Positions 1 through 60,537 of a DNA stretch of 60,537 bases are shown in pieces. How positions within the stretch are numbered: the first letter of the stretch is position 1; each line of letters begins with the position of its first letter. Origin of the DNA: an uncultured bacterium (lineage in GTDB: Bacteria > Patescibacteriota > Minisyncoccia > Phycocordibacterales > Phycocordibacteraceae); contig CAJEYI010000002.1 in NCBI GenBank assembly GCA_903994795.1, positions 1 through 60,537 on the forward strand, read 5' to 3'. The notes beneath the pieces were generated by a model. That model was given only the letters and a program-made list of their open reading frames with translations. It did no database searches and was not told where the DNA came from. Made by a program: the position numbers and the translations under genes.

Positions 1-48
1 GGATACAGGACACCTTTAGAAATCTGGAGTGGTGCAATTGAGAGTTGA
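1..48 (+). CDS. 3' end of a DDE transposase / integrase-core gene (partial, enters from the left of the window)
   Basis: Frame 1 reads GYRTPLEIWSGAIES-stop. The GY(R/K)TP.E tail is typical of the C-terminus of rve-type (IS30/IS3-like) transposases. Only 15 codons are visible. Confidence 0.3.
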   Translation, partial: GYRTPLEIWSGAIES

Positions 49-65
49 ATGTACCTTTTTATATA

Positions 66-95
66 TTGACAAGCATATAAAAATGATGTTATTAT
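66..95 (+). promoter_or_regulatory. sigma70-like promoter (TTGACA - 18 nt - TATTAT)
   Basis: TTGACA lies at 66-71 and TATTAT at 90-95, upstream of the small ORF at 175. Confidence 0.3.
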
Positions 96-174
96 TTTCC
101 TGGTAATTGTCCGGGTCCAGATTGCGCCAATCTGGGATAGCCCATTAACAGCTGGGCGCAGGAAGTGAGGCCGT

Positions 175-351
175 ATGACGACACCACAAATTATGCAGAC
201 AGCCCACGTGGCTGTCTACGTTGTCGGAACTCTTGGTTGGGTTCTGATTTGCTACGCCATCTGTCCGACTGAGATAAAGGGCTGGGCAAAGGCGGGGTTC
301 ATCGCCAAATTCCTTTTCTTCGGGACGAGGTCTCGCACAAAGATCCTCTGA
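175..351 (+). CDS. small hypothetical membrane protein (58 aa)
   Basis: The ORF is ATG to TGA, below the ORF-track cutoff. GGAAGTGAGG lies 5 nt upstream as a possible RBS. The hydrophobic core reads VAVYVVGTLGWVLICYAI. No homology was recognised. Confidence 0.25.
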   Translation: MTTPQIMQTAHVAVYVVGTLGWVLICYAICPTEIKGWAKAGFIAKFLFFGTRSRTKIL

Positions 352-370
352 CCGACCAGTTCACCGCAAC

Positions 371-417
371 CGGACGACTCGTCAAATGTTCCTCAGGAAC
401 AAATGATGAGTCGTCCG
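371..417 (+). terminator. long hairpin downstream of the small ORF
   Basis: cggacgactc (371-380) pairs with gagtcgtccg (408-417), with an inner gttcc/ggaac helix. Confidence 0.4.
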
Positions 418-445
418 TCGCCAATTTATATAAGATATTATGTAC

Positions 446-471
446 AAAACAGCGAACTTGGTTCGCTTTTG
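446..471 (+). terminator. rho-independent terminator-like hairpin
   Basis: agcgaac-ttg-gttcgct is followed by tttgtcatttt. Confidence 0.45.
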
Positions 472-511
472 TCATTTTCCACAGGTTCGCCCGCTTTTAA
501 TACTTTTGGGC

Positions 512-541
512 TTGACGGCTCCTGGCCATTCGCGCTATATT
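512..541 (+). promoter_or_regulatory. candidate rpoBC promoter (TTGACG - 18 nt - TATATT)
   Basis: The -35-like hexamer is at 512-517 and the -10-like hexamer at 536-541, about 170 nt upstream of rpoB. Confidence 0.35.
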
Positions 542-634
542 TAGTGAACGAGATTGAGTAACGATTGGGGTTAAGGGATGGGCTGTTCTACAACTAGAAA
601 AGACTTTATCAGCGCCTTGGAAAACAAGAGACGC

Positions 635-656
635 TGCTCACACGTTTGTGTGAGCA
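635..656 (+). promoter_or_regulatory. leader hairpin just upstream of rpoB (possible attenuator)
   Basis: tgctcacac-gttt-gtgtgagca is a perfect 9-bp stem followed by tttcggcgttt. It sits in the rpoB 5' leader. Confidence 0.35.
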
Positions 657-713
657 TTTCGGCGTTTGTACACCGACGGATCTTGTTTCCGAACTTTCAT
701 ACAAAACACACAC

Positions 714-3700
714 ATGTCAACTGACAAAACCATGAGTGCCACAAGAGGACCGGGCGGACACGGAACACGTGACGCAAAAAGCAATAAAGGAGAACTAGTA
801 CAGAAGACATTTGGAGCATACAGCGCACCTCGCGTTGAATTTCCTGACTTGGTCGCTCACCAGCGATCGTCTTTCGAATGGCTAGTTAAAGATGGACTTC
901 GTGAACTCTTCAAGGAGTTCTCACCAATCCCAGATTATTCTGGAAAGAAGTTTGAACTACGCATCGATGGATTTGAAATCGGTGAACCAAAAGGTGATGA
1001 GGAATACGCACGTGAGAACATGCGCACATACGAAGCACCGGTAAAGGTTTCGGTAACACTTCTTAACAAGACACTTGGTACAGAAAAGACACAGGATCTA
1101 TTCCTCGCAGACATCCCTATGATGACTCCTCATGGGAGCTTTATCGTGTCTGGTGTTGAGCGAGCAATCGTTCCTCAGCTAGCTCGATCATTCGGAGCAT
1201 TCTTCATTGCAGAAGAACTAAAGGGAAAGAATATGTTCGGCGCAAAGATTATCCCATCTCGTGGAGTATGGATTGAGATTGAGTCTGAGGCTGACGGATC
1301 AATCAACGTAAAGATTGACCGAAAGCGAAAGTTCCCAATCACAAACCTCCTTACAGTTTTTGGAGCAGGTGACAAAAAGGCAATCCTCGAGCACTTCGCT
1401 CAGGACCCAGTTGCATTTGCTGCTATCCAGGCAACTCTTGCACACGACACAACAAAATCTGTCGAAGATGCATATGTAGAAATCCACCGCCGCATGCGCG
1501 ATGGTGACCTTGCAACACCAGACAATGCTAAGCAGTACGTAAATGCACTCTTTACTCCAGAGCGATACGACCTTAATAAGGTTGGACGATACCGACTCAA
1601 TCAGCGCTTTGGATTCCCAACAAACGCAAAGGCTCTCGAAGAAAAGACTCTTTCACTCAAAGACCTCCTTCTTATCACTGCAGAGATCGCTCGTCTCAAT
1701 GTTGACCCAAGCGCTCGACCAGATGATATCGACCACCTCGGCTTCCGTCGTGTGCGATTTGTCGGAGAACTTCTTCAGGCACGTATGCGCGTCGGTATGT
1801 CTCGCATGAAGCGAAACATTCAGGACCGTATGTCAACAATCGAGTCAGAGACTTCGCTTCCGATGGCATTCATTAATCCTCGTCCTCTTCAGGCTTCGAT
1901 TCGTGAATTCTTCACAGCGAACCAGCTCTCACAGTTCATGGATCAGCAGAATATTCTCGCTGAGCTTGAAAACATGCGAACACTTTCTGCGCTCGGTCCC
2001 GGCGGTCTCACACGTGAGCGCGCAGGTTTCGAAGTGCGTGACGTGCACCCATCACACTATGGCCGCCTTTGTCCAATCCATACTCCAGAAGGTCAGAACA
2101 TCGGACTTATCCTTCGTCTCGCGCTTCATGCTCGAACAAATGAATTCGGTGTTATTGAAACTCCATACACCGTTGTGAAAGATGGAAAAGTTACTGAAGA
2201 AATTCAGTACTTGAATGCGCTCGAAGAAGAGGAATTCGTTATTGCTCACGGTGCTACACCAGTAGACGCAAAAGGTCACATCGTACCAGACTCAATTGAG
2301 GCACGACGTGGAGGAGAACCAGCATTGGTCAACCGAGACGAAATTCAGTTCATCGACGTATCCACATACCAGATGTTCTCAGCAGCTACAGCGATGATTC
2401 CTTTCGTGGATCACGACGATGCAAACCGCGCACTCATGGGTTCAAACATGCAGAAGCAGGCAACTCCGGTCCTCATCCCTGAGGCTCCGCTTGTTGCAAC
2501 AGGCATTGAAGGACATGCAGCTCGAAACACTGGCCGACTTATCATTGCAAAAGAAGCTGGTGAAGTTACGTATTGTGACGCTCGAAAGATTGTAGTCACT
2601 CCTGCAAATAGCAAGGACAAGCCTCACGAGTACAAACTCCAGGGTCTTACTCAGACAAACCAGAACTCAGCATTTAGTCAGCGTCCCGCAGTTAAGACTG
2701 GCGACATGGTAAAGAAAGGTGACGTACTTGCAGATGCATCATCATCTGCAAACGGACAGATGGCTCTCGGTCAGAACGCTCGCGTGGCATTCATGTCATG
2801 GAACGGTGCAAACTACGAGGACGCTATCATCGTGTCTGAGCGAATGGTTGAGAACTCTAAGTTCACAACAGTACACATCGAAGACTTCGAGTGTGCAGTT
2901 CGTGATACAAAGCTCGGTGCAGAAATCACAACGCATGACATTCCAAACGTTGGAGAACTTCGCTTGAAGAACCTCGACGAAGAAGGAATCATTCGCATCG
3001 GTGCTGAAGTACGCCCAGGAGACATCCTCGTCGGAAAAGTAACACCAAAGGGTGAGACACAGCTAACTCCAGAAGAGCGCCTTCTCCGATCTATCTTTGG
3101 AGACAAAGCAAAAGACGTGAAGGACACATCTCTCCGCATGGAAGGAGGAAAGCGTGGTCGCGTTATCGGTGTGCGCGTCTTCTCACGTGAGAAGGGTGAT
3201 CAGCTTGAGAGCGGCATCATCAAGAAGATCGTCGTAACAGTTGCGCAGGTTCGAAACGTTTCTGTCGGAGACAAACTTGCTGGTCGTCACGGAAACAAGG
3301 GTGTTATCTCACGCGTGCTTCCTGTCGAAGACATGCCATTCGATAAGGACGGAAATCCTGTCGACGTCATCCTCACACCGCTCGGAGTTCCGAGCCGTAT
3401 GAACCTCGGACAGATTCTTGAGCTCCACCTCGGACTTGCTGCAAACGAAATGGGCTATCAGGCAATCGTGCCTCCATTCGCTGGAGCAACTGCAGACGAA
3501 ATTCGTGATGAGCTCGAAGAAGCAGGATTTAGCCGATCAGGAAAGATGCAACTCTATGATGGCCGCACTGGTGAAGCATTTGCACAGCCGGTATCAGTTG
3601 GATACATGTACATCTTGAAACTGCACCACATGGTGGAAGACAAGATTCACATGCGCTCAATCGGTCCATACAGCCTCATCACTCAGCAGCCGCTCGGAGG

Positions 3701-3962
3701 AAAGGCACAGAACGGTGGTCAACGTTTCGGAGAAATGGAAGTGTGGGCGCTCCTTGGATATGGAGCTGCGTATACTCTACGCGAAATGCTCACAATCAAG
3801 TCTGACGACATCACTGGTCGCTCAGCAACCTTCGATGCCATCGTGAAGAATGAACCAATCAGCCACTCGGGCACACCTGCTTCGTTCTCCGTACTTACTA
3901 ACCAGATCCGCGGTCTTGCGCTCGACATTGAGCCATTACAAGAGCGTGGTGACCTTAACTAA
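714..3962 (+). CDS. rpoB: DNA-directed RNA polymerase subunit beta
   Basis: The ORF is 1098 aa. Diagnostic blocks are GPGGLTRERAGFEVRDVHPSHYGR.CPI.TPEG.NIGL and NMQ.QA.P near the middle, and GGQRFGEMEVWAL near the C-terminus. The ORF track starts at TTG 666; the first ATG (MSTDKT) is at 714. Confidence 0.97.
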   Translation: MSTDKTMSATRGPGGHGTRDAKSNKGELVQKTFGAYSAPRVEFPDLVAHQRSSFEWLVKDGLRELFKEFSPIPDYSGKKFELRIDGFEIGEPKGDEEYARENMRTYEAPVKVSVTLLNKTLGTEKTQDLFLADIPMMTPHGSFIVSGVERAIVPQLARSFGAFFIAEELKGKNMFGAKIIPSRGVWIEIESEADGSINVKIDRKRKFPITNLLTVFGAGDKKAILEHFAQDPVAFAAIQATLAHDTTKSVEDAYVEIHRRMRDGDLATPDNAKQYVNALFTPERYDLNKVGRYRLNQRFGFPTNAKALEEKTLSLKDLLLITAEIARLNVDPSARPDDIDHLGFRRVRFVGELLQARMRVGMSRMKRNIQDRMSTIESETSLPMAFINPRPLQASIREFFTANQLSQFMDQQNILAELENMRTLSALGPGGLTRERAGFEVRDVHPSHYGRLCPIHTPEGQNIGLILRLALHARTNEFGVIETPYTVVKDGKVTEEIQYLNALEEEEFVIAHGATPVDAKGHIVPDSIEARRGGEPALVNRDEIQFIDVSTYQMFSAATAMIPFVDHDDANRALMGSNMQKQATPVLIPEAPLVATGIEGHAARNTGRLIIAKEAGEVTYCDARKIVVTPANSKDKPHEYKLQGLTQTNQNSAFSQRPAVKTGDMVKKGDVLADASSSANGQMALGQNARVAFMSWNGANYEDAIIVSERMVENSKFTTVHIEDFECAVRDTKLGAEITTHDIPNVGELRLKNLDEEGIIRIGAEVRPGDILVGKVTPKGETQLTPEERLLRSIFGDKAKDVKDTSLRMEGGKRGRVIGVRVFSREKGDQLESGIIKKIVVTVAQVRNVSVGDKLAGRHGNKGVISRVLPVEDMPFDKDGNPVDVILTPLGVPSRMNLGQILELHLGLAANEMGYQAIVPPFAGATADEIRDELEEAGFSRSGKMQLYDGRTGEAFAQPVSVGYMYILKLHHMVEDKIHMRSIGPYSLITQQPLGGKAQNGGQRFGEMEVWALLGYGAAYTLREMLTIKSDDITGRSATFDAIVKNEPISHSGTPASFSVLTNQIRGLALDIEPLQERGDLN

Positions 3963-3968
3963 ACTTAT

Positions 3969-6900
3969 ATGTCACTACCTCAAAACACATTCCCATCAAA
4001 CAAGCGACCACAGCAGAGCAAGTCCTCTGACTGGAATGCGCTTCGTCTCTCGCTTGCGTCACCAGAGCGCATCCTCGAGTGGTCACGTGGGGAAATTACA
4101 AAGCCAGAAACTATCAACTACCGCACACAGCGTTCAGAAAAGCACGGACTCTTTGATGAAAAGATCTTTGGTCCAGAGCGCGACTATGAGTGTTACTGCG
4201 GAAAGTACAAAGGTATCCGTTATAAGGGTATTGTCTGTGATAAGTGTGGTGTTGAAATCACACGCTCAATCGTTCGACGCGAGCGCATGGGTCACATCGA
4301 ACTCGTCACACCAGTTGCACACATCTGGTTCCTACGTTCAATGCCATCTCGAATGGCACAGGTGCTTGGTGTCGCTGCTGCAGATCTTGAAAAGGTTATC
4401 TACTTCGCTGGCTACATCGTTACTAAGGTAAACGAAGAGACAAAGAAGCGACTTCTCAACGAGCTCGATAGCGAATACAAGACAAAGCACAAAGCAATGG
4501 AGAAGGAGGCAGATCGTGATGCACTCAAGGAGCGCATGACAATTGCTCGCCAGGAAATTGATAGTGTGGTTGTCGGAAAGGTTTTCGATGAAATCATGTA
4601 CCACCGCTTCTCAGTGAAGTACGGCACACTCTTCGAAGCTAAGATCGGCGCAGAAGCTATTTATGATATTTTCAGAAGCCTCAAGCTTGATGCGCTGAAA
4701 GATCAGCTCGAAGAGCGTTATGCAAAAGTTGGTGCAGCAGAGCGAGAGAAGCTTGCAAAGCGTATCTCACTCATCTCATCGATGATTGTCGCAAACGTAA
4801 AGCCTGAGTGGATGTTCCTCACAAAGATTCCGGTCATTCCACCAGCACTTCGACCAATGGTTGCTCTTGAGGGTGGTCGCCATGCGACATCTGACCTCAA
4901 CGACCTCTACCGCCGTGTGATCAACCGAAACAATCGTTTGAAGAAACTCATGGACATTCATGCTCCAGAAGTGATTCTTCGAAACGAGAAGCGCATTCTT
5001 CAGGAAGCAGTTGACGCACTTATCGACAACTCAATCCGCAAGACTGGTGCAAACGCAGGAGCACTTACTCCCGCACAGCGCCGACCACTTAAGTCTCTTG
5101 CTGACTACCTAAAAGGAAAGCAGGGATACTTCCGACAGAACTTGCTCGGAAAGCGTGTGGACTACTCTGGTCGTTCAGTGATCGTTGTTGGTCCTGACCT
5201 CGAACTCGATGAGTGTGGTCTTCCAAAGCACATGGCGCTTGAGCTCTTCCGCCCATTCGTTATTGCAGGACTTCTTCAGCGTGAACTCGCCTTCAACATC
5301 CGCGGCGCAGGTCGTTTGATCGAAGACTCAGTTCCTGAAGTATGGGAAATTCTCGAAGAAGCAATTAAAGGAAAGCACGTACTTCTAAACCGTGCCCCTA
5401 CACTTCACCGTCAGGGTATCCAGGCATTCCGCCCACGACTTATCGAAGGAGACGCTATCCAGCTTCACCCTCTCGTATGTCCAGCCTTTAACGCTGACTT
5501 CGACGGAGACCAAATGGCAATCCACGTACCGCTTTCAGAAGAAGCACAGTGGGAAGCTGCAAACGTCATGAGCGCAAACAAGAACATCCTCAAGCCAGGA
5601 TCTGGTGACATGATTGTTCTTACACAAAAGCCTCTCGACATCGTGCTCGGCTGCTACTGGCTCACAAAAGACGTTGCTGGAGAAAGGGGCGAAGGAGATT
5701 ACTTCTCTTCACCAAACTCTGCAATTCTTGCACGTGACCTCGGCGCAATCAGTGTACGTGCAAAGATCAACATCATGCCAGTACCTGGAAAGGAAAAGTA
5801 TGCTGCATACAATGGTCAGATCTTTGAGACAACAGTCGGACGACTTCTCTTCAACACAGTGCTTCCTGCTGACTATCCATTCGTTAACGACGCAATCACT
5901 ACGAAGGTCCTTCAGGCAATCATGAGTGACTGTATCGTTCGCTATGGAATCGATGCTGTTCCAGCTATCGTGAACAAGATTAAGAAGTTCGGATTCGAGT
6001 ACGCTACAAAGTCTGGAGTCTCATGGAGTCTTGATGATGTGCAGGTCCCAGTTGAGAAGAAAGCAATCATCGAGGAAACTCGTACAAAGGTTGCCGGCAT
6101 CGAAAGCGACTACCGTGACGGTCTCCTCTCTGAAGAAGAGAAGCGACGAATGGTTATCGAAACATGGCACGCAACAAAGACAAGTGTTGAAAAGGTTGTT
6201 GAAGCCGCACTCGATCCAGCAGGATCTGTGCACGACATGGTACGTTCTGGTGCTCGAGGATCTATCGGAAACCTCACACAGATGGCCGGTATGAAGGGTC
6301 TCATCCAGAACACTGCCGGAGAGACTATCGAAGTGCCGATCGTGTCATCTATGACTGAAGGGCTCAATCCAGTTGAGTACTTCATGAGTACGCACGGTGC
6401 TCGAAAGGGTCTCACAGACACAGCGCTTGGAACTGCTCGTGCAGGATACCTCACACGTCGTCTCTTCGACGTTGCGCAGGACTCAATCATCACTGAGCAC
6501 GACTGTGGTACAAAGCGTGGCATTGCAATCAACCGTGTGTCAGCATCAGGTATCCGCACTGACTTTGCGAAAGCAGTTCGAGGACGAGTACTTTCAGAAG
6601 CAGTTTCCGCAAACGGCGAAGTACTCTTCAAGAAAGGTCACTACCTTACAGCTGATGATGCGAAGCTCGTGAACGGTGCTGATGATGTCACAACAATAAG
6701 CGTACGTTCAGCAATGTCATGTGAGACTCGCTACGGAATCTGTCAGCTCTGCTACGGAATGGACCTCACTACTCAGGAGCTCGTTGATCTCGGAGAAGCA
6801 GTAGGAACAATCGCAGCGCAGGCTATCGGTGAACCAGGAACACAGCTCACAATGCGTACATTCCACGCCGGAGGTACAGCGTCAGTTGGTGGAGACATCA

Positions 6901-7721
6901 CTCAGGGTCTCCCTCGTATTGAGGAAGTCTTCGAGAAGCGTTCTCCAAAGAATCCAGCAATCGTCTCAAAGATCGACGGTATGATTACCGACATCAAAGA
7001 GTCAGGCCGCGAGAAGATCATTGTGGTACAGCCAGAAGCAGGACAGGGCAAGAAGGACGGTTCAGCAACTGAATACCTTGCAGTCTATCCTCGTCAGGTG
7101 CATGTGAAGATTGGAGACAAGGTTAAGAAGGGCCAGCTCCTCACAGACGGATCTGCAGACCTCGACGAACTCTTCGACTTCGCAGGACGCGCTATGGTTC
7201 AGGAATACATCATTACTGAAACATCAAAGATCTATGAACTTCAGGGAGGTTCGGTTTCTCGAAAGCATCTCGAAGTTGTCGTGAAGCAGATGTTCTCACG
7301 ATCGAAGATCACTGAGACTGGAGATTCTGATCTCTCGGTAGGTGATGTGTTCGAACACTGGGAATTCGAAGAAATGGTTAAGGAAATGGAAGACGGAGGC
7401 AAGCTTCCACCAAAGGCCCGCGAAATGGTTCTTGGTATCAAAGAGTCTGCACTTTCTCGTCGATCATTCCTTTCAGCTGCGTCATTTGAGCAGACGACAA
7501 AGATTCTCATCAATGCGTCACTCAAGGGATCAGTTGATACACTTCGAGGACTTAAGGAGAACGTTATCCTTGGTCGCTTGATTCCTGCCGGAACAGGTTT
7601 CGCAGGAAGCAAGAAGCGTGCTGCAATCGACGCACTTCAGAACACTCGCCGCATGAACGCTGCAACATATGCAGCAGAGGAAGCGGAGAAGGAGTTGGCG
7701 GATGCACAGAAGGGAGCTTAG
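3969..7721 (+). CDS. rpoC: DNA-directed RNA polymerase subunit beta'
   Basis: The ORF is 1250 aa. It has the zinc motif CYCGKYKGIRYKGIVCDKCGVE and the catalytic NADFDGDQM motif, and lies 6 nt after rpoB. Confidence 0.97.
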   Translation: MSLPQNTFPSNKRPQQSKSSDWNALRLSLASPERILEWSRGEITKPETINYRTQRSEKHGLFDEKIFGPERDYECYCGKYKGIRYKGIVCDKCGVEITRSIVRRERMGHIELVTPVAHIWFLRSMPSRMAQVLGVAAADLEKVIYFAGYIVTKVNEETKKRLLNELDSEYKTKHKAMEKEADRDALKERMTIARQEIDSVVVGKVFDEIMYHRFSVKYGTLFEAKIGAEAIYDIFRSLKLDALKDQLEERYAKVGAAEREKLAKRISLISSMIVANVKPEWMFLTKIPVIPPALRPMVALEGGRHATSDLNDLYRRVINRNNRLKKLMDIHAPEVILRNEKRILQEAVDALIDNSIRKTGANAGALTPAQRRPLKSLADYLKGKQGYFRQNLLGKRVDYSGRSVIVVGPDLELDECGLPKHMALELFRPFVIAGLLQRELAFNIRGAGRLIEDSVPEVWEILEEAIKGKHVLLNRAPTLHRQGIQAFRPRLIEGDAIQLHPLVCPAFNADFDGDQMAIHVPLSEEAQWEAANVMSANKNILKPGSGDMIVLTQKPLDIVLGCYWLTKDVAGERGEGDYFSSPNSAILARDLGAISVRAKINIMPVPGKEKYAAYNGQIFETTVGRLLFNTVLPADYPFVNDAITTKVLQAIMSDCIVRYGIDAVPAIVNKIKKFGFEYATKSGVSWSLDDVQVPVEKKAIIEETRTKVAGIESDYRDGLLSEEEKRRMVIETWHATKTSVEKVVEAALDPAGSVHDMVRSGARGSIGNLTQMAGMKGLIQNTAGETIEVPIVSSMTEGLNPVEYFMSTHGARKGLTDTALGTARAGYLTRRLFDVAQDSIITEHDCGTKRGIAINRVSASGIRTDFAKAVRGRVLSEAVSANGEVLFKKGHYLTADDAKLVNGADDVTTISVRSAMSCETRYGICQLCYGMDLTTQELVDLGEAVGTIAAQAIGEPGTQLTMRTFHAGGTASVGGDITQGLPRIEEVFEKRSPKNPAIVSKIDGMITDIKESGREKIIVVQPEAGQGKKDGSATEYLAVYPRQVHVKIGDKVKKGQLLTDGSADLDELFDFAGRAMVQEYIITETSKIYELQGGSVSRKHLEVVVKQMFSRSKITETGDSDLSVGDVFEHWEFEEMVKEMEDGGKLPPKAREMVLGIKESALSRRSFLSAASFEQTTKILINASLKGSVDTLRGLKENVILGRLIPAGTGFAGSKKRAAIDALQNTRRMNAATYAAEEAEKELADAQKGA

Positions 7722-7740
7722 TTCTCTTAGTTAAAGAGAT

Positions 7741-7784
7741 GAAAATAACAACAGTCCCGCTTTAACGGGGCTGTTGTTATTTTC
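7741..7784 (+). terminator. rho-independent terminator of rpoBC
   Basis: gaaaataacaacagtcccg / cggggctgttgttattttc forms a 19-bp stem with one G-U pair. Confidence 0.8.
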
Positions 7785-7843
7785 ATAAATATTTTATCTT
7801 TATTTTAAATTCATTTTAACTACTTCCTGTACAATGCCTGCTA

Positions 7844-8362
7844 ATGCAAAAGTCAGGGAATAATTATGCATTCATAGATAGTCAGAACTTGAACCTTGGA
7901 ATTCATACACAAGGTTGGGATTTGTCGTTTATAAAATTCAGAAAATACTTAAAAGAGAAATATGCAATCACCAAAGCATTCGTGTTCCTTGGATATATTA
8001 GGGAAAACGAAAGTCTTTATAAATCCTTACGGGACGCAGGATTCTTATGTGTATTTAAGCCGACAATTAAGCAAAAAGGAATTGTAAAAGGCAATTGCGA
8101 TGCTGAACTCGTACTCCAGGCGATGATTGAATACGATAACTACGACAAAGCAATAATAGTGAGTGGTGATGGAGATTTCCAGTGTCTTGCAAGATATCTG
8201 CAAAGTACTAAGAAACTACTAGCATTACTGATTCCAAATCGCCACCAGTTTTCTTCGTTACTTAGATATAAGATATTTAGAAAATACTTGAGATGTATGG
8301 ATGAATTAAAATCGATTCTTGCGAGTGATAAGGAAATAGATCCAAAAGAAAAGGCCTCGTAG
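7844..8362 (+). CDS. NYN-domain (LabA/PIN-like) putative ribonuclease, copy 1
   Basis: NNYAFIDSQNL at the N-terminus, NCDAEL and VSGDGDF match the acidic-residue pattern of NYN domains. It is a paralog of 16798-17322. Confidence 0.8.
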   Translation: MQKSGNNYAFIDSQNLNLGIHTQGWDLSFIKFRKYLKEKYAITKAFVFLGYIRENESLYKSLRDAGFLCVFKPTIKQKGIVKGNCDAELVLQAMIEYDNYDKAIIVSGDGDFQCLARYLQSTKKLLALLIPNRHQFSSLLRYKIFRKYLRCMDELKSILASDKEIDPKEKAS

Positions 8363-8380
8363 GGACGGGACCCTACGAGG
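8355..8380 (+). terminator. hairpin enclosing the NYN-1 stop codon
   Basis: cctcgtaggg-acggga-ccctacgagg is followed by tgatctttt. The TAG stop lies in the 5' arm. Confidence 0.5.
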
Positions 8381-8467
8381 TGATCTTTTCCGATTTCAAC
8401 CATCTATATCTTAGTACGAGTAGATATTGTAGTCAAATCAATGTTCTCGAAGATATAATCAGACGAT

Positions 8468-8983
8468 ATGCGCATAAGTATTATTGGATTACCAGGCAGC
8501 GGAAAGACTACACTTGCAAAGATGCTACGTGATAGGTTTTCTATACCTCATATCCACATTGATCAATTTTGGTTTGAGGCGGGTGGCACCAAGGGAAGTC
8601 GAAACACTCATCCGGAAAAGTTAGAAGAGATCAGGGCGTACATTCGAGAAAAGGTCGGACCTCTACTTTTAGAAGAATCATGGGTTTCAGATGGTTTTTA
8701 TCCCCAGATTCAAAAAGATATTGCGGAACGTGCAGATATAATCCTCTTTCTTGATATTCCACTTTGGCGACGTCTCTTAAATCATATTCAGAGAATGTGC
8801 AAACCTTCTGCTCGACACAAACAGCTTACAGTGTGGGACGACATCACTTTCATTCCAGAAATTATTCGAAGGACCATTGTGAATAAAAGTAAGTATGATG
8901 GGTTTATAGGAGAGTATCGGGATAAAATAGTCACGTTACGTTCCCGGAAGCAAATCAAGGATTATCTTAATAAATTAAGCTAA
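8468..8983 (+). CDS. P-loop NTPase, adenylate-kinase / topology-modulation (FlaR)-like
   Basis: The Walker A motif GLPGSGKTTLAK is at the N-terminus. Size (171 aa) and layout are typical of small nucleotide kinases. Confidence 0.65.
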   Translation: MRISIIGLPGSGKTTLAKMLRDRFSIPHIHIDQFWFEAGGTKGSRNTHPEKLEEIRAYIREKVGPLLLEESWVSDGFYPQIQKDIAERADIILFLDIPLWRRLLNHIQRMCKPSARHKQLTVWDDITFIPEIIRRTIVNKSKYDGFIGEYRDKIVTLRSRKQIKDYLNKLS

Positions 8984-9001
8984 AGATCATATATTTATAG
9001 A

Positions 9002-9039
9002 TAGTCAAAAAGTCAGAAAAATTTTATCTTACGTTCAGC
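9002..9039 (+). promoter_or_regulatory. shared promoter-like block, copy upstream of the decayed mazF-like gene
   Basis: tagtcaaaaagtcagaaaaattttatcttacgttcagc aligns with the blocks at 12835, 24893, 46441(-) and 60101(-). Confidence 0.45.
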
Positions 9040-9071
9040 TTTTTTCAATATTAAATACGTAAAGTATAAAG

Positions 9072-9226
9072 ATGGATGAGTACGTAAAAGACTTTGACTC
9101 GTGGGGTGAGGAGAAGAAACGCATTGAAGCATTTGGATATCATAAACCTTGTAAGGAAGGAGAAATTTGGTGGTGTATCCTTGCATGTTCCTCTATATAC
9201 GAGAAATCGCTAGAAAATTATTCTAG
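9072..9226 (+). pseudogene. MazF/PemK-like toxin gene with a large internal out-of-frame deletion
   Basis: The N-terminus MDEYVKDFDSWGEEKKRIEAFGYHKPCKEGEIWWC aligns to 12904-13008. The sequence then jumps directly to the last 16 codons (PCMFLYIREIARKLF-stop) in another frame. The 71-aa ORF in the track (9072-9287) is read-through. Confidence 0.7.
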
Positions 9227-9379
9227 CGATTTCTCAAGTATCCCCTTGCGGGGTAGACATGAACTACATATCCTTCTTCCGTTATGAAGGCGGGAGGTAA
9301 TCTCACGATTCCTCCAGACATCTCTTTCGAGATAGATCCGAAGACCCAAGTTGCTTCCTCACTTGAAGAGAACAACTTA
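9201..9379 (+). ncRNA. structured 3' RNA element associated with mazF-like genes, copy A
   Basis: P1 is gagaaatcgctagaa/ttctagcgatttctc. Further helices are cccc/gggg, ccttc/gaagg, ggagg/cctcc and atctc/gagat. The invariant blocks ctcacgatt and tccgaagacc are present. It is homologous to 13265-13446 with compensatory changes. Confidence 0.5.
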
Positions 9380-9468
9380 TGATTGAATTATATTCTTTTG
9401 AAATTTGTAGTCAATTAGTTGAAACAGTAAAGCCTTTTGCAGACTCTAAATTAAGCTATAATCTCAGT

Positions 9469-10065
9469 ATGAATCAGAAGCGTCTAATATTAGCGTCTAC
9501 ATCTCCTCGCCGAAAGGAGCTTCTCGAGAGCACCAGCTTTGCTTTTGAAATTATCGGAAGTGAATACGAAGAAGACATGACGCTCCCAATGGAAGCAAAA
9601 GACTTGGTAATGTTCTTGTCAAAAGGTAAAGCGGAAGTTGTGGCTAAATTACATCCTGATGCCGTGGTTATTGGTGCGGACACATTTATTGTATTTAACG
9701 GTAAGGTACTTGGGAAACCTCATACGCCGGAACGAGCGGAAGAAATGCTTAAGGAATTGCGAGGTTCAAAAGTATCGATACTTAGTGGCTTTACAGTAAT
9801 TGAAAAATCAACAGGAGTATCTGTGTCAGATGTAGATGAATCATTTGTGTATTTTAAAGACTATACAGATGAAGACATCCTAAAATATATTGAAACAGGT
9901 GAACCACTTGATAGGGCAGGAGCCTTTGCAATACAAGGTATTGGAAAAATATTAATTGATAGGTTTGAAGGCGACATAGAAGGTGCAATGGGTTTGCCAT
10001 TAAAGAAATTAGTTCCTATACTCCATAATTTTGGAATATTTCCTAATCTGCAGGAATCAAATTAA
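9469..10065 (+). CDS. maf: Maf-like nucleoside triphosphate pyrophosphatase
   Basis: LILASTSPRRKELL near the N-terminus, DT.V and AGAFAIQG are characteristic of the Maf family. The start is placed at ATG 9469 (MNQKRLILAS) rather than the ORF-track 9379. Confidence 0.85.
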   Translation: MNQKRLILASTSPRRKELLESTSFAFEIIGSEYEEDMTLPMEAKDLVMFLSKGKAEVVAKLHPDAVVIGADTFIVFNGKVLGKPHTPERAEEMLKELRGSKVSILSGFTVIEKSTGVSVSDVDESFVYFKDYTDEDILKYIETGEPLDRAGAFAIQGIGKILIDRFEGDIEGAMGLPLKKLVPILHNFGIFPNLQESN

Positions 10066-10068
10066 TGT

Positions 10069-11832
10069 ATGAATAAAAAGATTCAATATCTACATTCGTC
10101 AGTGAAGACGCTTTCATTTGCCTTTGCGCCAGTACGCACGGGATATATGGTCTTGTGGACACTTGCTATTCTCGGGAATATCTTTTCGTATTCACTCCCG
10201 TATGTTTTGAAAATCATGGTTGATAAAGTGGGCGAAGTAAAGACGGGACTCGTCATGCATGATTTTCTTCTGCCGATCATACTTGTAGCGGTGATATTTA
10301 TTTTTCAAGAAGCGCTCTACCGTATTGCAAATATTATAGAAATTGGAGTTGCCACGAAGTCGTTTCGACATATAACCCAAGATCTGTATTCAAACTTACT
10401 TAAGCGACCGACCTCATACTTTGAAGATAAGTTTTCAGGTGATTTGTCTCGACGTATTCAGCAAGTGAATACGGGTGTTTTGTATTTCGCGAGTGAATTT
10501 CCGTGGATGGCGAGCTGGATTGTCACTGCCATTGTCATGGCCGGTATACTCCTCGGTATCACAAATCTAAGTCTCTTATACATATATCTTGCATGGTTTG
10601 TATTCTTCCTTTTGACATCGATTCCGTTGCTGCGATGGTTTTATGTGTCGTCTGAAAAGACCGCAACAGTGCATGCAAAGCTAAGTGGAAACATGATTGA
10701 TTCATTTGGAAATGTTTCGCTCGTGCATTCCTTTGGTGCGATTCTGCATGAGGAAAATTTAAACGCAAAGACTCTAGACGAAGTTGTCGGAGCTGAAGTT
10801 AAAAACAAATGGATTGAAGTATTCAATAAGTTGCAGCAGGGAACATGTCTCGCAATTCTCGGCATTGCACTTATCTGGGAAAGTGCGTATCTCTTCACGC
10901 AAGGCTCTTTCACTGTTGGTGACTTTGTCGTCGTGGCCTCGGTTATCCCTACGCTCGTCGGAGTGGTGTGGAGCTTTGGTGAAATTATCATGCGTGCCAC
11001 ACGACAATTCGGAGAGCTCTCAGATGCACGGAAGGAATTAGCCGATGAGCAAGAGGTGCTAGAAGGTGGAGACATTCATGCGCATGATAGCGCGTATGAT
11101 CTTGAATTCTCAGATGTATCGTTTCAATATAAAGGCACAGACGACGCTGTATTTAAAAAGTTTTCACTTAGTCTCGCGCAGGGCGAGCGCGTTGGAATTG
11201 TTGGGACTTCTGGAGCAGGAAAGAGTACCCTTATGAAATTGCTGCTCCGGCAGTACACACCGCAGTCCGGCTCTATAACTATTGGAGGAGTTTCAATTGA
11301 ACAGTTTTCGCTAAGCGCACTGAGAAACCTCATAGCGTATGTTCCGCAAGATCCATCACTATTCCATCGAACCCTCTACGAAAACATTCGCTACGCAAGA
11401 CCTACGGCCACAGATGCTGAAGTTGTTGAAGCGAGCAGGCAAGCACATGCTCATGAATTTATTGAAGCTATTCCCGAATCATACAGTGCAATGGTAGGAG
11501 AGAAGGGAATAAAACTTTCCGGAGGCCAGAGACAACGCATTGCACTTGCACGCGCAATTCTAAAAGACGCTCCCATAATTATCTTGGACGAAGCAACCAG
11601 TGCACTCGACAGCGAAAGCGAATCACTCGTGCAGGAAGGTCTCGAAGAGCTCTTTAAAAATCGTACCGTAATAGCAATTGCTCATAGACTTTCAACACTT
11701 CGAGCTATGGATAGAATTGTAGTGATTGAAAACGGACTAGTTGTCGAAAGTGGCACACCACACGAGCTTCTCACAAATGACCAGAGCATCTTCAAAAGAA
11801 TGTGGGAACACCAGAAAGGAGGCTTTATTTAG
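10069..11832 (+). CDS. ABC transporter, fused permease/ATPase (MsbA/type I exporter-like)
   Basis: There are six predicted N-terminal TM helices. The motifs are Walker A GTSGAGKST, signature LSGGQRQR and Walker B IIILDEATS. Confidence 0.9.
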   Translation: MNKKIQYLHSSVKTLSFAFAPVRTGYMVLWTLAILGNIFSYSLPYVLKIMVDKVGEVKTGLVMHDFLLPIILVAVIFIFQEALYRIANIIEIGVATKSFRHITQDLYSNLLKRPTSYFEDKFSGDLSRRIQQVNTGVLYFASEFPWMASWIVTAIVMAGILLGITNLSLLYIYLAWFVFFLLTSIPLLRWFYVSSEKTATVHAKLSGNMIDSFGNVSLVHSFGAILHEENLNAKTLDEVVGAEVKNKWIEVFNKLQQGTCLAILGIALIWESAYLFTQGSFTVGDFVVVASVIPTLVGVVWSFGEIIMRATRQFGELSDARKELADEQEVLEGGDIHAHDSAYDLEFSDVSFQYKGTDDAVFKKFSLSLAQGERVGIVGTSGAGKSTLMKLLLRQYTPQSGSITIGGVSIEQFSLSALRNLIAYVPQDPSLFHRTLYENIRYARPTATDAEVVEASRQAHAHEFIEAIPESYSAMVGEKGIKLSGGQRQRIALARAILKDAPIIILDEATSALDSESESLVQEGLEELFKNRTVIAIAHRLSTLRAMDRIVVIENGLVVESGTPHELLTNDQSIFKRMWEHQKGGFI

Positions 11833-11913
11833 TGATTCTATTGCCGATGGGATATGTTTGCATTTGTATAATTTCGTGGTTTACTTATAGGCATACAAGC
11901 TCGTAATATACTT

Positions 11914-12744
11914 ATGATACAAACTACTACTCAAACAATAGCTAAAGCACTAGTGGCTTCTGGAATTCTGTCACTGTTTGTCCTGATCGCGCCCTCAGCT
12001 TTTGCTCAGGAAAATGTAAATATACAAATTCCAGGTATCTCAGTTCAAACGTCTGAGGCAGGAGCAAAAGTAAATGTTGGAGGATTGATTAATGTGGATA
12101 CTACTAAAGGCTCAACGAGTGTTAGTAATGCTGGCACAAATGTAAATATTGGTGGAGATGGAATTCTCATTAACACCAGTAACGGCACGGCTGTATCGCT
12201 TGGTGCAAATGGTGAAAATCTTAGTGTTGTTGCAAGCACAGGACTTACCGCGCCTAGTGTAAAAGCAGTTGTGTCTCTATCAGGAAATCCATCTGCATAC
12301 ATAAAGACCGATGCTGATACTCAGGCATACAATAAGCTCGTCATGACTGCAACTCCAGCGGTTCAGAGTATCGATTCAAATAATCAGAAAGTGAGTGTTT
12401 CGTACAAGCAACAAGGAAGACTCTTTGGGCTTTTCAATGTGCAGATGGATGGAAAGGCAAATGTTGATGCAAGTGGAAACGTATCAATAAACCTCCCATG
12501 GTATAGCGTCTTCGTCGTAAAGAATACAGGTGATATCAAGACTTCAATTAAGACTGATCTAAATGCTGCGAAGACCTCAAACAAAGTAAGTGTTTCGACC
12601 GGCACACTTGCACCAGTTGATCAGGCGCAGATTGTGCACGTAGTTGCGAACTCAATCGCAGGAAATGTGAGTGTGGAAGTTAATGGCGAAAATACATCTG
12701 TACAAACAGGTGGGACTTCAGTAAAAGTTAACGAAGGGAATTAA
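11914..12744 (+). CDS. secreted repetitive protein, unknown function
   Basis: A signal-peptide-like N-terminus ends in AFAQE. The rest is S/T/N/V-rich with recurring VN(V/I)GG and T.V.V patterns. Confidence 0.55.
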   Translation: MIQTTTQTIAKALVASGILSLFVLIAPSAFAQENVNIQIPGISVQTSEAGAKVNVGGLINVDTTKGSTSVSNAGTNVNIGGDGILINTSNGTAVSLGANGENLSVVASTGLTAPSVKAVVSLSGNPSAYIKTDADTQAYNKLVMTATPAVQSIDSNNQKVSVSYKQQGRLFGLFNVQMDGKANVDASGNVSINLPWYSVFVVKNTGDIKTSIKTDLNAAKTSNKVSVSTGTLAPVDQAQIVHVVANSIAGNVSVEVNGENTSVQTGGTSVKVNEGN

Positions 12745-12782
12745 GTCAGAAGAAGAGGAAGCAGGCCGCAAAAAGATAATCT

Positions 12783-12824
12783 AACAACAACAGCCACGCG
12801 AAAGCGTGGCTGTTGTTGTTTTTA
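12783..12824 (+). terminator. rho-independent terminator
   Basis: aacaacaacagccacgc-gaaa-gcgtggctgttgttgtt is followed by tttt. Confidence 0.8.
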
Positions 12825-12834
12825 CGTACAAGCA

Positions 12835-12881
12835 GTTTAAAACTCAGAAAATCTTTAGAAATACTTTAGCTTTCCTTCAGC
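12835..12881 (+). promoter_or_regulatory. shared promoter-like block upstream of the mazF-like gene
   Basis: gtttaaaactcagaaaatctttagaaatactttagctttccttcagc is near-identical over about 45 nt to the block upstream of pilB (60101-60149, minus strand). Confidence 0.5.
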
Positions 12882-12903
12882 GTGAATTTGTCATTATTCC
12901 TTT

Positions 12904-13290
12904 ATGGAAAAGGATTTTGATGCATGGAATAATCAAAAGAAGTGGATCCAAAAGTATGGGAGGCAGAAATCATATAGAGAAGGAGAAATATGGTGGTGCT
13001 ATTCAGGAACAAATATCGGATCAGAACAAGATGGTACAAGTCACAGATTTCAACGCCCTGTATTGATCTTAAAAAGCATAACTAAGAATTTTTGTTACAT
13101 TCTTCCACTGACCACATCTTTGAAAGAACATTCATATAACATCCCAATCGGAAAAATTGATGGGAAAGAAGCCATGGTAATTTTATCTCAGCTCAGAACT
13201 ATTGACACAAAAAGACTATCACGCAAAATTCAAGTTATTGATCCATGCATGTTTCTTTATGTACGAGAAAACACTAGAAAGTTATTCTAG
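12904..13290 (+). CDS. MazF/PemK-family endoribonuclease toxin-like protein (no adjacent antitoxin ORF)
   Basis: EGEIWWC, GSEQDG, RPVLIL, ILPLTT and SQLRTIDTKRL match the MazF/PemK fold pattern. There is a 25-aa N-terminal extension. Confidence 0.8.
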   Translation: MEKDFDAWNNQKKWIQKYGRQKSYREGEIWWCYSGTNIGSEQDGTSHRFQRPVLILKSITKNFCYILPLTTSLKEHSYNIPIGKIDGKEAMVILSQLRTIDTKRLSRKIQVIDPCMFLYVRENTRKLF

Positions 13291-13446
13291 TGTTTTCTCA
13301 AGTTGTCCCCTTTGATAGGGGTAAATGCCCGAAGGCACAAATCACCCTCTAATTGCAGGGCGGATGAAACCTCACGATTTCACCGTGTCCTCTTGCGAGG
13401 TATGGTCCGAAGACCAAAGTCCATACGTTTTACGGCAGAACTTATA
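13265..13446 (+). ncRNA. structured 3' RNA element associated with mazF-like genes, copy B
   Basis: P1 is gagaaaacactagaa/ttctagtgttttctc and overlaps the last 10 codons plus the stop. Further helices are cccct/agggg, ccct/aggg, cgg.tg/ca.ccg and cctc/gagg. The same invariant ctcacgatt and tccgaagacc blocks as copy A are present. Confidence 0.55.
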
Positions 13447-13534
13447 GAATAAGTATATTCCTGAGATTTTCGCCGTCAATAGTTCGGGCCGACGGAGTTC
13501 GTGCTTCGGAGCGAAAGGGAGTAAAATTGAGGTA

Positions 13535-15388
13535 ATGGCTCAGGAGGACTCACACACCACTCAACAACAATCGCCCCATACTCAGGCATCTGGTCAGGGT
13601 GGAGACACTGTACAGAAAGTGAAAGACAAGCTCTCAATAATCGAGGTGGTGACACCGTACGTGAAGCTCACGCGGGCAGGGAAGTACATGAAAGGTCTTT
13701 CGCCATTCACAAAGGAAAAGACGCCGTCATTCTTCGTGAACGCAGAGCGCGGCAGCTACTACTGCTTCTCAACAGGACAGGGAGGCGACATGTTTACGTT
13801 CGTTCAGAAGATGGAAGGTGTGGACTTCATGGGTTCGCTCAAGCTTCTCGCAGAAAAGGCTGGAGTTGAAATCACCACTGACCGTGTGTCGGCAAAAGAC
13901 CGTGGTCGCACAGATCGACTTCGCGAAGCGATGTCGCAGGCGACGCAATTCTACTCATCGGCACTTGCCGCGAAAAAAGAAGACGTTAACTCCGGCGTGG
14001 CCGCTTCAGGCGCAGCAGCGCACACATACGCAATTGATCGCGGACTCACTGAAGAAACAATTGCGTCATGGAGTTTAGGATTTGCGCCGGACACATGGCG
14101 CGCGCTTCTCGAAGATTTGCAGGGCAAGGGATTCACAAATGCCGAGCTCACGGCAGCCGGACTTATAAAGGAAGCTGATGGTCGTCCGGGTACGTGGTAT
14201 GACCGATTCCGCAATCGGTTAATGTTTCCAATTCGAGATATTGCTGGGCGCACGGTGGCATTCACTGGACGTGCACTTTCAAAGGACGATCAGGCTAAGT
14301 ATCTAAACAGCCCAGAGACAGAACTATTTCATAAGTCAGAAGTGTTGTTTGGAATGGATCGCGCGAAGGATGCTATTCGTACGCGCGGGTTTGCGATTCT
14401 CGTAGAGGGGCAGTTTGATTTGTTGCTTTTGCACCAGATCGGTTTTCAGAATACTATCGCGCTTTCGGGGACTGCACTTTCGCACCAGCATCTTTCGTCT
14501 ATTAAGCGATACGCAGAAAACTTGATGCTGTGCCTCGATGCTGATAAAGCTGGACTCGCTGCAAGTGCAAAAAATGCAGAGGCCGCGCTTCGCGCGGGCA
14601 TGCGCGTGAAGGCCGTGCGACTCCCGGCCGGGAAGGATCCCGCAGATCTTGCGAGCGCTCCTGGAGGTGCGAAGGATTTCGCAAAGCGAGTTGCAGATGC
14701 TCAAACAATTGTGGAGTTCTTTTTGTCAGTACTCACTGCAAGCGAGAAAGATCAGTTGCGTTTGGTGATGGCAGCAGAGAAGACCGTGATGCCACTTATT
14801 GCTGCAATCCAAAGTCCACTTGAACGCGAACATTTTGTGGGTGTGACTGCGCGAGCACTTGGGCTCACGAGTGAGGCAGTCCGAGCTGCCGTGCCACAAG
14901 ACCCGAACGGGAGAGCCAGCACTGGAGGGCTTAATCACGGCGCGAGTCATACTGGAATCAGTTCAGGTGCCGGCAACACTGCCGACCCTTTTGGTCGCAA
15001 CAAAACCACTCCCGCAAACGTACTATCTAGTGTGACCGCAACTTCTGTCAGACGAGGGGACTTTCTTCTCGCGCTTGCAGAGACTTATGCAGATAACCCC
15101 CTTGCGGAAACCCTTAAAAGCGAGTATTCTCGTATTATTGGCGCTGTTCCAAGTGAACCGATTTCAGAGCGCGCCCTTTTTGAGGCTGGACTTGCCTACG
15201 GGGAGCCGCCTACAGATTCAGAAATAGCAGATCTCATACGTGTATTCGCACGCGCAGTTCTCACTGAGCGATTAAAGGTGGCAACTGACGAGCTCCGACG
15301 AGCCGAGCTACAGGGCGATAGTGAAGCAATCAAAACATCAGCAGCAGTCTGTAAGGAAATCAACGCGAAACTTTCCGCACTTCACTAA
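13535..15388 (+). CDS. dnaG: DNA primase
   Basis: It has an N-terminal zinc-ribbon region (SPF..EKTPSF.V......Y.CF..G.GGD) and a TOPRIM region (EG..D, D.D.AG). Confidence 0.93.
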   Translation: MAQEDSHTTQQQSPHTQASGQGGDTVQKVKDKLSIIEVVTPYVKLTRAGKYMKGLSPFTKEKTPSFFVNAERGSYYCFSTGQGGDMFTFVQKMEGVDFMGSLKLLAEKAGVEITTDRVSAKDRGRTDRLREAMSQATQFYSSALAAKKEDVNSGVAASGAAAHTYAIDRGLTEETIASWSLGFAPDTWRALLEDLQGKGFTNAELTAAGLIKEADGRPGTWYDRFRNRLMFPIRDIAGRTVAFTGRALSKDDQAKYLNSPETELFHKSEVLFGMDRAKDAIRTRGFAILVEGQFDLLLLHQIGFQNTIALSGTALSHQHLSSIKRYAENLMLCLDADKAGLAASAKNAEAALRAGMRVKAVRLPAGKDPADLASAPGGAKDFAKRVADAQTIVEFFLSVLTASEKDQLRLVMAAEKTVMPLIAAIQSPLEREHFVGVTARALGLTSEAVRAAVPQDPNGRASTGGLNHGASHTGISSGAGNTADPFGRNKTTPANVLSSVTATSVRRGDFLLALAETYADNPLAETLKSEYSRIIGAVPSEPISERALFEAGLAYGEPPTDSEIADLIRVFARAVLTERLKVATDELRRAELQGDSEAIKTSAAVCKEINAKLSALH

Positions 15389-15432
15389 TTCTTCATACCG
15401 TTTCTATTTCATTTTCATAACTAACACTACCT

Positions 15433-16737
15433 ATGCCTACAAAAAAATCACCTGCAAAAAAACCCGCCAAGAAAGTTGCCCCTAAGAAGGTAGCGAAGAA
15501 AGTTGTTGCAAAAAAGTCTCAATCTAAAAATCTTGCTAAAAAGGTTGTTAAAAAAGTCGCACCTAAAAAAGTCGTAAAGTCAGCAGCAAAGAAATCTGCA
15601 AAGCCAGTATCAAAGTCTAAAGTCGTAGCGGTAGTTCGCGCAGCAGCAACAGGTGCAAAAGCAAAAGCCCTTAATGACCGCGACGTAAAAGCAGAAGTGC
15701 TTATCAAGAAAGGTCGCGAACGCGGATACATTACATACAGCGAAATCATCAAGGAGTTCCCACACATCGAAGACGATGTATCATTCCTCGATGAGCTCTA
15801 TGAGCGATTCACCACGACAGGCATCGATATTCTCGAAGGAGGCATGCTTGAAGACAATGCCGACGAATACCTCGCAAGCCGCAACATCAAAGGTCGCGAC
15901 GCGGCAGGATATGACTCAATTCAGATATACCTTCGTGAGATCGGTCAGTACCCACTTCTCACAGCTGCAGAAGAGCGAAACCTCGCACAGCGCATCGAAG
16001 CAGGCGACAACGAAGCCCGCATGCTCCTTATGCGTGCCAACCTCCGCCTCGTGGTGTCGATCGCAAAGAAGTACGTAGGTCGCTCTCCAGACCTCACACT
16101 CCTCGACCTCATTCAGGAAGGAAACCTCGGACTACACAAGGCTGTTGATAAATTCGATTGGAAGAAAGGGTATAAGTTTTCAACATACGCAACATGGTGG
16201 ATTCGCCAGGCCATTACACGTGCACTCGCCGACCAATCCCGCACCATCCGCATCCCGGTGCACATGGTGGAAACCATTGCGAAGTACAAGCAGGTCTCAC
16301 GACGTCTTGCACAAGCACTCGGTCGTGATCCACAGCCAGAGGAGATAGCGGTAGAGATGGGGGTGGAGGTAGACAAGATCTATCAGATCGAGAAGATCAA
16401 CCAAGACACGCTCTCACTCGAGAACCCAATCGGTTCAGACGATGACGACCGCTCAACACTTGGTGACTTCATCGCAGACGACAAAATCCCTTCACCGGTG
16501 CAGGAGTCGTCAGAGCGTATTCTCACAGAACAGGTCCGCGACATTCTCGATGACTTGAGCCCGAAAGAGCGCAAGATTCTCGAAATGCGGCACGGACTAC
16601 TCGATGGTGTGTACCATACACTTGAGGAGGTAGGGAAGGAGTTTGGCGTCACCCGCGAACGTATCCGCCAAATCGAGGCGAAGGCGCTGGAGAAGATAAG
16701 AACGCATGAGAAGAGCCGACGATTGAAGAGCTACTAA
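15433..16737 (+). CDS. rpoD: primary RNA polymerase sigma factor with a Lys/Ala/Pro-rich N-terminal extension
   Basis: Region 2 reads [13 protein letters not shown] and region 4 reads [18 protein letters not shown]. About 80 N-terminal residues are KKxAxKK repeats. Confidence 0.95.
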
Positions 16738-16743
16738 ATACGA

Positions 16744-16775
16744 AAGAAAGCGTCCAAATGGGCGCTTTCTTGTTT
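16744..16775 (+). terminator. rho-independent terminator of dnaG-rpoD
   Basis: aagaaagcgtcc-aaat-gggcgctttctt is followed by gttt. Confidence 0.75.
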
Positions 16776-16797
16776 AAGTGATATTATTTATCTACTT

Positions 16798-17322
16798 ATG
16801 GAGAAGAAAAGAAACAACTATGCGTTTATAGATGGACAAAATCTCCACATGGCTACGGCGAAAAGGGATGTAGATCCATGGAAGATTGACCTCACTCGTT
16901 TCAGAATATATCTCGAAAGGAAATATGGAGTTTCAAAAGCTTACTATTTTCTCGGTTTCTTAGATGAGACTCAGCAGAAATTATATGAGAATATTCAGTC
17001 TGCGGGATTTATTTTAATATTCCGAGAGCACACATCGTTAATGCTTGGAAAAAAGAAGGGAAATGTGGATTCAGACATTATCTTACATGTCATGAAAAAG
17101 CTTTATCAGAAAGAGGTCTTTGACGGTGTAGTTTTGGTCTCTGGTGACGGGGATTACAAGCAACTCGTCGATTTCCTTGTGGAAGAAAAACGACTCGAAA
17201 AGATACTTTTCCCAGATGGGAGTCGAGCTTCGTCCTTATACAAAAAGCTAGGGGCCCCTTGTTTTGCAGCACTGGATGAGCCTGGAACTCGCAAGAAGAT
17301 AGAATTGAAAAAGGCTCCTTAG
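16798..17322 (+). CDS. NYN-domain (LabA/PIN-like) putative ribonuclease, copy 2
   Basis: NNYAFIDGQNL, GNVDSD and VSGDGDYKQLVDFL are present. It is collinear with copy 1 (7844-8362). Confidence 0.8.
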   Translation: MEKKRNNYAFIDGQNLHMATAKRDVDPWKIDLTRFRIYLERKYGVSKAYYFLGFLDETQQKLYENIQSAGFILIFREHTSLMLGKKKGNVDSDIILHVMKKLYQKEVFDGVVLVSGDGDYKQLVDFLVEEKRLEKILFPDGSRASSLYKKLGAPCFAALDEPGTRKKIELKKAP

Positions 17323-17447
17323 GCAGTTAGCCGTTCGGAACCTTTCTCGTCGTGATAGCTAGATTGTACTCTGTCGTATGTGAAGAGTCAATGATACGCA
17401 AGGGAAGTGTGTATAAGTCATCATTGTCAGTATCTCGACATTAATTG

Positions 17448-17476
17448 TTGACTATATGACGCTGACTCTATATACT
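17448..17476 (+). promoter_or_regulatory. sigma70-like promoter (TTGACT - 17 nt - TATACT)
   Basis: TTGACT is at 17448-17453 and TATACT at 17471-17476. The -10 ends 6 nt before ATG 17483, implying a leaderless or near-leaderless mRNA. Confidence 0.5.
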
Positions 17477-17498
17477 GGGTCTATGACCCAGTATATAG
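17468..17498. promoter_or_regulatory. perfect 14-bp palindrome (candidate operator) centred on the start codon
   Basis: ctatatactgggtc-tat-gacccagtatatag. The ATG at 17483 spans the spacer and the first base of the right arm, and the left arm overlaps the -10. Confidence 0.5.
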
Positions 17499-18175
17499 AA
17501 CACCTTAAAGAACTACGTACAAACAAAAGACTTTCCCAGGAAGTAGTAGCGCAAGCTATTGGCGTGTCGCGTCCCACATACAGTGCAATAGAAGCTGGTA
17601 CGCAGGAATTGAGTCTCGAGGAAGGTAAGAAACTTGCTACTCTATACGGCATTGGTATAGATGAACTTCTCTCTGGAAGCATTCCAAATATTGAGAAATA
17701 CAAGCATATGATACTTGCGTACCTTCGCATGAATATTTCTCGAGATGGAAAGATCCCAAAAACAAAGCTTGCAAAGATGCTCTATCTTGCTGACTTTGCA
17801 TGGTTCTATGAACACATGGAAAGCATGAGTGGTATGCCATATCGAAAGATCGCGTACGGTCCTGTACCAGATACGTTCTTTCGTGTGCTTGATGAGCTCG
17901 AAGAGTCAGGGAAAATCATCGTTGACCGGAAGAACGCAGAAGGAAAAGACATGCTTCTTATAAGTGAGTCAGAGAGTAACAAAAACGAGAAGATCCGAAC
18001 ACTCACAAAAGAAGAAGTCTCCCTCATGCAGAAAATCGCTAAGAAGTGGAAAGATAAGAAAACTAACGAAATCGTGAACTTTACCCATAACCAGTTGCCC
18101 TACGTGCTTTGTCGAGATAACGAACTCATTCCCTATGAACTCATAACTCAGGAGGATGTGGAGGCAGTGTATTAG
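17483..18175 (+). CDS. XRE-family HTH fused to a Panacea/SocA (DUF4065) antitoxin-type domain
   Basis: The N-terminal HTH reads LRTNKRLSQEVVAQAIGVSRPTYSAIEAG. The central region KLAKMLYLADFAWFYEHMESMSGMPYRKIAYGPV resembles DUF4065. The start is chosen at 17483 because ATG 17456 lies inside the promoter. Confidence 0.72.
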   Translation: MTQYIEHLKELRTNKRLSQEVVAQAIGVSRPTYSAIEAGTQELSLEEGKKLATLYGIGIDELLSGSIPNIEKYKHMILAYLRMNISRDGKIPKTKLAKMLYLADFAWFYEHMESMSGMPYRKIAYGPVPDTFFRVLDELEESGKIIVDRKNAEGKDMLLISESESNKNEKIRTLTKEEVSLMQKIAKKWKDKKTNEIVNFTHNQLPYVLCRDNELIPYELITQEDVEAVY

Positions 18176-18401
18176 AAAAGGCCACAAGTATTACCCCCTA
18201 CATATGATTATCATTATGGTAATTAACAGACGCAATGTTGTCATTTGACATGCGTAGCATCTAAGGAGTACGATAAATGAGTTAGTGCTAGATTATGGGT
18301 TCAACATTATTTATTGATACAGATTGGGACTAATCTTAAACCGTTACGCGGGGATTTTTTCGTTCGTTGATAAATAAATAGTAGGCAGTTCAGGGACAGC
18401 G

Positions 18402-18472
18402 CGGAGGCAACGGGAATCGAACCCGCGTCGCAACTTTAACGGAGAGGCGCTCTACCATTGAGCTATACCTCC
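18402..18472 (-). tRNA. tRNA-like gene, nominal anticodon GUU (Asn), probably degenerate
   Basis: The 71-nt cloverleaf has acceptor GGAGGTA/TGCCTCC, D arm GCTC-AATGGTA-GAGC and T arm GCGGG-TTCGATT-CCCGT. The anticodon stem CCTCT/AGTTG has only 3 of 5 pairs and position 33 is C, not U. No CCA is encoded. Confidence 0.55.
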
Positions 18473-18515
18473 GCGCTATTCCCGAACTGCTTATTATATT
18501 GTCAAAATTGAGAAC

Positions 18516-18750
18516 TGTTTCTAGGAGAGAAATGTTTTTAATAATTAAGGTCTATAGCCGACTACGTGACGAAACGGTGGTTTCCTAAAGTGTGGTGGAA
18601 TGAATTTGCCTGTTGAGGGCTGAACATATCCTTTCACGAGCTTACTTGGAGCTAACGGATTCTTCTGTGGTGCATAGATGGGTTTCAGCCCCATTTTTTG
18701 CGCTTGCTTTTCGGTCATATGGATTTAAGTTAGTTTCTCTCCTAGAAACA
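18516..18750. repeat. 17-bp perfect inverted repeat (about 25 bp imperfect) flanking about 200 bp of ORF-free DNA
   Basis: tgtttctaggagagaaa (18516-18532) pairs with tttctctcctagaaaca (18734-18750). The left arm overlaps a diverged copy of the shared promoter-like block (ttgtcaaaattgagaactgtttctagg). Confidence 0.6.
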
Positions 18751-18796
18751 ATTTTCAAAGAACAAATTTGATCAAAAACCTCGCAAAATTTAATGC

Positions 18797-18944
18797 GAGC
18801 TTTTTTGTAAAAACAAAAAAGCTCACGTTACTGATTTGAGAGGGTCAGGATAGAAGTCATCGTTAGAGGACAAATACCCGAGCCTTTGCAGAGGTGTTCA
18901 GGGTTTCCCCTGACGCCTCTCAAATCAATACATGAGCTTTTGTT
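18797..18944. repeat. nested inverted repeats / long imperfect hairpin
   Basis: An 11-bp perfect hairpin gagcttttttg/caaaaaagctc lies at 18797-18824. The long arms 18812-18849 (aacaaaaaagctcacgttactgatttgagagggtcagg) and 18909-18944 (cctgacgcctctcaaatcaatacatgagcttttgtt) pair. A 12-nt segment at 18887-18898 is complementary to 18985-18996. Confidence 0.55.
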
Positions 18945-19170
18945 TCGGACATTAGGAACTCGGATAATGATTTCTAGAAACTAAAACACCTCTGCATATA
19001 TAAATATATCATAAGTACAAAATTGAAAGCAACGTGTTGATAAGGAAACTGTGGACAATGATACTTCATTACTATTTTGCAGTATGCAATACATACAGTG
19101 CAAAACGTGCGCAGCATGTCGACAAGTCATGATCCTTACTGGTTTTGAGTAGGGCTGTTATAATAAAAAT

Positions 19171-20091
19171 ATGGTCGAAAAATCCTCAAACAATAATTTG
19201 CATAACGCCAGCAAGGCTAAAAAGGATGAGTTTTATACCCAGCTCATCGATATCGAGAAAGAGCTCAAGCACTATAAAGACCAGTTTCGCGACAAGGTAG
19301 TATTTTGCAATTGTGATGATCCAAAGGAAAGCGACTTTGTAAAATATTTTAGTAGAAACTTTGAGCATTTAGGACTAAAGAAATTAATTGCCACACACTT
19401 TAAAGAGGCAAATTTGTTTACTAAAGAATTGCCATATAAATTAGAATACACCGGTGATAAGAATGGTAGTCGAATGCCTGATCCTGATGAATTTATGACC
19501 GAGATGATTGGTACAGGTGATTTCCGAAGCGATGAATGCATTGAGTTACTGAAAGAAGCAGATATAGTAGTAACCAACCCACCCTTTTCTTTGTTTCGTG
19601 AGTATGTCGCGCAACTGGCGGAATACAACAAAAAGTTTCTTATTATCGGCAATACTAATGCCATGACCTATAAAGAAATTTTTACCCTATTTAAGGAAGA
19701 TAAAATCCGTACAGGCTACACAAATTTCAATGTAGGTATGTTTTTTATTGTGCCTGATGATTGGGAACTTTTTCACCATATAGATGAAAATGGTAAAAAA
19801 ATTGCGCGAGTTTCGACCTCGTGTTGGTTTACAAACCTTGATGTTGAAAAACATAAGGAAAATGTCACATTATATAAGAAATATAACCCTGAGGAATATC
19901 CACATTATGATAATTACGATGCAATTAATGTAGATAAGTACACTGACATTCCTTGTGATTATGATGGTGCTATCGGCGTTCCGATTACTTTTTTGGATAA
20001 ATATAATCCTGAGCAATTTGAAATCATTAAGTTTAGAAAGGGGGACGATGATAAAGACTTAATAGTAAATGGTAAGTTTCCTTATTATTAG
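19171..20091 (+). CDS. N6-adenine DNA methyltransferase, EcoRI-methylase-like family
   Basis: The catalytic motif IV is VVTNPPF. The N-terminal block KKDEFYTQ..DIEKEL..Y and VVFCNCDDP are typical of this family as I recall it. TATAAT at 19159-19164 lies only 6 nt before the ATG and there is no SD. Confidence 0.78.
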   Translation: MVEKSSNNNLHNASKAKKDEFYTQLIDIEKELKHYKDQFRDKVVFCNCDDPKESDFVKYFSRNFEHLGLKKLIATHFKEANLFTKELPYKLEYTGDKNGSRMPDPDEFMTEMIGTGDFRSDECIELLKEADIVVTNPPFSLFREYVAQLAEYNKKFLIIGNTNAMTYKEIFTLFKEDKIRTGYTNFNVGMFFIVPDDWELFHHIDENGKKIARVSTSCWFTNLDVEKHKENVTLYKKYNPEEYPHYDNYDAINVDKYTDIPCDYDGAIGVPITFLDKYNPEQFEIIKFRKGDDDKDLIVNGKFPYY

Positions 20092-20114
20092 GATAATAAT
20101 AAAGAAAAAATAAT

Positions 20115-21206
20115 ATGAAAATCGAACTGCATCAAATTCCTGTACGCGAAGTAATTGCAAACTACAAAGATAGTGCAGAGGAAGGTGTCGTTGCATACGC
20201 TGGCAAACTTGATGTTCGGCCAAAATATCAACGTGAGTTTGTATACAATGGTAAACAGCGAGATGCGGTAATTGAGACAATTAAAAAAGATTTTCCTTTA
20301 AATGTATTGTATTGGGTTAAAACAGATGAGGGGAAATATGAGGTTTTAGATGGGCAGCAACGTACTATCAGTATAGGTCAATATGTGACCGGAGAATTTT
20401 CACTTAATGATTACTTCTTTCATAATCTTACTGACGAGGAGCAAGATCAGATTTTGAATTATGAATTGATGATTTATTTTTGTGAAGGAACAGATAAAGA
20501 GAAGCTAGACTGGTTCAAGATTATCAACATTGCAGGAGAAAAACTTACAGAACAAGAGTTGCGTAATGCAGTGTATACGGGTCCATGGCTTTCTGATGCA
20601 AAACTCAAATTCAGTAAATCAAATTGTGCTGCGTATCTGCTTGCAAATGATGGTGGACAGTTAGTTAGTGGCTCCCCAATTCGACAGGAGTATTTAGAGA
20701 CTTCTCTTTCGTGGATTAATAATGAGAAGATCGAAGATTATATGGCTAAACATCAACATGATACAAATGCTGATGAGCTTTGGGATTACTTCCAGAATGT
20801 TATCTGGTGGGTAAGGACTACATTTACAAGCTATCGACGTGAAATGAGTGGCGTTGAATGGGGTGAACTATATAACGAATTTAAAGATGCGAAACTGAAT
20901 TCGGAAAAACTCGAGGTTGAAATCAAAGAGTTAATGCAAGATGAGGACGCTACAAAGAAGTCTGGTATCTATCCATATGTATTAACTCGAAAAGAAAGAT
21001 ACCTTTCGATCCGTGCGTTTACAGATAAAATGAAACGCGAAGCTTATGAACGACAAAATGGGATATGCCCATTTTGCAAAGAACATTGGGATATTTCAGA
21101 AATGGAAGCTGACCACATTACTCCTTGGCACGAAGGGGGCAAGACAATTGCACAGAATTGCCAGATGCTTTGTAAGCAAGACAATAGAACAAAATCAGGT
21201 AAATAA
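20115..21206 (+). CDS. DUF262 (ParB-like, DGQQR motif) domain fused to a C-terminal HNH nuclease
   Basis: LDGQQRT lies in the N-terminal third. The C-terminal HNH region reads CPFC...[13 protein letters not shown]...NCQMLC...N. It starts 23 nt after the MTase. Confidence 0.8.
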
Positions 21207-21210
21207 ATTT

Positions 21211-22425
21211 ATGAACGAAATTATATGTCCGCATTGCGAGAAGGCTTTCAAAATCGATGAGGCGGGATTTGCCGATATTCTAAAACAAGTCCACAATCAT
21301 GAGTTTGAAAAAGAACTGAATGAGCGTGTGGAAATCCTCAAAAAAGATAAGGAAAATGCCATCAAACTTGCCGAGGCAAATATTGCAATTATATTGCAAA
21401 AAGACCTCACAGCGAAGGATGCTGAGCTGGCCGAGATTAAATCCAAAATCAGTAATGTAGAGCTTGAAACAAAACTTGCAGTCACCGAAGCAGTAAATAA
21501 AATTGAGAAAGAGCGTGACGAACTTGCTGGCCAACTGAAAAGTAAAGATGCTGAGAAGCAACTGCTCGAAACAGCATTAAAAGAAAAGTATGTCATTGAG
21601 CTCAAGACCAAGGACGACATCATCAAGATGAAAGATGAGGAAATTGCTCTGCGTAAAGATATGAAAGTTAAGCTTTCAACAAAGATGGTAGGAGAAACAC
21701 TCGAACAGCACTGCGAGACCGAATTTAACAAGCTTCGCGCAACTGGATTTCAAAATGCATATTTCGAAAAAGACAACGATGCAACCGGTGGTAGCAAGGG
21801 TGACTACATATACCGCGAAACTGATGTGGCTGGGAACGAAATTATATCGATCATGTTCGAGATGAAAAACGAAGGCGATGAAACCGCCACTAAGAAAAAG
21901 AACGAAGACTTTTTACGTGAGCTTGATAAAGACCGCGCCGAGAAAAAATGTGAATACGCCGTTCTCGTTTCACTATTAGAAGCTGAAAACGAGCTCTATA
22001 ACACCGGCATTGTTGATGTTTCCCATAAACACCCAAAAATGTATGTCATTCGGCCTCAGTTTTTTATCCCGATGATAACTCTTTTGCGCAATGCTGCTTT
22101 GAATTCTATGAAATACAAATCTGAACTTGCGCTCGTAAGAAACCAGAATATTGATATTACTAATTTTGAGAATGAACTGAATGAGTTTCGTGATGGTTTT
22201 GGTCGTAATTTCCGGCTTGCATCTGAAAAGTTTAAAAGCGCTATAGACCACATTGATGAGTCCATAAAGCAACTTGAAAAAACAAAAAAAGAGCTTATCT
22301 CATCAGAAAATAACTTGCGTCTAGCAAATGATAAAGCAGAAGATTTGACTGTAAAAAAACTCACTCGCGGTAACCCTACTATGGCAGCCAAATTTGCTGA
22401 GGTGGAAACTGGAGAAAATCAGTAA
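21211..22425 (+). CDS. DUF2130-like protein: N-terminal Cys-His ribbon, long coiled coil, C-terminal globular domain
   Basis: [20 protein letters not shown] is followed by about 150 aa of heptad-like E/K-rich sequence. The C-terminal region contains GDYIYRE...[10 protein letters not shown]. It starts 4 nt after the previous stop; the ORF-track start at 21046 overlaps the upstream gene. Confidence 0.68.
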
Positions 22426-22506
22426 AGACCCTCTCAGTCAGTCATGTAAGTTAACGAAATTGTGTTATAATTGTTCTATATTTATTCGCTCCTAATAAAA
22501 TATTTT

Positions 22507-23046
22507 ATGTCTTTTAATTTTCTAAATCTAGACGACGAAACTCGCAAGTTAATGCTGTCAGAAGTTGAGCGAGATGAAAAGACCGGCACTGTGTATACAA
22601 GTACACGATTTACGACCGAAGGAATAACTGCTTATTCTAGCCTACTTAAGGAGTCTATAACGCGTGGAACGGAAACTTCACTCGCGGAATCATTAAACAA
22701 ACCACAATTCTTTAAGTCTACGGAAACAAGCACAACAAAAACCGGTGCGTCATATACGAAAGGAGTATCTGACATCGCATACCTTACTTTTGCTGAAGGA
22801 GAATTTAATAAATATTATATGCGAGCTCTTTCCTTGAGAGCTATTTCAGAGAACAGAAATCTTGAAATATACAGAGCCAAGGAAGTTGAGAATCACCAAC
22901 CAGATTCTGATGCAAAAATCGGAGAATCAATTAATGCCGACGATTTTCTCAAAGACTTGCAAGAACTACAAGTAAATAATTTCACTTATCCCGCTTCAGG
23001 GTGGTCTAGAAAACCAAACTCAGGGCTATCTGTAAAACTAACTTAG
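22507..23046 (+). CDS. hypothetical protein, last gene of the MTase/DUF262 cluster
   Basis: The ORF is 179 aa from ATG 22507 (MSFNFLNLDDETRK). No motif was recognised. It has the same strand and AT-rich composition as the three genes upstream. Confidence 0.5.
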   Translation: MSFNFLNLDDETRKLMLSEVERDEKTGTVYTSTRFTTEGITAYSSLLKESITRGTETSLAESLNKPQFFKSTETSTTKTGASYTKGVSDIAYLTFAEGEFNKYYMRALSLRAISENRNLEIYRAKEVENHQPDSDAKIGESINADDFLKDLQELQVNNFTYPASGWSRKPNSGLSVKLT

Positions 23047-23123
23047 TTCTTTTTAAGAGTCTTTTGGTTATTATTTATATATAAAAAAAGTTCCCGCGTC
23101 GTACCAAGCTCTCAGATATTTAC

Positions 23124-24008
23124 TTATTTAATAAAATTCCTCACCCGTAAATCACTCATCGCTACCTCTAACTCCTCCTGCGTGTTCATGACGATTGGTC
23201 CGTGCCAAGCTATTGGTTCGCCCAGGGGTTCGCCTGCGATGAAGAGGAATCGTGCGTCTGAGTTTGCGGGTGCTTCAACGCGTACGCTTTCGGTGAGTGA
23301 GTCCGAGCGCTCAGGAAGTTTGAGCTCTGGCAACCGCTCAGTGAGTGCTATCACGTCATTTAGTACTGGAGTGCGTTCGGATCCAACGAGCACCGTGCCA
23401 TCGAGGATGTAGAGGAGAACGGTGCTTGTGGATGAGACAGGGAACTCAAAACTCTTTCCGTGCTCAAGTGAGACGTCGAGATAGGTCGGAGCACCGGCGA
23501 CGTTGCCAACTGGTCCGAGTTCGCCATGGTGGGTGCCCGTAATAAGTCGGATGCGAGCGCCTGCTGTTTCTATGACGGGAATGGTATTCGCTCGCACGTC
23601 TTGGTAGCGGGGCTTTGCCATCTTAAACGCCTTCGGTAGGTTTACCCACAACTGAAATCCGCGAATGCCTTCTGGGCGGTCTTGGGGCACCTTGGTGAGT
23701 CAATTACTATCAGCCGCCATGCCCTCATGCCATGGCACTTCGCCAGGAAGAATGGTGCCAGTGTTTCCGAGACTGTCTTCGTGTGCGACTTCGCCCTCGA
23801 GGATGTAGGTGACGGTCTCAATGCCGCGGTGTGGGTGCCAAGGGAAGCCAGCAAGGAAGTCAGAGGGTTGCGATGAGCTGAAGTCGTCAAAGAGGAGGAA
23901 TGGATCGAGTTCGTGTGCCTCAGGATAACTAAACGCACGACGAAGCAACACACCAGCTCCCTCGAGTGTTGGTTGTGGACGGAAGATTTTCGCAACGGAG
24001 CGGATCAT
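23124..24008 (-). pseudogene. pirin-family (bicupin) gene interrupted by one in-frame TGA
   Basis: The N-terminal ORF (23700-24008) contains [16 protein letters not shown]...H.DS.GN. The C-terminal ORF (23124-23690) contains GFQLWVNLP. Both are in the same frame, separated only by TGA at 23700-23702 plus 3 codons. Confidence 0.8.
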
Positions 24009-24121
24009 GTACTAAGTAAAGCATGTAGGAGATGAAGGGTGAGTGGGGAAAAGAAAATATGTACATAGAACTTACTCAAAATTCACTTTTATTTTATCTC
24101 GGTGCGGTATAGTGCTCTGCG

Positions 24122-24598
24122 ATGATCGAATACACCGAGGGAGAATTTAAGTTAATGAAGGCAAAAGGTGATGATTTATATAAATCACTTGAGGACGTTT
24201 ATTGTCCATATTTCAAGGAAAAGGTCGCTTTTAACGCTGAAGGACTTGAGCATATTTCATTTAGGAATCGAGGAAAGTATCGGTCTGAAGCAGATCAGTT
24301 TATGAGATTTAAGTATCTTCATCTTGTGCCAGAGATTCTTAAAATTTCACGTACCGTACAGGGAATCCGTAAAATAAAGAAATTTGAACAGGTTCGTATG
24401 CATAATAGAACGGAGACTGTACTAAAAGAGGTTACGTACTATCAGTTTATAGCTGTGCTAGGAACAGTGCGAATTATGGTAGTCGTAAAACAGATAGAAA
24501 ATATGCAGAAGTATTTCTTCAGCATTATTCCTTTTTGGAAAATGAACAGAGAAATGAATTCCAGAGTAATACATGAGGGGAATCCTGAGGAGGATTAA
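24122..24598 (+). CDS. hypothetical protein (158 aa)
   Basis: A clean ORF with a terminator behind it. No family was recognised by eye. Confidence 0.5.
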   Translation: MIEYTEGEFKLMKAKGDDLYKSLEDVYCPYFKEKVAFNAEGLEHISFRNRGKYRSEADQFMRFKYLHLVPEILKISRTVQGIRKIKKFEQVRMHNRTETVLKEVTYYQFIAVLGTVRIMVVVKQIENMQKYFFSIIPFWKMNREMNSRVIHEGNPEED

Positions 24599-24606
24599 AA
24601 CAAAAA

Positions 24607-24629
24607 ATCCGCCAGAGGCGGGTCTTTTG
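24607..24629 (+). terminator. rho-independent terminator
   Basis: atccgcc-aga-ggcgggt is followed by cttttgt. Confidence 0.6.
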
Positions 24630-24892
24630 TAAGCGTTTGGTTACAGTGTATAAACCGTGAGGGAGCGAACTCCCCAAACGCTTTATATAATATATCAAAA
24701 CAAGAAATCTGACGCAAATATATTCTCTTGTGGAGTAGGGAGGTCGACAGCCCCTCCATCGCACATCCTTGAACTTTCATTTCTGGAAGTCGCAGATGAC
24801 ACTTGGATAGAGACGGTTTCTGCATTTCAACCCCACAACAAAATGTATTTCTTTAGAAATAGTAGCAGAGCAAGAATATAAATCAACTAAAC

Positions 24893-24932
24893 ATTTTTAT
24901 TCAGGAATTCTTTAGAACAAATTCACTTCGGC
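24893..24932 (+). promoter_or_regulatory. diverged copy of the shared promoter-like block
   Basis: tttattcaggaattctttagaacaaattcacttcggc aligns with 12835-12881 (tcagaaaatctttagaaa...ttcagc). Confidence 0.35.
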
Positions 24933-24961
24933 TCTATCACTCTTGTGTACACTGTGTGGCT

Positions 24962-25366
24962 ATGGATTCCGAGAAGGACGTACGACATGAAAAGTGGAGT
25001 CAGAAACAACAACTTCTAGATTTAAACAAGAGAGATCTCCTTTTTAAGGAAAGGGAGATTTGGTGGTGTTCTGTAGGGATGAACATCGGGGAAGAGGTGT
25101 ACGGAAAAGGCCCAGACTTTAAAAGACCCGTTCTAATTTTGAAAAAGCTTTCAAATAACTCATGTATAGTCTTACCCATAACCACCAAAAGACATTCTGG
25201 AAATTGGTACTATAAATTTACTTCGCATGATATGACTCGTTGGGTAATGATTCATCAAATACGTTCTATTTCTGCAAACAGATTTGCTAAAAGACAGGGC
25301 GAGTTACGGGAGGACGACTTCAGTAAATTAAAGAAGTCCGTAGCATCTCTGCTCGGACTTCTTTAA
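24962..25366 (+). CDS. MazF/PemK-family toxin-like protein, third and more divergent copy
   Basis: EREIWWCSVGMNIGEE..G....KRPVLILKK, VLPITTK and HQIRSISANRF are present. The last codons and the stop lie in the hairpin aagaagtccg/cggacttctt. No antitoxin ORF is adjacent. Confidence 0.75.
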   Translation: MDSEKDVRHEKWSQKQQLLDLNKRDLLFKEREIWWCSVGMNIGEEVYGKGPDFKRPVLILKKLSNNSCIVLPITTKRHSGNWYYKFTSHDMTRWVMIHQIRSISANRFAKRQGELREDDFSKLKKSVASLLGLL

Positions 25367-25489
25367 AAATCGTCAACGAGCCAACGGCTCGAATCGGTGG
25401 GTATCCCCAAAAATCTAACTCACTTAGTATATCAAGCTGATTTGGAGATGCAAATGCATTCGGACTCAGAGTGTCGTAGAATAGAGGTA

Positions 25490-28400
25490 ATGGCAACAAT
25501 CCTAACTACACCCGAATTCGAGGAGGCATACAAGCGGCTTAATCCCGAGCAGAAGGAGGCTGTAGACGCCATAGAAGGCCCTATTTTCGTCGTGGCGGGG
25601 CCTGGGACGGGAAAGACGCAGGTCTTAGCACTTCGCATCGCAAATATCCTTAAACTCACGGATACACCGCCGGAAGCCATTCTCGCACTCACATTTACTG
25701 AAGTCGGAGCTCGAGAAATGCGTGAGCGACTTGCGCGACTCATCGGCTCGACTACTGCCTGGAAAATCCGCATCCACACCTTTCATGGATTCGCGCAGTC
25801 GATCGTCACGCGCTTTCCGGATCAGTTCCCGCGCATCGTGGGAGCAGACATTGCGAGCGATGCGGAGCGAGCAGAAATACTTGAGTCTGCGATTCAGAAC
25901 CCAAATGCAAAACTCAAACTGCTTCGACCGTTTGGTGATCCACTTTGGTATCACTACGAAATTGGCAAAGCGATCTCGACAATGAAGCGAGAGAACGTAA
26001 CTGTGCACGCGCTCGAAGAGCGCGTGATTCAGGCTGAGAACGACTTCGATGCAATCCCAGGAAAGATCCACGAGAAAGGGAAGTACGAAGGAAAGATGAA
26101 GGGCGAGTTCGAAACTATGCAAAAGAAAATTGCAAAGACACGCGAACTTCTCTCCGTGTATGAGTTGTATGAAGAAGGACTCACAAAAATGCGTCGCTAT
26201 GACTTCGAAGATGTGATTCTTGAAGTGGTTCGCGCGTTTGGTGGAGTTGCGAGTGACGGGCAGGATAGCGAGACAGACGCAACAGCATTTAAGCGCGAAG
26301 TGCAGGAATCAATTCTCTATGTGCTCGCCGACGAGCACCAAGACGCAAACAAATCTCAAAACGCACTCCTCGAACATCTTACCGACTACAGCGACAACCC
26401 AAACCTCTTCATCGTCGGAGATGAGAAGCAAGCCATCTACCGATTTCAAGGAGCAGACCTCGACAATGTGCACTACTTCCGCGAACAATTCACTGGCACG
26501 AAAGTAATCGTCCTCACGCAGAACTATCGCTCGACGCAAACGATTCTCGACAGCGCGCTCTCGCTCATTGTCTCGTCACCAGACGAGCGACTTTCGCGGC
26601 TGCCACTGCAGGCGAACAGGGGAGGAGCTGGAGGCAAGGGTGAAAGCAAAAATGGTAAAAGTGCTAACCCGCGACCAATCACAATCGCGCACGCACCCGA
26701 TCCTGATTCCGAAGCTGACTATCTTGCGCAGGAAATTAAGAAGTTGCTCGAGGCCGGTACTCCGGCCGAGGAGATTGCCGTGCTCGCACGTCGCAATCGT
26801 GACATTGCATGGCTAGGTGATGCGCTTGCAAAGCGCGGCGTGCAAGCTGCAACATCAGGCGAAGAGCGTGATGCGCTAGCAGATCCATTCGTCATGGCAC
26901 TTCGCCGACTACTCGTCGCAATCAATGAGCAGCGAGACGAACATCTCGCAGGTATTTTTAATCTCCCAGGTTTTAACATTTCTGGAGCAGACTCGTGGAG
27001 AATTCTTCGTCAGGCATATGTTTCTCATACAACTGCACTACATGTGCTAGAAAAAGATTCAGCACTCGATGAGGCACAAGTCAGTAATCCTAAAAGCGCA
27101 CGAGCACTATACGAACTCCTGCTTGAGCTTGGAAACAAAGCGTCATACGAGCGACCCGTAGTTGTGGCAGACGAAGCGCTTCGAAAGTCCGGGCTTCGCG
27201 AAGCGATGCTCGCGTCCCCTCATCGCGAGCGACACTTTGGTGCGATGCGAGCATTCTTTGCACTGCTCACTGATCTCTCAAGTCGCGAGCACGACGCACT
27301 TCTTCCGCGCGCACTCGCACTCATTACTTTGTACGAAGAGCGCGGCATTCCACTGAAAGGCAGAGAAGACGAAACGATGACTATGGGGTCTGTGAAAATT
27401 ATGACTGTGCATAAATCAAAAGGCCGCGAGTTTGGCTATGTATTTGTTCCGCGACTCACCGAGAGTGCATGGTCCACACGAAATCGCCCGGAGCATTTCT
27501 ATCTTCCAGACATTCTAAGCGGAGCGACAGAACTCGAAGACGAACGTCGACTCCTTTATGTGGCGATGACTCGTGCAAAAGAGCATCTCACATTGTCATA
27601 CTCACTTACCCGCGACGATGGAAAAGAAACTGCGCCAAGCGGATTGATTGAGGGAATTGATATGAGTGTTGCGTCAGGGCTTGTTGAAGTTGTTGATATT
27701 CCAGAGCGTACCGAAACAGACCCATTTGAATTTCTTCCAAGCGCAGGACTCAAAGAAGTCTCACTCATTCCAAGCAATGAAGACATGCAGGTGCTTCGCG
27801 ATGCCTTCATTGCACAGGGGCTTTCTCCAACTGCACTCAATAACTATCTGCAGTGCCCGACAAAGTATTTTTATGTGAACTTGCTGCGATTCCCCGAGCC
27901 CGAAAACAAGCATATGCTTTTTGGTACGGCTATTCATGCGGCACTGAAGTCATACGCTGACAGACGCGAGCGAGGTGACGACGTGCCTGGAGACTATCTT
28001 GTGACTGAATTCTCACGCATACTTTCAAAGACTTCACTCTCACTTCGCGATATCGATGAGCTTCAGGAAAAAGGGAAGCGAGCACTACTCGCATGGTGGC
28101 GAGCAAATCAAGTGTCATGGCCTAGCAAGACTGAGTCAGAAATTCCCGTCGATGCTCCATTCACACTTGCCGATGGCACAACATTCACCATACGTGGAAA
28201 GCTCGACCGACTCGATCCTCTCGGCGACCACGTCCGCGTCATAGACTACAAAACCGGCAAACCAAAGAGTCGCAACGAACTCATGGGCGTGAATTCAAAA
28301 GGCGAATCAATTGAAGGTACGGAAGGTGGAAGCAACTATTACCGACAGCTCCAATTCTATAAGTTGCTTCTCGCTCGTACAGACAAACATCGAGAGATGA

Positions 28401-28618
28401 GTGAAGGCGTGATTGAATTTGTTGAGCCGGATGATAAAGATGAGCTGCGAAGAGAAATATTTATGCTCAGTGACGAAGACATTACACAGCTCGAAGAAAT
28501 CATCACAAAAGCTGCGCAAGAAATTATGACGCTTGAATTCCTGAAGCGCAGATGCGAGGACGAGGAATGTGAGTGGTGCGAACTTCGATACGGAATTCCA
28601 GATACGTTGAAGGCGTAG
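25490..28618 (+). CDS. UvrD/PcrA-type helicase fused to a C-terminal PD-(D/E)xK (AddB/Cas4-like, Fe-S) nuclease
   Basis: Walker A is VAGPGTGKT, the DExx box is LADEHQD, and QNYRS is present. The C-terminal domain has YLQCP, RGKLDRLD, VIDYKTGK and the Cys triad C..EECEWC. The start is set at ATG 25490 (MATILTTPEF). Confidence 0.88.
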   Translation: MATILTTPEFEEAYKRLNPEQKEAVDAIEGPIFVVAGPGTGKTQVLALRIANILKLTDTPPEAILALTFTEVGAREMRERLARLIGSTTAWKIRIHTFHGFAQSIVTRFPDQFPRIVGADIASDAERAEILESAIQNPNAKLKLLRPFGDPLWYHYEIGKAISTMKRENVTVHALEERVIQAENDFDAIPGKIHEKGKYEGKMKGEFETMQKKIAKTRELLSVYELYEEGLTKMRRYDFEDVILEVVRAFGGVASDGQDSETDATAFKREVQESILYVLADEHQDANKSQNALLEHLTDYSDNPNLFIVGDEKQAIYRFQGADLDNVHYFREQFTGTKVIVLTQNYRSTQTILDSALSLIVSSPDERLSRLPLQANRGGAGGKGESKNGKSANPRPITIAHAPDPDSEADYLAQEIKKLLEAGTPAEEIAVLARRNRDIAWLGDALAKRGVQAATSGEERDALADPFVMALRRLLVAINEQRDEHLAGIFNLPGFNISGADSWRILRQAYVSHTTALHVLEKDSALDEAQVSNPKSARALYELLLELGNKASYERPVVVADEALRKSGLREAMLASPHRERHFGAMRAFFALLTDLSSREHDALLPRALALITLYEERGIPLKGREDETMTMGSVKIMTVHKSKGREFGYVFVPRLTESAWSTRNRPEHFYLPDILSGATELEDERRLLYVAMTRAKEHLTLSYSLTRDDGKETAPSGLIEGIDMSVASGLVEVVDIPERTETDPFEFLPSAGLKEVSLIPSNEDMQVLRDAFIAQGLSPTALNNYLQCPTKYFYVNLLRFPEPENKHMLFGTAIHAALKSYADRRERGDDVPGDYLVTEFSRILSKTSLSLRDIDELQEKGKRALLAWWRANQVSWPSKTESEIPVDAPFTLADGTTFTIRGKLDRLDPLGDHVRVIDYKTGKPKSRNELMGVNSKGESIEGTEGGSNYYRQLQFYKLLLARTDKHREMSEGVIEFVEPDDKDELRREIFMLSDEDITQLEEIITKAAQEIMTLEFLKRRCEDEECEWCELRYGIPDTLKA

Positions 28619-28622
28619 TGGG

Positions 28623-29321
28623 TTAGTTAGTTGTCGTGAGTGACTTCTGAATTGCGAGGTCCATGATTTGCTTCATGGTGACATATGGAACGAGTCCTGA
28701 GATCACGATTGGTTTCTGTCCACGCACGAGGAGGATGTTGTATGGTGTGCCGGTCGCACCGATTTGTTGCGCGTTTTGATAGTCTGCGGCAACCTTTTTC
28801 GCGTATGTGTGAGCGGTGAGGCATCCATCAAACGAGCCCGTTGAAATACCTAGAGCAGAGACGACACTGTCATAGTCTGCTGGATCAAATTGTGAGTCAC
28901 CCGGGGCAACTGCTTGTACTGCATCTATGAATGCAAAGAAGTCGCTTGGCTTTCCAAGTGCTGCAACGCACTCCGCAGCCTCAGCATGCTCTTCTGAATT
29001 TAAATCTTGATCACCAAGCGGGAGGTGCCTGAATACCCACGCAACACTTCCTTGTGCGCCATAGTCCTGCATCAGTTGCTCCATAACTTTCTGAAAGTCT
29101 TTTGAATACTCTGAGTCGATGTCTGAGTATTCAATAAGTACGACGGGTGCAGACGGGTTTCCGTATATATGGTCGCTCGTGGAGATGGGCTTTGTGAGTT
29201 CGGGGTGACCGTTAGAATTTTGTACTAAATGCGGCTTTGTCATGAAAATAGTTATCGAAAGCACAATGCCCGCAAAGACAATTGCTCCAGGAATTAGCCA
29301 TTCATTTGCCTCACGTTTCAT
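28623..29321 (-). CDS. membrane-anchored DsbA/thioredoxin-fold protein lacking the CxxC active site
   Basis: There is an N-terminal TM helix. GNPSAPVVLIEYSDIDSEYS aligns with the usual (E/D)(F/Y).D.QCP.C block, but both Cys are Ser. Confidence 0.68.
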   Translation of the reverse strand: MKREANEWLIPGAIVFAGIVLSITIFMTKPHLVQNSNGHPELTKPISTSDHIYGNPSAPVVLIEYSDIDSEYSKDFQKVMEQLMQDYGAQGSVAWVFRHLPLGDQDLNSEEHAEAAECVAALGKPSDFFAFIDAVQAVAPGDSQFDPADYDSVVSALGISTGSFDGCLTAHTYAKKVAADYQNAQQIGATGTPYNILLVRGQKPIVISGLVPYVTMKQIMDLAIQKSLTTTN

Positions 29322-29430
29322 AATTACAGAATACCATGTGCAATTAGTTCACATAAACTCCGAGGGCACCCTGCTCAATGTCTTGCGACGCGAGAAGGGT
29401 GCCCGGGTTTGATTGTGTTTGCCTTGAAAT

Positions 29431-29733
29431 TCAGGCGGGAACTCGTTTCTGGCAAAACCTAAAGTAGTATATGCGTATCAGGTCTGGAGAAAGAATCTTC
29501 TGAAGTCCGTCTTGAGATCTTATTTGAAGATCATAACCGCAAATATCTCGCGGCAACGGGACCCATGTAATACTAACTCTATCGGATTCAGATTCCAGGC
29601 CATAAGTACTACAGACTAGTTGTGCGATTGCTTCTCCTACTTCCTGGTCGGGCACTCCATCTCTTTGGAAATACCCTCTTACCGTAATGTTATAGACCAC
29701 GTTTAGTTCCCCATAACGAAAGATCAAAGACAA
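29431..29733 (-). CDS. hypothetical protein (100 aa)
   Basis: ORF only, with a TTG start and TGA stop. No motif was recognised. Confidence 0.3.
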   Translation of the reverse strand: MSLIFRYGELNVVYNITVRGYFQRDGVPDQEVGEAIAQLVCSTYGLESESDRVSITWVPLPRDICGYDLQIRSQDGLQKILSPDLIRIYYFRFCQKRVPA

Positions 29734-29863
29734 AAGCAGCGCCGTCCGCTGCCCGAAGCTTCTACTCTACACCCGCCTTGCTTATTAGCAAGGGTATTTC
29801 ATGATGTGCTGTGGGTAATTAAATAAAATGGTACCGTAACAAAATTCTCCCTCGTGCTACGAA

Positions 29864-30442
29864 CTAAAAGGGAAGCGTGTGAGTAATTGAGGGTGCTTCG
29901 CGGGGAGTCATCCAGTTGCGGGTGTCGAGCTTGATGTCTTTGATGGTATTTAAATCTTTATACTTGAGCATGCCTTTTGCGAGTGCGTAGTCAAAGAGCT
30001 TCCGTGTGATGCGAACATCTTCAATACAGTATTCGCGAACCTTGTCATAGAGGCCTTGCGCCCACCATTCGACGGCCTTTAGGCCGTCGCCACTCTTTCC
30101 TACGTTTAGAGTTGCTTCTGCGAGTGACTGGAGTCGAAGACGTCGACCAAGTGCTTTCTGAACTTCAACCATGAGGTCAAGTGAGTGAATTTTTGAAAGG
30201 TCGCCAGCATAGTATTTGTTCAGGATTGGAATGTCGAATGCGTCTGAGTTGTACCCGATGAGCATGTCGGCTTTCTCGAGAATCGCCCAGAGTTTCGGGA
30301 GTTCTTCTTGTGAGTACGAAGAGAACTCGTTTGTTTCTGAATCGTGAATTGCAACGACGGAGAGATTTAGCTGTGAGAGGTCATTCCGTGTCGTCGCGGA
30401 AAATACATTGGAAGTTTCAATATCAAACGTTATCGCTCGCAT
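29864..30442 (-). CDS. RNase H-fold 3'-5' exonuclease (DEDD-type) domain protein
   Basis: ITFDIETSN (Exo I), GYNSDAFDIPIL (Exo II) and YCIEDVRIT (Exo III) are present. ATG 30442 is chosen; it lies 1 nt beyond the hisS stop. Confidence 0.7.
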   Translation of the reverse strand: MRAITFDIETSNVFSATTRNDLSQLNLSVVAIHDSETNEFSSYSQEELPKLWAILEKADMLIGYNSDAFDIPILNKYYAGDLSKIHSLDLMVEVQKALGRRLRLQSLAEATLNVGKSGDGLKAVEWWAQGLYDKVREYCIEDVRITRKLFDYALAKGMLKYKDLNTIKDIKLDTRNWMTPREAPSITHTLPF

Positions 30443-30443
30443 A

Positions 30444-31700
30444 TTATCCAACGATCTTTGAGGCTACATCTTCAACTGAAATTTCGTCTTCAGTACTGCT
30501 CTCGAGAGTCTTGAGACGTACCGTTCCTGATGCTGCTTCTTGTGCGCCGAAGGCGATGAAATACGGAATGCCGCGACGCGAAGCGTCGCGTATCTGGTCG
30601 CCAAGTGTCTTTCCATTTGCATTCACTATTACTCGCACCCCTTTCTGTCGAAGTGCATACGCAAAGTTCTGTGCCACAAAGAAATCTTCTTCAGTCGGTG
30701 TTCCGATAAATAGTTGCGGAGCAGATGAGGCCTTAGGTGTAAGTCCGTGAGTCTCAAGGAAGTCCATAAGTGTCACATCTCCAATCGCAAACCCAACGCA
30801 GGGAATCGCTTCACCTCCAAACATTCCAACAAGTCCGTCATAGCGACCACCACCACCAATTGAGCGAGGGTTCTCAGGGTTTGTGTCGAACATTTCAAAC
30901 ACCATGTCGGTGTAGTAGTCAAAACCGCGAACTATTTCAGGATCGAATACAACATTAGTCATGCCACGTTCGTGGAATGAGTTGATGAGTCCCATAAGTT
31001 TATTTTTGAGCTCGGCGACGTCTGTGTCAGTCGCGTCTTCGATTGCTTTCAGTGGATCACTACGATCTGCGCCGAGTGCTGTCTGGAATTCTTCTGCGCT
31101 CATTTTGTTCTTTCGATCCAAAAGGCGGCTGTATGTTTTGATATCTTCGGGTGTAGTGAAGCCGCTCGCTTTGCAAGCTGCCTCGATAAGCTTGCGAGAG
31201 TTAACACGAATCTTAAAATCCTCAGTGGTCGCACCAAATGCTTTCAGAAGTTCTGAAGCAATGACGATCATCTCGCCGTCAGTCTGAATGCTTCCACTTC
31301 CTGCGAGGTCGACATTGAGCTGATAGTGCTCGCGGAGTCGTCCGCGCTGTGGGCGTTCATAGCGGAATACGTTTGGAATTGAAAACCATCGAAGTGGAAG
31401 TGGTACATCACGGCGCTTTGCTGCAACCATTCGTGCGAATGTTGGAGTCATTTCAGGACGAAGTGTGACTTTTCGCTCGCCACGATCGAGGAATGTGTAT
31501 GTCTGTTCGCTTACGATTTCCTCGCTTGTCTTGTTCTCATAAATCTCCGCGCGCTCTAGTGGGGAAGCGTTGTATTCCTCATAGCCCCAAAGTCCAAGTG
31601 TGGTACGGATGGTTTCAAACGCGCTAGAAAGCTTGCTCCAATCCTCAGGATAGAAGTCGCGGACACCTTTATATGGTTCGGTGGATAGTGGCTCACTCAT
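30444..31700 (-). CDS. hisS: histidine--tRNA ligase
   Basis: Class II motif 2 reads FRYERPQRGRLREHYQ. GGGGRYDGL and a C-terminal anticodon-binding domain are present. Confidence 0.92.
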   Translation of the reverse strand: MSEPLSTEPYKGVRDFYPEDWSKLSSAFETIRTTLGLWGYEEYNASPLERAEIYENKTSEEIVSEQTYTFLDRGERKVTLRPEMTPTFARMVAAKRRDVPLPLRWFSIPNVFRYERPQRGRLREHYQLNVDLAGSGSIQTDGEMIVIASELLKAFGATTEDFKIRVNSRKLIEAACKASGFTTPEDIKTYSRLLDRKNKMSAEEFQTALGADRSDPLKAIEDATDTDVAELKNKLMGLINSFHERGMTNVVFDPEIVRGFDYYTDMVFEMFDTNPENPRSIGGGGRYDGLVGMFGGEAIPCVGFAIGDVTLMDFLETHGLTPKASSAPQLFIGTPTEEDFFVAQNFAYALRQKGVRVIVNANGKTLGDQIRDASRRGIPYFIAFGAQEAASGTVRLKTLESSTEDEISVEDVASKIVG

Positions 31701-31800
31701 GGGACTAGTGTACCAGAAGTAACTTCTTTAAAAAAGTGCATAGCTAATCCAGAACCTTGCAAAGGTCTGCATTTATACAACTTTTGCGAATTTGGAACTA

Positions 31801-31833
31801 CGTAATTCGTCCACTTTAAGTGGACGAATTACG
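31801..31833. repeat. perfect 14-bp hairpin in the prmC-hisS intergenic region
   Basis: cgtaattcgtccac-tttaa-gtggacgaattacg. Confidence 0.5.
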
Positions 31834-31872
31834 ATGTAACATTTTAGTTACTCTCTGTTGTGGATGAATAAT

Positions 31873-31902
31873 AAAACAGCACCACCGAAGTGATGCTGTT
31901 TT
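31873..31902. terminator. bidirectional terminator-like hairpin
   Basis: aaaacagca..cac-cgaa-gtg..tgctgtttt has A/T runs on both sides. Confidence 0.55.
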
Positions 31903-32014
31903 ATAGTGATGGAGCGCCACATCCACGACCAGACGATTTTACAATCCCGGGACAGCCGAGGCGCACCCTAACGGGTTTACTGTCTTCACGTACCAACAAG
32001 TGTACCTGAGCTCC

Positions 32015-32842
32015 TCAGAAATTCAAGGTCAGGATGCGTGGACGACCATATTGATCAATACGTATTGCAGTCTCTACAATTCCTGGATATGTTTCCCATG
32101 CTATTCGTTCTGCTTCTCCGATGTTACAAATGTCACATTCAATCCATATCTCGCCACCAGCGTCTACATGGTTGTGTGCTTCTTGAATAATGTTCCGAAT
32201 GAGATCGAGGCCGTCTTCGCCGGAGAAGAGAGCTTGATGTGGTTCAAAACTTGTAACGCTTGTGAGAAGTTCGTGTTCGCGTATGTCGGGAATATATGGA
32301 GGATTTGTGGCAATTATGTCGAAACGGTTTGCTTTAAGATTTTCAAATAAATCTCCAGTTACGATTGTTATTCGGCTCGTGTCTAAAGAATTCTCTAGAA
32401 CGTTTTTCTTAATGAGTTCTGAAAGATTTGGATCAATTTCTGAAAGTGTTACATGGGCATTTGGAAGTCGTGATGCAATCGCAAGTCCAATTGCACCAGA
32501 GCCTGCGCAAAGATCAAGAAACGTGAAAGGTCTATCTTTAAATTTGTAGGCAAGGTGCTCAATGAGTTTCTCAGTCCACCATTCTGTTTCGGGTCGGGGA
32601 ATTAAGGGATGAGTTGAGGTGGCTGAGGAGCTCGGTGTTTTGGCTGGATTGTCGAGAAAAATCTTAAGTCCGAGGAAAGGAATCCAACCGATGACGTAGG
32701 AAAGAGGCTCACCTCCGGCGAGCCTCCTTAGATCTTCTTCGTATGCAGGAGTGCCAACTACATTCTTGTCGCCGTTATATTTATCTCGAATGAGTGCGGT
32801 TATGTCTTCAGGCATGTTGGTTGTGTACGTTGAGTGTAGCAA
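32015..32842 (-). CDS. prmC: peptide chain release factor N5-glutamine methyltransferase
   Basis: The SAM motif is LDLCAGSGAIG and the catalytic NPPY is in IATNPPYIP. Confidence 0.88.
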   Translation of the reverse strand: MLHSTYTTNMPEDITALIRDKYNGDKNVVGTPAYEEDLRRLAGGEPLSYVIGWIPFLGLKIFLDNPAKTPSSSATSTHPLIPRPETEWWTEKLIEHLAYKFKDRPFTFLDLCAGSGAIGLAIASRLPNAHVTLSEIDPNLSELIKKNVLENSLDTSRITIVTGDLFENLKANRFDIIATNPPYIPDIREHELLTSVTSFEPHQALFSGEDGLDLIRNIIQEAHNHVDAGGEIWIECDICNIGEAERIAWETYPGIVETAIRIDQYGRPRILTLNF

Positions 32843-32870
32843 ACGTAAGAATAATTCACAGGAAAAAAGA

Positions 32871-32904
32871 AAAAGTGCTCGACCTTTCGGTCGAGCACTT
32901 TTTC
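32871..32904. terminator. bidirectional rho-independent terminator
   Basis: aaaagtgctcgacc-tttc-ggtcgagcacttttt. Confidence 0.75.
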
Positions 32905-32919
32905 TGTGAGCGTAAGCTA

Positions 32920-33312
32920 TTAATAGCTGTTGCCGTAACCACCTCGGTCGTTTCCGCCTCCGTAGTTACCACGGTCGTTTCCGCCGCCGTAACCACCTCC
33001 GCGGTTACCACCACCGAAACCTCCGCTGCTGCGCTGAGGTCGATCTCCGGCTGGCCGGTCACCCTGAGGGCGAGCCATAGAAACTGATAGCATACGGCCA
33101 TCGAATTCCTTACCATCCCATCGATCGATAGCTGCCTGGGCCTGAGCCTCGTCAGCCATTTCGACGAAACCGAATCCGCGTGAGCGGCCGGTCATACGGT
33201 CACTAATAATACTTACCGATACTACTTCGCCTGCTTCCGAGAAAGCTGCTTTCATATCGTCCTCAGTTGTGCGATATGGAATACCGCCAACGTAGAGCTT
33301 TGATGTTGCCAT
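32920..33312 (-). CDS. RRM-type RNA-binding protein with a Gly/Arg/Tyr-rich tail
   Basis: RNP2 is LYVGGI and RNP1 is RGFGFVEM. The C-terminal tail has GGYGGGNDRG repeats. Confidence 0.88.
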   Translation of the reverse strand: MATSKLYVGGIPYRTTEDDMKAAFSEAGEVVSVSIISDRMTGRSRGFGFVEMADEAQAQAAIDRWDGKEFDGRMLSVSMARPQGDRPAGDRPQRSSGGFGGGNRGGGYGGGNDRGNYGGGNDRGGYGNSY

Positions 33313-33499
33313 GTGGACTTGGGGTTGAACTTAATAACTCTCGCTGCACCGAACTTTATGACTTGCGTCAGGAGAAGCTTTGGAGACTGGCGAGTTATCT
33401 TTAATATGCTACAGAATTGACTTAAACACAAGTTCCGAGCAGGGGACTGTGGACAGCTTCTCTTTCAAGCGCTGTTGATACGCGTGCTAGAATTTTTGC

Positions 33500-33964
33500 A
33501 TGAGTAGAATAATCCGCGTACTAAATATTTGTATATGCTTAGCGAGTTTAGGCCTGTTTGTGCTGCTTGCGCTTGCAAAGACCCCGGGCTGTTTGGGCAC
33601 ACCGATGATTCAGCATCTAATTTCAATATTCGCACTCGTCTTGTTCTTTGTGAGTGCGATGTCGATACCTGCGCGAAGATTTTACTTTTTTGGGTTATTG
33701 CTTCTGCCAGAAGTTGCTGGACTCATCTTCCTTGCACTTATCCCTGCATCAAATCACTATTGCGTACTCACGAATCTCAATGCACTCAATCCCATTTCTG
33801 ACATGAGTGGGTTCCAGCAACCGGGTTCAGGTATTCCAAACATGCAGCAGTATCAGCAGTACGGATTTCCAAATCCAAATGGACAACAGGTGTACCCGAC
33901 TCAGTCAGGTCAGCCAAATCAATTCGGTGGAATGCCTGCATATGATCCGACTGCTGGGTATTAG
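33500..33964 (+). CDS. membrane protein with a Gln/Pro-rich C-terminal tail
   Basis: Three to four hydrophobic helices are followed by a QQYQQYGFPNPNGQQ low-complexity region. Confidence 0.5.
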   Translation: MSRIIRVLNICICLASLGLFVLLALAKTPGCLGTPMIQHLISIFALVLFFVSAMSIPARRFYFFGLLLLPEVAGLIFLALIPASNHYCVLTNLNALNPISDMSGFQQPGSGIPNMQQYQQYGFPNPNGQQVYPTQSGQPNQFGGMPAYDPTAGY

Positions 33965-33976
33965 TGTTGTTAGTGT

Positions 33977-34083
33977 AGGCCCGCAGACATAGTATTCACA
34001 GCACTCTGAGTACTCGAAGAGTAACGTGCCGAATAATTAAAGTGCTTAACTACTAGTGCTGTTCACACTATGTCTGCGGGCCT
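33977..34083. repeat. long inverted repeat between convergent genes
   Basis: aggcccgcagacatagt (33977-33993) pairs with actatgtctgcgggcct (34067-34083). The pairing is extended by acagcact/agtgctgt after a 4x4 internal loop. Confidence 0.6.
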
Positions 34084-34089
34084 TTTCAC

Positions 34090-35322
34090 TTACTCAAACC
34101 GCAACGCATCAATCGGATTCATCTTTGCGGCATGTCGTGCAGGGTACCATCCAAAAAGTATTCCGATGAATGCAGAGACGCCAAATGCGAGAAAGACTGA
34201 AGGCAAAGAGACTTGTGCTGCTACTAGTCCGAGAGCATTCACACCAAATGCAATTGCAAATCCGAGCACGATACCTGTAACTCCTCCGATGAGCGTAAGT
34301 GTGACAGACTCCATAAGGAACTGACTGCTGATGTCTTTTTCACTTGCGCCAATTGCTTTTCGAAGTCCGATTTCTCGTGTGCGCTCAGTTACGCTTGTGA
34401 GCATCATGTTCATGATTCCAATACCGCCAACGACAAGTGAAATTCCTGCAACTGCCGCAAGTAACACAGTGAATGTGCCAGTTACGCTTGATGCTGTAGA
34501 AATGATGTCGGATTGATTTAAGACGCGGAAATCTGCTTTGGTCGGGTCGCTAATGCCATGTAGTTGTAGAAGAAGTGAGGTTGCGTCATTTTGTACTTGC
34601 GTCATTGTACTCGCATCAGATGCTTCAATACTTACGTCTGTAATGGTCGGACTACCTTTATATATAGACGAGGAAAGATATTGTTGTGCATCGGTAATAG
34701 GAATGTAGAGCTCGTCGTCTTGGTTGGATGCGCCACTTGAGCCTTTAGAAACGGTCTCGCCGATGATTGTAAAGATGTTCCCATTTATTCGAACGGTTTG
34801 CCCAACAGGATCGCTACCGTCAGGGAAAAGTGATGTAGCGGCAGTTGGTCCAATCACTGCAACTTTGGCCAAACTCGTTTGTTGCTCAGTACTAAAAAAT
34901 GATCCTTCGGCGATTTGTAGATTTCGTACGATTGTATATGTGGGAACAGTTCCATCGACCGTAGTGTTCGTATTTGCCTGACTTGAAACTACCTGATATC
35001 GGCCAGTGTTTTCAGGTGCTACTGCTGCGACATTTTGCACTTGTGAAGCAAGTGCATTGGCATCTGCCATGGTGAGAGTTTTTGAGGAACCAAAACCAGC
35101 AGAGACACCACCAGAAGATGCAGCTCCAGGCATGATGATGATTAAATTAGAGCCAAGAGAATTAATACTCGAAGAAATCGAAGCTTGTGCGCCGTTACCA
35201 ATTGCGACCATGGCGATAACTGATGCAATTCCAATAACGATACCAAGCATCGTGAGGCCAGAGCGAATCTTGTTCGCAGTGAGAGCGGTAAATGTTTCGT
35301 CGAGAAGATCGCGGGTGGTCAT
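34090..35322 (-). CDS. ABC transporter permease, MacB/FtsX family
   Basis: It has an N-terminal TM helix, a large periplasmic domain and a C-terminal FtsX-like 3-TM bundle. The C-terminus ending ...NPIDALRFE is typical of MacB. Confidence 0.88.
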   Translation of the reverse strand: MTTRDLLDETFTALTANKIRSGLTMLGIVIGIASVIAMVAIGNGAQASISSSINSLGSNLIIIMPGAASSGGVSAGFGSSKTLTMADANALASQVQNVAAVAPENTGRYQVVSSQANTNTTVDGTVPTYTIVRNLQIAEGSFFSTEQQTSLAKVAVIGPTAATSLFPDGSDPVGQTVRINGNIFTIIGETVSKGSSGASNQDDELYIPITDAQQYLSSSIYKGSPTITDVSIEASDASTMTQVQNDATSLLLQLHGISDPTKADFRVLNQSDIISTASSVTGTFTVLLAAVAGISLVVGGIGIMNMMLTSVTERTREIGLRKAIGASEKDISSQFLMESVTLTLIGGVTGIVLGFAIAFGVNALGLVAAQVSLPSVFLAFGVSAFIGILFGWYPARHAAKMNPIDALRFE

Positions 35323-35324
35323 AG

Positions 35325-36050
35325 TTATGTTGAAGAATCGCCAGGAGGAATAATTGCCTTCCGTTGCTTATGATTCATATCATCACTGAGAATCTTTCCG
35401 TCCTTGAGTCGGATGATACGTCTCGCATGCTCTGCAACGTCTGTTTCGTGCGTGATAATGACAACAGTTCGGCCGTGCTTTTCATTTAGTTCTGCAAATG
35501 TGTGTAGCACAATTTCTGTAGTACGAGAGTCCAGGTTTCCAGTAGGTTCATCAGCAAGAATTAGTGTCGGGTCGTTTACGAGTGCGCGTGCAATTGCGAC
35601 GCGTTGTATTTGCCCGCCAGAAAGTTGGTTCGACATATTATAGAAACGAGATTCCGGAAAACTTGCAGCGAGAAGCGACTCTTTTGCCTTAGCCTCTCGT
35701 GTCTCTCGAGGAACGTTTGCATAGGTGAGAGGAAGCATGACGTTTCGGAGTACGGATGTGCGCGGAAGGAGGTTGAACGATTGAAAGACGAAGCCGATTT
35801 TTCGTTTGCGAATATCTGCAAGTTCATCTGTAGAAAGTGTCGAAGCGTCTTCGCCATCAAGTGAATAGGTTCCGGATGTTGGAGTGTCGAGACACCCGAG
35901 GATGTGCATGAGTGTTGATTTCCCAGAGCCAGAAGGGCCCATGATGGCAACGAACTCACCATCGTTAATTGTGAACGACACACCATCAAGCGCCTTGGTT
36001 TCAATATCACCAGTGTGATAAATCTTTCGTATGTCTCGTGCCTCAATCAT
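35325..36050 (-). CDS. ABC transporter ATP-binding protein (MacB/LolD-type)
   Basis: Walker A is GPSGSGKST, the signature is LSGGQIQR and Walker B is [12 protein letters not shown]. The start is at ATG 36050 (MIEARDIRK); the ORF-track extension overlaps the upstream gene. Confidence 0.9.
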
Positions 36051-36060
36051 GGTGATGAAG

Positions 36061-38052
36061 TTATCCTCCTGGCTTCGTTGTAGCCGCGGGAGTCGCACCT
36101 GTTGTTGGACGAGTGCCTCCGCCATATCCACTTCCACCAGTAATGCCACCCAAGCCACGGGTACCGGAGCTTCCGCCGAATAGGCTGGTTGCGCTCGCAG
36201 CGCTACTCTTCGTAGTGTTCGCGGCAGTGTTCTGAGTCGCTGTAACTACATATTGTCCCTGAGTAAGTCCGGTGAGCACCTCAGTCATAGTGTCATTTGA
36301 AAGGCCAGTTGTAACGGTAACAGTTTTGAGAGTAACCTGGCTTGCTGGAACTGTGAGTGAGCGTGTGGTTATTGGAGTTGAACCGCTCATGCCACTGAAT
36401 GTTGAACTCGCGCTAAAGCCTCCTGTTCCAAAGGCTGCTGTTGATGTTGCTGATCGGGTGCGACGTGTGCCTGTGCCCGCCGCTGTACCACCATAAGCAT
36501 TTGCGAGAGTGGTGCTTGCGTTGAGTAGTGTTGCGACCTGAATGGTTAATGTACCACCGGATGTCTTAATCGCTGCGCTCGGTACCTGAATGGCGTTTGG
36601 TTCTGTGGCAGTCGTAATAATGGCAGTTGCGGTCATGCCTGGCTTAACCCGTGGATCTTGCTGAGAGAAACTGATTTTTACATCGTAAGTGACTACACCC
36701 TGAGAAACTGTTCCAACTGGATTTACGACAGCAACAGTTCCGGGCAGTGTAAGTCCTGGTATTGCATCAAACGTCACATTCACAGGTTGTCCGACTTGTA
36801 CTTTTGCAGCATCGGTCTCATTTAGTGAAAGGTCAGCATATTCTTCTGTGGTGATAAGTGTGGCAATAGTTGTACCGGAAGAAGCTTGATCATATTTGTT
36901 TACAGGGACCGTCGCAATAACTCCGTCAAATGGTGCGCGAATGATGTAGTTTGATTCGTTCGTAAGTGCTTCAGTAAGGGATTCCTGTGCTTTCTCAACA
37001 TTTAGTTCCGCTGACTGAACGGTGAGTGGGGTGCCTGTATTATTAAGTGATTGAGTATCCTGTATGACGGCTTGCTGTGCTGTAGTGAGTGTTGATTGCG
37101 CATTTGTAATGCTTGCATCATCACTCGTTAAGGTAGTTTGATAGGTACTGAGCGACGTTAGTTGTGTTGAAAGCTGTGTAGCACTAGTGATTTTACTTGC
37201 GGTGATTTGATCGTTTACGTAATTGTAGTACGCAAGAGTATCCTTTAAAGCTGTCTCGATGAGCTTGTTTGTGGCAAGTGTGTCTTGGTTTAATTTCTGA
37301 ATTTGATCAATCGATGCAGTTGCAGGACTCATTAAAGCGTATTCGCCTTTAGTTGTTTGATATCCAGCGACCGCAGCGGCATAATCCGCGATAACCTGAT
37401 TTCGGTACGTGAATGAGTCAGTTGTCTTGAGCATATCTGCGTAGGCATCGATATTTTGTTGTGCTCCATAATTCGTAATGGTGGAAAGATTATGCAGGAT
37501 TCCATCAAGACCATTCAATATCGAAGGCAGACCAGTATAGGTCGTTGTGAGTGCAGTGGCTGCATTAGTCTGTGCTGTTGCAAGAGATGTTTGATCATTT
37601 GTGACACTTGAACCAGAAGAGGTGAGAGTTTGTTGGTATGAAATTTGCGCACTCTTCAGATTTTGACGAGCAGTAGTGACTGCTTGTGCCGCCGTGGTCA
37701 TATCGAGTTGAGCAATGAGGGTTCCTGCGGTGACTTTTTGTCCGGGAGTTACACCGAGGTACGTGATTTTTCCTGATGCCTGAGGAGTGAGGTTCAATGT
37801 ATCCTTTGCAGAGACTTGGCCACTACCAGTTACCGTTACTATGAGTGGGGCTCGAATTGCACGTGCAATAATATACTGCGTATTTCCAGTACTTGCAACG
37901 ATAGTCGTATATCCCCAATATCCTCCACCTATAATGATTAGTACAACCACGCCTGACGCAATTTTATGTGCTAGTGCGAAGTTCCATGTGCGGACGCTCT
38001 CATTTTTGAGAAAGTTCCAGGTGGTAGAGCACATGGTTGAGATCGTCTTCAT
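36061..38052 (-). CDS. periplasmic adaptor (MacA/HlyD-like) with long Thr/Ser/Ala/Gln-rich coiled region and Gly-rich tail
   Basis: It has an N-terminal TM helix and lipoyl/beta-barrel-like blocks (V..GQKVTAG..IA.LD, G.PV.V.FDA.PG....G.V). Its position directly upstream of the MacB-type genes supports the call. Confidence 0.72.
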   Translation of the reverse strand: MKTISTMCSTTWNFLKNESVRTWNFALAHKIASGVVVLIIIGGGYWGYTTIVASTGNTQYIIARAIRAPLIVTVTGSGQVSAKDTLNLTPQASGKITYLGVTPGQKVTAGTLIAQLDMTTAAQAVTTARQNLKSAQISYQQTLTSSGSSVTNDQTSLATAQTNAATALTTTYTGLPSILNGLDGILHNLSTITNYGAQQNIDAYADMLKTTDSFTYRNQVIADYAAAVAGYQTTKGEYALMSPATASIDQIQKLNQDTLATNKLIETALKDTLAYYNYVNDQITASKITSATQLSTQLTSLSTYQTTLTSDDASITNAQSTLTTAQQAVIQDTQSLNNTGTPLTVQSAELNVEKAQESLTEALTNESNYIIRAPFDGVIATVPVNKYDQASSGTTIATLITTEEYADLSLNETDAAKVQVGQPVNVTFDAIPGLTLPGTVAVVNPVGTVSQGVVTYDVKISFSQQDPRVKPGMTATAIITTATEPNAIQVPSAAIKTSGGTLTIQVATLLNASTTLANAYGGTAAGTGTRRTRSATSTAAFGTGGFSASSTFSGMSGSTPITTRSLTVPASQVTLKTVTVTTGLSNDTMTEVLTGLTQGQYVVTATQNTAANTTKSSAASATSLFGGSSGTRGLGGITGGSGYGGGTRPTTGATPAATTKPGG

Positions 38053-38059
38053 GGCAAGG

Positions 38060-38533
38060 TTAATTTTGGGTAGGAATAATTCTCACTAGTTTTGCGACAA
38101 TTTCACCATTGGTATCAGGTGAACCAAGCACTACCACTTCTTCATCAACCGAGAGTGACGCAGGAGAGAGGGTATTTTGATGGTCTCGAATAATTGTATC
38201 ACTCGCTATAAGTACTTTTTCTTCTGGGTGTTGTGAGCCGCTAATAGCGAGCTCAGTGGAACTTGCTGTGGCATGTGTGATGCTTACAATCTTCCCCATG
38301 ATCCCGTCTGGCATTGGCTGACTTGCATCGGGGAGTCCGTGCATTCCCATGGACTCACCACCGAAGTTCCGTGTGTAGTTTTCACCCCAACGAGATGAGT
38401 AGTTTGATTCATGATAGCCGACCATCACACCTGTTTCAAAGATACAGATGATAACAAGTGTAATGCACACGCCGGTAACAATGCCTGCAAAGAGTTTTGA
38501 ATTAATAAATGCTCGGAGTGATTCGTAGGTCAT
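38060..38533 (-). CDS. membrane-anchored hypothetical protein
   Basis: It has a single N-terminal TM helix and lies in an operon with the sigma/anti-sigma and efflux genes. Confidence 0.5.
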   Translation of the reverse strand: MTYESLRAFINSKLFAGIVTGVCITLVIICIFETGVMVGYHESNYSSRWGENYTRNFGGESMGMHGLPDASQPMPDGIMGKIVSITHATASSTELAISGSQHPEEKVLIASDTIIRDHQNTLSPASLSVDEEVVVLGSPDTNGEIVAKLVRIIPTQN

Positions 38534-38550
38534 GGTGTGTATAAAAATAA

Positions 38551-39012
38551 TTAGATCGTGTGAGCAAGAAAAAGATGGGGGCGTGCAAGACTTTTGGTGA
38601 AGTTTTGTACAGACACAAGTAAGACCGCAACAAGGAAGAGTGTAAGGGTGACTTCAAATCCTGGAAGTGCCTCAATGAGTGAGAGTCCAAATGTGTTTAG
38701 ATGTTGCGCAAGCACGTCACTGTCAGTTATAAAGAGTCCAGCAAAGGTGCTGAATCCAGTCAGTGTAGCCGCATGTATCAGAGCGGGTAAAGCGAACATC
38801 AGCCCCACGAGGGAGCTGATGCCGCTAAGGGAAGAAGTTATGAACCGTGAACGTTCCCAGAAGAGGGAGCTTCGTTCACGCTCATGCACAATAGCCTCAC
38901 ATATCCGCTCGCAAAGATGTGTGGGCATTGGTTCGTGCGCAAAGACTTGGAAAAGTCGTTCATAATTACTTCCCATGTCATATATACGGTGCGTTGCGGT
39001 GTTTCGTTGCAT
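38551..39012 (-). CDS. membrane protein, possible anti-sigma factor
   Basis: It lies immediately downstream of the ECF sigma gene (5-nt gap), with a cytoplasmic N-terminus followed by TM helices. The assignment is positional only. Confidence 0.4.
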   Translation of the reverse strand: MQRNTATHRIYDMGSNYERLFQVFAHEPMPTHLCERICEAIVHERERSSLFWERSRFITSSLSGISSLVGLMFALPALIHAATLTGFSTFAGLFITDSDVLAQHLNTFGLSLIEALPGFEVTLTLFLVAVLLVSVQNFTKSLARPHLFLAHTI

Positions 39013-39017
39013 ACAAG

Positions 39018-39611
39018 TTATTGTCGAGCTTCCAGGACCTTCCTGAGTACTGCAAGTGCTCTATGATGCAGACTGCGCACAGTATTTGCTGGAATTTTCA
39101 TAATGCGAGCAATGTTTTCAAAGGATTCTTCGTCATCGTACCGTAGGGTAAGAATTGCACGGTCTCGTGAGGGAAGTGTGGCGAGGGCTGAACGTGCGTC
39201 GCTTGCCAGCGACGCACGTTCAAAGAGCTCGTCCGGAAGTGGCTCCAGATCAGCAAGCGTATCAGTGAGTACGTTGCTATCTTCAGTATCAAACTTCGAG
39301 AATGCAACTGACTTTCTTTTGCGCATGAGGTCAGTTGCAGAATTCTTCGCAATAGTAAACAGCCATGTACGGAAGGACTTCTTTGTATTGAAGTGCTTTA
39401 GTTTCTTCCATGCTTTCAGAAATGCTTCTTGCGAAGCGTCTTCTGCGTCCTCAACATTTCCTGTGTAACGTAGGCAAAAGGTATAGACGGCAGTCAAGTG
39501 TCGCTCTACAAGCGTTTGTAGGGCAAGATCATTTCCGCGAAGTACTTCATGCACTAATTCTGAATCAGGTACCTGGTCGGTATGTGTGGGTGTTTCGAGC
39601 GAGTCAGACAT
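39018..39611 (-). CDS. ECF-type RNA polymerase sigma-70 family factor
   Basis: Region 2 reads DAEDASQEAFLKAWK...F..WLFTIA.N and region 4 reads LP.RDRAILTLRY....S...IA..M.IP.NTV.S. The protein is 197 aa. Confidence 0.88.
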   Translation of the reverse strand: MSDSLETPTHTDQVPDSELVHEVLRGNDLALQTLVERHLTAVYTFCLRYTGNVEDAEDASQEAFLKAWKKLKHFNTKKSFRTWLFTIAKNSATDLMRKRKSVAFSKFDTEDSNVLTDTLADLEPLPDELFERASLASDARSALATLPSRDRAILTLRYDDEESFENIARIMKIPANTVRSLHHRALAVLRKVLEARQ

Positions 39612-39699
39612 AGTATAGAACGCCCCAAAAGGGCACTATATATACTATACGTACCAATTCGAGCTTTTATTTCAATATGACTGATTTACCATGTGTTTC

Positions 39700-42297
39700 C
39701 TATGAATTCTTGAGCATATCTCGCTCGATGTCGGCAAATGTTCCGCCGATCTTCTTTCCGGGATTGAAGATATTCTGCGGATCAAAGATATTCTTGGTTT
39801 CTTCGAAGAGTTTGTATACTTTGTCGCCAAAGAGCATCTCTATGTATGGTGTGCGAATTATGCCGTCGTTGTGCTCACCAGTGGTGGTTCCTCCATACTT
39901 TAAGACGAGCTCGTACACCTTTGGAGATAGTTCGAGAATAATCTTTCGTGTTTCTGGTTTTTTCAAATCCATGAGTGGGATGATGTGGAAGTTTCCGTTT
40001 CCAATATGTCCTGCAATTGTATAGATGAAATTCTTTTCGTATTGAGCGAGCAGTGCGTTTAGTTCTGGAAGGAATTTCGGATATGAATCTGGTGGCACAA
40101 CAAAGTCATCAATAAATGCTGCAGCATAGAGACCTTTAACGCTTTTTCGAAGAAGTGAGAAGCTTTCTCGGCGTACGATCCAGTACTTTTCTGACTGGTG
40201 CTCGTTTCTCTTAATGCTCATAGGGAGACTCATGTCTGCAAGTGCAGCGTGAGCATCTTCAGCTTTTTTCAGTGCTTCTTCAGCGGTGTCTGCGGAAAAC
40301 TCTGCCATAAGGACGAGTTTTGGAATACCGCCAGTAACGGTCATGGCAACTTCAGGGAGGAATGATATGCCAAGTCGTATAACACGGAAGAGACCCATTT
40401 GGGTAAGCATTTGCGGAAGAAATTTCACTGCCAGTTTGAATGTGTTGTCGTCGTATGACTCAAATGATTCAGGATTGGAAGGAAGGACGCGACGCACTAT
40501 TTCGGGCAATACGGAAATGTCTCCGACAAAAATTACGAGCATTGCGCGATGCGAAGCATCGCGCACAAGGCGAAGCTTTGCCTTTGTCATGAGCGCAAGT
40601 GTTCCTTGAGCGCCACAAATTAATTTTGAAAGATTAAACGCTCCGGTTTTTTCATCAATCACATTCCATAAATCATACCCAGCTGAATTTTTCGAAACCT
40701 TTGGCTTTGCATTCGCAATGAGTTCTGTATTTTCGTTTATGAGTTTCGACATCTTGCGATAAATGTCTCCTTCGAGAGTCTGAAGTTTTTGTTTCTCAGC
40801 GAGCTCCGCAGGAGCGAGCGGTTTAAATGTTGTCACTGAACCATCTGAGAGTACCACCTCAACCTCTTCGATGTAGTCTTCAGTCTTTCCATACTCAAGT
40901 GTGCGCTCACCTCCGGAATTGTTATTAACGATTCCACCGATAGCACATAGTTCACGAGATGCTGGGTAAGAGGGTAGTATTAATCCTTCACCAGTAACTT
41001 TTCTTGCAAGCGTAGCTTTCTCAAAATCACGATAGTACACACCTGGCTCAGCGATGGCATAACCATCGCGGCCTCGCTTTTCTGGTTGTGGATCTGCAAC
41101 CACTTCAAAAACTTTGTTCATGTATTTCGGAAAGACTGCAACGACAGATGTTGTGAGTGGTCCGCCGGACATACAGGTACCAGCTGAACGTCCTGTTACA
41201 GAAATGTTCTCGCCTGCTTTCTTTGCTTCATCAACAGCTTTTACAAGCGCAGACACGTCCGCAGTATCTTTTGGATATACTACAAGTGATGGGGTGCGCG
41301 AAAAGATGCTCGTATCGGTGCTGTATTTTTTAATTTCACTCGGCTTGGTTGTGATGTCCCCTTTGAATGTCTTTGCAAGTTTAGTCTCGAAGGGTGTGAA
41401 GGTCGGCTCTGCCTCTGGTTGTGAGCCAGCTGCAGAAGTTGCATCGGGTGGGTTTGTTATGGTGCCTGCTTTCTTTGCGGGCAGTGCCTCGATCGGAAGG
41501 GTGCCGTGAAGCAACTTTGTGATGAATGTAAGTGTGTCGTCAGGATCCTTTACTTCATGAGTCGCAATCCTTGTTTCTTTTACTATCTCATCGTTGCCAT
41601 TAGGAAACAGGGCATCACCTACGTACAGCATTTCAGAAATGGGCACTTCAAGAAAGTCACTCAGTCTACGTACTCCGTATGCCTTATTAATGCCATGCTT
41701 AGTTACGTCAATTGTTGATGCTCCTCCAACCTTGACGTCAAATTCTGGTGGAAGATATTTAGCGACTGCATCTCGCATGGCTATCTTTTTTGCATTATCT
41801 GGGTCCCAGGCTTCCTTTTTATCAACATACGCAAGCTGCCCTAATGCGGAGAAACTGACCTGAGCATTTCTGTTTTGTATGCGAGGACCATCTGAAGGTG
41901 AAGAAAGATCTACCATCCCGCTCTCACTTACTCCTTTTACAAGCGCATCTTCAATAATGGTTGCATCGTCGAATGAAATTGTTTCTTCATACACTCGTGT
42001 CCACTCACCGTCTTCATATGCAAAAAGGCCTGCGCCACATGTAGGGAGAATATATACATTCTGAAGATTTGCTTTTGGAGGTAGTTCCTCAATAACTTGG
42101 GTCTCAAGCTGTTCACGGTTTCCACCGGTTATCACAGCAAACTTCGTCTGTTGTGAAAGCTCCGCAAGCGCAAGTGCCATTTCTTTTGTAAGTGGCTGCT
42201 TGCTTCGAGCGAGTGTCTTGTCGAGATCAAACATCACGACCGTAGGTAGTTTCGGAGTTTGCTTTGGGGAAGTGGTGTGTGGTGCGGAGTTTGGCAT
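39700..42297 (-). CDS. fusion protein: HAD-IIB phosphomannomutase-like domain + FAD-linked oxidase (GlcD/FAD_binding_4 + FAD-oxidase_C)
   Basis: The N-terminus has VVMFDLDKTLA ... GGASTIDVT.HGINK ... YVGDALFPNGNDE. The C-terminal part has VVYPKDTADV..LV......G..ISVTGRSAGT..SGG and GHIGNGNFHIIP. Confidence 0.8.
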   Translation of the reverse strand: MPNSAPHTTSPKQTPKLPTVVMFDLDKTLARSKQPLTKEMALALAELSQQTKFAVITGGNREQLETQVIEELPPKANLQNVYILPTCGAGLFAYEDGEWTRVYEETISFDDATIIEDALVKGVSESGMVDLSSPSDGPRIQNRNAQVSFSALGQLAYVDKKEAWDPDNAKKIAMRDAVAKYLPPEFDVKVGGASTIDVTKHGINKAYGVRRLSDFLEVPISEMLYVGDALFPNGNDEIVKETRIATHEVKDPDDTLTFITKLLHGTLPIEALPAKKAGTITNPPDATSAAGSQPEAEPTFTPFETKLAKTFKGDITTKPSEIKKYSTDTSIFSRTPSLVVYPKDTADVSALVKAVDEAKKAGENISVTGRSAGTCMSGGPLTTSVVAVFPKYMNKVFEVVADPQPEKRGRDGYAIAEPGVYYRDFEKATLARKVTGEGLILPSYPASRELCAIGGIVNNNSGGERTLEYGKTEDYIEEVEVVLSDGSVTTFKPLAPAELAEKQKLQTLEGDIYRKMSKLINENTELIANAKPKVSKNSAGYDLWNVIDEKTGAFNLSKLICGAQGTLALMTKAKLRLVRDASHRAMLVIFVGDISVLPEIVRRVLPSNPESFESYDDNTFKLAVKFLPQMLTQMGLFRVIRLGISFLPEVAMTVTGGIPKLVLMAEFSADTAEEALKKAEDAHAALADMSLPMSIKRNEHQSEKYWIVRRESFSLLRKSVKGLYAAAFIDDFVVPPDSYPKFLPELNALLAQYEKNFIYTIAGHIGNGNFHIIPLMDLKKPETRKIILELSPKVYELVLKYGGTTTGEHNDGIIRTPYIEMLFGDKVYKLFEETKNIFDPQNIFNPGKKIGGTFADIERDMLKNS

Positions 42298-42316
42298 AGT
42301 GTTTTAAAGTTAGTTA

Positions 42317-44227
42317 TTAAATGTCTGGAAGCAAGCGCTTGATAAGTGCTGTCTTTGAAATTGTTGCGACGCCAATAGAGGTGTCTGCACCACCGTAGTA
42401 AATGTAGAGTGTGTCGTTGCGCAGTACGGCACCACACGAAAAGATCACATTGTTTACCACACCCTCCTTCTCCCACGGTAACTCCGGACTTAGTATCGGT
42501 GCGCTCGTTCGTGAGAGCACTATCGTTGCAGTCTCAGCATCAAGGAGTGCTGCACCTAGTCGGTATACATTGTCTGAACCAATCCCGTGATAAATAAAGA
42601 GCCATCCTTCGTCGACTCGAATTGGCGGTGCAGCAGCACCAATCTTTTTGGCATCCCACATACCTGCCCGCGGTCCCATAATTTCAGTGCAGCTAGAGGT
42701 GCCGTGCGTTATTGGGAGTTCAAAAAGTTGCGCGCAGATGTTCGGATCGATGCGATGCATAATGAGCGCCTTGTCATCAAAGAGTTCTGGTAGCAAGCAG
42801 AGGTCTTTGTCATCCACGTCATCAGGGGTGAGTACTAGTGTCTTTGACCAGTCAAATGTGTGCGAGAGAAAGTTTTCTTTCGAGAGAGTAGTGACTGCGC
42901 CGCGTGCACGACTACCATCAAATGCTGTGTAGGTGAGATACACAGTATTGTCGAGCACAGTGAGACGAGGGTCTTCGGTGCCGTGTTTTTCATAGTCTTC
43001 ACGTGGTCCATAGACTGGTTCAGGAAGGCGTTCATCGACATGCACAGCATCATCAAGTCGTGCGTAGCCGAGCATTGAATAGTTGTTTTTATCAGTCGCT
43101 CTATATATAAGGTGCACTGATCCGTTGAGGTCAATTGCAGCTGCGTTGCTTACACTCATTGATTCCCATTCGTGTTCAGGAATCGGTTTCAGTATTGGCT
43201 CGGTTCCTGTACGTTGCACGAAGTTCAAACGATCAGAAGGATTCATACTAGAAAGAAGATCTGAAAGCGACAGCTGCGCTGTCGCACACACTGTATCTGC
43301 AGCACCATAATATATTTGCAGGCGATCGCCAGTCACAATTGCACTCGTGGGGAATACAATATCTGAAACAATGCCGTACCGTTCATAGGATTCTTCAGGA
43401 ACTAAGAATGGAAACTCGGTTTTGAGTAAAATCTTTTCCGGAGTATCTCTGTCGAGCAGGAGTGCCTCGACACCAAAGATACGACGATGTTCGTCGTAGT
43501 AGTTCTGAATATGTGAGTAAATGAGCAACCAGCCTTGCTCAGTTAGTACAGGTGTAGCACCGATCTCGATGTGGTCTGAGTCAGTACGGCGAACATCGGG
43601 AAATGCATGTTCTTCTAGATGTGCGTGCCATTCAATCCAAAATGCGGGATTCCAAAAGTCTTCAACGTTTTTTGATTTTGCAATGCCGATAGTTGGTCGC
43701 GGGTGATCTTCTGTGAAGTCTGTATGTGCGGTGATCAGTAGAACAGCTTCACCATTGATGCGCTCCGGGAAAAGTGTTGCTGCTTTTGCATTGAAAGGCG
43801 CCATTAAATGTTTTTCAGTAAGTGTTTCTGGTGAATCGCCAATTGCAACTGCGGTGCGGATATTCCCAGGACCAAAAGGGAAGCCACCAAGTGCTGTGTA
43901 GAAGACATACCATTTGCCGTCGAAGAACGTCGCCCGCGGGTCTTCGCATCCATACGCCTCCCAACTCTCAGTGGGTGCAAGAATTTGTTGGCGACTAGTA
44001 AAGGTGGTTCCGCCGTCTGTCGACTTTGCGTACCCAATTGTTGAGAAGCCCTTTCCTGGAGTACGCAAATCATCAGGCTCTGCCATGGCACGATATAAAA
44101 CATGCAGGTCTGAGCCTTGAGAAACTACTGAAGGATTGAATGCTCCAATAGCCTCAAACGATCTTGTACGTGTAGGTGAGAAGAAAGGATTTTGTGGTGA
44201 GCGAAAGACGGAGAGCATATTAGACAA
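42317..44227 (-). CDS. tandem-domain GH130-family glycoside phosphorylase/hydrolase
   Basis: Two repeats of the GH130 pattern are present (FNP.., IGYA.S.DG..F, EDPR, YYGAADT). Confidence 0.8.
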   Translation of the reverse strand: MSNMLSVFRSPQNPFFSPTRTRSFEAIGAFNPSVVSQGSDLHVLYRAMAEPDDLRTPGKGFSTIGYAKSTDGGTTFTSRQQILAPTESWEAYGCEDPRATFFDGKWYVFYTALGGFPFGPGNIRTAVAIGDSPETLTEKHLMAPFNAKAATLFPERINGEAVLLITAHTDFTEDHPRPTIGIAKSKNVEDFWNPAFWIEWHAHLEEHAFPDVRRTDSDHIEIGATPVLTEQGWLLIYSHIQNYYDEHRRIFGVEALLLDRDTPEKILLKTEFPFLVPEESYERYGIVSDIVFPTSAIVTGDRLQIYYGAADTVCATAQLSLSDLLSSMNPSDRLNFVQRTGTEPILKPIPEHEWESMSVSNAAAIDLNGSVHLIYRATDKNNYSMLGYARLDDAVHVDERLPEPVYGPREDYEKHGTEDPRLTVLDNTVYLTYTAFDGSRARGAVTTLSKENFLSHTFDWSKTLVLTPDDVDDKDLCLLPELFDDKALIMHRIDPNICAQLFELPITHGTSSCTEIMGPRAGMWDAKKIGAAAPPIRVDEGWLFIYHGIGSDNVYRLGAALLDAETATIVLSRTSAPILSPELPWEKEGVVNNVIFSCGAVLRNDTLYIYYGGADTSIGVATISKTALIKRLLPDI

Positions 44228-45398
44228 TTTTTGGCTTAAGGTTTGGTACGCCGTGGTGCATTAGTTTATCAACGAATTCCTTGAGTGGTGCACTGGCAGA
44301 GCATACGAAGTTGTCTGAGGCGCCGTAGTATAGTGTTAGCTTGTCGTTGTGGGTAGTTGCTCCAGAGGCATACACAATGCCTGGTTTTGCACCGTTTGTT
44401 TCGTAGTGTGCCTCAGGCTCGAGTACGGGAGTTGGTGAACGTGCAATGATCTTTGTTGGATCATCATGATCGAGCATCATCGCTCCGAGTTTGTATTTAG
44501 ATGGTTCATGTTTTTGCATTGCGTGGTAGAACAGTAGCCATCCCGCATCAGTTTTAATTGGTGGAACGCCTGGACCGCGCATGCGATCATGCCAGAAGCC
44601 AGCCTTGGTATTAACTAGCGCAATACGTGGACCTTCCGTGCTGTGAATATAAGGAGTAGCTTTACCGGTAGCGAGAATGTCATCGCGATATTCAACTTCT
44701 ACATCTGGCGATATACTATGTATGACAGCAAATTTCCCAAACAGTTTCTGGGGGAAGAGTAGCCAGTTTTTGTGCACTTGTTTTTCAGGCGATAGGAACG
44801 TCACGGGTGACCACTTCCATCTTTTATTTTTTAAATCATCGAGCGCAATAGATGTCATTCCCATGCGAACCGAATCCCAATTATGAAATGCAGAAAATGA
44901 AAGATATGCTCGATCATCAATTACTACGGCGCGAGGGTCTTCAGTACCACCCCAACTTCCGCCAGATGCTACAAGTGCAGGGTAATTTTTCTCAGCATAT
45001 AATCTACGCATTGTATTTAAATGCGGATCAGGCCCTTCGAGCGCAAAGACAGGATACGGCAGGCGCTCGTCAATGGTGATTCCGTCTTTTGAATTTGCAT
45101 AGCCAATTCTCGATACACCATCATTTCCAATGGCTCTATAGAAGAGATGAGTTTGTTCACCATCATGAATTGCCGCAGGGTTCATTACTGCCTGACCTTC
45201 GAAGTCGTATGTGGTTGGGTGAAGAAGGGGATTCTGGGGATTCCGAGATAACGAAAGTGCTTTTTTCTGATCTTTGTATTCCTTCTTGCTTCTCGCAGTT
45301 ACGGTAAGCAGCTCCCATACTCCCCACACAAAAAGCCCAGATACAAAGAAGGCGAATAGAACGAGACCGAAAAAGAGAATGTACTCCATAGGGTTCAT
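44220..45398 (-). CDS. GH130-family glycoside phosphorylase/hydrolase with N-terminal TM anchor
   Basis: MNPAAI, IGYANSKDG, GTEDPR and YYGASDN are present, with one N-terminal hydrophobic helix. It overlaps the downstream gene by 8 nt. Confidence 0.8.
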   Translation of the reverse strand: MNPMEYILFFGLVLFAFFVSGLFVWGVWELLTVTARSKKEYKDQKKALSLSRNPQNPLLHPTTYDFEGQAVMNPAAIHDGEQTHLFYRAIGNDGVSRIGYANSKDGITIDERLPYPVFALEGPDPHLNTMRRLYAEKNYPALVASGGSWGGTEDPRAVVIDDRAYLSFSAFHNWDSVRMGMTSIALDDLKNKRWKWSPVTFLSPEKQVHKNWLLFPQKLFGKFAVIHSISPDVEVEYRDDILATGKATPYIHSTEGPRIALVNTKAGFWHDRMRGPGVPPIKTDAGWLLFYHAMQKHEPSKYKLGAMMLDHDDPTKIIARSPTPVLEPEAHYETNGAKPGIVYASGATTHNDKLTLYYGASDNFVCSASAPLKEFVDKLMHHGVPNLKPKIV

Positions 45399-45778
45399 GT
45401 TCTGTTATAGTCGTCCTCAACACGCTCGATATCGTTATCGTCAAACGTCCCAAATGATATTTCGAGGACGGACACTCCCTCATCACCGCCAGTGAGTTGG
45501 TGCAGATCACCTGCGCGCATCTGGATTTCATCGCCGATTTTCACATCTCGTATCTCGTCACCTGACTGGGCAACCCCATACCCCTGAATAACCTGCCAAT
45601 ACTCACTGCGAATTTTGTGTCGCTGAAGTGAAAGGCGAGAGTGGGGTGCGATGCGGAGAATCTTAACGGTGCTCTGTTCGTTTAAGGTAAATTGTTCAAA
45701 AGACCCCCACGGTCGTTCTTCAGTAAGGTGGTGAGTAAGGAGGTTCATAGGTAATAAGTTATATATAGAATAACGCAC
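45395..45778 (-). CDS. cupin-domain protein, type II mannose-6-phosphate isomerase C-terminal-domain-like
   Basis: EERPWGSFEQ, LSLQRH..RSEYW.V..G matches the ManC-type cupin. It has a 4-nt overlap with the next gene. Confidence 0.72.
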   Translation of the reverse strand: MRYSIYNLLPMNLLTHHLTEERPWGSFEQFTLNEQSTVKILRIAPHSRLSLQRHKIRSEYWQVIQGYGVAQSGDEIRDVKIGDEIQMRAGDLHQLTGGDEGVSVLEISFGTFDDNDIERVEDDYNRT

Positions 45779-45950
45779 AAAAGACTTTTTGTGCCTGTGG
45801 ATAGAGGGCGGCGTGCATAACTTTTTTGATTGTAGTAGACTTGATGAGTACTTGCTTGACGACAGAAAATAGATCGGCTTGCTGCGGACATCAGTAATAT
45901 GAAGTACTCATGGGTGAATTGGGATAAGATCCCTGCCGTCACCTCAAGCA

Positions 45951-45984
45951 AACAAAAAACACCCTTTATGGTGTGTTTTTTGTT
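45951..45984 (-). terminator. terminator hairpin enclosing the stop codon of 45966-46418
   Basis: aacaaaaaacacc-ctttat-ggtgtgttttttgtt. The stop codon and the last codons lie in the stem. Confidence 0.6.
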
Positions 45985-46418
45985 CTAAAGTGAATCGAGC
46001 AGATTTCTAAAGAATCTCTAAAGACATCAAAAATAATTCTGATTTGGGGCATTCCAATGTAAGTATAGGTTTTTGAATAAGCATATCTCGTATTTGTTTT
46101 TATACTCGAATCGAAATTAATCACGGTTTCTTTGGTCATATCAATCGCGAAACATATGTACTGAATCGCAATCTCTGGCGAATGATTTTTTAAAAGTTCT
46201 TTTTTCCGTGCTTCTACAAAATGTTTAAGTGATTTCCTTGAAATATAGACTCGGAATCTATCGTGTGGATGTTTCCCGTGTTTCGATTTGTGAATCAGGA
46301 AGAGAGGTAATAATTCATCAGGGAAGTCTATGTGTGCCTTGTCTGGCAAGCTAAAGTATTCAGTAGCAATTTCTTTAATCCTGCGGGTATATAATAATTC
46401 AGCAGGACTTGAGTACAT
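45966..46418 (-). CDS. hypothetical protein (150 aa)
   Basis: A clean ORF preceded by the shared promoter-like block and followed by a terminator. No family was recognised. Confidence 0.5.
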   Translation of the reverse strand: MYSSPAELLYTRRIKEIATEYFSLPDKAHIDFPDELLPLFLIHKSKHGKHPHDRFRVYISRKSLKHFVEARKKELLKNHSPEIAIQYICFAIDMTKETVINFDSSIKTNTRYAYSKTYTYIGMPQIRIIFDVFRDSLEICSIHFRTKNTP

Positions 46419-46440
46419 CTATTAATGCTAATATTTTCAG

Positions 46441-46487
46441 CCTGAAATAGTTCTGAATTTTATATAAAGTCTTTCTGAGTTTTTGAC
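46441..46487 (-). promoter_or_regulatory. shared promoter-like block upstream of 45966-46418
   Basis: The minus strand reads gtcaaaaactcagaaagactttatataaaattcagaactatttcagg. In 21 of 22 positions it is identical to the pilB block over aaagt.tttctgagtttttgac. Confidence 0.5.
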
Positions 46488-46516
46488 TTTATTCCACAAG
46501 CTCCTATAGTACTGGT

Positions 46517-46753
46517 ATGAAACGAGCAATAGAAAATACTGTATACGAAGAACGCTCAAAACGAGACATGACACAAGAAACACTTGCCCACGAAGTCGGG
46601 GTATCTCGTCAGACTATTATTGCGATTGAACGAGGAAAATATACGCCGTCGGTAGCATTGGCACTTCGAATCGCGCACGCGTTTAATTTGCACGTCGAGG
46701 ACTTATTTGCACTTATGTATCCAGACCTCTCGATGCGTAAGCTGAAGAAGTAG
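46517..46753 (+). CDS. XRE-family HTH transcriptional regulator (78 aa)
   Basis: [35 protein letters not shown] is a classical Cro/C1 HTH. Confidence 0.85.
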
Positions 46754-46780
46754 CGCCTTTTATACATAAACTATTTATTT

Positions 46781-47143
46781 ATGAACAAGACCATGCTCGA
46801 ACGAATCGTTGCGATAATCCTCATAGTGCTTCTTGTAATGATTGGAAATCCATTTATGTTCTGGATGCCAAGCATGATGTTAACAGTAATTCTGGTGGTA
46901 ATTGCTGCGCTAATATTTGCATGGATTGGTTTCTTTCTTACCGAGAAAGCAGAAGATGAACGAGAAGTGCATCACCGTACACACGCAGGACGCACTTCAT
47001 ATATGAGTGCTGCTGTCGTACTTACTATTGCGCTCGTATATCAGGGCTTCACGGACGCTATAGATATATGGATTCCGTTTACTTTGGCCATCATGATCGT
47101 ATCGAAACTTATAGCGAGGTTTGTGGCAGAAACATACGAATAG
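46781..47143 (+). CDS. small integral membrane protein co-located with the XRE regulator
   Basis: It has four hydrophobic helices and starts 27 nt after the HTH gene. Confidence 0.6.
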   Translation: MNKTMLERIVAIILIVLLVMIGNPFMFWMPSMMLTVILVVIAALIFAWIGFFLTEKAEDEREVHHRTHAGRTSYMSAAVVLTIALVYQGFTDAIDIWIPFTLAIMIVSKLIARFVAETYE

Positions 47144-47229
47144 AAATTGTGCACAGCTACATGTAAAGAATCCTTTACATTGTTTAAGAAAATGACTAGT
47201 ATGTTTCTATAGTCATAATTTTTTTGTAC

Positions 47230-49038
47230 ATGGCACTTTTCTTTATCGCATTACTTGCAGGATTTCTAACAGTTCTTTCGCCTTGTGTATTGCCACTGCT
47301 GCCGATAATTGTTGGAGGTTCTATCACTGGAGAGCGTAGTGTGTGGCGAGCACTTACGGTCACAATCTCTCTTGGAGTCTCTGTGTTTGTTTTTACAATA
47401 CTTCTCAAAGTGCTCACAATCTTCATCCAAGTACCAGCATGGTTTTGGACTGATTTTTCGGCTGTGCTTATTGGTGTTGTCGGTCTCTCAATGCTTTTTC
47501 CAAAACTCTGGGACATGCTTCCGTTCGCTGCACGTCTTAATGCCGAATCAAGCAAGACCATGAATGAAGGGTTCGCGAAGAAAAGCTTCTGGGGTGATGT
47601 GCTCGTTGGTGGTGCGTTGGGCCCAGTGTTCTCAAGTTGTAGTCCAACATATTTTATCGTTCTTGCGACTGTTCTTCCTGCAAGTCTTGCGGCTGGAGTC
47701 GCTGATATACTTGCGTACATTGTCGGGCTCTGCGTCTCGCTACTAGTTGTGTCATTTGTTGGGCAAAAGATTCTTGACGGGCTGGGTGTCGCATCAGATC
47801 CAAATGGTTTATTTAAAAAGATTTTTGGAATATTGTTTATTTTGGTTGGAATCGCAATTGCGACTGGCTTTGATAAGGTGCTGGAAGCGCCACTCTACAA
47901 GATTTTTGATGAGACAACGATTGAGCAGGGCCTTTTGCAAAATAAAGCAGGGATGTCTGCAAGCTCAACTGCATCAGGTCTGGGACTTACACCAATTACT
48001 GCTTCCACAACACAGACTGGTACAAACATAAAAGTAACACCGCTACTTGCTGCAACGCTTGCAAAAAAGTCAGCACTGTATCCACAAGCTCCAGAGTTCG
48101 TAACTCCAGACGGATATCTCAATCCTAATGGACAGCCAATTTCACTTGCGGGATATAAAGGAAAGAATGTTGTGCTCGTAGATTTCTGGACTTACAGCTG
48201 CATAAATTGCCAGCGCACATTGCCGTATCTAAATTCTTGGTATGCGAAGTATAAGGATCAGGGCCTCGTGATTATTGGTGTAAGCACTCCAGAGTTTGCC
48301 TTTGAACATGTGCAGAGCAATGTAGCTGCTGCAATGAAGCAGCTCGGCATTATGTATCCAGTAATTCTTGATAATGAATACAAAACATGGAATGCGTACA
48401 AGAATCAGTTTTGGCCACATGAATACCTTGTCGACATAGATGGATATGTTGTGCATGACCACATTGGAGAGGGTGGGTATGCCGAAACAGAGATGGCAAT
48501 TCAGGCAGCTCTTGCAGAACGAGCAACGAGACTTCGCATGTCGACAGAGGGAATCAAGCAGTCAGTTACAAACGTAAAAGCTGATGATATAGGTGCGGTG
48601 CAAAGTCCTGAGACGTACTTTGGTTCAGATCGAAATCAGTATCTCGGAAATGGCACAAAAGGGCAGGCTGGTCCGCAGACGTTCATGCTTCCAGTTACAG
48701 CACCAAGTGCAAACACGCTGTACCTTGGTGGCCCATGGAGCATTGAAGCAGAGGACGCTGTAACTCAAGGACCGTCAAGCGTGAAGTACGTGTACAGTGC
48801 AAATGATTTCTATATCGTTGCAAGTGGTGATTCTGCAATTAGTGTGGAGGTGTTGCAGGATGGTGTGTCGCTTACCGCTACGAATGCTGGAGCAGACGTC
48901 GATCCTTCAACGAGCACGGCCACTATCCAAGCGAATCGACTCTACAAACTCGTACATAATTCAGTGCCTGGTGTTCACACAATCGAACTCAAAATCTCCG
49001 GACCAGGATTCCATGCGTACACACTCGACTTCGGATAA
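47230..49038 (+). CDS. CcdA/DsbD-type transmembrane thiol-disulfide transporter fused to a thioredoxin-like (TlpA/ResA) domain and a C-terminal beta-rich domain
   Basis: The N-terminus GFLTVLSPCVLPLLP is the CcdA signature. The central region is VDFWTYSCINCQRTLP (CxxC). The ATG is at 47230; the ORF track begins at TTG 47224. Confidence 0.8.
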   Translation: MALFFIALLAGFLTVLSPCVLPLLPIIVGGSITGERSVWRALTVTISLGVSVFVFTILLKVLTIFIQVPAWFWTDFSAVLIGVVGLSMLFPKLWDMLPFAARLNAESSKTMNEGFAKKSFWGDVLVGGALGPVFSSCSPTYFIVLATVLPASLAAGVADILAYIVGLCVSLLVVSFVGQKILDGLGVASDPNGLFKKIFGILFILVGIAIATGFDKVLEAPLYKIFDETTIEQGLLQNKAGMSASSTASGLGLTPITASTTQTGTNIKVTPLLAATLAKKSALYPQAPEFVTPDGYLNPNGQPISLAGYKGKNVVLVDFWTYSCINCQRTLPYLNSWYAKYKDQGLVIIGVSTPEFAFEHVQSNVAAAMKQLGIMYPVILDNEYKTWNAYKNQFWPHEYLVDIDGYVVHDHIGEGGYAETEMAIQAALAERATRLRMSTEGIKQSVTNVKADDIGAVQSPETYFGSDRNQYLGNGTKGQAGPQTFMLPVTAPSANTLYLGGPWSIEAEDAVTQGPSSVKYVYSANDFYIVASGDSAISVEVLQDGVSLTATNAGADVDPSTSTATIQANRLYKLVHNSVPGVHTIELKISGPGFHAYTLDFG

Positions 49039-49048
49039 ATATAGTGGC

Positions 49049-49405
49049 TTACGGTGTTTTGGTCGGTGTTGTGGACTTAACTGTCTCAACCTGCTGTGCT
49101 GTTTTACTGCTCGTGGTGGCTATTTCTGTTGAGCTTGCAGTCGGGCTAGATGCAGAAACTTGTGTGCGTGTGAGTAGCGTCGTTGTAGAAGTCTTCGTTG
49201 ATCCACTCAGGACTCCTTGAGCTGCCCCAAGGTTTACCGTGCTGCCGGCCTTGGTGCTAATTGAAGCCAGTGAGTCCAGTAGGGACGTCGCTGATAAATT
49301 ACTGTTCATGGGGGCAAATGTCGTTACTGCAACAAGTCCGAGGAGTGCAATTGTGCCTGCACCAAATATCTTGGTAAAAGGGTTTGTCTTTTCTTTGTGG
49401 CTCAT
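49049..49405 (-). CDS. small membrane-anchored Ser/Thr-rich protein
   Basis: It has an N-terminal TM helix followed by low-complexity S/T-rich sequence. It is convergent with the previous gene. Confidence 0.4.
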   Translation of the reverse strand: MSHKEKTNPFTKIFGAGTIALLGLVAVTTFAPMNSNLSATSLLDSLASISTKAGSTVNLGAAQGVLSGSTKTSTTTLLTRTQVSASSPTASSTEIATTSSKTAQQVETVKSTTPTKTP

Positions 49406-49473
49406 AAACTATATTCTAGCACTAAAGATATCCCCGTTCGCAAGAAAAAATGAAACCGGTATACTGGGTATAT

Positions 49474-50010
49474 ATGAATACAACACTTTACACCGTTACC
49501 ATCCCTGTTTTTATTAAAAGCCTTGAAAACCTGTCAGGATTTATAGATAAAGCCGTACTTCATGCAGAAGCTCCCGCCGAAGGTGCGTCAGCAATTAATC
49601 TCCCAGAACTCATGCAAGCTCGCCTTGCTCCAGACCAATTTCCATTTGTGAAGCAGGTACAACTTGCGTCTGATACTGCAAAGGCATTTGCTGCACGACT
49701 CAATGGTGAAGAACCAGTAGCGATGGCAGATACTGAGACGACGATGGAGGAATTGAAGAAGCGAATTGATGCGACGATTGCGGTATTGAAAGAGGTGAAG
49801 CCAGAAACAGTGGATGGAAAAGAAGATGCACAAGTAACTATTAAATGGTTCCCAGGAAAGTTCATTACCGGATTTGGTTACGCAACCGAATATGTGCTTC
49901 CTAACTTCTTCTTCCATGTCACTACCGCGTACGCGATTCTTCGCCACAACGGTATCCAGCTCGGCAAAGCTGATTTCCTAGGAGCAATCTCACTACAAGA
50001 TCTAGCGTAA
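49474..50010 (+). CDS. DUF1993-family protein
   Basis: The N-terminus LYTVTIPVFIKSLENL and the overall size fit DUF1993 as I recall it. An alternative start is ATG 49450. Confidence 0.65.
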   Translation: MNTTLYTVTIPVFIKSLENLSGFIDKAVLHAEAPAEGASAINLPELMQARLAPDQFPFVKQVQLASDTAKAFAARLNGEEPVAMADTETTMEELKKRIDATIAVLKEVKPETVDGKEDAQVTIKWFPGKFITGFGYATEYVLPNFFFHVTTAYAILRHNGIQLGKADFLGAISLQDLA

Positions 50011-50098
50011 AGTTCAGAAAGCGGGCCATAATTAGGCCACATTTTCTAGTGTTTCCGAAGCTCGCGCAATTAAGGTACAGTAATTCAAATTGATACAT

Positions 50099-51064
50099 AT
50101 GACTGATTCTCATGTAGATAACGGTGTGCCAGCTCTAAAAATCGAACACCTCCGGAAGGTGTATGCGAGCAGGACAGGTGCGACCGGTGCTGGGCATGAG
50201 GCACTGAAAGACGTCTCGCTCACAATCCCATCCGGAGAGTTCTTTGCATTCCTCGGCCCAAACGGAGCAGGGAAGTCAACACTCATTGGAATTCTTTCTG
50301 GACTTGTTGTGAAGTCTTCAGGAACGGCAGAGGTGTGTGGCGTTTCTATTGATGCGAACCCTGAAAAGGCAAAGTCATTCATCGGACTCGTACCCCAGGA
50401 ATTCAACCTTAACTGGTTTGAGACTTCACTTGAAATTATTGTGAATCAAGCTGGATACTATGGTATCGCACGAAAGGACATTATGCCGCGTGCTGAACAG
50501 CTTCTGAAAGATCTCGGTCTTTGGGATAAGCGACATGAGCAGTCACGCACACTTTCTGGTGGCATGAAGCGACGACTGATGATTGCACGCGCACTCATCC
50601 ACGAACCAAAGGTGCTTCTTCTCGATGAACCAACTGCTGGGGTTGATGTCGAGCTTCGCCGCGAGATGTGGGAATACCTCCGCACTCTTAATGAACAGGG
50701 AACTACAATCATTCTCACCACACACTATCTCGAAGAGGCCGAGCAGCTCTGTCGCCAGGTAGCGATCATTAATCATGGCGAAATAATCAAGCAGGGAACT
50801 GTGAAGTCGTTGCTTACAAGTCTGAACTTCGTAACACTCCTTCTCGACGTGGTCGCTCCAGTGTCTACTGCTGAGATGACACTTGTGCGTGATTACCCAA
50901 TTACGAAAATCGACGACATGACGCTTGAACTCAAGCTCGCACCGGGAGAGACAGTCAATGACTCATTCCGAAAGCTCACAGCAATTGGCGTGCAGATTGC
51001 AAACATTCGGAACACCGGAAGTCGACTTGAAGAAGTCTTCATAAATTTGATTGAGAAAAAATAA
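50099..51064 (+). CDS. ABC transporter ATP-binding protein (ABC-2/DrrA type)
   Basis: Walker A is GPNGAGKST, the signature is LSGGMKRR and Walker B is LLLDEPTAGVD. Confidence 0.9.
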   Translation: MTDSHVDNGVPALKIEHLRKVYASRTGATGAGHEALKDVSLTIPSGEFFAFLGPNGAGKSTLIGILSGLVVKSSGTAEVCGVSIDANPEKAKSFIGLVPQEFNLNWFETSLEIIVNQAGYYGIARKDIMPRAEQLLKDLGLWDKRHEQSRTLSGGMKRRLMIARALIHEPKVLLLDEPTAGVDVELRREMWEYLRTLNEQGTTIILTTHYLEEAEQLCRQVAIINHGEIIKQGTVKSLLTSLNFVTLLLDVVAPVSTAEMTLVRDYPITKIDDMTLELKLAPGETVNDSFRKLTAIGVQIANIRNTGSRLEEVFINLIEKK

Positions 51065-51075
51065 CACGCACCACT

Positions 51076-51879
51076 ATGTCTATCTCAACTGCTTCAAACC
51101 TAACTTCAAAACGCTCACCGATAGTGGTTGGTTTCTTGACGATGCTTCGAAAAGAAACGTCACGCATCTTCCGCATTTGGTCTCAGACACTGCTTCCGCC
51201 AGTTGTGACGACCTCGCTCTACTTTGCTATCTTCGGTACCTTTATAGGTTCACAAATTGCAAAGATTGAAGGCTTCTCCTACATTCAGTTTATTGTGCCC
51301 GGCCTTGTGATGATGGCGGTTATTACGAGCTCGTACAGCAACGTCGTCTCGACATTTTTCGGTGCGAAGATGCAGCGATATCTTGAGGAGTTGCTCGTGT
51401 CGCCGCTTCCTGATTGGGTCGTGATTGCGGGGTTTGTAAGTGGGGGAATCGTGCGCTCATTGCTAGTTGCGGTTCTCGTACTTGTTGTCTCGCTTTTCTT
51501 CACACATCTCGTGATTTTCAATGTGCTTGTTATCTTTGCTGCTGCATTTCTCACGTCTGTGCTTTTCTCTCTCGCTGGCTTGGTGAACGGTATCTACGCA
51601 AAATCATTCGATGGTATTAACATCGTACCTACCTTTGTGCTCACTCCTCTCACATATCTCGGCGGAGTATTCTACTCGGTAAATCGTTTGCCAGTGTTTT
51701 TTAAAGAACTTTCACTTTTCAATCCGATTCTCTACATGGTGAATGCATTCCGTTATGGATTTCTTGGAATCACTGACGTATCGCTCTACACAAGTTTCGC
51801 TGTTATGATTGTATTGATACTCGTATTGCTTGCACTTGCATTGTGGCTGTTTAAAAAAGGTAACGGACTCAAGAGTTAA
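51076..51879 (+). CDS. ABC-2 type transporter permease
   Basis: Six hydrophobic helices, immediately downstream of the ATPase. Confidence 0.85.
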   Translation: MSISTASNLTSKRSPIVVGFLTMLRKETSRIFRIWSQTLLPPVVTTSLYFAIFGTFIGSQIAKIEGFSYIQFIVPGLVMMAVITSSYSNVVSTFFGAKMQRYLEELLVSPLPDWVVIAGFVSGGIVRSLLVAVLVLVVSLFFTHLVIFNVLVIFAAAFLTSVLFSLAGLVNGIYAKSFDGINIVPTFVLTPLTYLGGVFYSVNRLPVFFKELSLFNPILYMVNAFRYGFLGITDVSLYTSFAVMIVLILVLLALALWLFKKGNGLKS

Positions 51880-51917
51880 GTAGTACTCAAGTGCAGAGAT
51901 CACAACATATCACAATC

Positions 51918-52661
51918 ATGAAAAAAGAATTATTTTTCTCAATAGTGGTACCTGCACACAATGAAGAAAAATACATTGAAGCAACGCTTCGGCATCTGCA
52001 GAATCTCGACTATCCGAAAGATTCATTTGAGGTGATTGTAGTTGAGAATGGTTCAAATGATGAAACATATGCGAAAGCCAAGGCTTTCGCATCAGATCAT
52101 TTCAAAATCTTCTCCGTTAAAGAGTCAGGTGTCTCGCATGCTAGAAATGTCGGCATATCAAAAGTCAGTCCTAACGCCGATTGGGTATTTTTTCTAGATG
52201 CCGATACGTTTCCTGAGCCGCCATTTTTAAAGTCACTCGTGAAATATCTCAAAGAGAACGAGGATCGTACGTATGTGGTTGGTACAGCAGAAATACAGCC
52301 ATTTCCGAAGTCTCCTGGAATGAATTTCATATATGGAGGAACAAATTTCTTCTTTCGTTTACGAAGTACTCCGTATGGAGGAGCACTCTTTGTGCGTCGT
52401 GACCTAGTCACTAAAGCAGCGTTTGATGAAGATTTGCAGATGGGAGAAGATGAGTCCTTTGCAAAAGACCTTAGTAAGTCTGGTAAGTTTTTCTTTTTTA
52501 ATACAAAACTAGTTCACACGTCGACACGCAGGTATCAAAATGGTGGATGGAAGAAAATCCCAGCTTGGATTGGTTTGTGGTTATTTGCTATGATACAACC
52601 ACCACATGCCAATGATCCCGCTTCATTCCACCGTCGCCTCAAGTACAAAGCTGTACGCTAG
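51918..52661 (+). CDS. family 2 glycosyltransferase
   Basis: FSIVVPAHNEE..I, VV.NGS.D.T and FLDADT (the DxD motif) are present. Confidence 0.85.
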   Translation: MKKELFFSIVVPAHNEEKYIEATLRHLQNLDYPKDSFEVIVVENGSNDETYAKAKAFASDHFKIFSVKESGVSHARNVGISKVSPNADWVFFLDADTFPEPPFLKSLVKYLKENEDRTYVVGTAEIQPFPKSPGMNFIYGGTNFFFRLRSTPYGGALFVRRDLVTKAAFDEDLQMGEDESFAKDLSKSGKFFFFNTKLVHTSTRRYQNGGWKKIPAWIGLWLFAMIQPPHANDPASFHRRLKYKAVR

Positions 52662-52716
52662 TACCAAGCTACACCAATTCTCGGCGCAATATATTGTGAC
52701 GCCGCTTGGCCTATTC

Positions 52717-53334
52717 ATGACATGGCTAAGTATTCATACCAGTCTTGCCTACATAGTACTTTTGCTTGGTGCATATTTTGAAGCATTGGTCGGACCGTCA
52801 TTTTTTATTCCAGGAGAGATATTTCTGCTTGGGGGTTCCATTCTTGCTGGCTCGCACGTGTTAAATATTTGGATGGTTATAGGAGTGCTATATCTCGGCG
52901 CAATTCTTGGTGACACATCGAGCTATTGGATTGGCAGAATGATTGGCACATCAATATTTCATGATGATAAAAAGTTTTTAAACTTCAAGAACTATCGCAA
53001 AGTTGAAGAACTGCTAGAAAAATACGGACTCATCGGGATTTTCTTTGCACGACTCGTTGGTCCATTTTCAAAACTCGCCCCAGTCACTGCCGGAATTTTT
53101 AAAATACCTTTTAAGAAGTTTCTTTTGTATAACATTCCGGGAGTTCTCGTGGGTTGCGGTGAATTCATTGTTGCTGGGTATTTCTTTGGAAATAATTACG
53201 AGCTCGTGCTCTGGGTAGTTGAGCGATATACAGCGATAGCGGTAGTGCTTCTCATAGTTGCGGCAGGCGCATATTGGTATTTCGTAAAGAGACGAAAAGA
53301 TAAAAAATACGCACATACGGAGGTTTCAGAATAG
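52717..53334 (+). CDS. DedA/SNARE-associated family membrane protein
   Basis: FFIPGEIFLLGGSILAG, GDTSSYWIGR and ARLVGPF are present. The start is uncertain (ORF open from 52606, overlapping the GT2 gene). Confidence 0.78.
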   Translation: MTWLSIHTSLAYIVLLLGAYFEALVGPSFFIPGEIFLLGGSILAGSHVLNIWMVIGVLYLGAILGDTSSYWIGRMIGTSIFHDDKKFLNFKNYRKVEELLEKYGLIGIFFARLVGPFSKLAPVTAGIFKIPFKKFLLYNIPGVLVGCGEFIVAGYFFGNNYELVLWVVERYTAIAVVLLIVAAGAYWYFVKRRKDKKYAHTEVSE

Positions 53335-53349
53335 TGTATACTTTTATCT

Positions 53350-54216
53350 ATGCTCACGTATTCGCAGGCGTTTATACTCGGACTTATCCAAGGGCTCACC
53401 GAGCTCTTTCCAATTTCTAGCCTAGGACACAGTGTACTTATCCCAGCGCTTCTCCAATGGCAGCTTGATGAGCATGCCCAGTTTTTCGTAGTCTTTCTTG
53501 TTGCAACACATCTCGCAACAGCACTAGTCCTCTTGGCATTTTTCTGGAAGGATTGGATGAAAGTAATTCATGGCTTCTTCAAACTTGCTGAGGGACTTAT
53601 CGTTCGCCGCAAACTAGAAACCCATGACACATATGCACGACTCTCGTGGTTGCTTATATTGGCTACTGTACCTGCAGGACTTCTTGGTTTGATTTTCCAG
53701 AAAAAGATTGAAGGGCTTTTTGCAGTACCGAAGCTCGTGGCAATTGTGCTTATTCTAAATGGCCTTATGCTTTACGGAGTCGAACTTATAAAGAAAAGCC
53801 GTATGCGTTTTGCAAACTTGCGTAATCCAGGTGACGCGGCAATTGTGAAGATCTCAGGATTTGCAGCGTTTGGTGCAGGAACAATGCAGGCACTCGCACT
53901 CATTCCTGGATTTTCTCGCACGGGAGCTTCATTGACCGGTGGCCTCTTGGCTGGACTTGATCACGAGAGTTCTGCGCGGTTCTCTTTTTTGCTGGCAACG
54001 CCGATAATTTTTGCGGCAGCAATCCTAAAACTTCCTGTGCTACTGCATGCGGATTTTCCAATACTTCCGATACTATTCGGGGCACTCGTTTCAGCAATTG
54101 CTGCGTTCTTCACGCTTAAATTTCTCGTTCAGTATTTTAAAACAAACACTCTCGTACCGTTCGCGTGGTACTGCATTATTGTGGGATCTTTGTCGTTTGT
54201 GATTTTGGTTTCGTAG
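53350..54216 (+). CDS. uppP: undecaprenyl-diphosphate phosphatase
   Basis: GLIQGLTELFPISSLGH and PGFSRTGASL are the BacA/UppP motifs. Confidence 0.9.
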   Translation: MLTYSQAFILGLIQGLTELFPISSLGHSVLIPALLQWQLDEHAQFFVVFLVATHLATALVLLAFFWKDWMKVIHGFFKLAEGLIVRRKLETHDTYARLSWLLILATVPAGLLGLIFQKKIEGLFAVPKLVAIVLILNGLMLYGVELIKKSRMRFANLRNPGDAAIVKISGFAAFGAGTMQALALIPGFSRTGASLTGGLLAGLDHESSARFSFLLATPIIFAAAILKLPVLLHADFPILPILFGALVSAIAAFFTLKFLVQYFKTNTLVPFAWYCIIVGSLSFVILVS

Positions 54217-54241
54217 GGGGAATTGGTTGATGGTTCAAAAG

Positions 54242-54280
54242 ACACCGGGCGCCTCTTCAGAGGCGCCCGGTGTTTTGTTT
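54242..54280. terminator. bidirectional rho-independent terminator
   Basis: acaccgggcgcctct-tc-agaggcgcccggtgt (15-bp perfect stem) is followed by tttgttt. It lies between the convergent uppP and pilin genes. Confidence 0.8.
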
Positions 54281-54330
54281 TGCTGGACGGTATAACATGC
54301 CGCCATGTCTTACATGCTTTAGTTGAACAG

Positions 54331-54885
54331 TTATCGAGAAAGGCAGAACTGTGTGCTGCCAGGAAGCGATGCTTCGGCCGAGTTTGGTGAACACACGGTG
54401 ACTCGGTGTGTCGTTGGATCTGCCTGGATGGTGTATTCAAGGTCATAGTCTTCATTGGTCCCAGAGCAGCCAGTGCTCTTGCAGGAATTTGAGCCGGTAG
54501 CTGGATCAAAGGGAAGTTCAGGAAGATAGCTTGGCACAAGACACTTTCTCAAGTCGAGCTGTGACTTGGTTATTACGCGGGCGCTATCAGGAAGTGTACT
54601 GGTACAATTATCTGTTAATGCAGTTGTGCTTGAAACCCAGATGCCACCATTGTCAGCTATGCGTTCAGATACGGCATTTAGTACGGCTGCGACGTTGCTC
54701 TGTCTTTGTGAGTTGCGTGCCTGCGCAAACTGTCGTAGGGGGTTAACCGCTACTAACACAACAGTGCTCAGTATGGCGAGCATGCCAATGACCACAAGGA
54801 TTTCAATAAGTGTGAATCCCTGCGCAGGTTTTTGTGGTTGAGTAAGTCGGCTTAAAAACGCACGAAATAGTTCGAGTAGATTCAT
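54331..54885 (-). CDS. type IV pilin-like protein (probable major pilin)
   Basis: The class III signal reads ...KPAQG/FTLIEILVVIGMLAILS. It is the last gene of the pilus operon. Confidence 0.8.
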   Translation of the reverse strand: MNLLELFRAFLSRLTQPQKPAQGFTLIEILVVIGMLAILSTVVLVAVNPLRQFAQARNSQRQSNVAAVLNAVSERIADNGGIWVSSTTALTDNCTSTLPDSARVITKSQLDLRKCLVPSYLPELPFDPATGSNSCKSTGCSGTNEDYDLEYTIQADPTTHRVTVCSPNSAEASLPGSTQFCLSR

Positions 54886-54926
54886 AAGGAATGTATTAGG
54901 ATTTTAAATAATGGGTGCAGATTTGT

Positions 54927-55364
54927 TTATGGAGGAATACTCGTAATGTCTCTCCATGTAGTGATCGAGGTAATTCCAGACGTGATGCTATTTTTTGCCT
55001 GTACTTGGTATGTGGAAACTGAGCTTCTGTATTTTGCTGTAACACTAATTGTTACAGCATTATTTACCAGGGTTTCGGAATTCACCGTGCAGTATACAGG
55101 AGCACTATCAACATCAATCGGTAAGAGTAACTGTTCAGGTGTTTGTGCGACATTGCCACTTTCTGCAAATTGTTGAAGTGCAGTATATGCACATGACTCA
55201 ACAAACATGATGCTCTGTGCTGCTGACTCTCGATCGAGTTGATCAGCTCTATTCCAGAACACGACGAGACTTTCTGTGAACACATACGCAAGCAGGAGTG
55301 TCGAGATAATACTTGCAGAGACAATCGCAATGTACCCTTTTGGTTGTGGTCTGTAGGTGCTCAT
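54927..55364 (-). CDS. PilX-like minor pilin / pilus assembly protein
   Basis: It has an N-terminal hydrophobic helix without the G/F..E motif (KGYIAIVSASIISTLLLAYV). It has a 4-nt overlap with the upstream gene. Confidence 0.45.
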   Translation of the reverse strand: MSTYRPQPKGYIAIVSASIISTLLLAYVFTESLVVFWNRADQLDRESAAQSIMFVESCAYTALQQFAESGNVAQTPEQLLLPIDVDSAPVYCTVNSETLVNNAVTISVTAKYRSSVSTYQVQAKNSITSGITSITTWRDITSIPP

Positions 55365-55825
55365 AGTGGTAGGTAGGTGGTAGTTGTAAAGGTTTGTTGG
55401 AGAATGCTTCCGCGGGAAGTCTTTGCTGAGAGGTGTAGTGTTGTGAGAATCGAATTGCTTGATTGTGTGAACGTGAGTGAATCTACTGAGAATTCATTTC
55501 CTGAGAGAATCTCATTTCCTGCACTGTCAGTTCTGACTGCGCGCTTAGCTGTTGTTTGAATACTGAACGCTGTACCAGTTCGTGGGGTAATTGAGATCGA
55601 GGATACTGGGACGCCATATAAGAAACTTGCATGTGAGGACTGTGATGTTGCTATCTCATAAGAAATCTTCTCAAGTAAGTATGACCCTTCAGCTTGAAGA
55701 AGGCTCTTCGTCTGATTTCGATTAGCAGTTTCTGAAAGTTCATAGAAACAGGTCACTGTTCCTGTAATGACGATTCCAAATAGTCCGATATATAGCACGC
55801 ATTCGAGAAGGGTAAAGCCACGCAT
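55361..55825 (-). CDS. prepilin-type N-terminal cleavage/methylation domain protein (minor pilin)
   Basis: MRG/FTLLECVLYIGLFGIV. Confidence 0.7.
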   Translation of the reverse strand: MRGFTLLECVLYIGLFGIVITGTVTCFYELSETANRNQTKSLLQAEGSYLLEKISYEIATSQSSHASFLYGVPVSSISITPRTGTAFSIQTTAKRAVRTDSAGNEILSGNEFSVDSLTFTQSSNSILTTLHLSAKTSRGSILQQTFTTTTYLPL

Positions 55826-55826
55826 A

Positions 55827-57356
55827 TTAGGAGCCAGTTACTGTTATCAGATAACCGTTTTGTGAACTGTCACTTGTCGCGAGATAGAGCGTGTTATTTG
55901 AGCACACCATGCTGGCAGAGCTACTTGCTGTGCTTGAGTTCGGAAAGGTGATTGGTGCTGTGTATGGAGCGAGTGAAGAAGGGTCACGTATGTCAATGAT
56001 TTGTAATTGTGTGGCTGTTGCAGCAAACAAGAGGAAACCTTTAAACCAAATGCTTTGAATAGTTACCGGCGTACTTGAAGATGTGGAAGGTCCAAGAAAT
56101 ACCGGGAGGCTAGATGTAGCAGTCGAGAATAGTAAAATTTCTGGACCCTCTGTCACATAACTCCTCCCGAGTGCTACAGCAGTCCCAGACAGGTACACGC
56201 TTTCTCCAAAACCGAAGGCTGCATTTCCAGGTGCATTGTATGAAGTTGCATATGTTGGATGTGCTGGGTCATGTACATCAAGTACAAGTAATTCCTTATT
56301 TGGGTCGTCAGTTGCAAGATAGGCGAATCCATTTGAGACACGTATTTGATTAATCGTTCTCCCGACAGAGTACCCACCAAGCCATACTGGTTTCAATGGG
56401 TCTTGTACATTTATGATATTGAATTCCATACTTGGAGGCAGTGGCATTTTTTGTAACCCTACGTACAGAAGATTATTCTGAAGATAGACTGCTCGGCCAG
56501 ATCCTTGCCCGTTTATGGTTATCGAAATATATGGCGGAGTTGAAGAAGCTAATTTGAAATTTACAGCAGTCTGGAGGTGTGAGCCTGTCATAGAAAATAC
56601 TTGCAACTGACTACATGCAGGTCCGGCTGCGCAGGTAGCAAAGCTAGCAGGGTTGCCGTTTCCTCCATATATATAGCTACCCGCAGAAGCAAGTGATGTT
56701 AGTCGAGTATTGGTGGTTGAAGAGGTGTTTAGTGAGTCCACATACACCGGATGAGTTGTCGAAGAAATATCAAAGGTAAATAAATTTGCATCGGAATGGT
56801 TCAGTGTCAGCGGAACCGACGCAACAAGGGTGTTTCCATTTATGGTAAGTGCGTGAATTGGATATGGTGTCCGAGGAAATGTACTGGGCAACAGATTTCC
56901 TGGGGTCATAGAAAAACTAGAAACCTTCGGGCTTTTCCAGTTCCCGACAAGCGTGCTCCCGCAGGACTGCAGTGATGCATGAAAGAAATCAGAGATAGAT
57001 GCTTTGGTGGTAAGTAGCTCTAGTGCTCCTTTAGAGTTAGTCCATTGCATAGTGTTTGTAATTAGCTTCGCAGTTCCATCGGAGGTAGTGGCGGCCGTCT
57101 GTGATTGGCTATACATTCCAGACGTTGAAGTGGCTGCTGAGATAATCGATGAAAAAGATTTCTGACCTGCATGCAGGGAATTTTCTAGTGATTGAATGGA
57201 AAGGCTACGTGCTCCACTGTGTGTTTGTCCGTCCGCAATTGATTTCGGCAACATAAGCGTGGCAAGTGTTGTTGTGGTTACGGTAACTGTAATGAGCATG
57301 ATTGCTATCATGAGTTCAATAGTTGAAAATCCTGATAAAGTAGAGCGGCAGTTCAT
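55827..57356 (-). CDS. large pilin-like protein with a repeated beta-propeller-type (LVIVD-like) C-terminal domain
   Basis: The N-terminus is SG/FSTIELMIAIMLITV. Recurring units are LFTFDISS..HP, FNIINVQDP.KP, LLVLDVHDPAHP and LQIIDIRDPSSL. Confidence 0.7.
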   Translation of the reverse strand: MNCRSTLSGFSTIELMIAIMLITVTVTTTTLATLMLPKSIADGQTHSGARSLSIQSLENSLHAGQKSFSSIISAATSTSGMYSQSQTAATTSDGTAKLITNTMQWTNSKGALELLTTKASISDFFHASLQSCGSTLVGNWKSPKVSSFSMTPGNLLPSTFPRTPYPIHALTINGNTLVASVPLTLNHSDANLFTFDISSTTHPVYVDSLNTSSTTNTRLTSLASAGSYIYGGNGNPASFATCAAGPACSQLQVFSMTGSHLQTAVNFKLASSTPPYISITINGQGSGRAVYLQNNLLYVGLQKMPLPPSMEFNIINVQDPLKPVWLGGYSVGRTINQIRVSNGFAYLATDDPNKELLVLDVHDPAHPTYATSYNAPGNAAFGFGESVYLSGTAVALGRSYVTEGPEILLFSTATSSLPVFLGPSTSSSTPVTIQSIWFKGFLLFAATATQLQIIDIRDPSSLAPYTAPITFPNSSTASSSASMVCSNNTLYLATSDSSQNGYLITVTGS

Positions 57357-57844
57357 GTTTGTGTGCGCGCTAATATTTCACCGTGTAAACCAACGAGCAC
57401 TACTTCGGTACGATTGTCTTTCCCAAGAATCGATAAAGTTGTGCTACTTGTCGCATTCCCTGAGGGAAGGAAGCCAATTTCATTTGTGCTGCTGCACACT
57501 ATTTCTTCAGATGAGAAGGGAATACGAACATCAAGACTTTGGGTTCGCGACGCGTAGGTGAGTCCTTCAAAAAGTGTAAGTTGGTTATGCTCTACATAAA
57601 CTCCATGAGGAAAGGGCATAGCGCAGTTTTGGCTACTACAGACGCGATTGAGAGATCTTAACCGAGCTTCATGTAGGGTTGAAACAAGGAGTTCTCTATC
57701 TGTACGAGCAGATGCTCGGGCAAGGGTATCGAGACTTTCAGCAAGTCCAATACTAATGCACGCGGTCAGTAAACTGAGCGTGACAAGTGTCTCTACTAGG
57801 CTAAAACCGTGCGTGTAGAAGTGTGGGTTAGTGGGGTGTGTCAT
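57353..57844 (-). CDS. prepilin-type N-terminal domain protein (minor pilin)
   Basis: HG/FSLVETLVTLSLL. ATG 57844 overlaps the pilC stop as ATGA. Confidence 0.65.
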   Translation of the reverse strand: MTHPTNPHFYTHGFSLVETLVTLSLLTACISIGLAESLDTLARASARTDRELLVSTLHEARLRSLNRVCSSQNCAMPFPHGVYVEHNQLTLFEGLTYASRTQSLDVRIPFSSEEIVCSSTNEIGFLPSGNATSSTTLSILGKDNRTEVVLVGLHGEILARTQT

Positions 57845-58902
57845 GTGAGGTTTTGGGTTATAGCATATATTGGCGTAATGATTGCGAGAGCAACAAGCCC
57901 GACAAGAAATCCCATGCACATCATAAGTATTGGCTCAACAAGTACGGTTAAGTTTTTTGTAACTTCGTCGAGCTGGCTCTCATACTCTTCGGATAAAGAT
58001 TCAAGGTTTAGCGCGAGCGTTCCCGTCATTTCGCCAGCACAGACCATTTGGCTTACAAGGGTAGGGAACAGATAGGGGAATTCAATGAGTGCATCTGATA
58101 GCTGTTTTCCTTTTGAAACTCTTTCCTCAATTGCTGCGAGTGCTTTTGGATACGTGCTTCCTGGAACTGAGTTTTGCGTGAGAGAAATCGCCGAGAGAAT
58201 GCGTACACCGCTTTTGAGTTGTATGGAGAGTGTGTAGAGTAGAGATGTTAGGATGTAGTACTGGTATAGTTTTGAAAAGACGGGAATGCCTAAAAGAGCT
58301 CGTTCTTGAATAGTCCGAAATGTGTCATTCCTTGAAGCAAGGAAAAGAACAACAGCTGAGAAAAGTAGTAGAAACAAAATAAGCAACCAGTCATGTTGAA
58401 GTACATCATACGTGCTGATTAGTATCTTTGTTGTAAAAGGAAGTCTTGTCTTAAAGCTAGTAAGTACAGGAATGATTTTTGGAAATATAAAGAGCGTAAG
58501 GAATAACGCCATTAGGATCGTGCTGCTGAATACAATTGCAGGATAAAGTAGGGCACCCAGGACCTTAGTACGTACCTGGTTTCTTTTTCGTAAAAGCACA
58601 GAGACTTTTTCAAGTATGGATGCAAGTGAGCCGGTCGATTCTCCTGCTTGAATAAAACCAATAGTTAATGGCGAGAAGCAGTGTGGGAATAGCGACATGG
58701 CAAAAGACAATGGCTGTCCATTTGCGACGCTTCTTTCGATACCTCTGTATATGTAAAGGTGTGTGGTGTTCTGTGTATCAGAAATGAGTAGATGGAGTCC
58801 TTCTAAAATAGGAATACCTGAATCCAAGTATAAGGCCAATCGCTTTGCAAATAGGATTTGCTGCGAGATGGGGAATAATATAATGCGGGGTTTGTTCTTC
58901 AT
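57841..58902 (-). CDS. pilC: type II secretion system F family / PilC platform protein
   Basis: It has two GspF-type repeats with three TM segments (353 aa) and is adjacent to the ATPase. Confidence 0.88.
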   Translation of the reverse strand: MKNKPRIILFPISQQILFAKRLALYLDSGIPILEGLHLLISDTQNTTHLYIYRGIERSVANGQPLSFAMSLFPHCFSPLTIGFIQAGESTGSLASILEKVSVLLRKRNQVRTKVLGALLYPAIVFSSTILMALFLTLFIFPKIIPVLTSFKTRLPFTTKILISTYDVLQHDWLLILFLLLFSAVVLFLASRNDTFRTIQERALLGIPVFSKLYQYYILTSLLYTLSIQLKSGVRILSAISLTQNSVPGSTYPKALAAIEERVSKGKQLSDALIEFPYLFPTLVSQMVCAGEMTGTLALNLESLSEEYESQLDEVTKNLTVLVEPILMMCMGFLVGLVALAIITPIYAITQNLT

Positions 58903-58905
58903 ACA

Positions 58906-60078
58906 TTAGTTGCTAATAAGGTGTAATACTTCGTCTAAACTCACGAGTCCTTCTGATGCCTTGTGGATCCCGTCATGCAGTAGCGGTACCATGCCTTGAT
59001 GTAAGGCAAGTGCAAACAGCTCCCTGCCAGATGCCTTTCTCGATACTGCCTCACGGAGAGAAATATCCATGACGAGTACTTCGAATATGCCAATTCTTCC
59101 AGATGTGCCTGTGTGCTGACATTTTTTACAGCCAGGACTTTCGAACTGTTCATTGCACGAAATATTCGTTCCGGGAAGGAGTGCCATAAGTGTCTTCTGG
59201 TCTCTTCGCACGGGCTTCTTTTCTTTGCATGCCTGGCAAAGCTTTTTTACAAGGCGCTGATTTATGACGAGAGATACAGTTGATGAAATTAGATAGGGCT
59301 CAATATGCATATCTATCAATCTTGGAAGGGAAGTCGGTGCGTCTTGTGTGTGCAGTGTTGTGAGTACAAGGTGACCAGTGAGCGCGGCATTTGTGGCAAG
59401 GGATGCGGTTTCTTTGTCTCTAATTTCACCTACACCTATAATGTTTGGGTCCTGTCGCAGAATACTTCGCAACCCTTCGGAAAACGTAAGTCCTGAGCTT
59501 TTGCCTGCAGGGATTTGAGTAACCCCTGCCAGGGCGTATTCAATCGGGTCCTCAATTGTGATAATTGAGCTACTCCGGACGTTTAGCAGGTGTAGTAATG
59601 CGTATAAAGTACTGGTCTTTCCGCTACCAGTTGGTCCAGTTATTACAATCATTCCGTGAGGTCGTTCGATTGCCCGAGCAATGAGGTTTTGATGAAACTC
59701 GCCCATGCCGAGTGAGGCCAATGTCGATAGTGGTGTTGCAGAAGAAAGGAGTCGGAGTACGGCATTTTCTCCGTAGTAGGTTGGCGCAATCGATACTCGT
59801 ATATCTATCGTTTCGTTGTTTGATACATCAAATCTAAATCTGCCGTCGTGTGGCTGATGATGCTCGTCAGTCCGAATACCTGCCAGAATCTTCAGTCTCG
59901 ACAGAACTTCATTTTGAAAGATTTTTGGCAATTCCCGTATGTCTCGTAGGGAACCGTCTATGCGGAACCGAACCGCGCAAGATAACCCACTCGGATCAAT
60001 GTGAATATCAGACGCGTGAGCTCCGTGAGCCTCACAAAGTAGGGAATTAATGATCTCAACAGCAGTTTCAGTTGCCAT
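58906..60078 (-). CDS. pilB: GspE/PilB-family type IV pilus assembly ATPase (short form, 390 aa)
   Basis: Walker A is GPTGSGKTST, the Asp box and Walker B are ILRQDPNIIGVGEIRD, the His box is GHLVLTTLHT, and a tetracysteine motif C..C...C..C is present. Confidence 0.92.
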   Translation of the reverse strand: MATETAVEIINSLLCEAHGAHASDIHIDPSGLSCAVRFRIDGSLRDIRELPKIFQNEVLSRLKILAGIRTDEHHQPHDGRFRFDVSNNETIDIRVSIAPTYYGENAVLRLLSSATPLSTLASLGMGEFHQNLIARAIERPHGMIVITGPTGSGKTSTLYALLHLLNVRSSSIITIEDPIEYALAGVTQIPAGKSSGLTFSEGLRSILRQDPNIIGVGEIRDKETASLATNAALTGHLVLTTLHTQDAPTSLPRLIDMHIEPYLISSTVSLVINQRLVKKLCQACKEKKPVRRDQKTLMALLPGTNISCNEQFESPGCKKCQHTGTSGRIGIFEVLVMDISLREAVSRKASGRELFALALHQGMVPLLHDGIHKASEGLVSLDEVLHLISN

Positions 60079-60100
60079 GTATGCACTCTAGCGAATGGGG

Positions 60101-60149
60101 GCTGAAGGAATCTTAAAGTACTTCTAAAGTTTTTCTGAGTTTTTGACAA
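60101..60149 (-). promoter_or_regulatory. shared promoter-like block upstream of the pilus operon
   Basis: The minus strand reads ttgtcaaaaactcagaaaaactttagaagtactttaagattccttcagc, that is TTGTCA - 17 nt - TAGAAG. The ATG of pilB is about 20 nt downstream of the block. Confidence 0.5.
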
Positions 60150-60273
60150 TTGATGAAAACTTGCTGAAAAGGGTGCTTTTTGGTCTCTTTTCCTAATCCT
60201 CGCAAATTCATTGTCGAGTAAGTAAATAAGCCATATTTTAACGCTTTAGACCCCTATTTTGCCCTAAAAACGG

Positions 60274-60303
60274 TTGACAAAAGGGGTCTCTTGATGATAG
60301 GAT
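60274..60303 (+). promoter_or_regulatory. sigma70-like promoter (TTGACA - 18 nt - TAGGAT)
   Basis: TTGACA is at 60274-60279 and TAGGAT at 60298-60303. It is divergent from the pilus operon. Confidence 0.4.
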
Positions 60304-60369
60304 ATCCCTAAGAGTCAGGTTATGACATATGAGGCTTTCGGGTCTCATTTGCCGTTTCTTGATTCACTT

Positions 60370-60537
60370 ATGCATAAAACAGTAGGCCTACTTCTGGCCT
60401 CAAATCTTATTGCCTATAGTGTCTTAGTGCCCTTCGTGGCCAATGCTCAGATTGTTTCTGCCTCGGTATCAACGAGCTCAGTAAACATCGAAAGCATGAC
60501 GACCGCCCAAGTTTCTACTGTTCAGGATTCAGCCTCT
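60370..60537 (+). CDS. 5' part of a secreted protein gene (runs off the window)
   Basis: MHKTVGLLLASNLIAYSVLVPFVANAQ is signal-peptide-like and is followed by S/T-rich sequence. The frame is open to the end of the window. Confidence 0.4.
   Translation, partial: MHKTVGLLLASNLIAYSVLVPFVANAQIVSASVSTSSVNIESMTTAQVSTVQDSAS

Follow-up and report, generated by a model that had tools for sequence, protein, structure and literature searches.

Closest described systems

MazF is a textbook type II toxin, defined by its neutralisation through the MazE protein, and ToxN-type toxins have a Kid/MazF-like fold. To our knowledge, almost no regulatory RNAs have been described from the Candidate Phyla Radiation (CPR)/Patescibacteria. 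We analysed a stretch of 60,537 nucleotides (the window; contig CAJEYI010000002.1) from an uncultured member of this group, in which a mazF gene faces a convergent, predicted small RNA (sRNA) gene. The closest described toxin-antitoxin (TA) systems are of several types.

Type I systems with convergent, 3'-overlapping RNAs include par of pAD1, whose fst RNA I and RNA II share a bidirectional terminator (PMC8167048), and txpA/RatA and bsrG/SR4 of B. subtilis, with an antisense RNA (PMC3834814, PMC6562991). As in these three, the toxin and RNA genes here are convergent, the RNA has its own promoter, complementarity is confined to the 3' ends and terminator, and the RNA is structured (~80–220 nt). 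At the sequence level, the type I hallmark of an antisense RNA with its own promoter overlapping the toxin transcript was found (33-nt overlap, convergent promoter). The hallmark of a small hydrophobic toxin with an RNA blocking its mRNA was not: unlike the small membrane peptides of those systems, the toxin here is a soluble 128-aa RNase with MazF fold, and there is no start-site pairing. The non-overlapping 5' domain is, unlike in the three systems, the most conserved part of the RNA, and the locus differs from par in having neither 5' direct repeats nor complementarity to the toxin translation start.

Type III systems (ToxIN, CptIN, TenpIN, AbiQ/antiQ; PMC8167048) likewise combine an endoribonuclease toxin with a structured RNA in place of a protein antitoxin, and direct RNA-protein inhibition would be plausible here too. 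Their RNA, made of tandem repeats followed by a terminator, lies upstream in the same transcript, whereas here it lies downstream, on the opposite strand, with its own promoter. We found no ToxI-like tandem repeats at the module, and the toxin belongs to PF02452, as a true MazF, rather than to the ToxN/AbiQ family.

With the type II MazEF systems (B. subtilis EndoA/EndoAI, S. aureus, E. coli) the locus shares toxin family, fold and catalytic residues. It differs in having no mazE or conserved adjacent protein gene, in an extra N-terminal helix and in the obligate convergent sRNA. An antisense RNA is also coupled to a nuclease-type toxin in SymE/SymR and to a mazF locus in aMEF. The overlap of SymR is with the 5' UTR, and the fold of SymE is AbrB/MazE-like (PMC8167048, PMC8749433), whereas the overlap here is at the 3' end of the gene of a MazF-fold toxin. 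The aMEF RNA accompanies a complete E. coli mazEF, whose expression it stimulates, and its promoter is poorly conserved (PMC8749433); here, in contrast, there is no mazE partner and the promoter is conserved. We found no literature on MazF-sRNA pairing or on such sRNAs of the CPR, which is no proof of absence, with subscription journals outside the search.

A MazF gene with no conserved protein neighbour

The toxin gene of the module is:

12904..13290, plus strand: mazF copy A, intact, MazF/PemK-family endoribonuclease gene of 128 aa (Pfam, profile, fold)

The Pfam search recovered PF02452 (PemK_toxin) with E 1.6e-11 and 44.8 bits, above the cut-off of 23.1, which confirms the original prediction of a MazF/PemK-type ORF from the letters alone. 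The protein gave a profile match to B. subtilis MazF/EndoA (4MDX; E 1.4e-7), in which the Arg of RPVLIL and a Thr of PLTT aligned with the catalytic pair of EndoA, R25 and T48. Its AF2 model had a pLDDT of 88, and the top 50 PDB fold matches were all MazF/MoxT/EndoA. By Pfam, fold and catalytic Arg/Thr the ORF is a genuine MazF/PemK endoribonuclease, with predicted activity and a presumed toxicity. NCBIfam and PADLOC gave no specific family and no defence system. The 633 homologues, most of 128 aa, came from CPR metagenomes, and the family carries an extra conserved N-terminal helix (KDFDxWNxxKK, residues 5–18) outside the MazF core.

On neither flank of copy A did the window hold a conserved ORF of MazE size. 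Within ~350 nt upstream of mazF at ~70 loci, the largest cluster of similar ORFs had two members, and no conserved upstream protein antitoxin was found. The downstream neighbours differed among loci, and no adjacent, co-transcribed antitoxin gene of MazE/PemI type was found. The absence of a MazE/PemI-sized neighbour, noted at first for copy A, extends across these related loci. An unlinked protein antitoxin, encoded in trans and distant from mazF, could exist, the contigs being short. The protein MrpC, partner of the solitary MazF-mx, is a precedent (PMC4803016).

A predicted convergent RNA gene over the mazF stop

As read from the sequence, the structured RNA downstream of copy A is a separate gene on the minus strand, convergent to mazF and with its own promoter. 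Its features are:

13452..13479, minus strand: sigma-70-type promoter of sRNA copy A (-35 TTGACG, 16-nt spacer, -10 TATACT at 13452-13457; 10/12 match)
13255..13445, minus strand: sRNA copy A, predicted, ~190 nt, ends inferred from promoter spacing and hairpin H3
13343..13445, minus strand: subclade-specific 5' extension of sRNA copy A, with hairpins E2–E5 and a weak E1 5' of E2
13403-13416, minus strand: hairpin E2, UUCG loop
13389-13400, minus strand: hairpin E3, GCAA loop
13363-13384, minus strand: hairpin E4, GUGA loop
13343-13362, minus strand: hairpin E5
13258..13343, minus strand: sRNA core of copy A, member of the R1 family (cmsearch, 55.2 bits, E 1.1e-11)
13325-13338, minus strand: core hairpin H1, GCC-UUCG-GGC
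13307-13321, minus strand: core hairpin H2
13265..13299, both strands: 15-bp hairpin H3, common to the convergent mazF and sRNA transcripts, putative bidirectional terminator

H3 spans the last 10 codons and the stop of mazF copy A, and the sRNA overlaps the gene through this terminator hairpin only. Both this hairpin and the presence of further helices beyond it had been described correctly. Two blocks taken for single-stranded, CTCACGATT (E4 in the list) and TCCGAAGACC, form on the minus strand a stem with a GUGA tetraloop and a stem with a UUCG cap. The minus-strand fold of copy A reached -76.9 kcal/mol (z = -7.6), and in the consensus of copy A, a second copy in the window (copy B) and locus L081, 12 pairs were preserved by double changes.

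The conserved block at the far end of the element (13452-13479 in A, 9387-9414 in B), whose nature had been missed, is the minus-strand sigma-70 promoter. A 4.8-kb scan (8900-13700) gave 14 promoter matches for 10.6 expected, and the sRNA promoters of copies A and B were the two best. The block TTGAC(G/T)-N16-TATA(C/A)T was kept in copies A and B, L081, L084 and L085, with varying flanks.

Copies A and B, L081 and L082 have the 5' extension, L084 and L085 have a shorter or different one, and the 78 typical loci have none: there the promoter directly precedes the core, and the predicted RNA is ~80 nt long. By this comparison, the sRNA of the window's subclade has been lengthened at its 5' end by ~100 nt carrying four or five more hairpins. 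The element extends beyond this window, its core being part of a widespread family; the ~100 nt first singled out as most striking are the subclade's own 5' addition to that core.

At typical loci, H3 is a GC-containing stem with a clear A-tract and U-tract (GAAAAGCC...GGCUUUUCUUAU). At copy A the stem itself contains the U-rich part (GUGUUUUCUC), and the letters that come next are GUAC on the minus strand and AAGUUG on the plus strand; a promoter/terminator scan of the window region did not list H3 as a terminator. Since the subclade H3 has no clear U-tract on either strand, termination is uncertain, and mazF transcripts may read on towards dnaG.

At gathering score, Rfam 15 returned only tRNAs for the whole window and 18 typical loci. 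With permissive thresholds the best sub-threshold match of the sRNA was ctRNA_pGA1 (19 bits, gathering score 45). The RNA region thus matched no family on either strand, in agreement with the view that it belongs to no named one.

Strand of the RNA

The original prediction placed the RNA at the 3' end of the toxin mRNA, as a structured 3' UTR on the plus strand acting on the toxin in cis. We consider this very improbable. Plus-strand folds do beat shuffled sequence (z = -5.4 for copy A, -4.2 for copy B), the helices being largely strand-symmetric, and with no U-tract after the hairpin in the window's subclade, mazF transcripts may physically include the region. However, the minus-strand reading of the aligned copies had 114 G-U against 21 A-C pairs, and on the plus strand these 114 turn into A-C mismatches. 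In the family alignment 97.4% of cells paired on the minus strand compared with 92.8% on the plus strand, shares somewhat inflated by the fitting of this alignment (A9) to the model structure. The H1 loop was UUCG in 79/88 copies and the H2 loop mostly GNRA, both readable on the minus strand only; on the plus strand the loops would be CGAA, TTGC and TCAC, which are not stable tetraloops. Scores of the covariance model R1 (see below) were 44–100 bits for the minus strand; for the plus strand they did not exceed 39 bits and came from the hairpin alone. Helix E2 of copy B pairs on the minus strand alone (GGGUC/GAUCU), the conserved distal block is a minus-strand promoter, and the proposed 'P0' helix is its -10 box matching Leu-Tyr-Ile/Val codons. 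The minus-strand assignment rests on the G-U excess, the UUCG and GNRA loops, the promoter and the R1 scores.

A long-range plus-strand closing helix suggested by RNAalifold, ATATAC/GTATAT, was rejected because its 3' half is the minus-strand -10 box, outside the transcript.

An sRNA family tied to one MazF clade

We compared 80 of 346 homologous loci detected. Model R1 was built from a seed of other genomes, free of any window sequence, and still matched the 3' 85 nt of sRNA copy A with the score listed above. Copies A and B both have its architecture: a 5' tail, H1, H2, a linker, and terminator H3 over the mazF stop, on the strand opposite mazF. The 5' domain of typical members starts with 5'-ACAAGU, followed by H1 (UUCG loop) and H2 (GNRA loop).

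An R1 sRNA lay over the mazF stop at 78/78 evaluable loci of one CPR/Patescibacteria MazF clade, and at 5/5 loci of the subclade. No intact R1-clade toxin without the sRNA was seen among the evaluable loci. The model match overlapped mazF by 33 nt in the window and at 64/67 typical loci.

The larger alignment upheld the covariation of the structured RNA: double changes occurred in 22/23 pairs (88 sequences), and none of 500 shuffles reached the observed values. In a control with slid partners, at most 59% of cells paired. Both H1 and H2 covary, and H3 has compensatory changes at 14/15 pairs. The promoter was present with at least 9/12 matches in 79% of 87 copies (2.6% of random sites) and with at least 10/12 in 61% (0.3% of random sites). 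Its -10 box ended exactly 5 nt before the R1 start in 59 of the 69 copies with at least 9/12 matches.

These data bear on whether there is a gene at all. A bidirectional terminator, combined with a sequence that resembles a promoter by chance and with GC-rich hairpins between the genes, could account for a terminator-like H3, and chance promoter matches are abundant, as the scan above illustrates. The probability of this explanation is nevertheless close to negligible; it is contradicted by the comparative data, namely the promoter at a fixed distance in most of the 87 copies, the covarying H1 and H2, and the RNA kept as an orphan, with compensatory changes, after toxin loss.

The 5' domain, outside the mazF overlap, was the best-conserved part of the sRNA sequence, which was itself more strongly conserved than the toxin protein sequence. 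At one paralogue, possibly a pseudogene (L008), the terminator of a variant sRNA lies clear of the gene; this weakens an antisense mechanism, and protein binding is not thereby proven. By sequence comparison the sRNA family, unnamed and absent from Rfam, is tied to the whole MazF clade.

The motifs CTCACGATT and TCCGAAGACC were absent downstream of the 80 homologous genes, which first suggested that nothing was conserved, until the core was found on the minus strand. Scanning metagenomes with a pattern of the P1/H3 hairpin gave 5 chance matches only, and no new subclade member.

Copy B, orphan RNAs and a decayed module

The second copy in the window comprises:

9072..9176, plus strand: mazF remnant of copy B, first 35 codons (tblastn, alignment to copy A)
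9190..9380, minus strand: sRNA copy B, ~190 nt, structurally intact, core 9194-9272 (R1, fold)
9387..9414, minus strand: promoter of sRNA copy B, TTGACT-N16-TATAAT (11/12 match, best site in the scan)

The diverged copy that had been recognised, with compensatory changes in every helix, stands and lies at ~9177-9420. The module occupies 9072-9420; its retention of the mazF promoter region and the first 35 codons had been missed. At 9177 the remnant continues, in another frame, with the last 17 codons, and the stretch of 241 nt coding for the catalytic core (window 13000-13240) has no counterpart. tblastn aligned 9087-9176 to toxin residues 3-32 and 9158-9223 to residues 107-128, and direct repeat D1 (9177-9239 and 13241-13303) had 86% identity. 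Since the mazF promoter region and first codons are retained, copy B represents a whole module with an internal 241-nt deletion. Its sRNA matched R1 with 43.7 bits (E 1.2e-8) and folded on the minus strand with -79.6 kcal/mol (z = -6.5), the helices being maintained relative to copy A by compensatory changes.

Further sRNAs with a deleted or truncated toxin were found at L040, L074 and L076, and L013 is a decayed module. The N-terminal part of the toxin is kept in the remnants of copy B, L040 (in frame) and L013, and there is no such remnant at L074 and L076. Orphan RNAs occur but an intact R1-clade toxin alone never does, a TA-like asymmetry as judged from these loci.

A second MazF subfamily with its own predicted sRNA

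A third MazF-like gene and an analogous RNA, both missed before, lie elsewhere in the window:

24956..25366, plus strand: third MazF-like gene, subfamily 2, 136 aa, ~37% identical to copy A (tblastn E 1.5e-24)
25325..25453, minus strand: convergent promoter (-35 25453-25448, -10 25431-25426) and sRNA-2 (~25420 to 25325), from sequence reading

Subfamily 2 had 75 homologues carrying PF02452. The sRNA-2 terminator hairpin overlaps the stop codon of the gene, and the same layout was found in L013 and in four more independent contigs (L091/L092, L093, L094/L095, L096; within each of the two pairs the downstream sequence is identical, and each was counted once). In its 5' part the RNA has the conserved ACAUUUGGGGnnACCC, in most cases extended by ACUGAUCC, and its second hairpin covaries. 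The predicted sRNA of subfamily 2 is distinct from the R1 sRNA and has the same convergent arrangement.

Proposed function

The sRNA is probably an undescribed RNA antitoxin or negative regulator of this MazF, in a two-gene convergent module. Of the original idea of a cis RNA that neutralises or regulates the toxin, a constant structured RNA companion remains, the most plausible neutraliser or regulator; its mRNA-fused plus-strand form was given up.

Two mechanisms, not mutually exclusive, could apply. In a type I-like mechanism, the sRNA and the mazF mRNA, perfectly complementary across H3, could make a loop-loop contact that ends in cleavage or decay of the mRNA, or mazF expression could suffer interference from convergent transcription. 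In a type III-like mechanism, the conserved non-overlapping 5' domain of the sRNA would bind the MazF dimer directly. A conserved, subfamily-specific 5' domain with no RNA target suggests that the RNA may bind and inhibit the toxin protein. We lean slightly towards a contribution of such binding, because the 5' domain is best conserved, has no complementary mazF target and differs between the toxin subfamilies. Complementarity between the sRNA 5' domain and the mazF 5' region was absent (mean z +0.36), and par-like pairing with the mazF start region gave no signal.

More tentatively, the RNA, encoded convergently and in single copy, could act as a pseudo-substrate that inhibits a genuine MazF by binding the protein directly. 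This would be a new TA type: in a large part of the CPR, a cognate structured RNA would have replaced the protein antitoxin of a classic type II toxin family, toxin and RNA having co-diversified into subfamilies. Such a scenario is possible, though we hold it to be doubtful. Both sRNA families start with (U)ACA, which resembles the U^ACAU site of EndoA, the nearest solved relative.

It is unlikely that the sRNA is real and not an antitoxin, the toxin being checked by its own N-terminal helix (EzeT-like) or by an unlinked protein, and the sRNA fine-tuning expression (aMEF-like) or having other targets. The conserved extra helix outside the MazF core could regulate the toxin intramolecularly, the remnants of copy B, L040 and L013 retain the N-terminal part, and EzeT, MrpC/MazF-mx (PMC4803016) and aMEF (PMC8749433) are precedents. 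Against this stand the sRNA at 78/78 loci with a sequence conserved above that of the protein, the orphan sRNAs L074 and L076 with no N-terminal remnant, and the subfamily-specific sRNAs, which argue for cognate toxin-RNA pairing. An aMEF-type role also fits poorly with the sRNA promoter, conserved here unlike that of aMEF (PMC8749433).

Implications

In current annotation pipelines these genes appear as a partnerless 'type II toxin', and the RNA is overlooked entirely. The module of ~500 bp can be cloned into E. coli, so the antitoxin hypothesis is directly testable. If it is true, a large MazF clade, phylogenetically coherent and with an obligate, covarying sRNA, would blur the type I, II and III classes, and antitoxin chemistry would be exchangeable on one toxin scaffold. 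The RNA would then be the first functionally interpretable sRNA family specific to the CPR/Patescibacteria.

The toxin gene of copy A

The protein encoded by ORF 12904–13290 (copy A) scored above the curated Pfam threshold for PemK_toxin (E 1.6e-11). For its family, the nearest solved relative by profile search was B. subtilis MazF/EndoA (4MDX, 1NE8), whose catalytic residues aligned with the RPVLIL arginine and a PLTT threonine. The AlphaFold2 model had a pLDDT of 88, and its top 50 PDB matches were all MazF-type structures. Pfam, profile alignment and fold thus bore out the MazF/PemK call of the original prediction. The lack of a MazE/PemI-sized neighbor also held, with no MazE-like ORF on either flank among the window ORFs.

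Features of the window
12783–12820: terminator of the upstream hypothetical gene (276 aa)
12904–13290, plus: MazF/PemK-type gene, 128 aa
13265–13299: 15-bp hairpin H3, spanning the last 10 mazF codons and the stop
~13445 to 13255, minus: predicted sRNA copy A, fold z = −7.6
13479–13452, minus: sigma-70 promoter of sRNA copy A
13535: start of dnaG, downstream of mazF
~9380 to 9190, minus: predicted sRNA copy B, fold z = −6.5
9414–9387, minus: sigma-70 promoter of sRNA copy B
24956–25366, plus: third MazF-like gene (subfamily 2), ~37% identical
25325–25453, minus: convergent promoter and sRNA-2, its terminator overlapping the subfamily-2 stop codon

Protein residues 1–25 form a conserved extension (KDFDxWNxxKK), modeled by AlphaFold2 with an extra helix at residues 5–18 that canonical MazF does not have. 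In composition it resembles the C-terminal tail of MazE, which is acidic and contains Trp, and it could be an intramolecular regulator of the toxin. The extra helix speaks for a reading in which the sRNA is real but control of the toxin lies with this helix or with a protein encoded far away, as in EzeT or MrpC (PMC4803016); we consider this rather improbable.

A block TCAGAAAAnCTTTAG(N5)CTTTAG was conserved ~35–60 nt upstream of mazF in the closer relatives (window 12841–12875, plus strand; L082; L084; copy B 9012–9040) and may be a promoter or operator. Within it, TRF detected an 11-nt repeat in two copies (12849–12869). In L001–L080, the loci from other genomes, the 20 nt preceding the mazF start codon lacked a Shine-Dalgarno sequence in typical members but had a TATAAT-like box 6–9 nt from the ATG, which suggests leaderless mRNAs.

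Strand of the RNA

The original observation was essentially correct, since toxin, absent MazE, hairpin, helices and diverged second copy were all found, including H3 over the last 10 codons and stop, with more helices beyond it. The RNA is, however, on the minus strand and not on the mazF strand. The two blocks described as single-stranded are stems on the minus strand, CTCACGATT capped by a GUGA tetraloop and TCCGAAGACC by UUCG; the copy B counterpart of the latter pairs on the minus strand only, via G-U pairs. Minus-strand loops were UUCG, UUCG, GCAA and GUGA in copy A, and UUCG, GAAA, GUGA and GCAA in copy B. Plus-strand folds were weaker (z = −5.4 and −4.2, respectively). When 4.8 kb were scanned for sigma-70 promoters, the two sRNA promoters ranked highest, and the most distal conserved block of all copies read TTGAC(G/T/A)-N16-TATA(C/A)T on the minus strand.

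As read from the sequences of typical loci in other genomes, the A-rich linker of the sRNA is complementary to the U-tract in mazF’s own terminator, and the complement of the sRNA U-tract encodes the conserved protein motif IRK. Because of these two complements, H3 looks like a bidirectional terminator.

The sRNA family

Homologs of the toxin numbered 633, nearly all from CPR/Patescibacteria (Paceibacteria-type) metagenomes, and 80 of the 346 genome loci detected were examined. At typical loci, the minus strand just past the mazF stop carried a promoter, then a conserved ~80-nt RNA: 5'-(U)ACAAGU, hairpin H1 (GCC-UUCG-GGC), a 3-nt linker, hairpin H2 (5–7 bp, GNRA loop), an A-rich linker, the long H3 over the last mazF codons, and UUUUCUUAU. 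A covariance model (R1), seeded with 21 typical-locus RNAs and zero window sequences, found the sRNA at the mazF 3' end, minus strand, in 78/78 evaluable loci (the other two of the 80 were masked or truncated). It also matched window 13258–13343 (55 bits, E 1.1e-11) and 9194–9272 (44 bits, E 1.2e-8), and the relatives L081 to L085. Plus-strand matches reached at most 39 bits, confined to the palindromic hairpin. Loops, G-U pairs, promoters and R1 scores all favor the minus strand, and a structured RNA in a plus-strand 3' UTR, as originally proposed, is very improbable.

In an alignment of 88 sequences, itself fitted to R1, 97.4% of the cells were paired and double compensatory changes occurred at 22/23 pairs. 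No shuffle reached the observed pairing values, a slid-partner control gave at most 59% pairing, and G-U outnumbered A-C pairs 114 to 21 on the minus strand. That there is no gene at all is hardly credible. Covariation, as proposed for a check on homologous loci, was thus seen in the helices; the motifs first described were absent from the 80 loci. The H1 loop was UUCG in 79/88 copies and H2 loops were mostly GNRA. A promoter with at least 9/12 matches preceded 79% of sRNA copies vs 2.6% of random sites, and its −10 box ended exactly 5 nt before the R1 start in 59 of the 69 promoter-bearing copies. Rfam had no family matching the sRNA of the window or of typical loci, in agreement with the earlier statement that it is no named family. 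On these comparative grounds, the core of the window RNA is a member of a large undescribed RNA family tied to this MazF clade.

The module was also present in L026 (Chitinophagaceae MAG) and L054 (Nanoarchaeota MAG), whose non-CPR labels may stem from misbinning or from horizontal transfer.

The unusual toxin C-terminus DPCMFLY(I/V)RE and the downstream element of copy A were common to L081, L084 and L085, and partial in L082. In this subclade, known from five loci and the two window copies only, the promoter is shifted outwards, with a ~100-nt 5' extension (hairpins E1 to E5) between promoter and core; the extension is only ~30 nt in L085 and intermediate in L084.

Toxin loss and orphan RNAs

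The predicted second copy was located near 9177–9420, with every helix kept. In copy B, the sRNA and its promoter are complete, whereas of mazF only the promoter region and 35 N-terminal codons remain ahead of a frameshift; 241 nt encoding the catalytic core (13000–13240 in copy A) were lost. Its RNA differs from that of copy A at many positions with all helices preserved, pointing to selection on the RNA or to recent toxin loss.

Unlike in L081 (rpoB-rpoC-mazF-sRNA-dnaG-rpoD), ~5 kb separate rpoC and copy A (window 3969–13535), holding an NYN-domain gene, a P-loop kinase-like gene, copy B, maf, an ABC transporter and a secreted hypothetical gene. Since mazF-sRNA directly follows rpoC in L081, copy B lies at about the place expected for the ancestral module. 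The Maf-like ORF listed at 9379–10065 (plus) probably has its true start at 9469 (MNQKRLILASTSPRR...), and the first 30 of the listed codons overlap the sRNA copy B promoter and its 5' flank.

Orphan and decayed modules elsewhere
L040, 2736–2935: independent, similar internal deletion; in-frame mini-ORF (38 N-terminal and 12 C-terminal codons) with sRNA
L074, 2837–2924: complete orphan sRNA, no toxin remnant
L076, 2661–2748: complete orphan sRNA, no toxin remnant
L013, 3613–3867: decayed module; 62 N-terminal codons, H1, H2 and promoter kept

At evaluable loci the sRNA invariably accompanied the toxin, while the reverse was not true. For a TA pair one would expect just this asymmetry, in which the putative antitoxin can occur alone but the toxin never does. 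Neighbor genes varied on both sides of the module, and no upstream protein family recurred (largest cluster two members in ~70 loci). Inferring function from comparative genomics, we regard the sRNA as probably an RNA antitoxin or regulator of a MazF toxin.

Subfamily 2 had the same architecture as copy A with a different RNA: 5'-ACAUUUGGGGnnACCC (mostly then ACUGAUCC), a covarying hairpin, GUGAC and a terminator over the stop. This layout was seen in the window, L013 and four further independent contigs (L091/L092, L093, L094/L095, L096). A second MazF-like paralogue in L008 (~180–700), with stop codons in the N-terminal region and a convergent promoter, is possibly defunct. Its sRNA variant (UACAAAUGGCC-ACUU-GGCC, followed by a second hairpin that has a GCAA loop and doubles as terminator) does not overlap the gene, which hints that the overlap is dispensable.

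Possible modes of action

The arrangement is most like that of type I systems in which convergent RNAs overlap at their 3' ends. Among these, par of pAD1 comes closest, with one bidirectional terminator common to RNA I and RNA II (PMC8167048); B. subtilis bsrG/SR4 and txpA/RatA also resemble it (PMC3834814, PMC6562991). In contrast to par, the sRNA 5' domain had no complementarity to the toxin start region (mean z +0.36). This domain is the part most conserved in sequence and is subfamily-specific, which would fit recognition by the cognate MazF protein in a type III-like mode, although the defining repeats and upstream position of ToxI are both absent. Type I-like and type III-like modes appear roughly balanced. 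Both sRNA families start with (U)ACA, not kept in L081, L084 and L085. The likeness to the EndoA cleavage site, U^ACAU, is suggestive; alternatively, the motif could reflect transcription start context.

Full-text literature searches turned up no account of a MazF family with a convergent sRNA as partner, nor of this CPR sRNA. The nearest described case is aMEF, an antisense RNA within the complete E. coli mazEF locus, whose promoter is poorly conserved and whose effect is stimulatory (PMC8749433). The module described here is likely a toxin–antitoxin module with an RNA antitoxin, a variant of a known TA principle; direct RNA–toxin binding, if shown, could make it a TA type of its own.

Follow-up and report, generated by a model that had tools for sequence, protein, structure and literature searches.

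The question raised by this locus is whether four neighbouring genes of a Patescibacteria genome form one defence system or several that lie side by side. The window, that is, the whole stretch of DNA analysed (60,537 nt), contains four plus-strand genes, named g1 to g4 in Table 1 and separated by gaps of 23, 4 and 81 nt. In the preliminary description, made from the letters alone, they were taken as a compact four-gene candidate defence operon. Its layout of strand and gaps is confirmed by the open reading frames, and its domain calls (EcoRI_methylase for g1, DUF262 and HNH for g2, DUF2130 for g3) by Pfam; the motifs it quoted, NPPF in g1, DGQQR and CPFC...DH...N in g2 and GDYIY...FEMK in g3, are all present in the translations. 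The genes had also been called more AT-rich than their flanks, and the GC content is indeed 0.33–0.42 over 16750–23100, against about 0.46–0.56 in the rpoD and pirin flanks. The start of g3 was taken as the ATG at 21211, inside a longer open reading frame from 21046.

Table 1. Features of the g1–g4 segment and its borders (positions in the window).
Feature	Position	Strand	Basis
tRNA-Asn(GTT), left landmark of the AT-rich stretch	18401..18472	-	ARAGORN; Rfam RF00005
g1, EcoRI-family gamma-type (NPPF) N6-adenine DNA methyltransferase, 306 aa, C-terminally truncated	19171..20091	+	Pfam, PADLOC, alignment
Frameshift site and out-of-frame remnant of the ancestral methylase 3′ end	20087..20113	+	DNA alignment
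g2, restriction endonuclease, 363 aa, DUF262 + HNH	20115..21206	+	Pfam, PADLOC
g3, DUF2130 protein, 404 aa	21211..22425	+	Pfam PF09903
Extended -10 promoter-like element TGTTATAAT in the g3–g4 spacer	22463..22471	+	Direct reading
g4, 179-aa protein, uncharacterised stand-alone family phrog_30545	22507..23046	+	Homologue search, phrog match
Pirin pseudogene, host-like GC, right boundary of the island segment	23124..24008	-	Pirin_C/Pirin ORF split

g1 matches EcoRI_methylase (PF13651, E 7e-125, 417 bits, profile positions 1–305 of 345) and, over nearly its full length, the PADLOC model MTase_II (PDLC03297, E 1e-115), and its DxVVTNPPFS motif is invariant across the methylase alignment A1. g2 consists of an N-terminal DUF262/ParB-Srx-like domain (GmrSD_N/DUF262, PF03235, 64.7 bits, residues 34–154), a middle region that is helical and, at the C-terminus, a zinc-finger HNH (PF01844, residues 318–361, with an overlapping HNH_5 match below threshold), in which C318, C321, D333-H334, N348 and N357 make up the CxxC...DH...N...N catalytic core also found in HNH-type type II enzymes. 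Its DGQQR motif (D79-G-Q-Q-R83, residues 79–83) is invariant in the family, every family-invariant residue is kept, and the nuclease gene looks intact. Moreover, residues 1–363 of g2 align with positions 1–372 of 372 of the PADLOC model REase_II (PDLC03418, E 5.3e-137). As in the Type II R-M systems of PADLOC-DB 2.0, the methylase (M) and nuclease (R) are encoded separately, on the same strand, and their genes abut.

This arrangement is found far beyond the window. Among the 85 related loci whose upstream DNA is long enough, 84 have M ahead of R, and M usually ends 1 nt before the R start or overlaps it; the sole exception, L030, has a DnaJ-domain gene upstream instead. The pair occurs on plasmids (Macrococcoides, Aeromonas, Sulfitobacter, Variovorax, lactobacilli and others), in phage records and in many Patescibacteria, and on many small plasmids it stands by itself. 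The plasmid copies are annotated as 'adenine-specific methyltransferase EcoRI family protein' and 'DUF262 domain-containing protein'. Judged by sequence, g1 + g2 is a widespread, horizontally mobile and already catalogued Type II-like R-M pair. The type II-like arrangement with a DUF262-HNH nuclease that had been proposed is thus upheld by PADLOC and by the M-R linkage, but it is neither unnamed nor atypical as had been supposed, being matched at full length by REase_II and also by MTase_II, and common on plasmids of many phyla. The Type II label should be read as taken from the PADLOC model label and the gene organisation, since neither an experimental paper nor a REBASE name for the DUF262-HNH R-M family was found in the literature; PDB sequence searches likewise returned no characterised prototype. 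The R-M pair is a matter of routine annotation: a candidate-phyla bacterium carries a mobile m6A module, as do hundreds of relatives, in this case with a damaged methylase.

The EcoRI-family methyltransferase would mark the adenines of its target sequence in host DNA as m6A, and the DUF262-HNH partner would cut DNA that does not carry the mark. With M.EcoRI, g1 shares the strong PF13651 match and the NPPF catalytic motif, whereas g2 is unrelated to R.EcoRI, a PD-(D/E)xK enzyme. Its DUF262/ParB-like domain, which is foreign to classical type IIP enzymes, hints at nucleotide-dependent control; by analogy with GmrSD, BrxU and SspE, this domain probably binds nucleotide and/or DNA and thereby gates the HNH nuclease. 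Palindrome avoidance, taken as a possible clue to the target sequence, gave nothing significant in the 51 kb host part of the window, which is too little sequence, the strongest values being those of GATC (z −2.4) and CTCGAG (z −2.2).

The DUF262 domain with DGQQR is common to GmrSD, BrxU and SspE (PMC4619093), and g2 resembles these enzymes in having it at the N-terminus, in its C-terminal His-Me finger nuclease and in its defence-island location. It could accordingly be asked whether g2 is a GmrSD-like type IV nuclease which attacks modified DNA, the methylase not being its protective partner. The profile match of g2 to BrxU (7p9k) points the same way; it is weak (E 0.056), and the sequence similarity is marginal. 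This reading is very improbable: nearly all members of the g2 family are linked to a cognate m6A methylase, the two genes lying 1 nt apart or overlapping; the model matched is REase_II and not a type IV model; and the C-terminal domain is a canonical PF01844 zinc-finger HNH rather than DUF1524, for which g2 has no Pfam match. Since the family has a cognate m6A methylase, it presumably attacks unmodified and not modified DNA. The DUF262-HNH family appears to be without published biochemistry or structure, and it would show a ParB-like nucleotide-binding domain put to use in a nuclease that is blocked by methylation and does not depend on modification.

The methylase had been suspected of being slightly short, and the cause is a +1 frameshift. 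DNA alignment places it at an extra A at 20087, which is absent from L075, L015 and L013, nine codons ahead of the ancestral stop. In the +1 frame the sequence continues as R-I-I-I-K-K-K-stop, with the TAA at 20111–20113, 1 nt before the g2 ATG. The catalytic motifs (NPPF) and the conserved core are intact, and a single Tyr replaces the conserved 8-residue basic tail. All 81 other uninterrupted methylase homologues finish in this (Y/F)xR(I/L/V)x(I/V)(K/R)-basic tail, and in most of them the gene stops 1 nt short of R. The C-terminal segment as such is modular across relatives. The frameshift, by which this locus departs from other Type II R-M systems, is real: the extra A is shared by two further, independent assemblies with 100% identical DNA. 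A programmed +1 frameshift at TAT-TAG-G, restoring ...PYYRIIIKKK, was considered and is unsupported, because a slippery re-pairing codon is absent and the population of the window is the sole case, so that conservation is also lacking.

Because a universally conserved tail has been lost, the R-M system here may be weakened or decaying. A stronger form of this idea holds that the pair is already a relic, with an inactive methylase, a silenced or inactive nuclease and a locus that no longer restricts. Besides the reality of the frameshift and the loss of a tail kept in every other uninterrupted homologue, it is consistent with the adjoining pirin pseudogene and with five other loci in which a disrupted M stands beside an intact-looking R (L002, L029, L041, L046 and L066). 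Against it, M loses only 8 residues with its catalytic motifs preserved, and no invariant residue of g2 has changed. Moreover, a cell with an active R and a dead M would be expected to die, which argues for an M that still works or an R under control. A complete relic is possible, though rather doubtful.

The third gene is a different case. g3 matches DUF2130 (PF09903) with E 5.5e-86 and 288 bits (cut-off 26.7), and DUF2130 has been listed as PD-(D/E)XK family 109 of unknown function (PMC3424549). The Cys-His ribbon, long helix and nuclease-like C-terminus that had been read from the sequence are borne out: a CxxC...H zinc-ribbon-like N-terminus is followed by a helix of about 150 residues (in a low-confidence model) and a C-terminal domain of PD-(D/E)xK type, in which D198, E217 and K219 (D...ExK; GDYIY...FEMK) are invariant in 46 sequences. 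Structure prediction, which the preliminary description had proposed for the C-terminal domain of g3 and for g4, succeeded for g4 (AF2, pLDDT 94, pTM 0.90) and was poor for g3 (pLDDT 60, pTM 0.32), since the g3 alignment was shallow at 79–89% identity. The same plan, a long stretch of helix with a restriction-endonuclease-like domain after it, is found in RmuC; the likeness is one of domain architecture alone, and the Pfam families differ (PF02646 for RmuC, PF09903 for g3). An RmuC gene was seen two genes after the R-M pair in L009.

Does g3 belong to the R-M pair? Nine loci hold the g3 family together with the pair, always on the same strand and directly adjacent with gaps of 4–40 nt; the gene order is M-R-D in six and M-D-R in three, where DUF2130 (D) lies precisely between M and R. 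The 4-nt gap between g2 and g3 recurs in L180, and gaps of 5–11 nt are seen in L018, L045, L092 and L181. Given this recurrent spacing and the lack of a predicted terminator from g1 to g3, co-transcription of g3 with the R-M pair is probable in the window, and g3 could cooperate with the pair. One may go further and suppose an M-R-DUF2130 functional unit in which DUF2130 is the R-M accessory, serving for example as a second nuclease on DNA already cut by the HNH domain, which it would degrade or process, or as a sensor or back-up that acts once restriction is blocked. Beyond the nine adjacent loci, this is favoured by M-R-D trios being two of the three closest g3 homologues, by the association having arisen with R-M versions divergent to 39% identity, and by DUF2130 being the most recurrent single accessory family at R-M pairs of this type, which exceeds what a random island neighbour would give. 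Sampling from both sides makes such a unit unlikely. When 89 loci were sampled from the g2 side, 5 had the g3 family next to the pair, and when 80 were sampled from the g3 side, 1 had the pair next to DUF2130; about 94% of R-M pairs are thus without DUF2130, and about 97–99% of the sampled DUF2130 genes without a g1-g2 type R-M. The nine joint loci are scattered over the g2 tree, and in them g3 is 71–88% identical to the window copy and R 39% to 83%, with no correlation, that is, the two do not co-vary.

DUF2130 is, in addition, coupled just as closely to defence genes that are unrelated to the pair. At other loci it comes after genes for type I, IIG or III restriction, OLD, Shedu or AAA_13, the tightly coupled upstream neighbours being HsdR, ResIII, Eco57I/MmeI-type, Shedu SduA_C, AAA_13, OLD and DUF2779, and its neighbours match many PADLOC families. 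On a Citrobacter plasmid, DUF2130 and an OLD-type nuclease are embedded in a helicase/methylase cluster; on Lactococcus pNP40 it adjoins cytosine methylases. Among the embedded genes known from R-M loci are PrrC, RhuM and Fic, and DUF2130 is placed like them, separating M from R in three loci and following R directly in six; RhuM, Fic and AAA_15 genes are themselves embedded at the M-R junction of some other loci. A 'guilt-by-embedding' screen of this kind covered Hma, BREX, DISARM and type I R-M, type II pairs not being included (Payne et al., bioRxiv 10.1101/2024.01.29.577857). g3 has no match at E ≤ 0.01 in the PADLOC-DB 2.0 library, PDC and HEC candidates included.

DUF2130 behaves like a cassette of one gene which comes to lie immediately after the genes of restriction and other defence operons, or exactly at the boundary between two of them. 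A cassette with conserved ends was also sought and is rejected, as the short TAAA(A)TT(T)-ATG junction alone recurs and the 3′ flanks are unrelated. Rather than an obligate R-M subunit, g3 is most likely a defence or DNA-processing gene that works independently or in loose cooperation. A broader reading, which we put forward tentatively and at less than even odds, is that DUF2130 is a very widespread, uncharacterised coiled-coil PD-(D/E)xK gene, either for defence or as a restriction accessory, and a 'plug-in' which would insert at type I, II, IIG and III restriction systems as well as at OLD, Shedu and AAA_13 defences; the M-R-DUF2130 trio of the window would be one instance of this general partnership, and g4, as a minor addition, would represent a new fold that serves in defence or anti-defence. 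The family numbers thousands of highly conserved proteins, on which essentially nothing has been published, and the embedding signature in restriction operons runs across phyla and includes tractable hosts, such as those of the Lactococcus and Citrobacter plasmids above. Because it is conserved, embedded in restriction operons and absent from PADLOC, DUF2130 is a cheap and testable defence candidate.

As for g4, it had been described as lacking any recognisable motif, and no match was found in Pfam, NCBIfam, PDB or PADLOC (PADLOC-DB 2.0, no family at E ≤ 0.01). Searches gave 518 homologues and 1433 representative protein clusters; the motifs AEGEFNRFY, YRAK and PNSGLS are present, and the match to phrog_30545 (E 5e-38) assigns g4 to an uncharacterised family that phages share. 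A fold search with its model against the PDB gave no match (best E 0.25), so the family offers a confident predicted fold without a solved relative. A likeness to MuF-like, minor-capsid or head-morphogenesis proteins in BFVD is weak (TM about 0.5, E 5e-3) and does not permit an assignment. The contexts of the family are variable and unrelated between loci; genes of about 190 aa downstream of it in L170 and L173, considered as possible conserved partners, are mutually unrelated and absent from the window. In the g3–g4 spacer a TGnTATAAT extended -10 was seen by direct reading, a two-hexamer scan not having listed it, and this element suggests that g4 is transcribed on its own.

That all four proteins cooperate as one new defence system, as the operon proposal would have it, is scarcely credible. 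Such a system would agree with the shared strand, short gaps and shared low GC, but g4 is missing from all 169 related loci (89 g2 loci and 80 g3 loci), its relatives sit in unrelated contexts, it has a promoter-like element of its own, and g1-g2 is self-sufficient on many small plasmids. Together with the low adjacency of g3 given above, these counts speak against the four-gene operon. The preliminary description had said that its proposal would fall if the four families failed to co-occur elsewhere or the cluster matched a described R-M subtype, and this is largely what was found, co-occurrence of all four being absent from the sampled loci and the R-M pair being catalogued. We therefore read the region, with a probability of roughly 0.7, as part of a Patescibacteria defence island in which three modules, g1 + g2, g3 and g4, are independent of each other; g4 would be an unrelated stand-alone gene beside the R-M and DUF2130 modules.

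The borders of this island segment can be described as well. Neither an integrase nor att-like direct repeats of the tRNA or the island ends were found in the stretch, and the DNA upstream of g1 has no similarity in other loci, so that conserved regulatory DNA was not found there. On the left, the tRNA that had been called degenerate is a normal tRNA-Asn(GTT), scoring 57.6 bits with RF00005 (threshold 29); the repeat-rich DNA reported beside it does contain inverted repeats and hairpins between the tRNA and g1, and not direct repeats. On the right, the reported pirin pseudogene is indeed broken, Pirin and Pirin_C lying on two open reading frames with an in-frame TGA at 23700–23702, and the same split recurs in L182.

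The four genes listed in the Table lie on the plus strand in the order g1 (EcoRI-family methylase, M), g2 (DUF262-HNH nuclease with the DGQQR motif, R), g3 (DUF2130) and g4 (a 179-aa protein), and they are separated by gaps of 23, 4 and 81 nt, the start of g3 being taken as an ATG within a longer ORF. The ORFs agree in this with the preliminary description, and so does the base composition: GC is 0.33–0.42 over approximately 16750–23100, against about 0.46–0.56 in the adjoining rpoD and pirin DNA. The domain calls were borne out by Pfam as well, namely EcoRI_methylase in g1, GmrSD_N/DUF262 and HNH in g2, and DUF2130 in g3, with no Pfam domain found in g4; searches of NCBIfam, PADLOC and PDB sequences gave nothing further for g3 and g4.

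Table. Features of the four-gene stretch and its surroundings, in order from left to right
Feature	Position	Strand	Remark
rpoD
NYN gene
HTH + SocA/Panacea antitoxin-type gene	17456-18175
Inverted repeat, 30 nt	18378-18407 / 18468-18497		83% complementary
tRNA-Asn(GTT)	18401-18472	-
Non-coding DNA			0.7 kb
Inverted repeat, 25 nt	18508-18532 / 18734-18758		92% complementary
Proline-rich ORF	18545-18718	-	57 aa
Long imperfect hairpin	18817-18942		upstream of g1
g1 (M)	19171-20091	+	ORF
Extra A in g1	20087
Ancestral stop of g1	20111-20113
g2 (R)	20115-21206	+	ORF
g3 (DUF2130)	21211-22425	+	ORF; longer ORF begins at 21046
g4	22507-23046	+	ORF
Pirin pseudogene	23124-24008	-	in-frame TGA at 23700-23702
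Second AT-rich patch	24122-25366		158-aa unknown ORF, then PemK/MazF-type toxin gene
UvrD-PD-(D/E)xK helicase gene

The first two genes are a restriction–modification (R-M) pair of an already catalogued kind. Residues 1–363 of g2 match positions 1–372 of the 372 in the PADLOC Type II restriction enzyme model PDLC03418 (E 5e-137), g1 matches the MTase_II model PDLC03297 (E 1e-115), and in RefSeq the pair is named 'adenine-specific methyltransferase EcoRI family protein' and 'DUF262 domain-containing protein'. When a single genome of each species was scanned, 566 confirmed relatives emerged; near-full-length g2 homologues were found by tblastn in 44 plasmid records (cultured carriers include Macrococcoides canis with pMiCAN82a and Sulfitobacter indolifex) spanning Bacillota, Bacteroidota, Actinomycetota and Alpha-, Beta- and Gammaproteobacteria, the pair also occurs on a few phages, and metagenomes yielded more than 8000 strong matches, many of them 82–86% identical and named Patescibacteria. 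An EcoRI-family methylase stands upstream of R in 84 of the 89 loci examined, most often with 1 nt between the M stop and the R start; in four of the other five the locus is cut by a contig end, and in the fifth (L030) that place is taken by a DnaJ-domain gene. The g2 of the window retains all the residues invariant in homologues down to 41% identity (DGQQR 79–83, C318, C321, D333-H334, N348 and N357). No solved structure of g1 or g2 was found by PDB sequence and profile searches; the profile search recovered only the HNH core (T4 endonuclease VII, McrA, Gme HNH), together with a marginal match to the DUF262 domain of BrxU. The methylase would guard host DNA by site-specific m6A, and the DUF262-HNH enzyme would cleave unmethylated DNA through its HNH centre, while the DGQQR domain may exert nucleotide- or DNA-dependent control by analogy with GmrSD, BrxU and SspE (PMC4619093; PMC12707154).

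The preliminary description had suspected that g1 is slightly short relative to its relatives, and the cause is a frameshift. DNA alignment with relatives revealed a single extra A, by which a TAG is brought in frame and the conserved tail is lost; the ancestral frame runs on through R-I-I-I-K-K-K to a stop 1 nt ahead of the g2 ATG, the same spacing as in most relatives. Among the 88 homologous M genes compared, 82 are single uninterrupted ORFs, and every one of these except the window's ends in a (Y/F)xR(I/L/V)x(I/V)(K/R)-basic tail; of the other six, five are disrupted and one (L067) ends atypically. The C-terminal variant to which g1 belongs (…FEIIKFRKGDDDKDL.VNGK.PYFRIIIKKK) is shared by close relatives in L075, L013, L015, L054, L089 and L023. 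The window is 100% identical to two further assemblies, obtained from the separate runs ERR4413804 and ERR4413531, over 8.3 and 6.8 kb, frameshift site included, so that the frameshift is a property of the population and not a one-off assembly error.

An interrupted or frameshifted methylase also stands beside an intact-looking nuclease gene in L002, L029, L041, L046 and L066, which could reflect either assembly errors or recurrent decay. In addition, over the C-terminal 40–70 residues of the g1 homologues (L005–L089), the segment from FEII to the PY(A/F)R tail takes no fewer than four unrelated forms (GLGISNSG…, KFRKGDDDKDL…, GSNRGVDQD… and GMSASAGY…), and the partner nuclease is about 75–85% identical across all of them. 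So constant a nuclease would be an odd companion if the variable segment set target recognition.

The four genes had been proposed to form one compact defence operon, and as a unit this four-gene system is not real. On the g2 side, where 80 species-representative loci and 9 others were sampled, g3 adjoins the pair in 5 of 89 loci and g4 neighbours it in none; on the g3 side, among 80 metagenome loci at 56–78% identity, the pair is present once (L092) and g4 never. The genes beside the pair are hypervariable, and DUF2130 forms the largest accessory cluster, yet with only five members. As for the three closest g3 homologues (87–88%), two (L180 and L181) belong to M-R-DUF2130 trios with gaps of 4–11 nt, and the third is flanked by genes for a large helicase-nuclease and a DUF2779 protein.

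Altogether, g2 and g3 stand side by side in nine loci, six in the order M-R-D (the window, L018, L045, L092, L180 and L181) and three in the order M-D-R, with DUF2130 exactly at the M|R junction (L041, L058 and L079). These nine are scattered over the g2 neighbour-joining tree, and the identities of g2 and g3 to the window do not co-vary (39% for R and 88% for DUF2130 in L181; 83% and 73% in L018); therefore, the two genes came together on several occasions and do not form an ancient complex that co-evolves. Away from the pair, 14 of 70 DUF2130 genes start no more than 20 nt behind a same-strand gene, and eight of the ten tightly coupled upstream partners scanned are restriction or defence-associated. 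These eight are HsdR (EcoEI_R_C), ResIII, an Eco57I/MmeI-type fusion, Shedu SduA_C, AAA_13, AAA_21/SMC-like, OLD (AAA_15 + TOPRIM) and DUF2779 proteins, and flanking genes match the models AriA, LmuB, mad3, PDC-S06, Old, GajA, PDC-S37 and Hhe. DUF2130 genes also occur in cultured hosts. On the Citrobacter freundii plasmid NZ_CP056645.1 (L184), DUF2130 and an OLD-type 'ATP-dependent endonuclease' lie between helicase/DUF4391 and methyltransferase/DEAD-helicase genes; on Lactococcus lactis pNP40 (NC_010901.1, L185), DUF2130 (WP_012477738.1) has two cytosine methylases and an AAA ATPase as neighbours on one side and a TrlF-family ATPase on the other. The lactococcal plasmidome study (PMC11381338) does not count DUF2130 among its systems, and DUF2130 has no match in PADLOC, although that library includes PDC and HEC candidates. 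In other loci, the M|R junction houses RhuM, Fic, trypsin-like peptidase or AAA_15 ATPase genes, and such embedding in restriction loci is the 'guilt-by-embedding' pattern of Payne et al. (bioRxiv 10.1101/2024.01.29.577857). The only mention of DUF2130 found in the literature is its entry as a functionally uncharacterised PD-(D/E)XK family (PMC3424549); D198, E217 and K219 are invariant, as are C6, C9 and H30, and the AF2 model is too weak to add to the sequence evidence. DUF2130 would be a separate nuclease-type module, co-transcribed here, and its embedding pattern is the one result that a specialist might follow up.

Genes inserted between M and R were seen in about 16 of the 84 loci (among them L021, L022, L023, L046, L050, L053, L061, L062, L065, L066, L067, L074, L075, L078 and L081), with RhuM occurring twice and the ATPase being of AAA_15/AAA_21 type and the Fic gene of Fic/DOC type; such insertions are more familiar in type I R-M systems than in type II pairs. 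DUF2779 genes recur beside DUF2130 (L177, L180, L122, L123, L132 and L008), directly downstream of it in L177 and L180 and close to the R-M pair in L008.

As for g4, it belongs to a real gene family, with 518 homologues in a word-indexed search and 1433 representative clusters, whose members are almost all stand-alone proteins of 170–185 aa. It is a full-length match to phrog_30545 (function unknown), and its AF2 model is confident (pLDDT 94, pTM 0.90); the predicted fold has no PDB neighbour and is only weakly similar to MuF-like or minor-capsid models. The family contexts examined, that is, a serine-recombinase/Rep element with DUF559, a RecO neighbourhood, a Paenibacillus locus with HNH and FokI-like genes and an integrase/methylase/PIN cluster, have no partner gene in common. 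A TGnTATAAT element lies within the g3–g4 spacer, and g4 probably works independently of g1–g3. In one family representative, P0468 (553 aa), the g4 domain is joined to an AAA_15/AAA_21 (OLD/ABC-type) ATPase, either as a genuine fusion or because two gene calls were run together.

The region of g1–g4 is a defence island in which no integration scars could be detected, and the neighbours of the R-M pair are generally rich in defence ATPases. The tRNA on its left, previously called degenerate, is a normal tRNA-Asn, and the 'repeat-rich' DNA between it and g1 contains inverted repeats and hairpins, not direct repeats. On the right, the pirin gene is indeed broken, interrupted by an in-frame TGA together with a local disturbance of the reading frame; its GC is host-like, and the split recurs in an independent assembly. 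The HTH-Panacea gene has no obvious toxin beside it in the window, and in four other genomes (L020, L043, L046 and L073) a homologue directly follows R; PemK homologues occur near the pair in four further loci (L025, L033, L062 and L066). The inverted repeat around the tRNA-Asn lengthens the acceptor stem by about 24 nt into both flanks, and the proline-rich ORF between the arms of the second repeat is a gene call in another assembly. The hairpin upstream of g1 has no Rfam match and no second copy in the window or related loci, and the fold of 18810–19000 (191 nt) has a dG of -62.6 kcal/mol, with a z-score of -5.2 against shuffled sequences.
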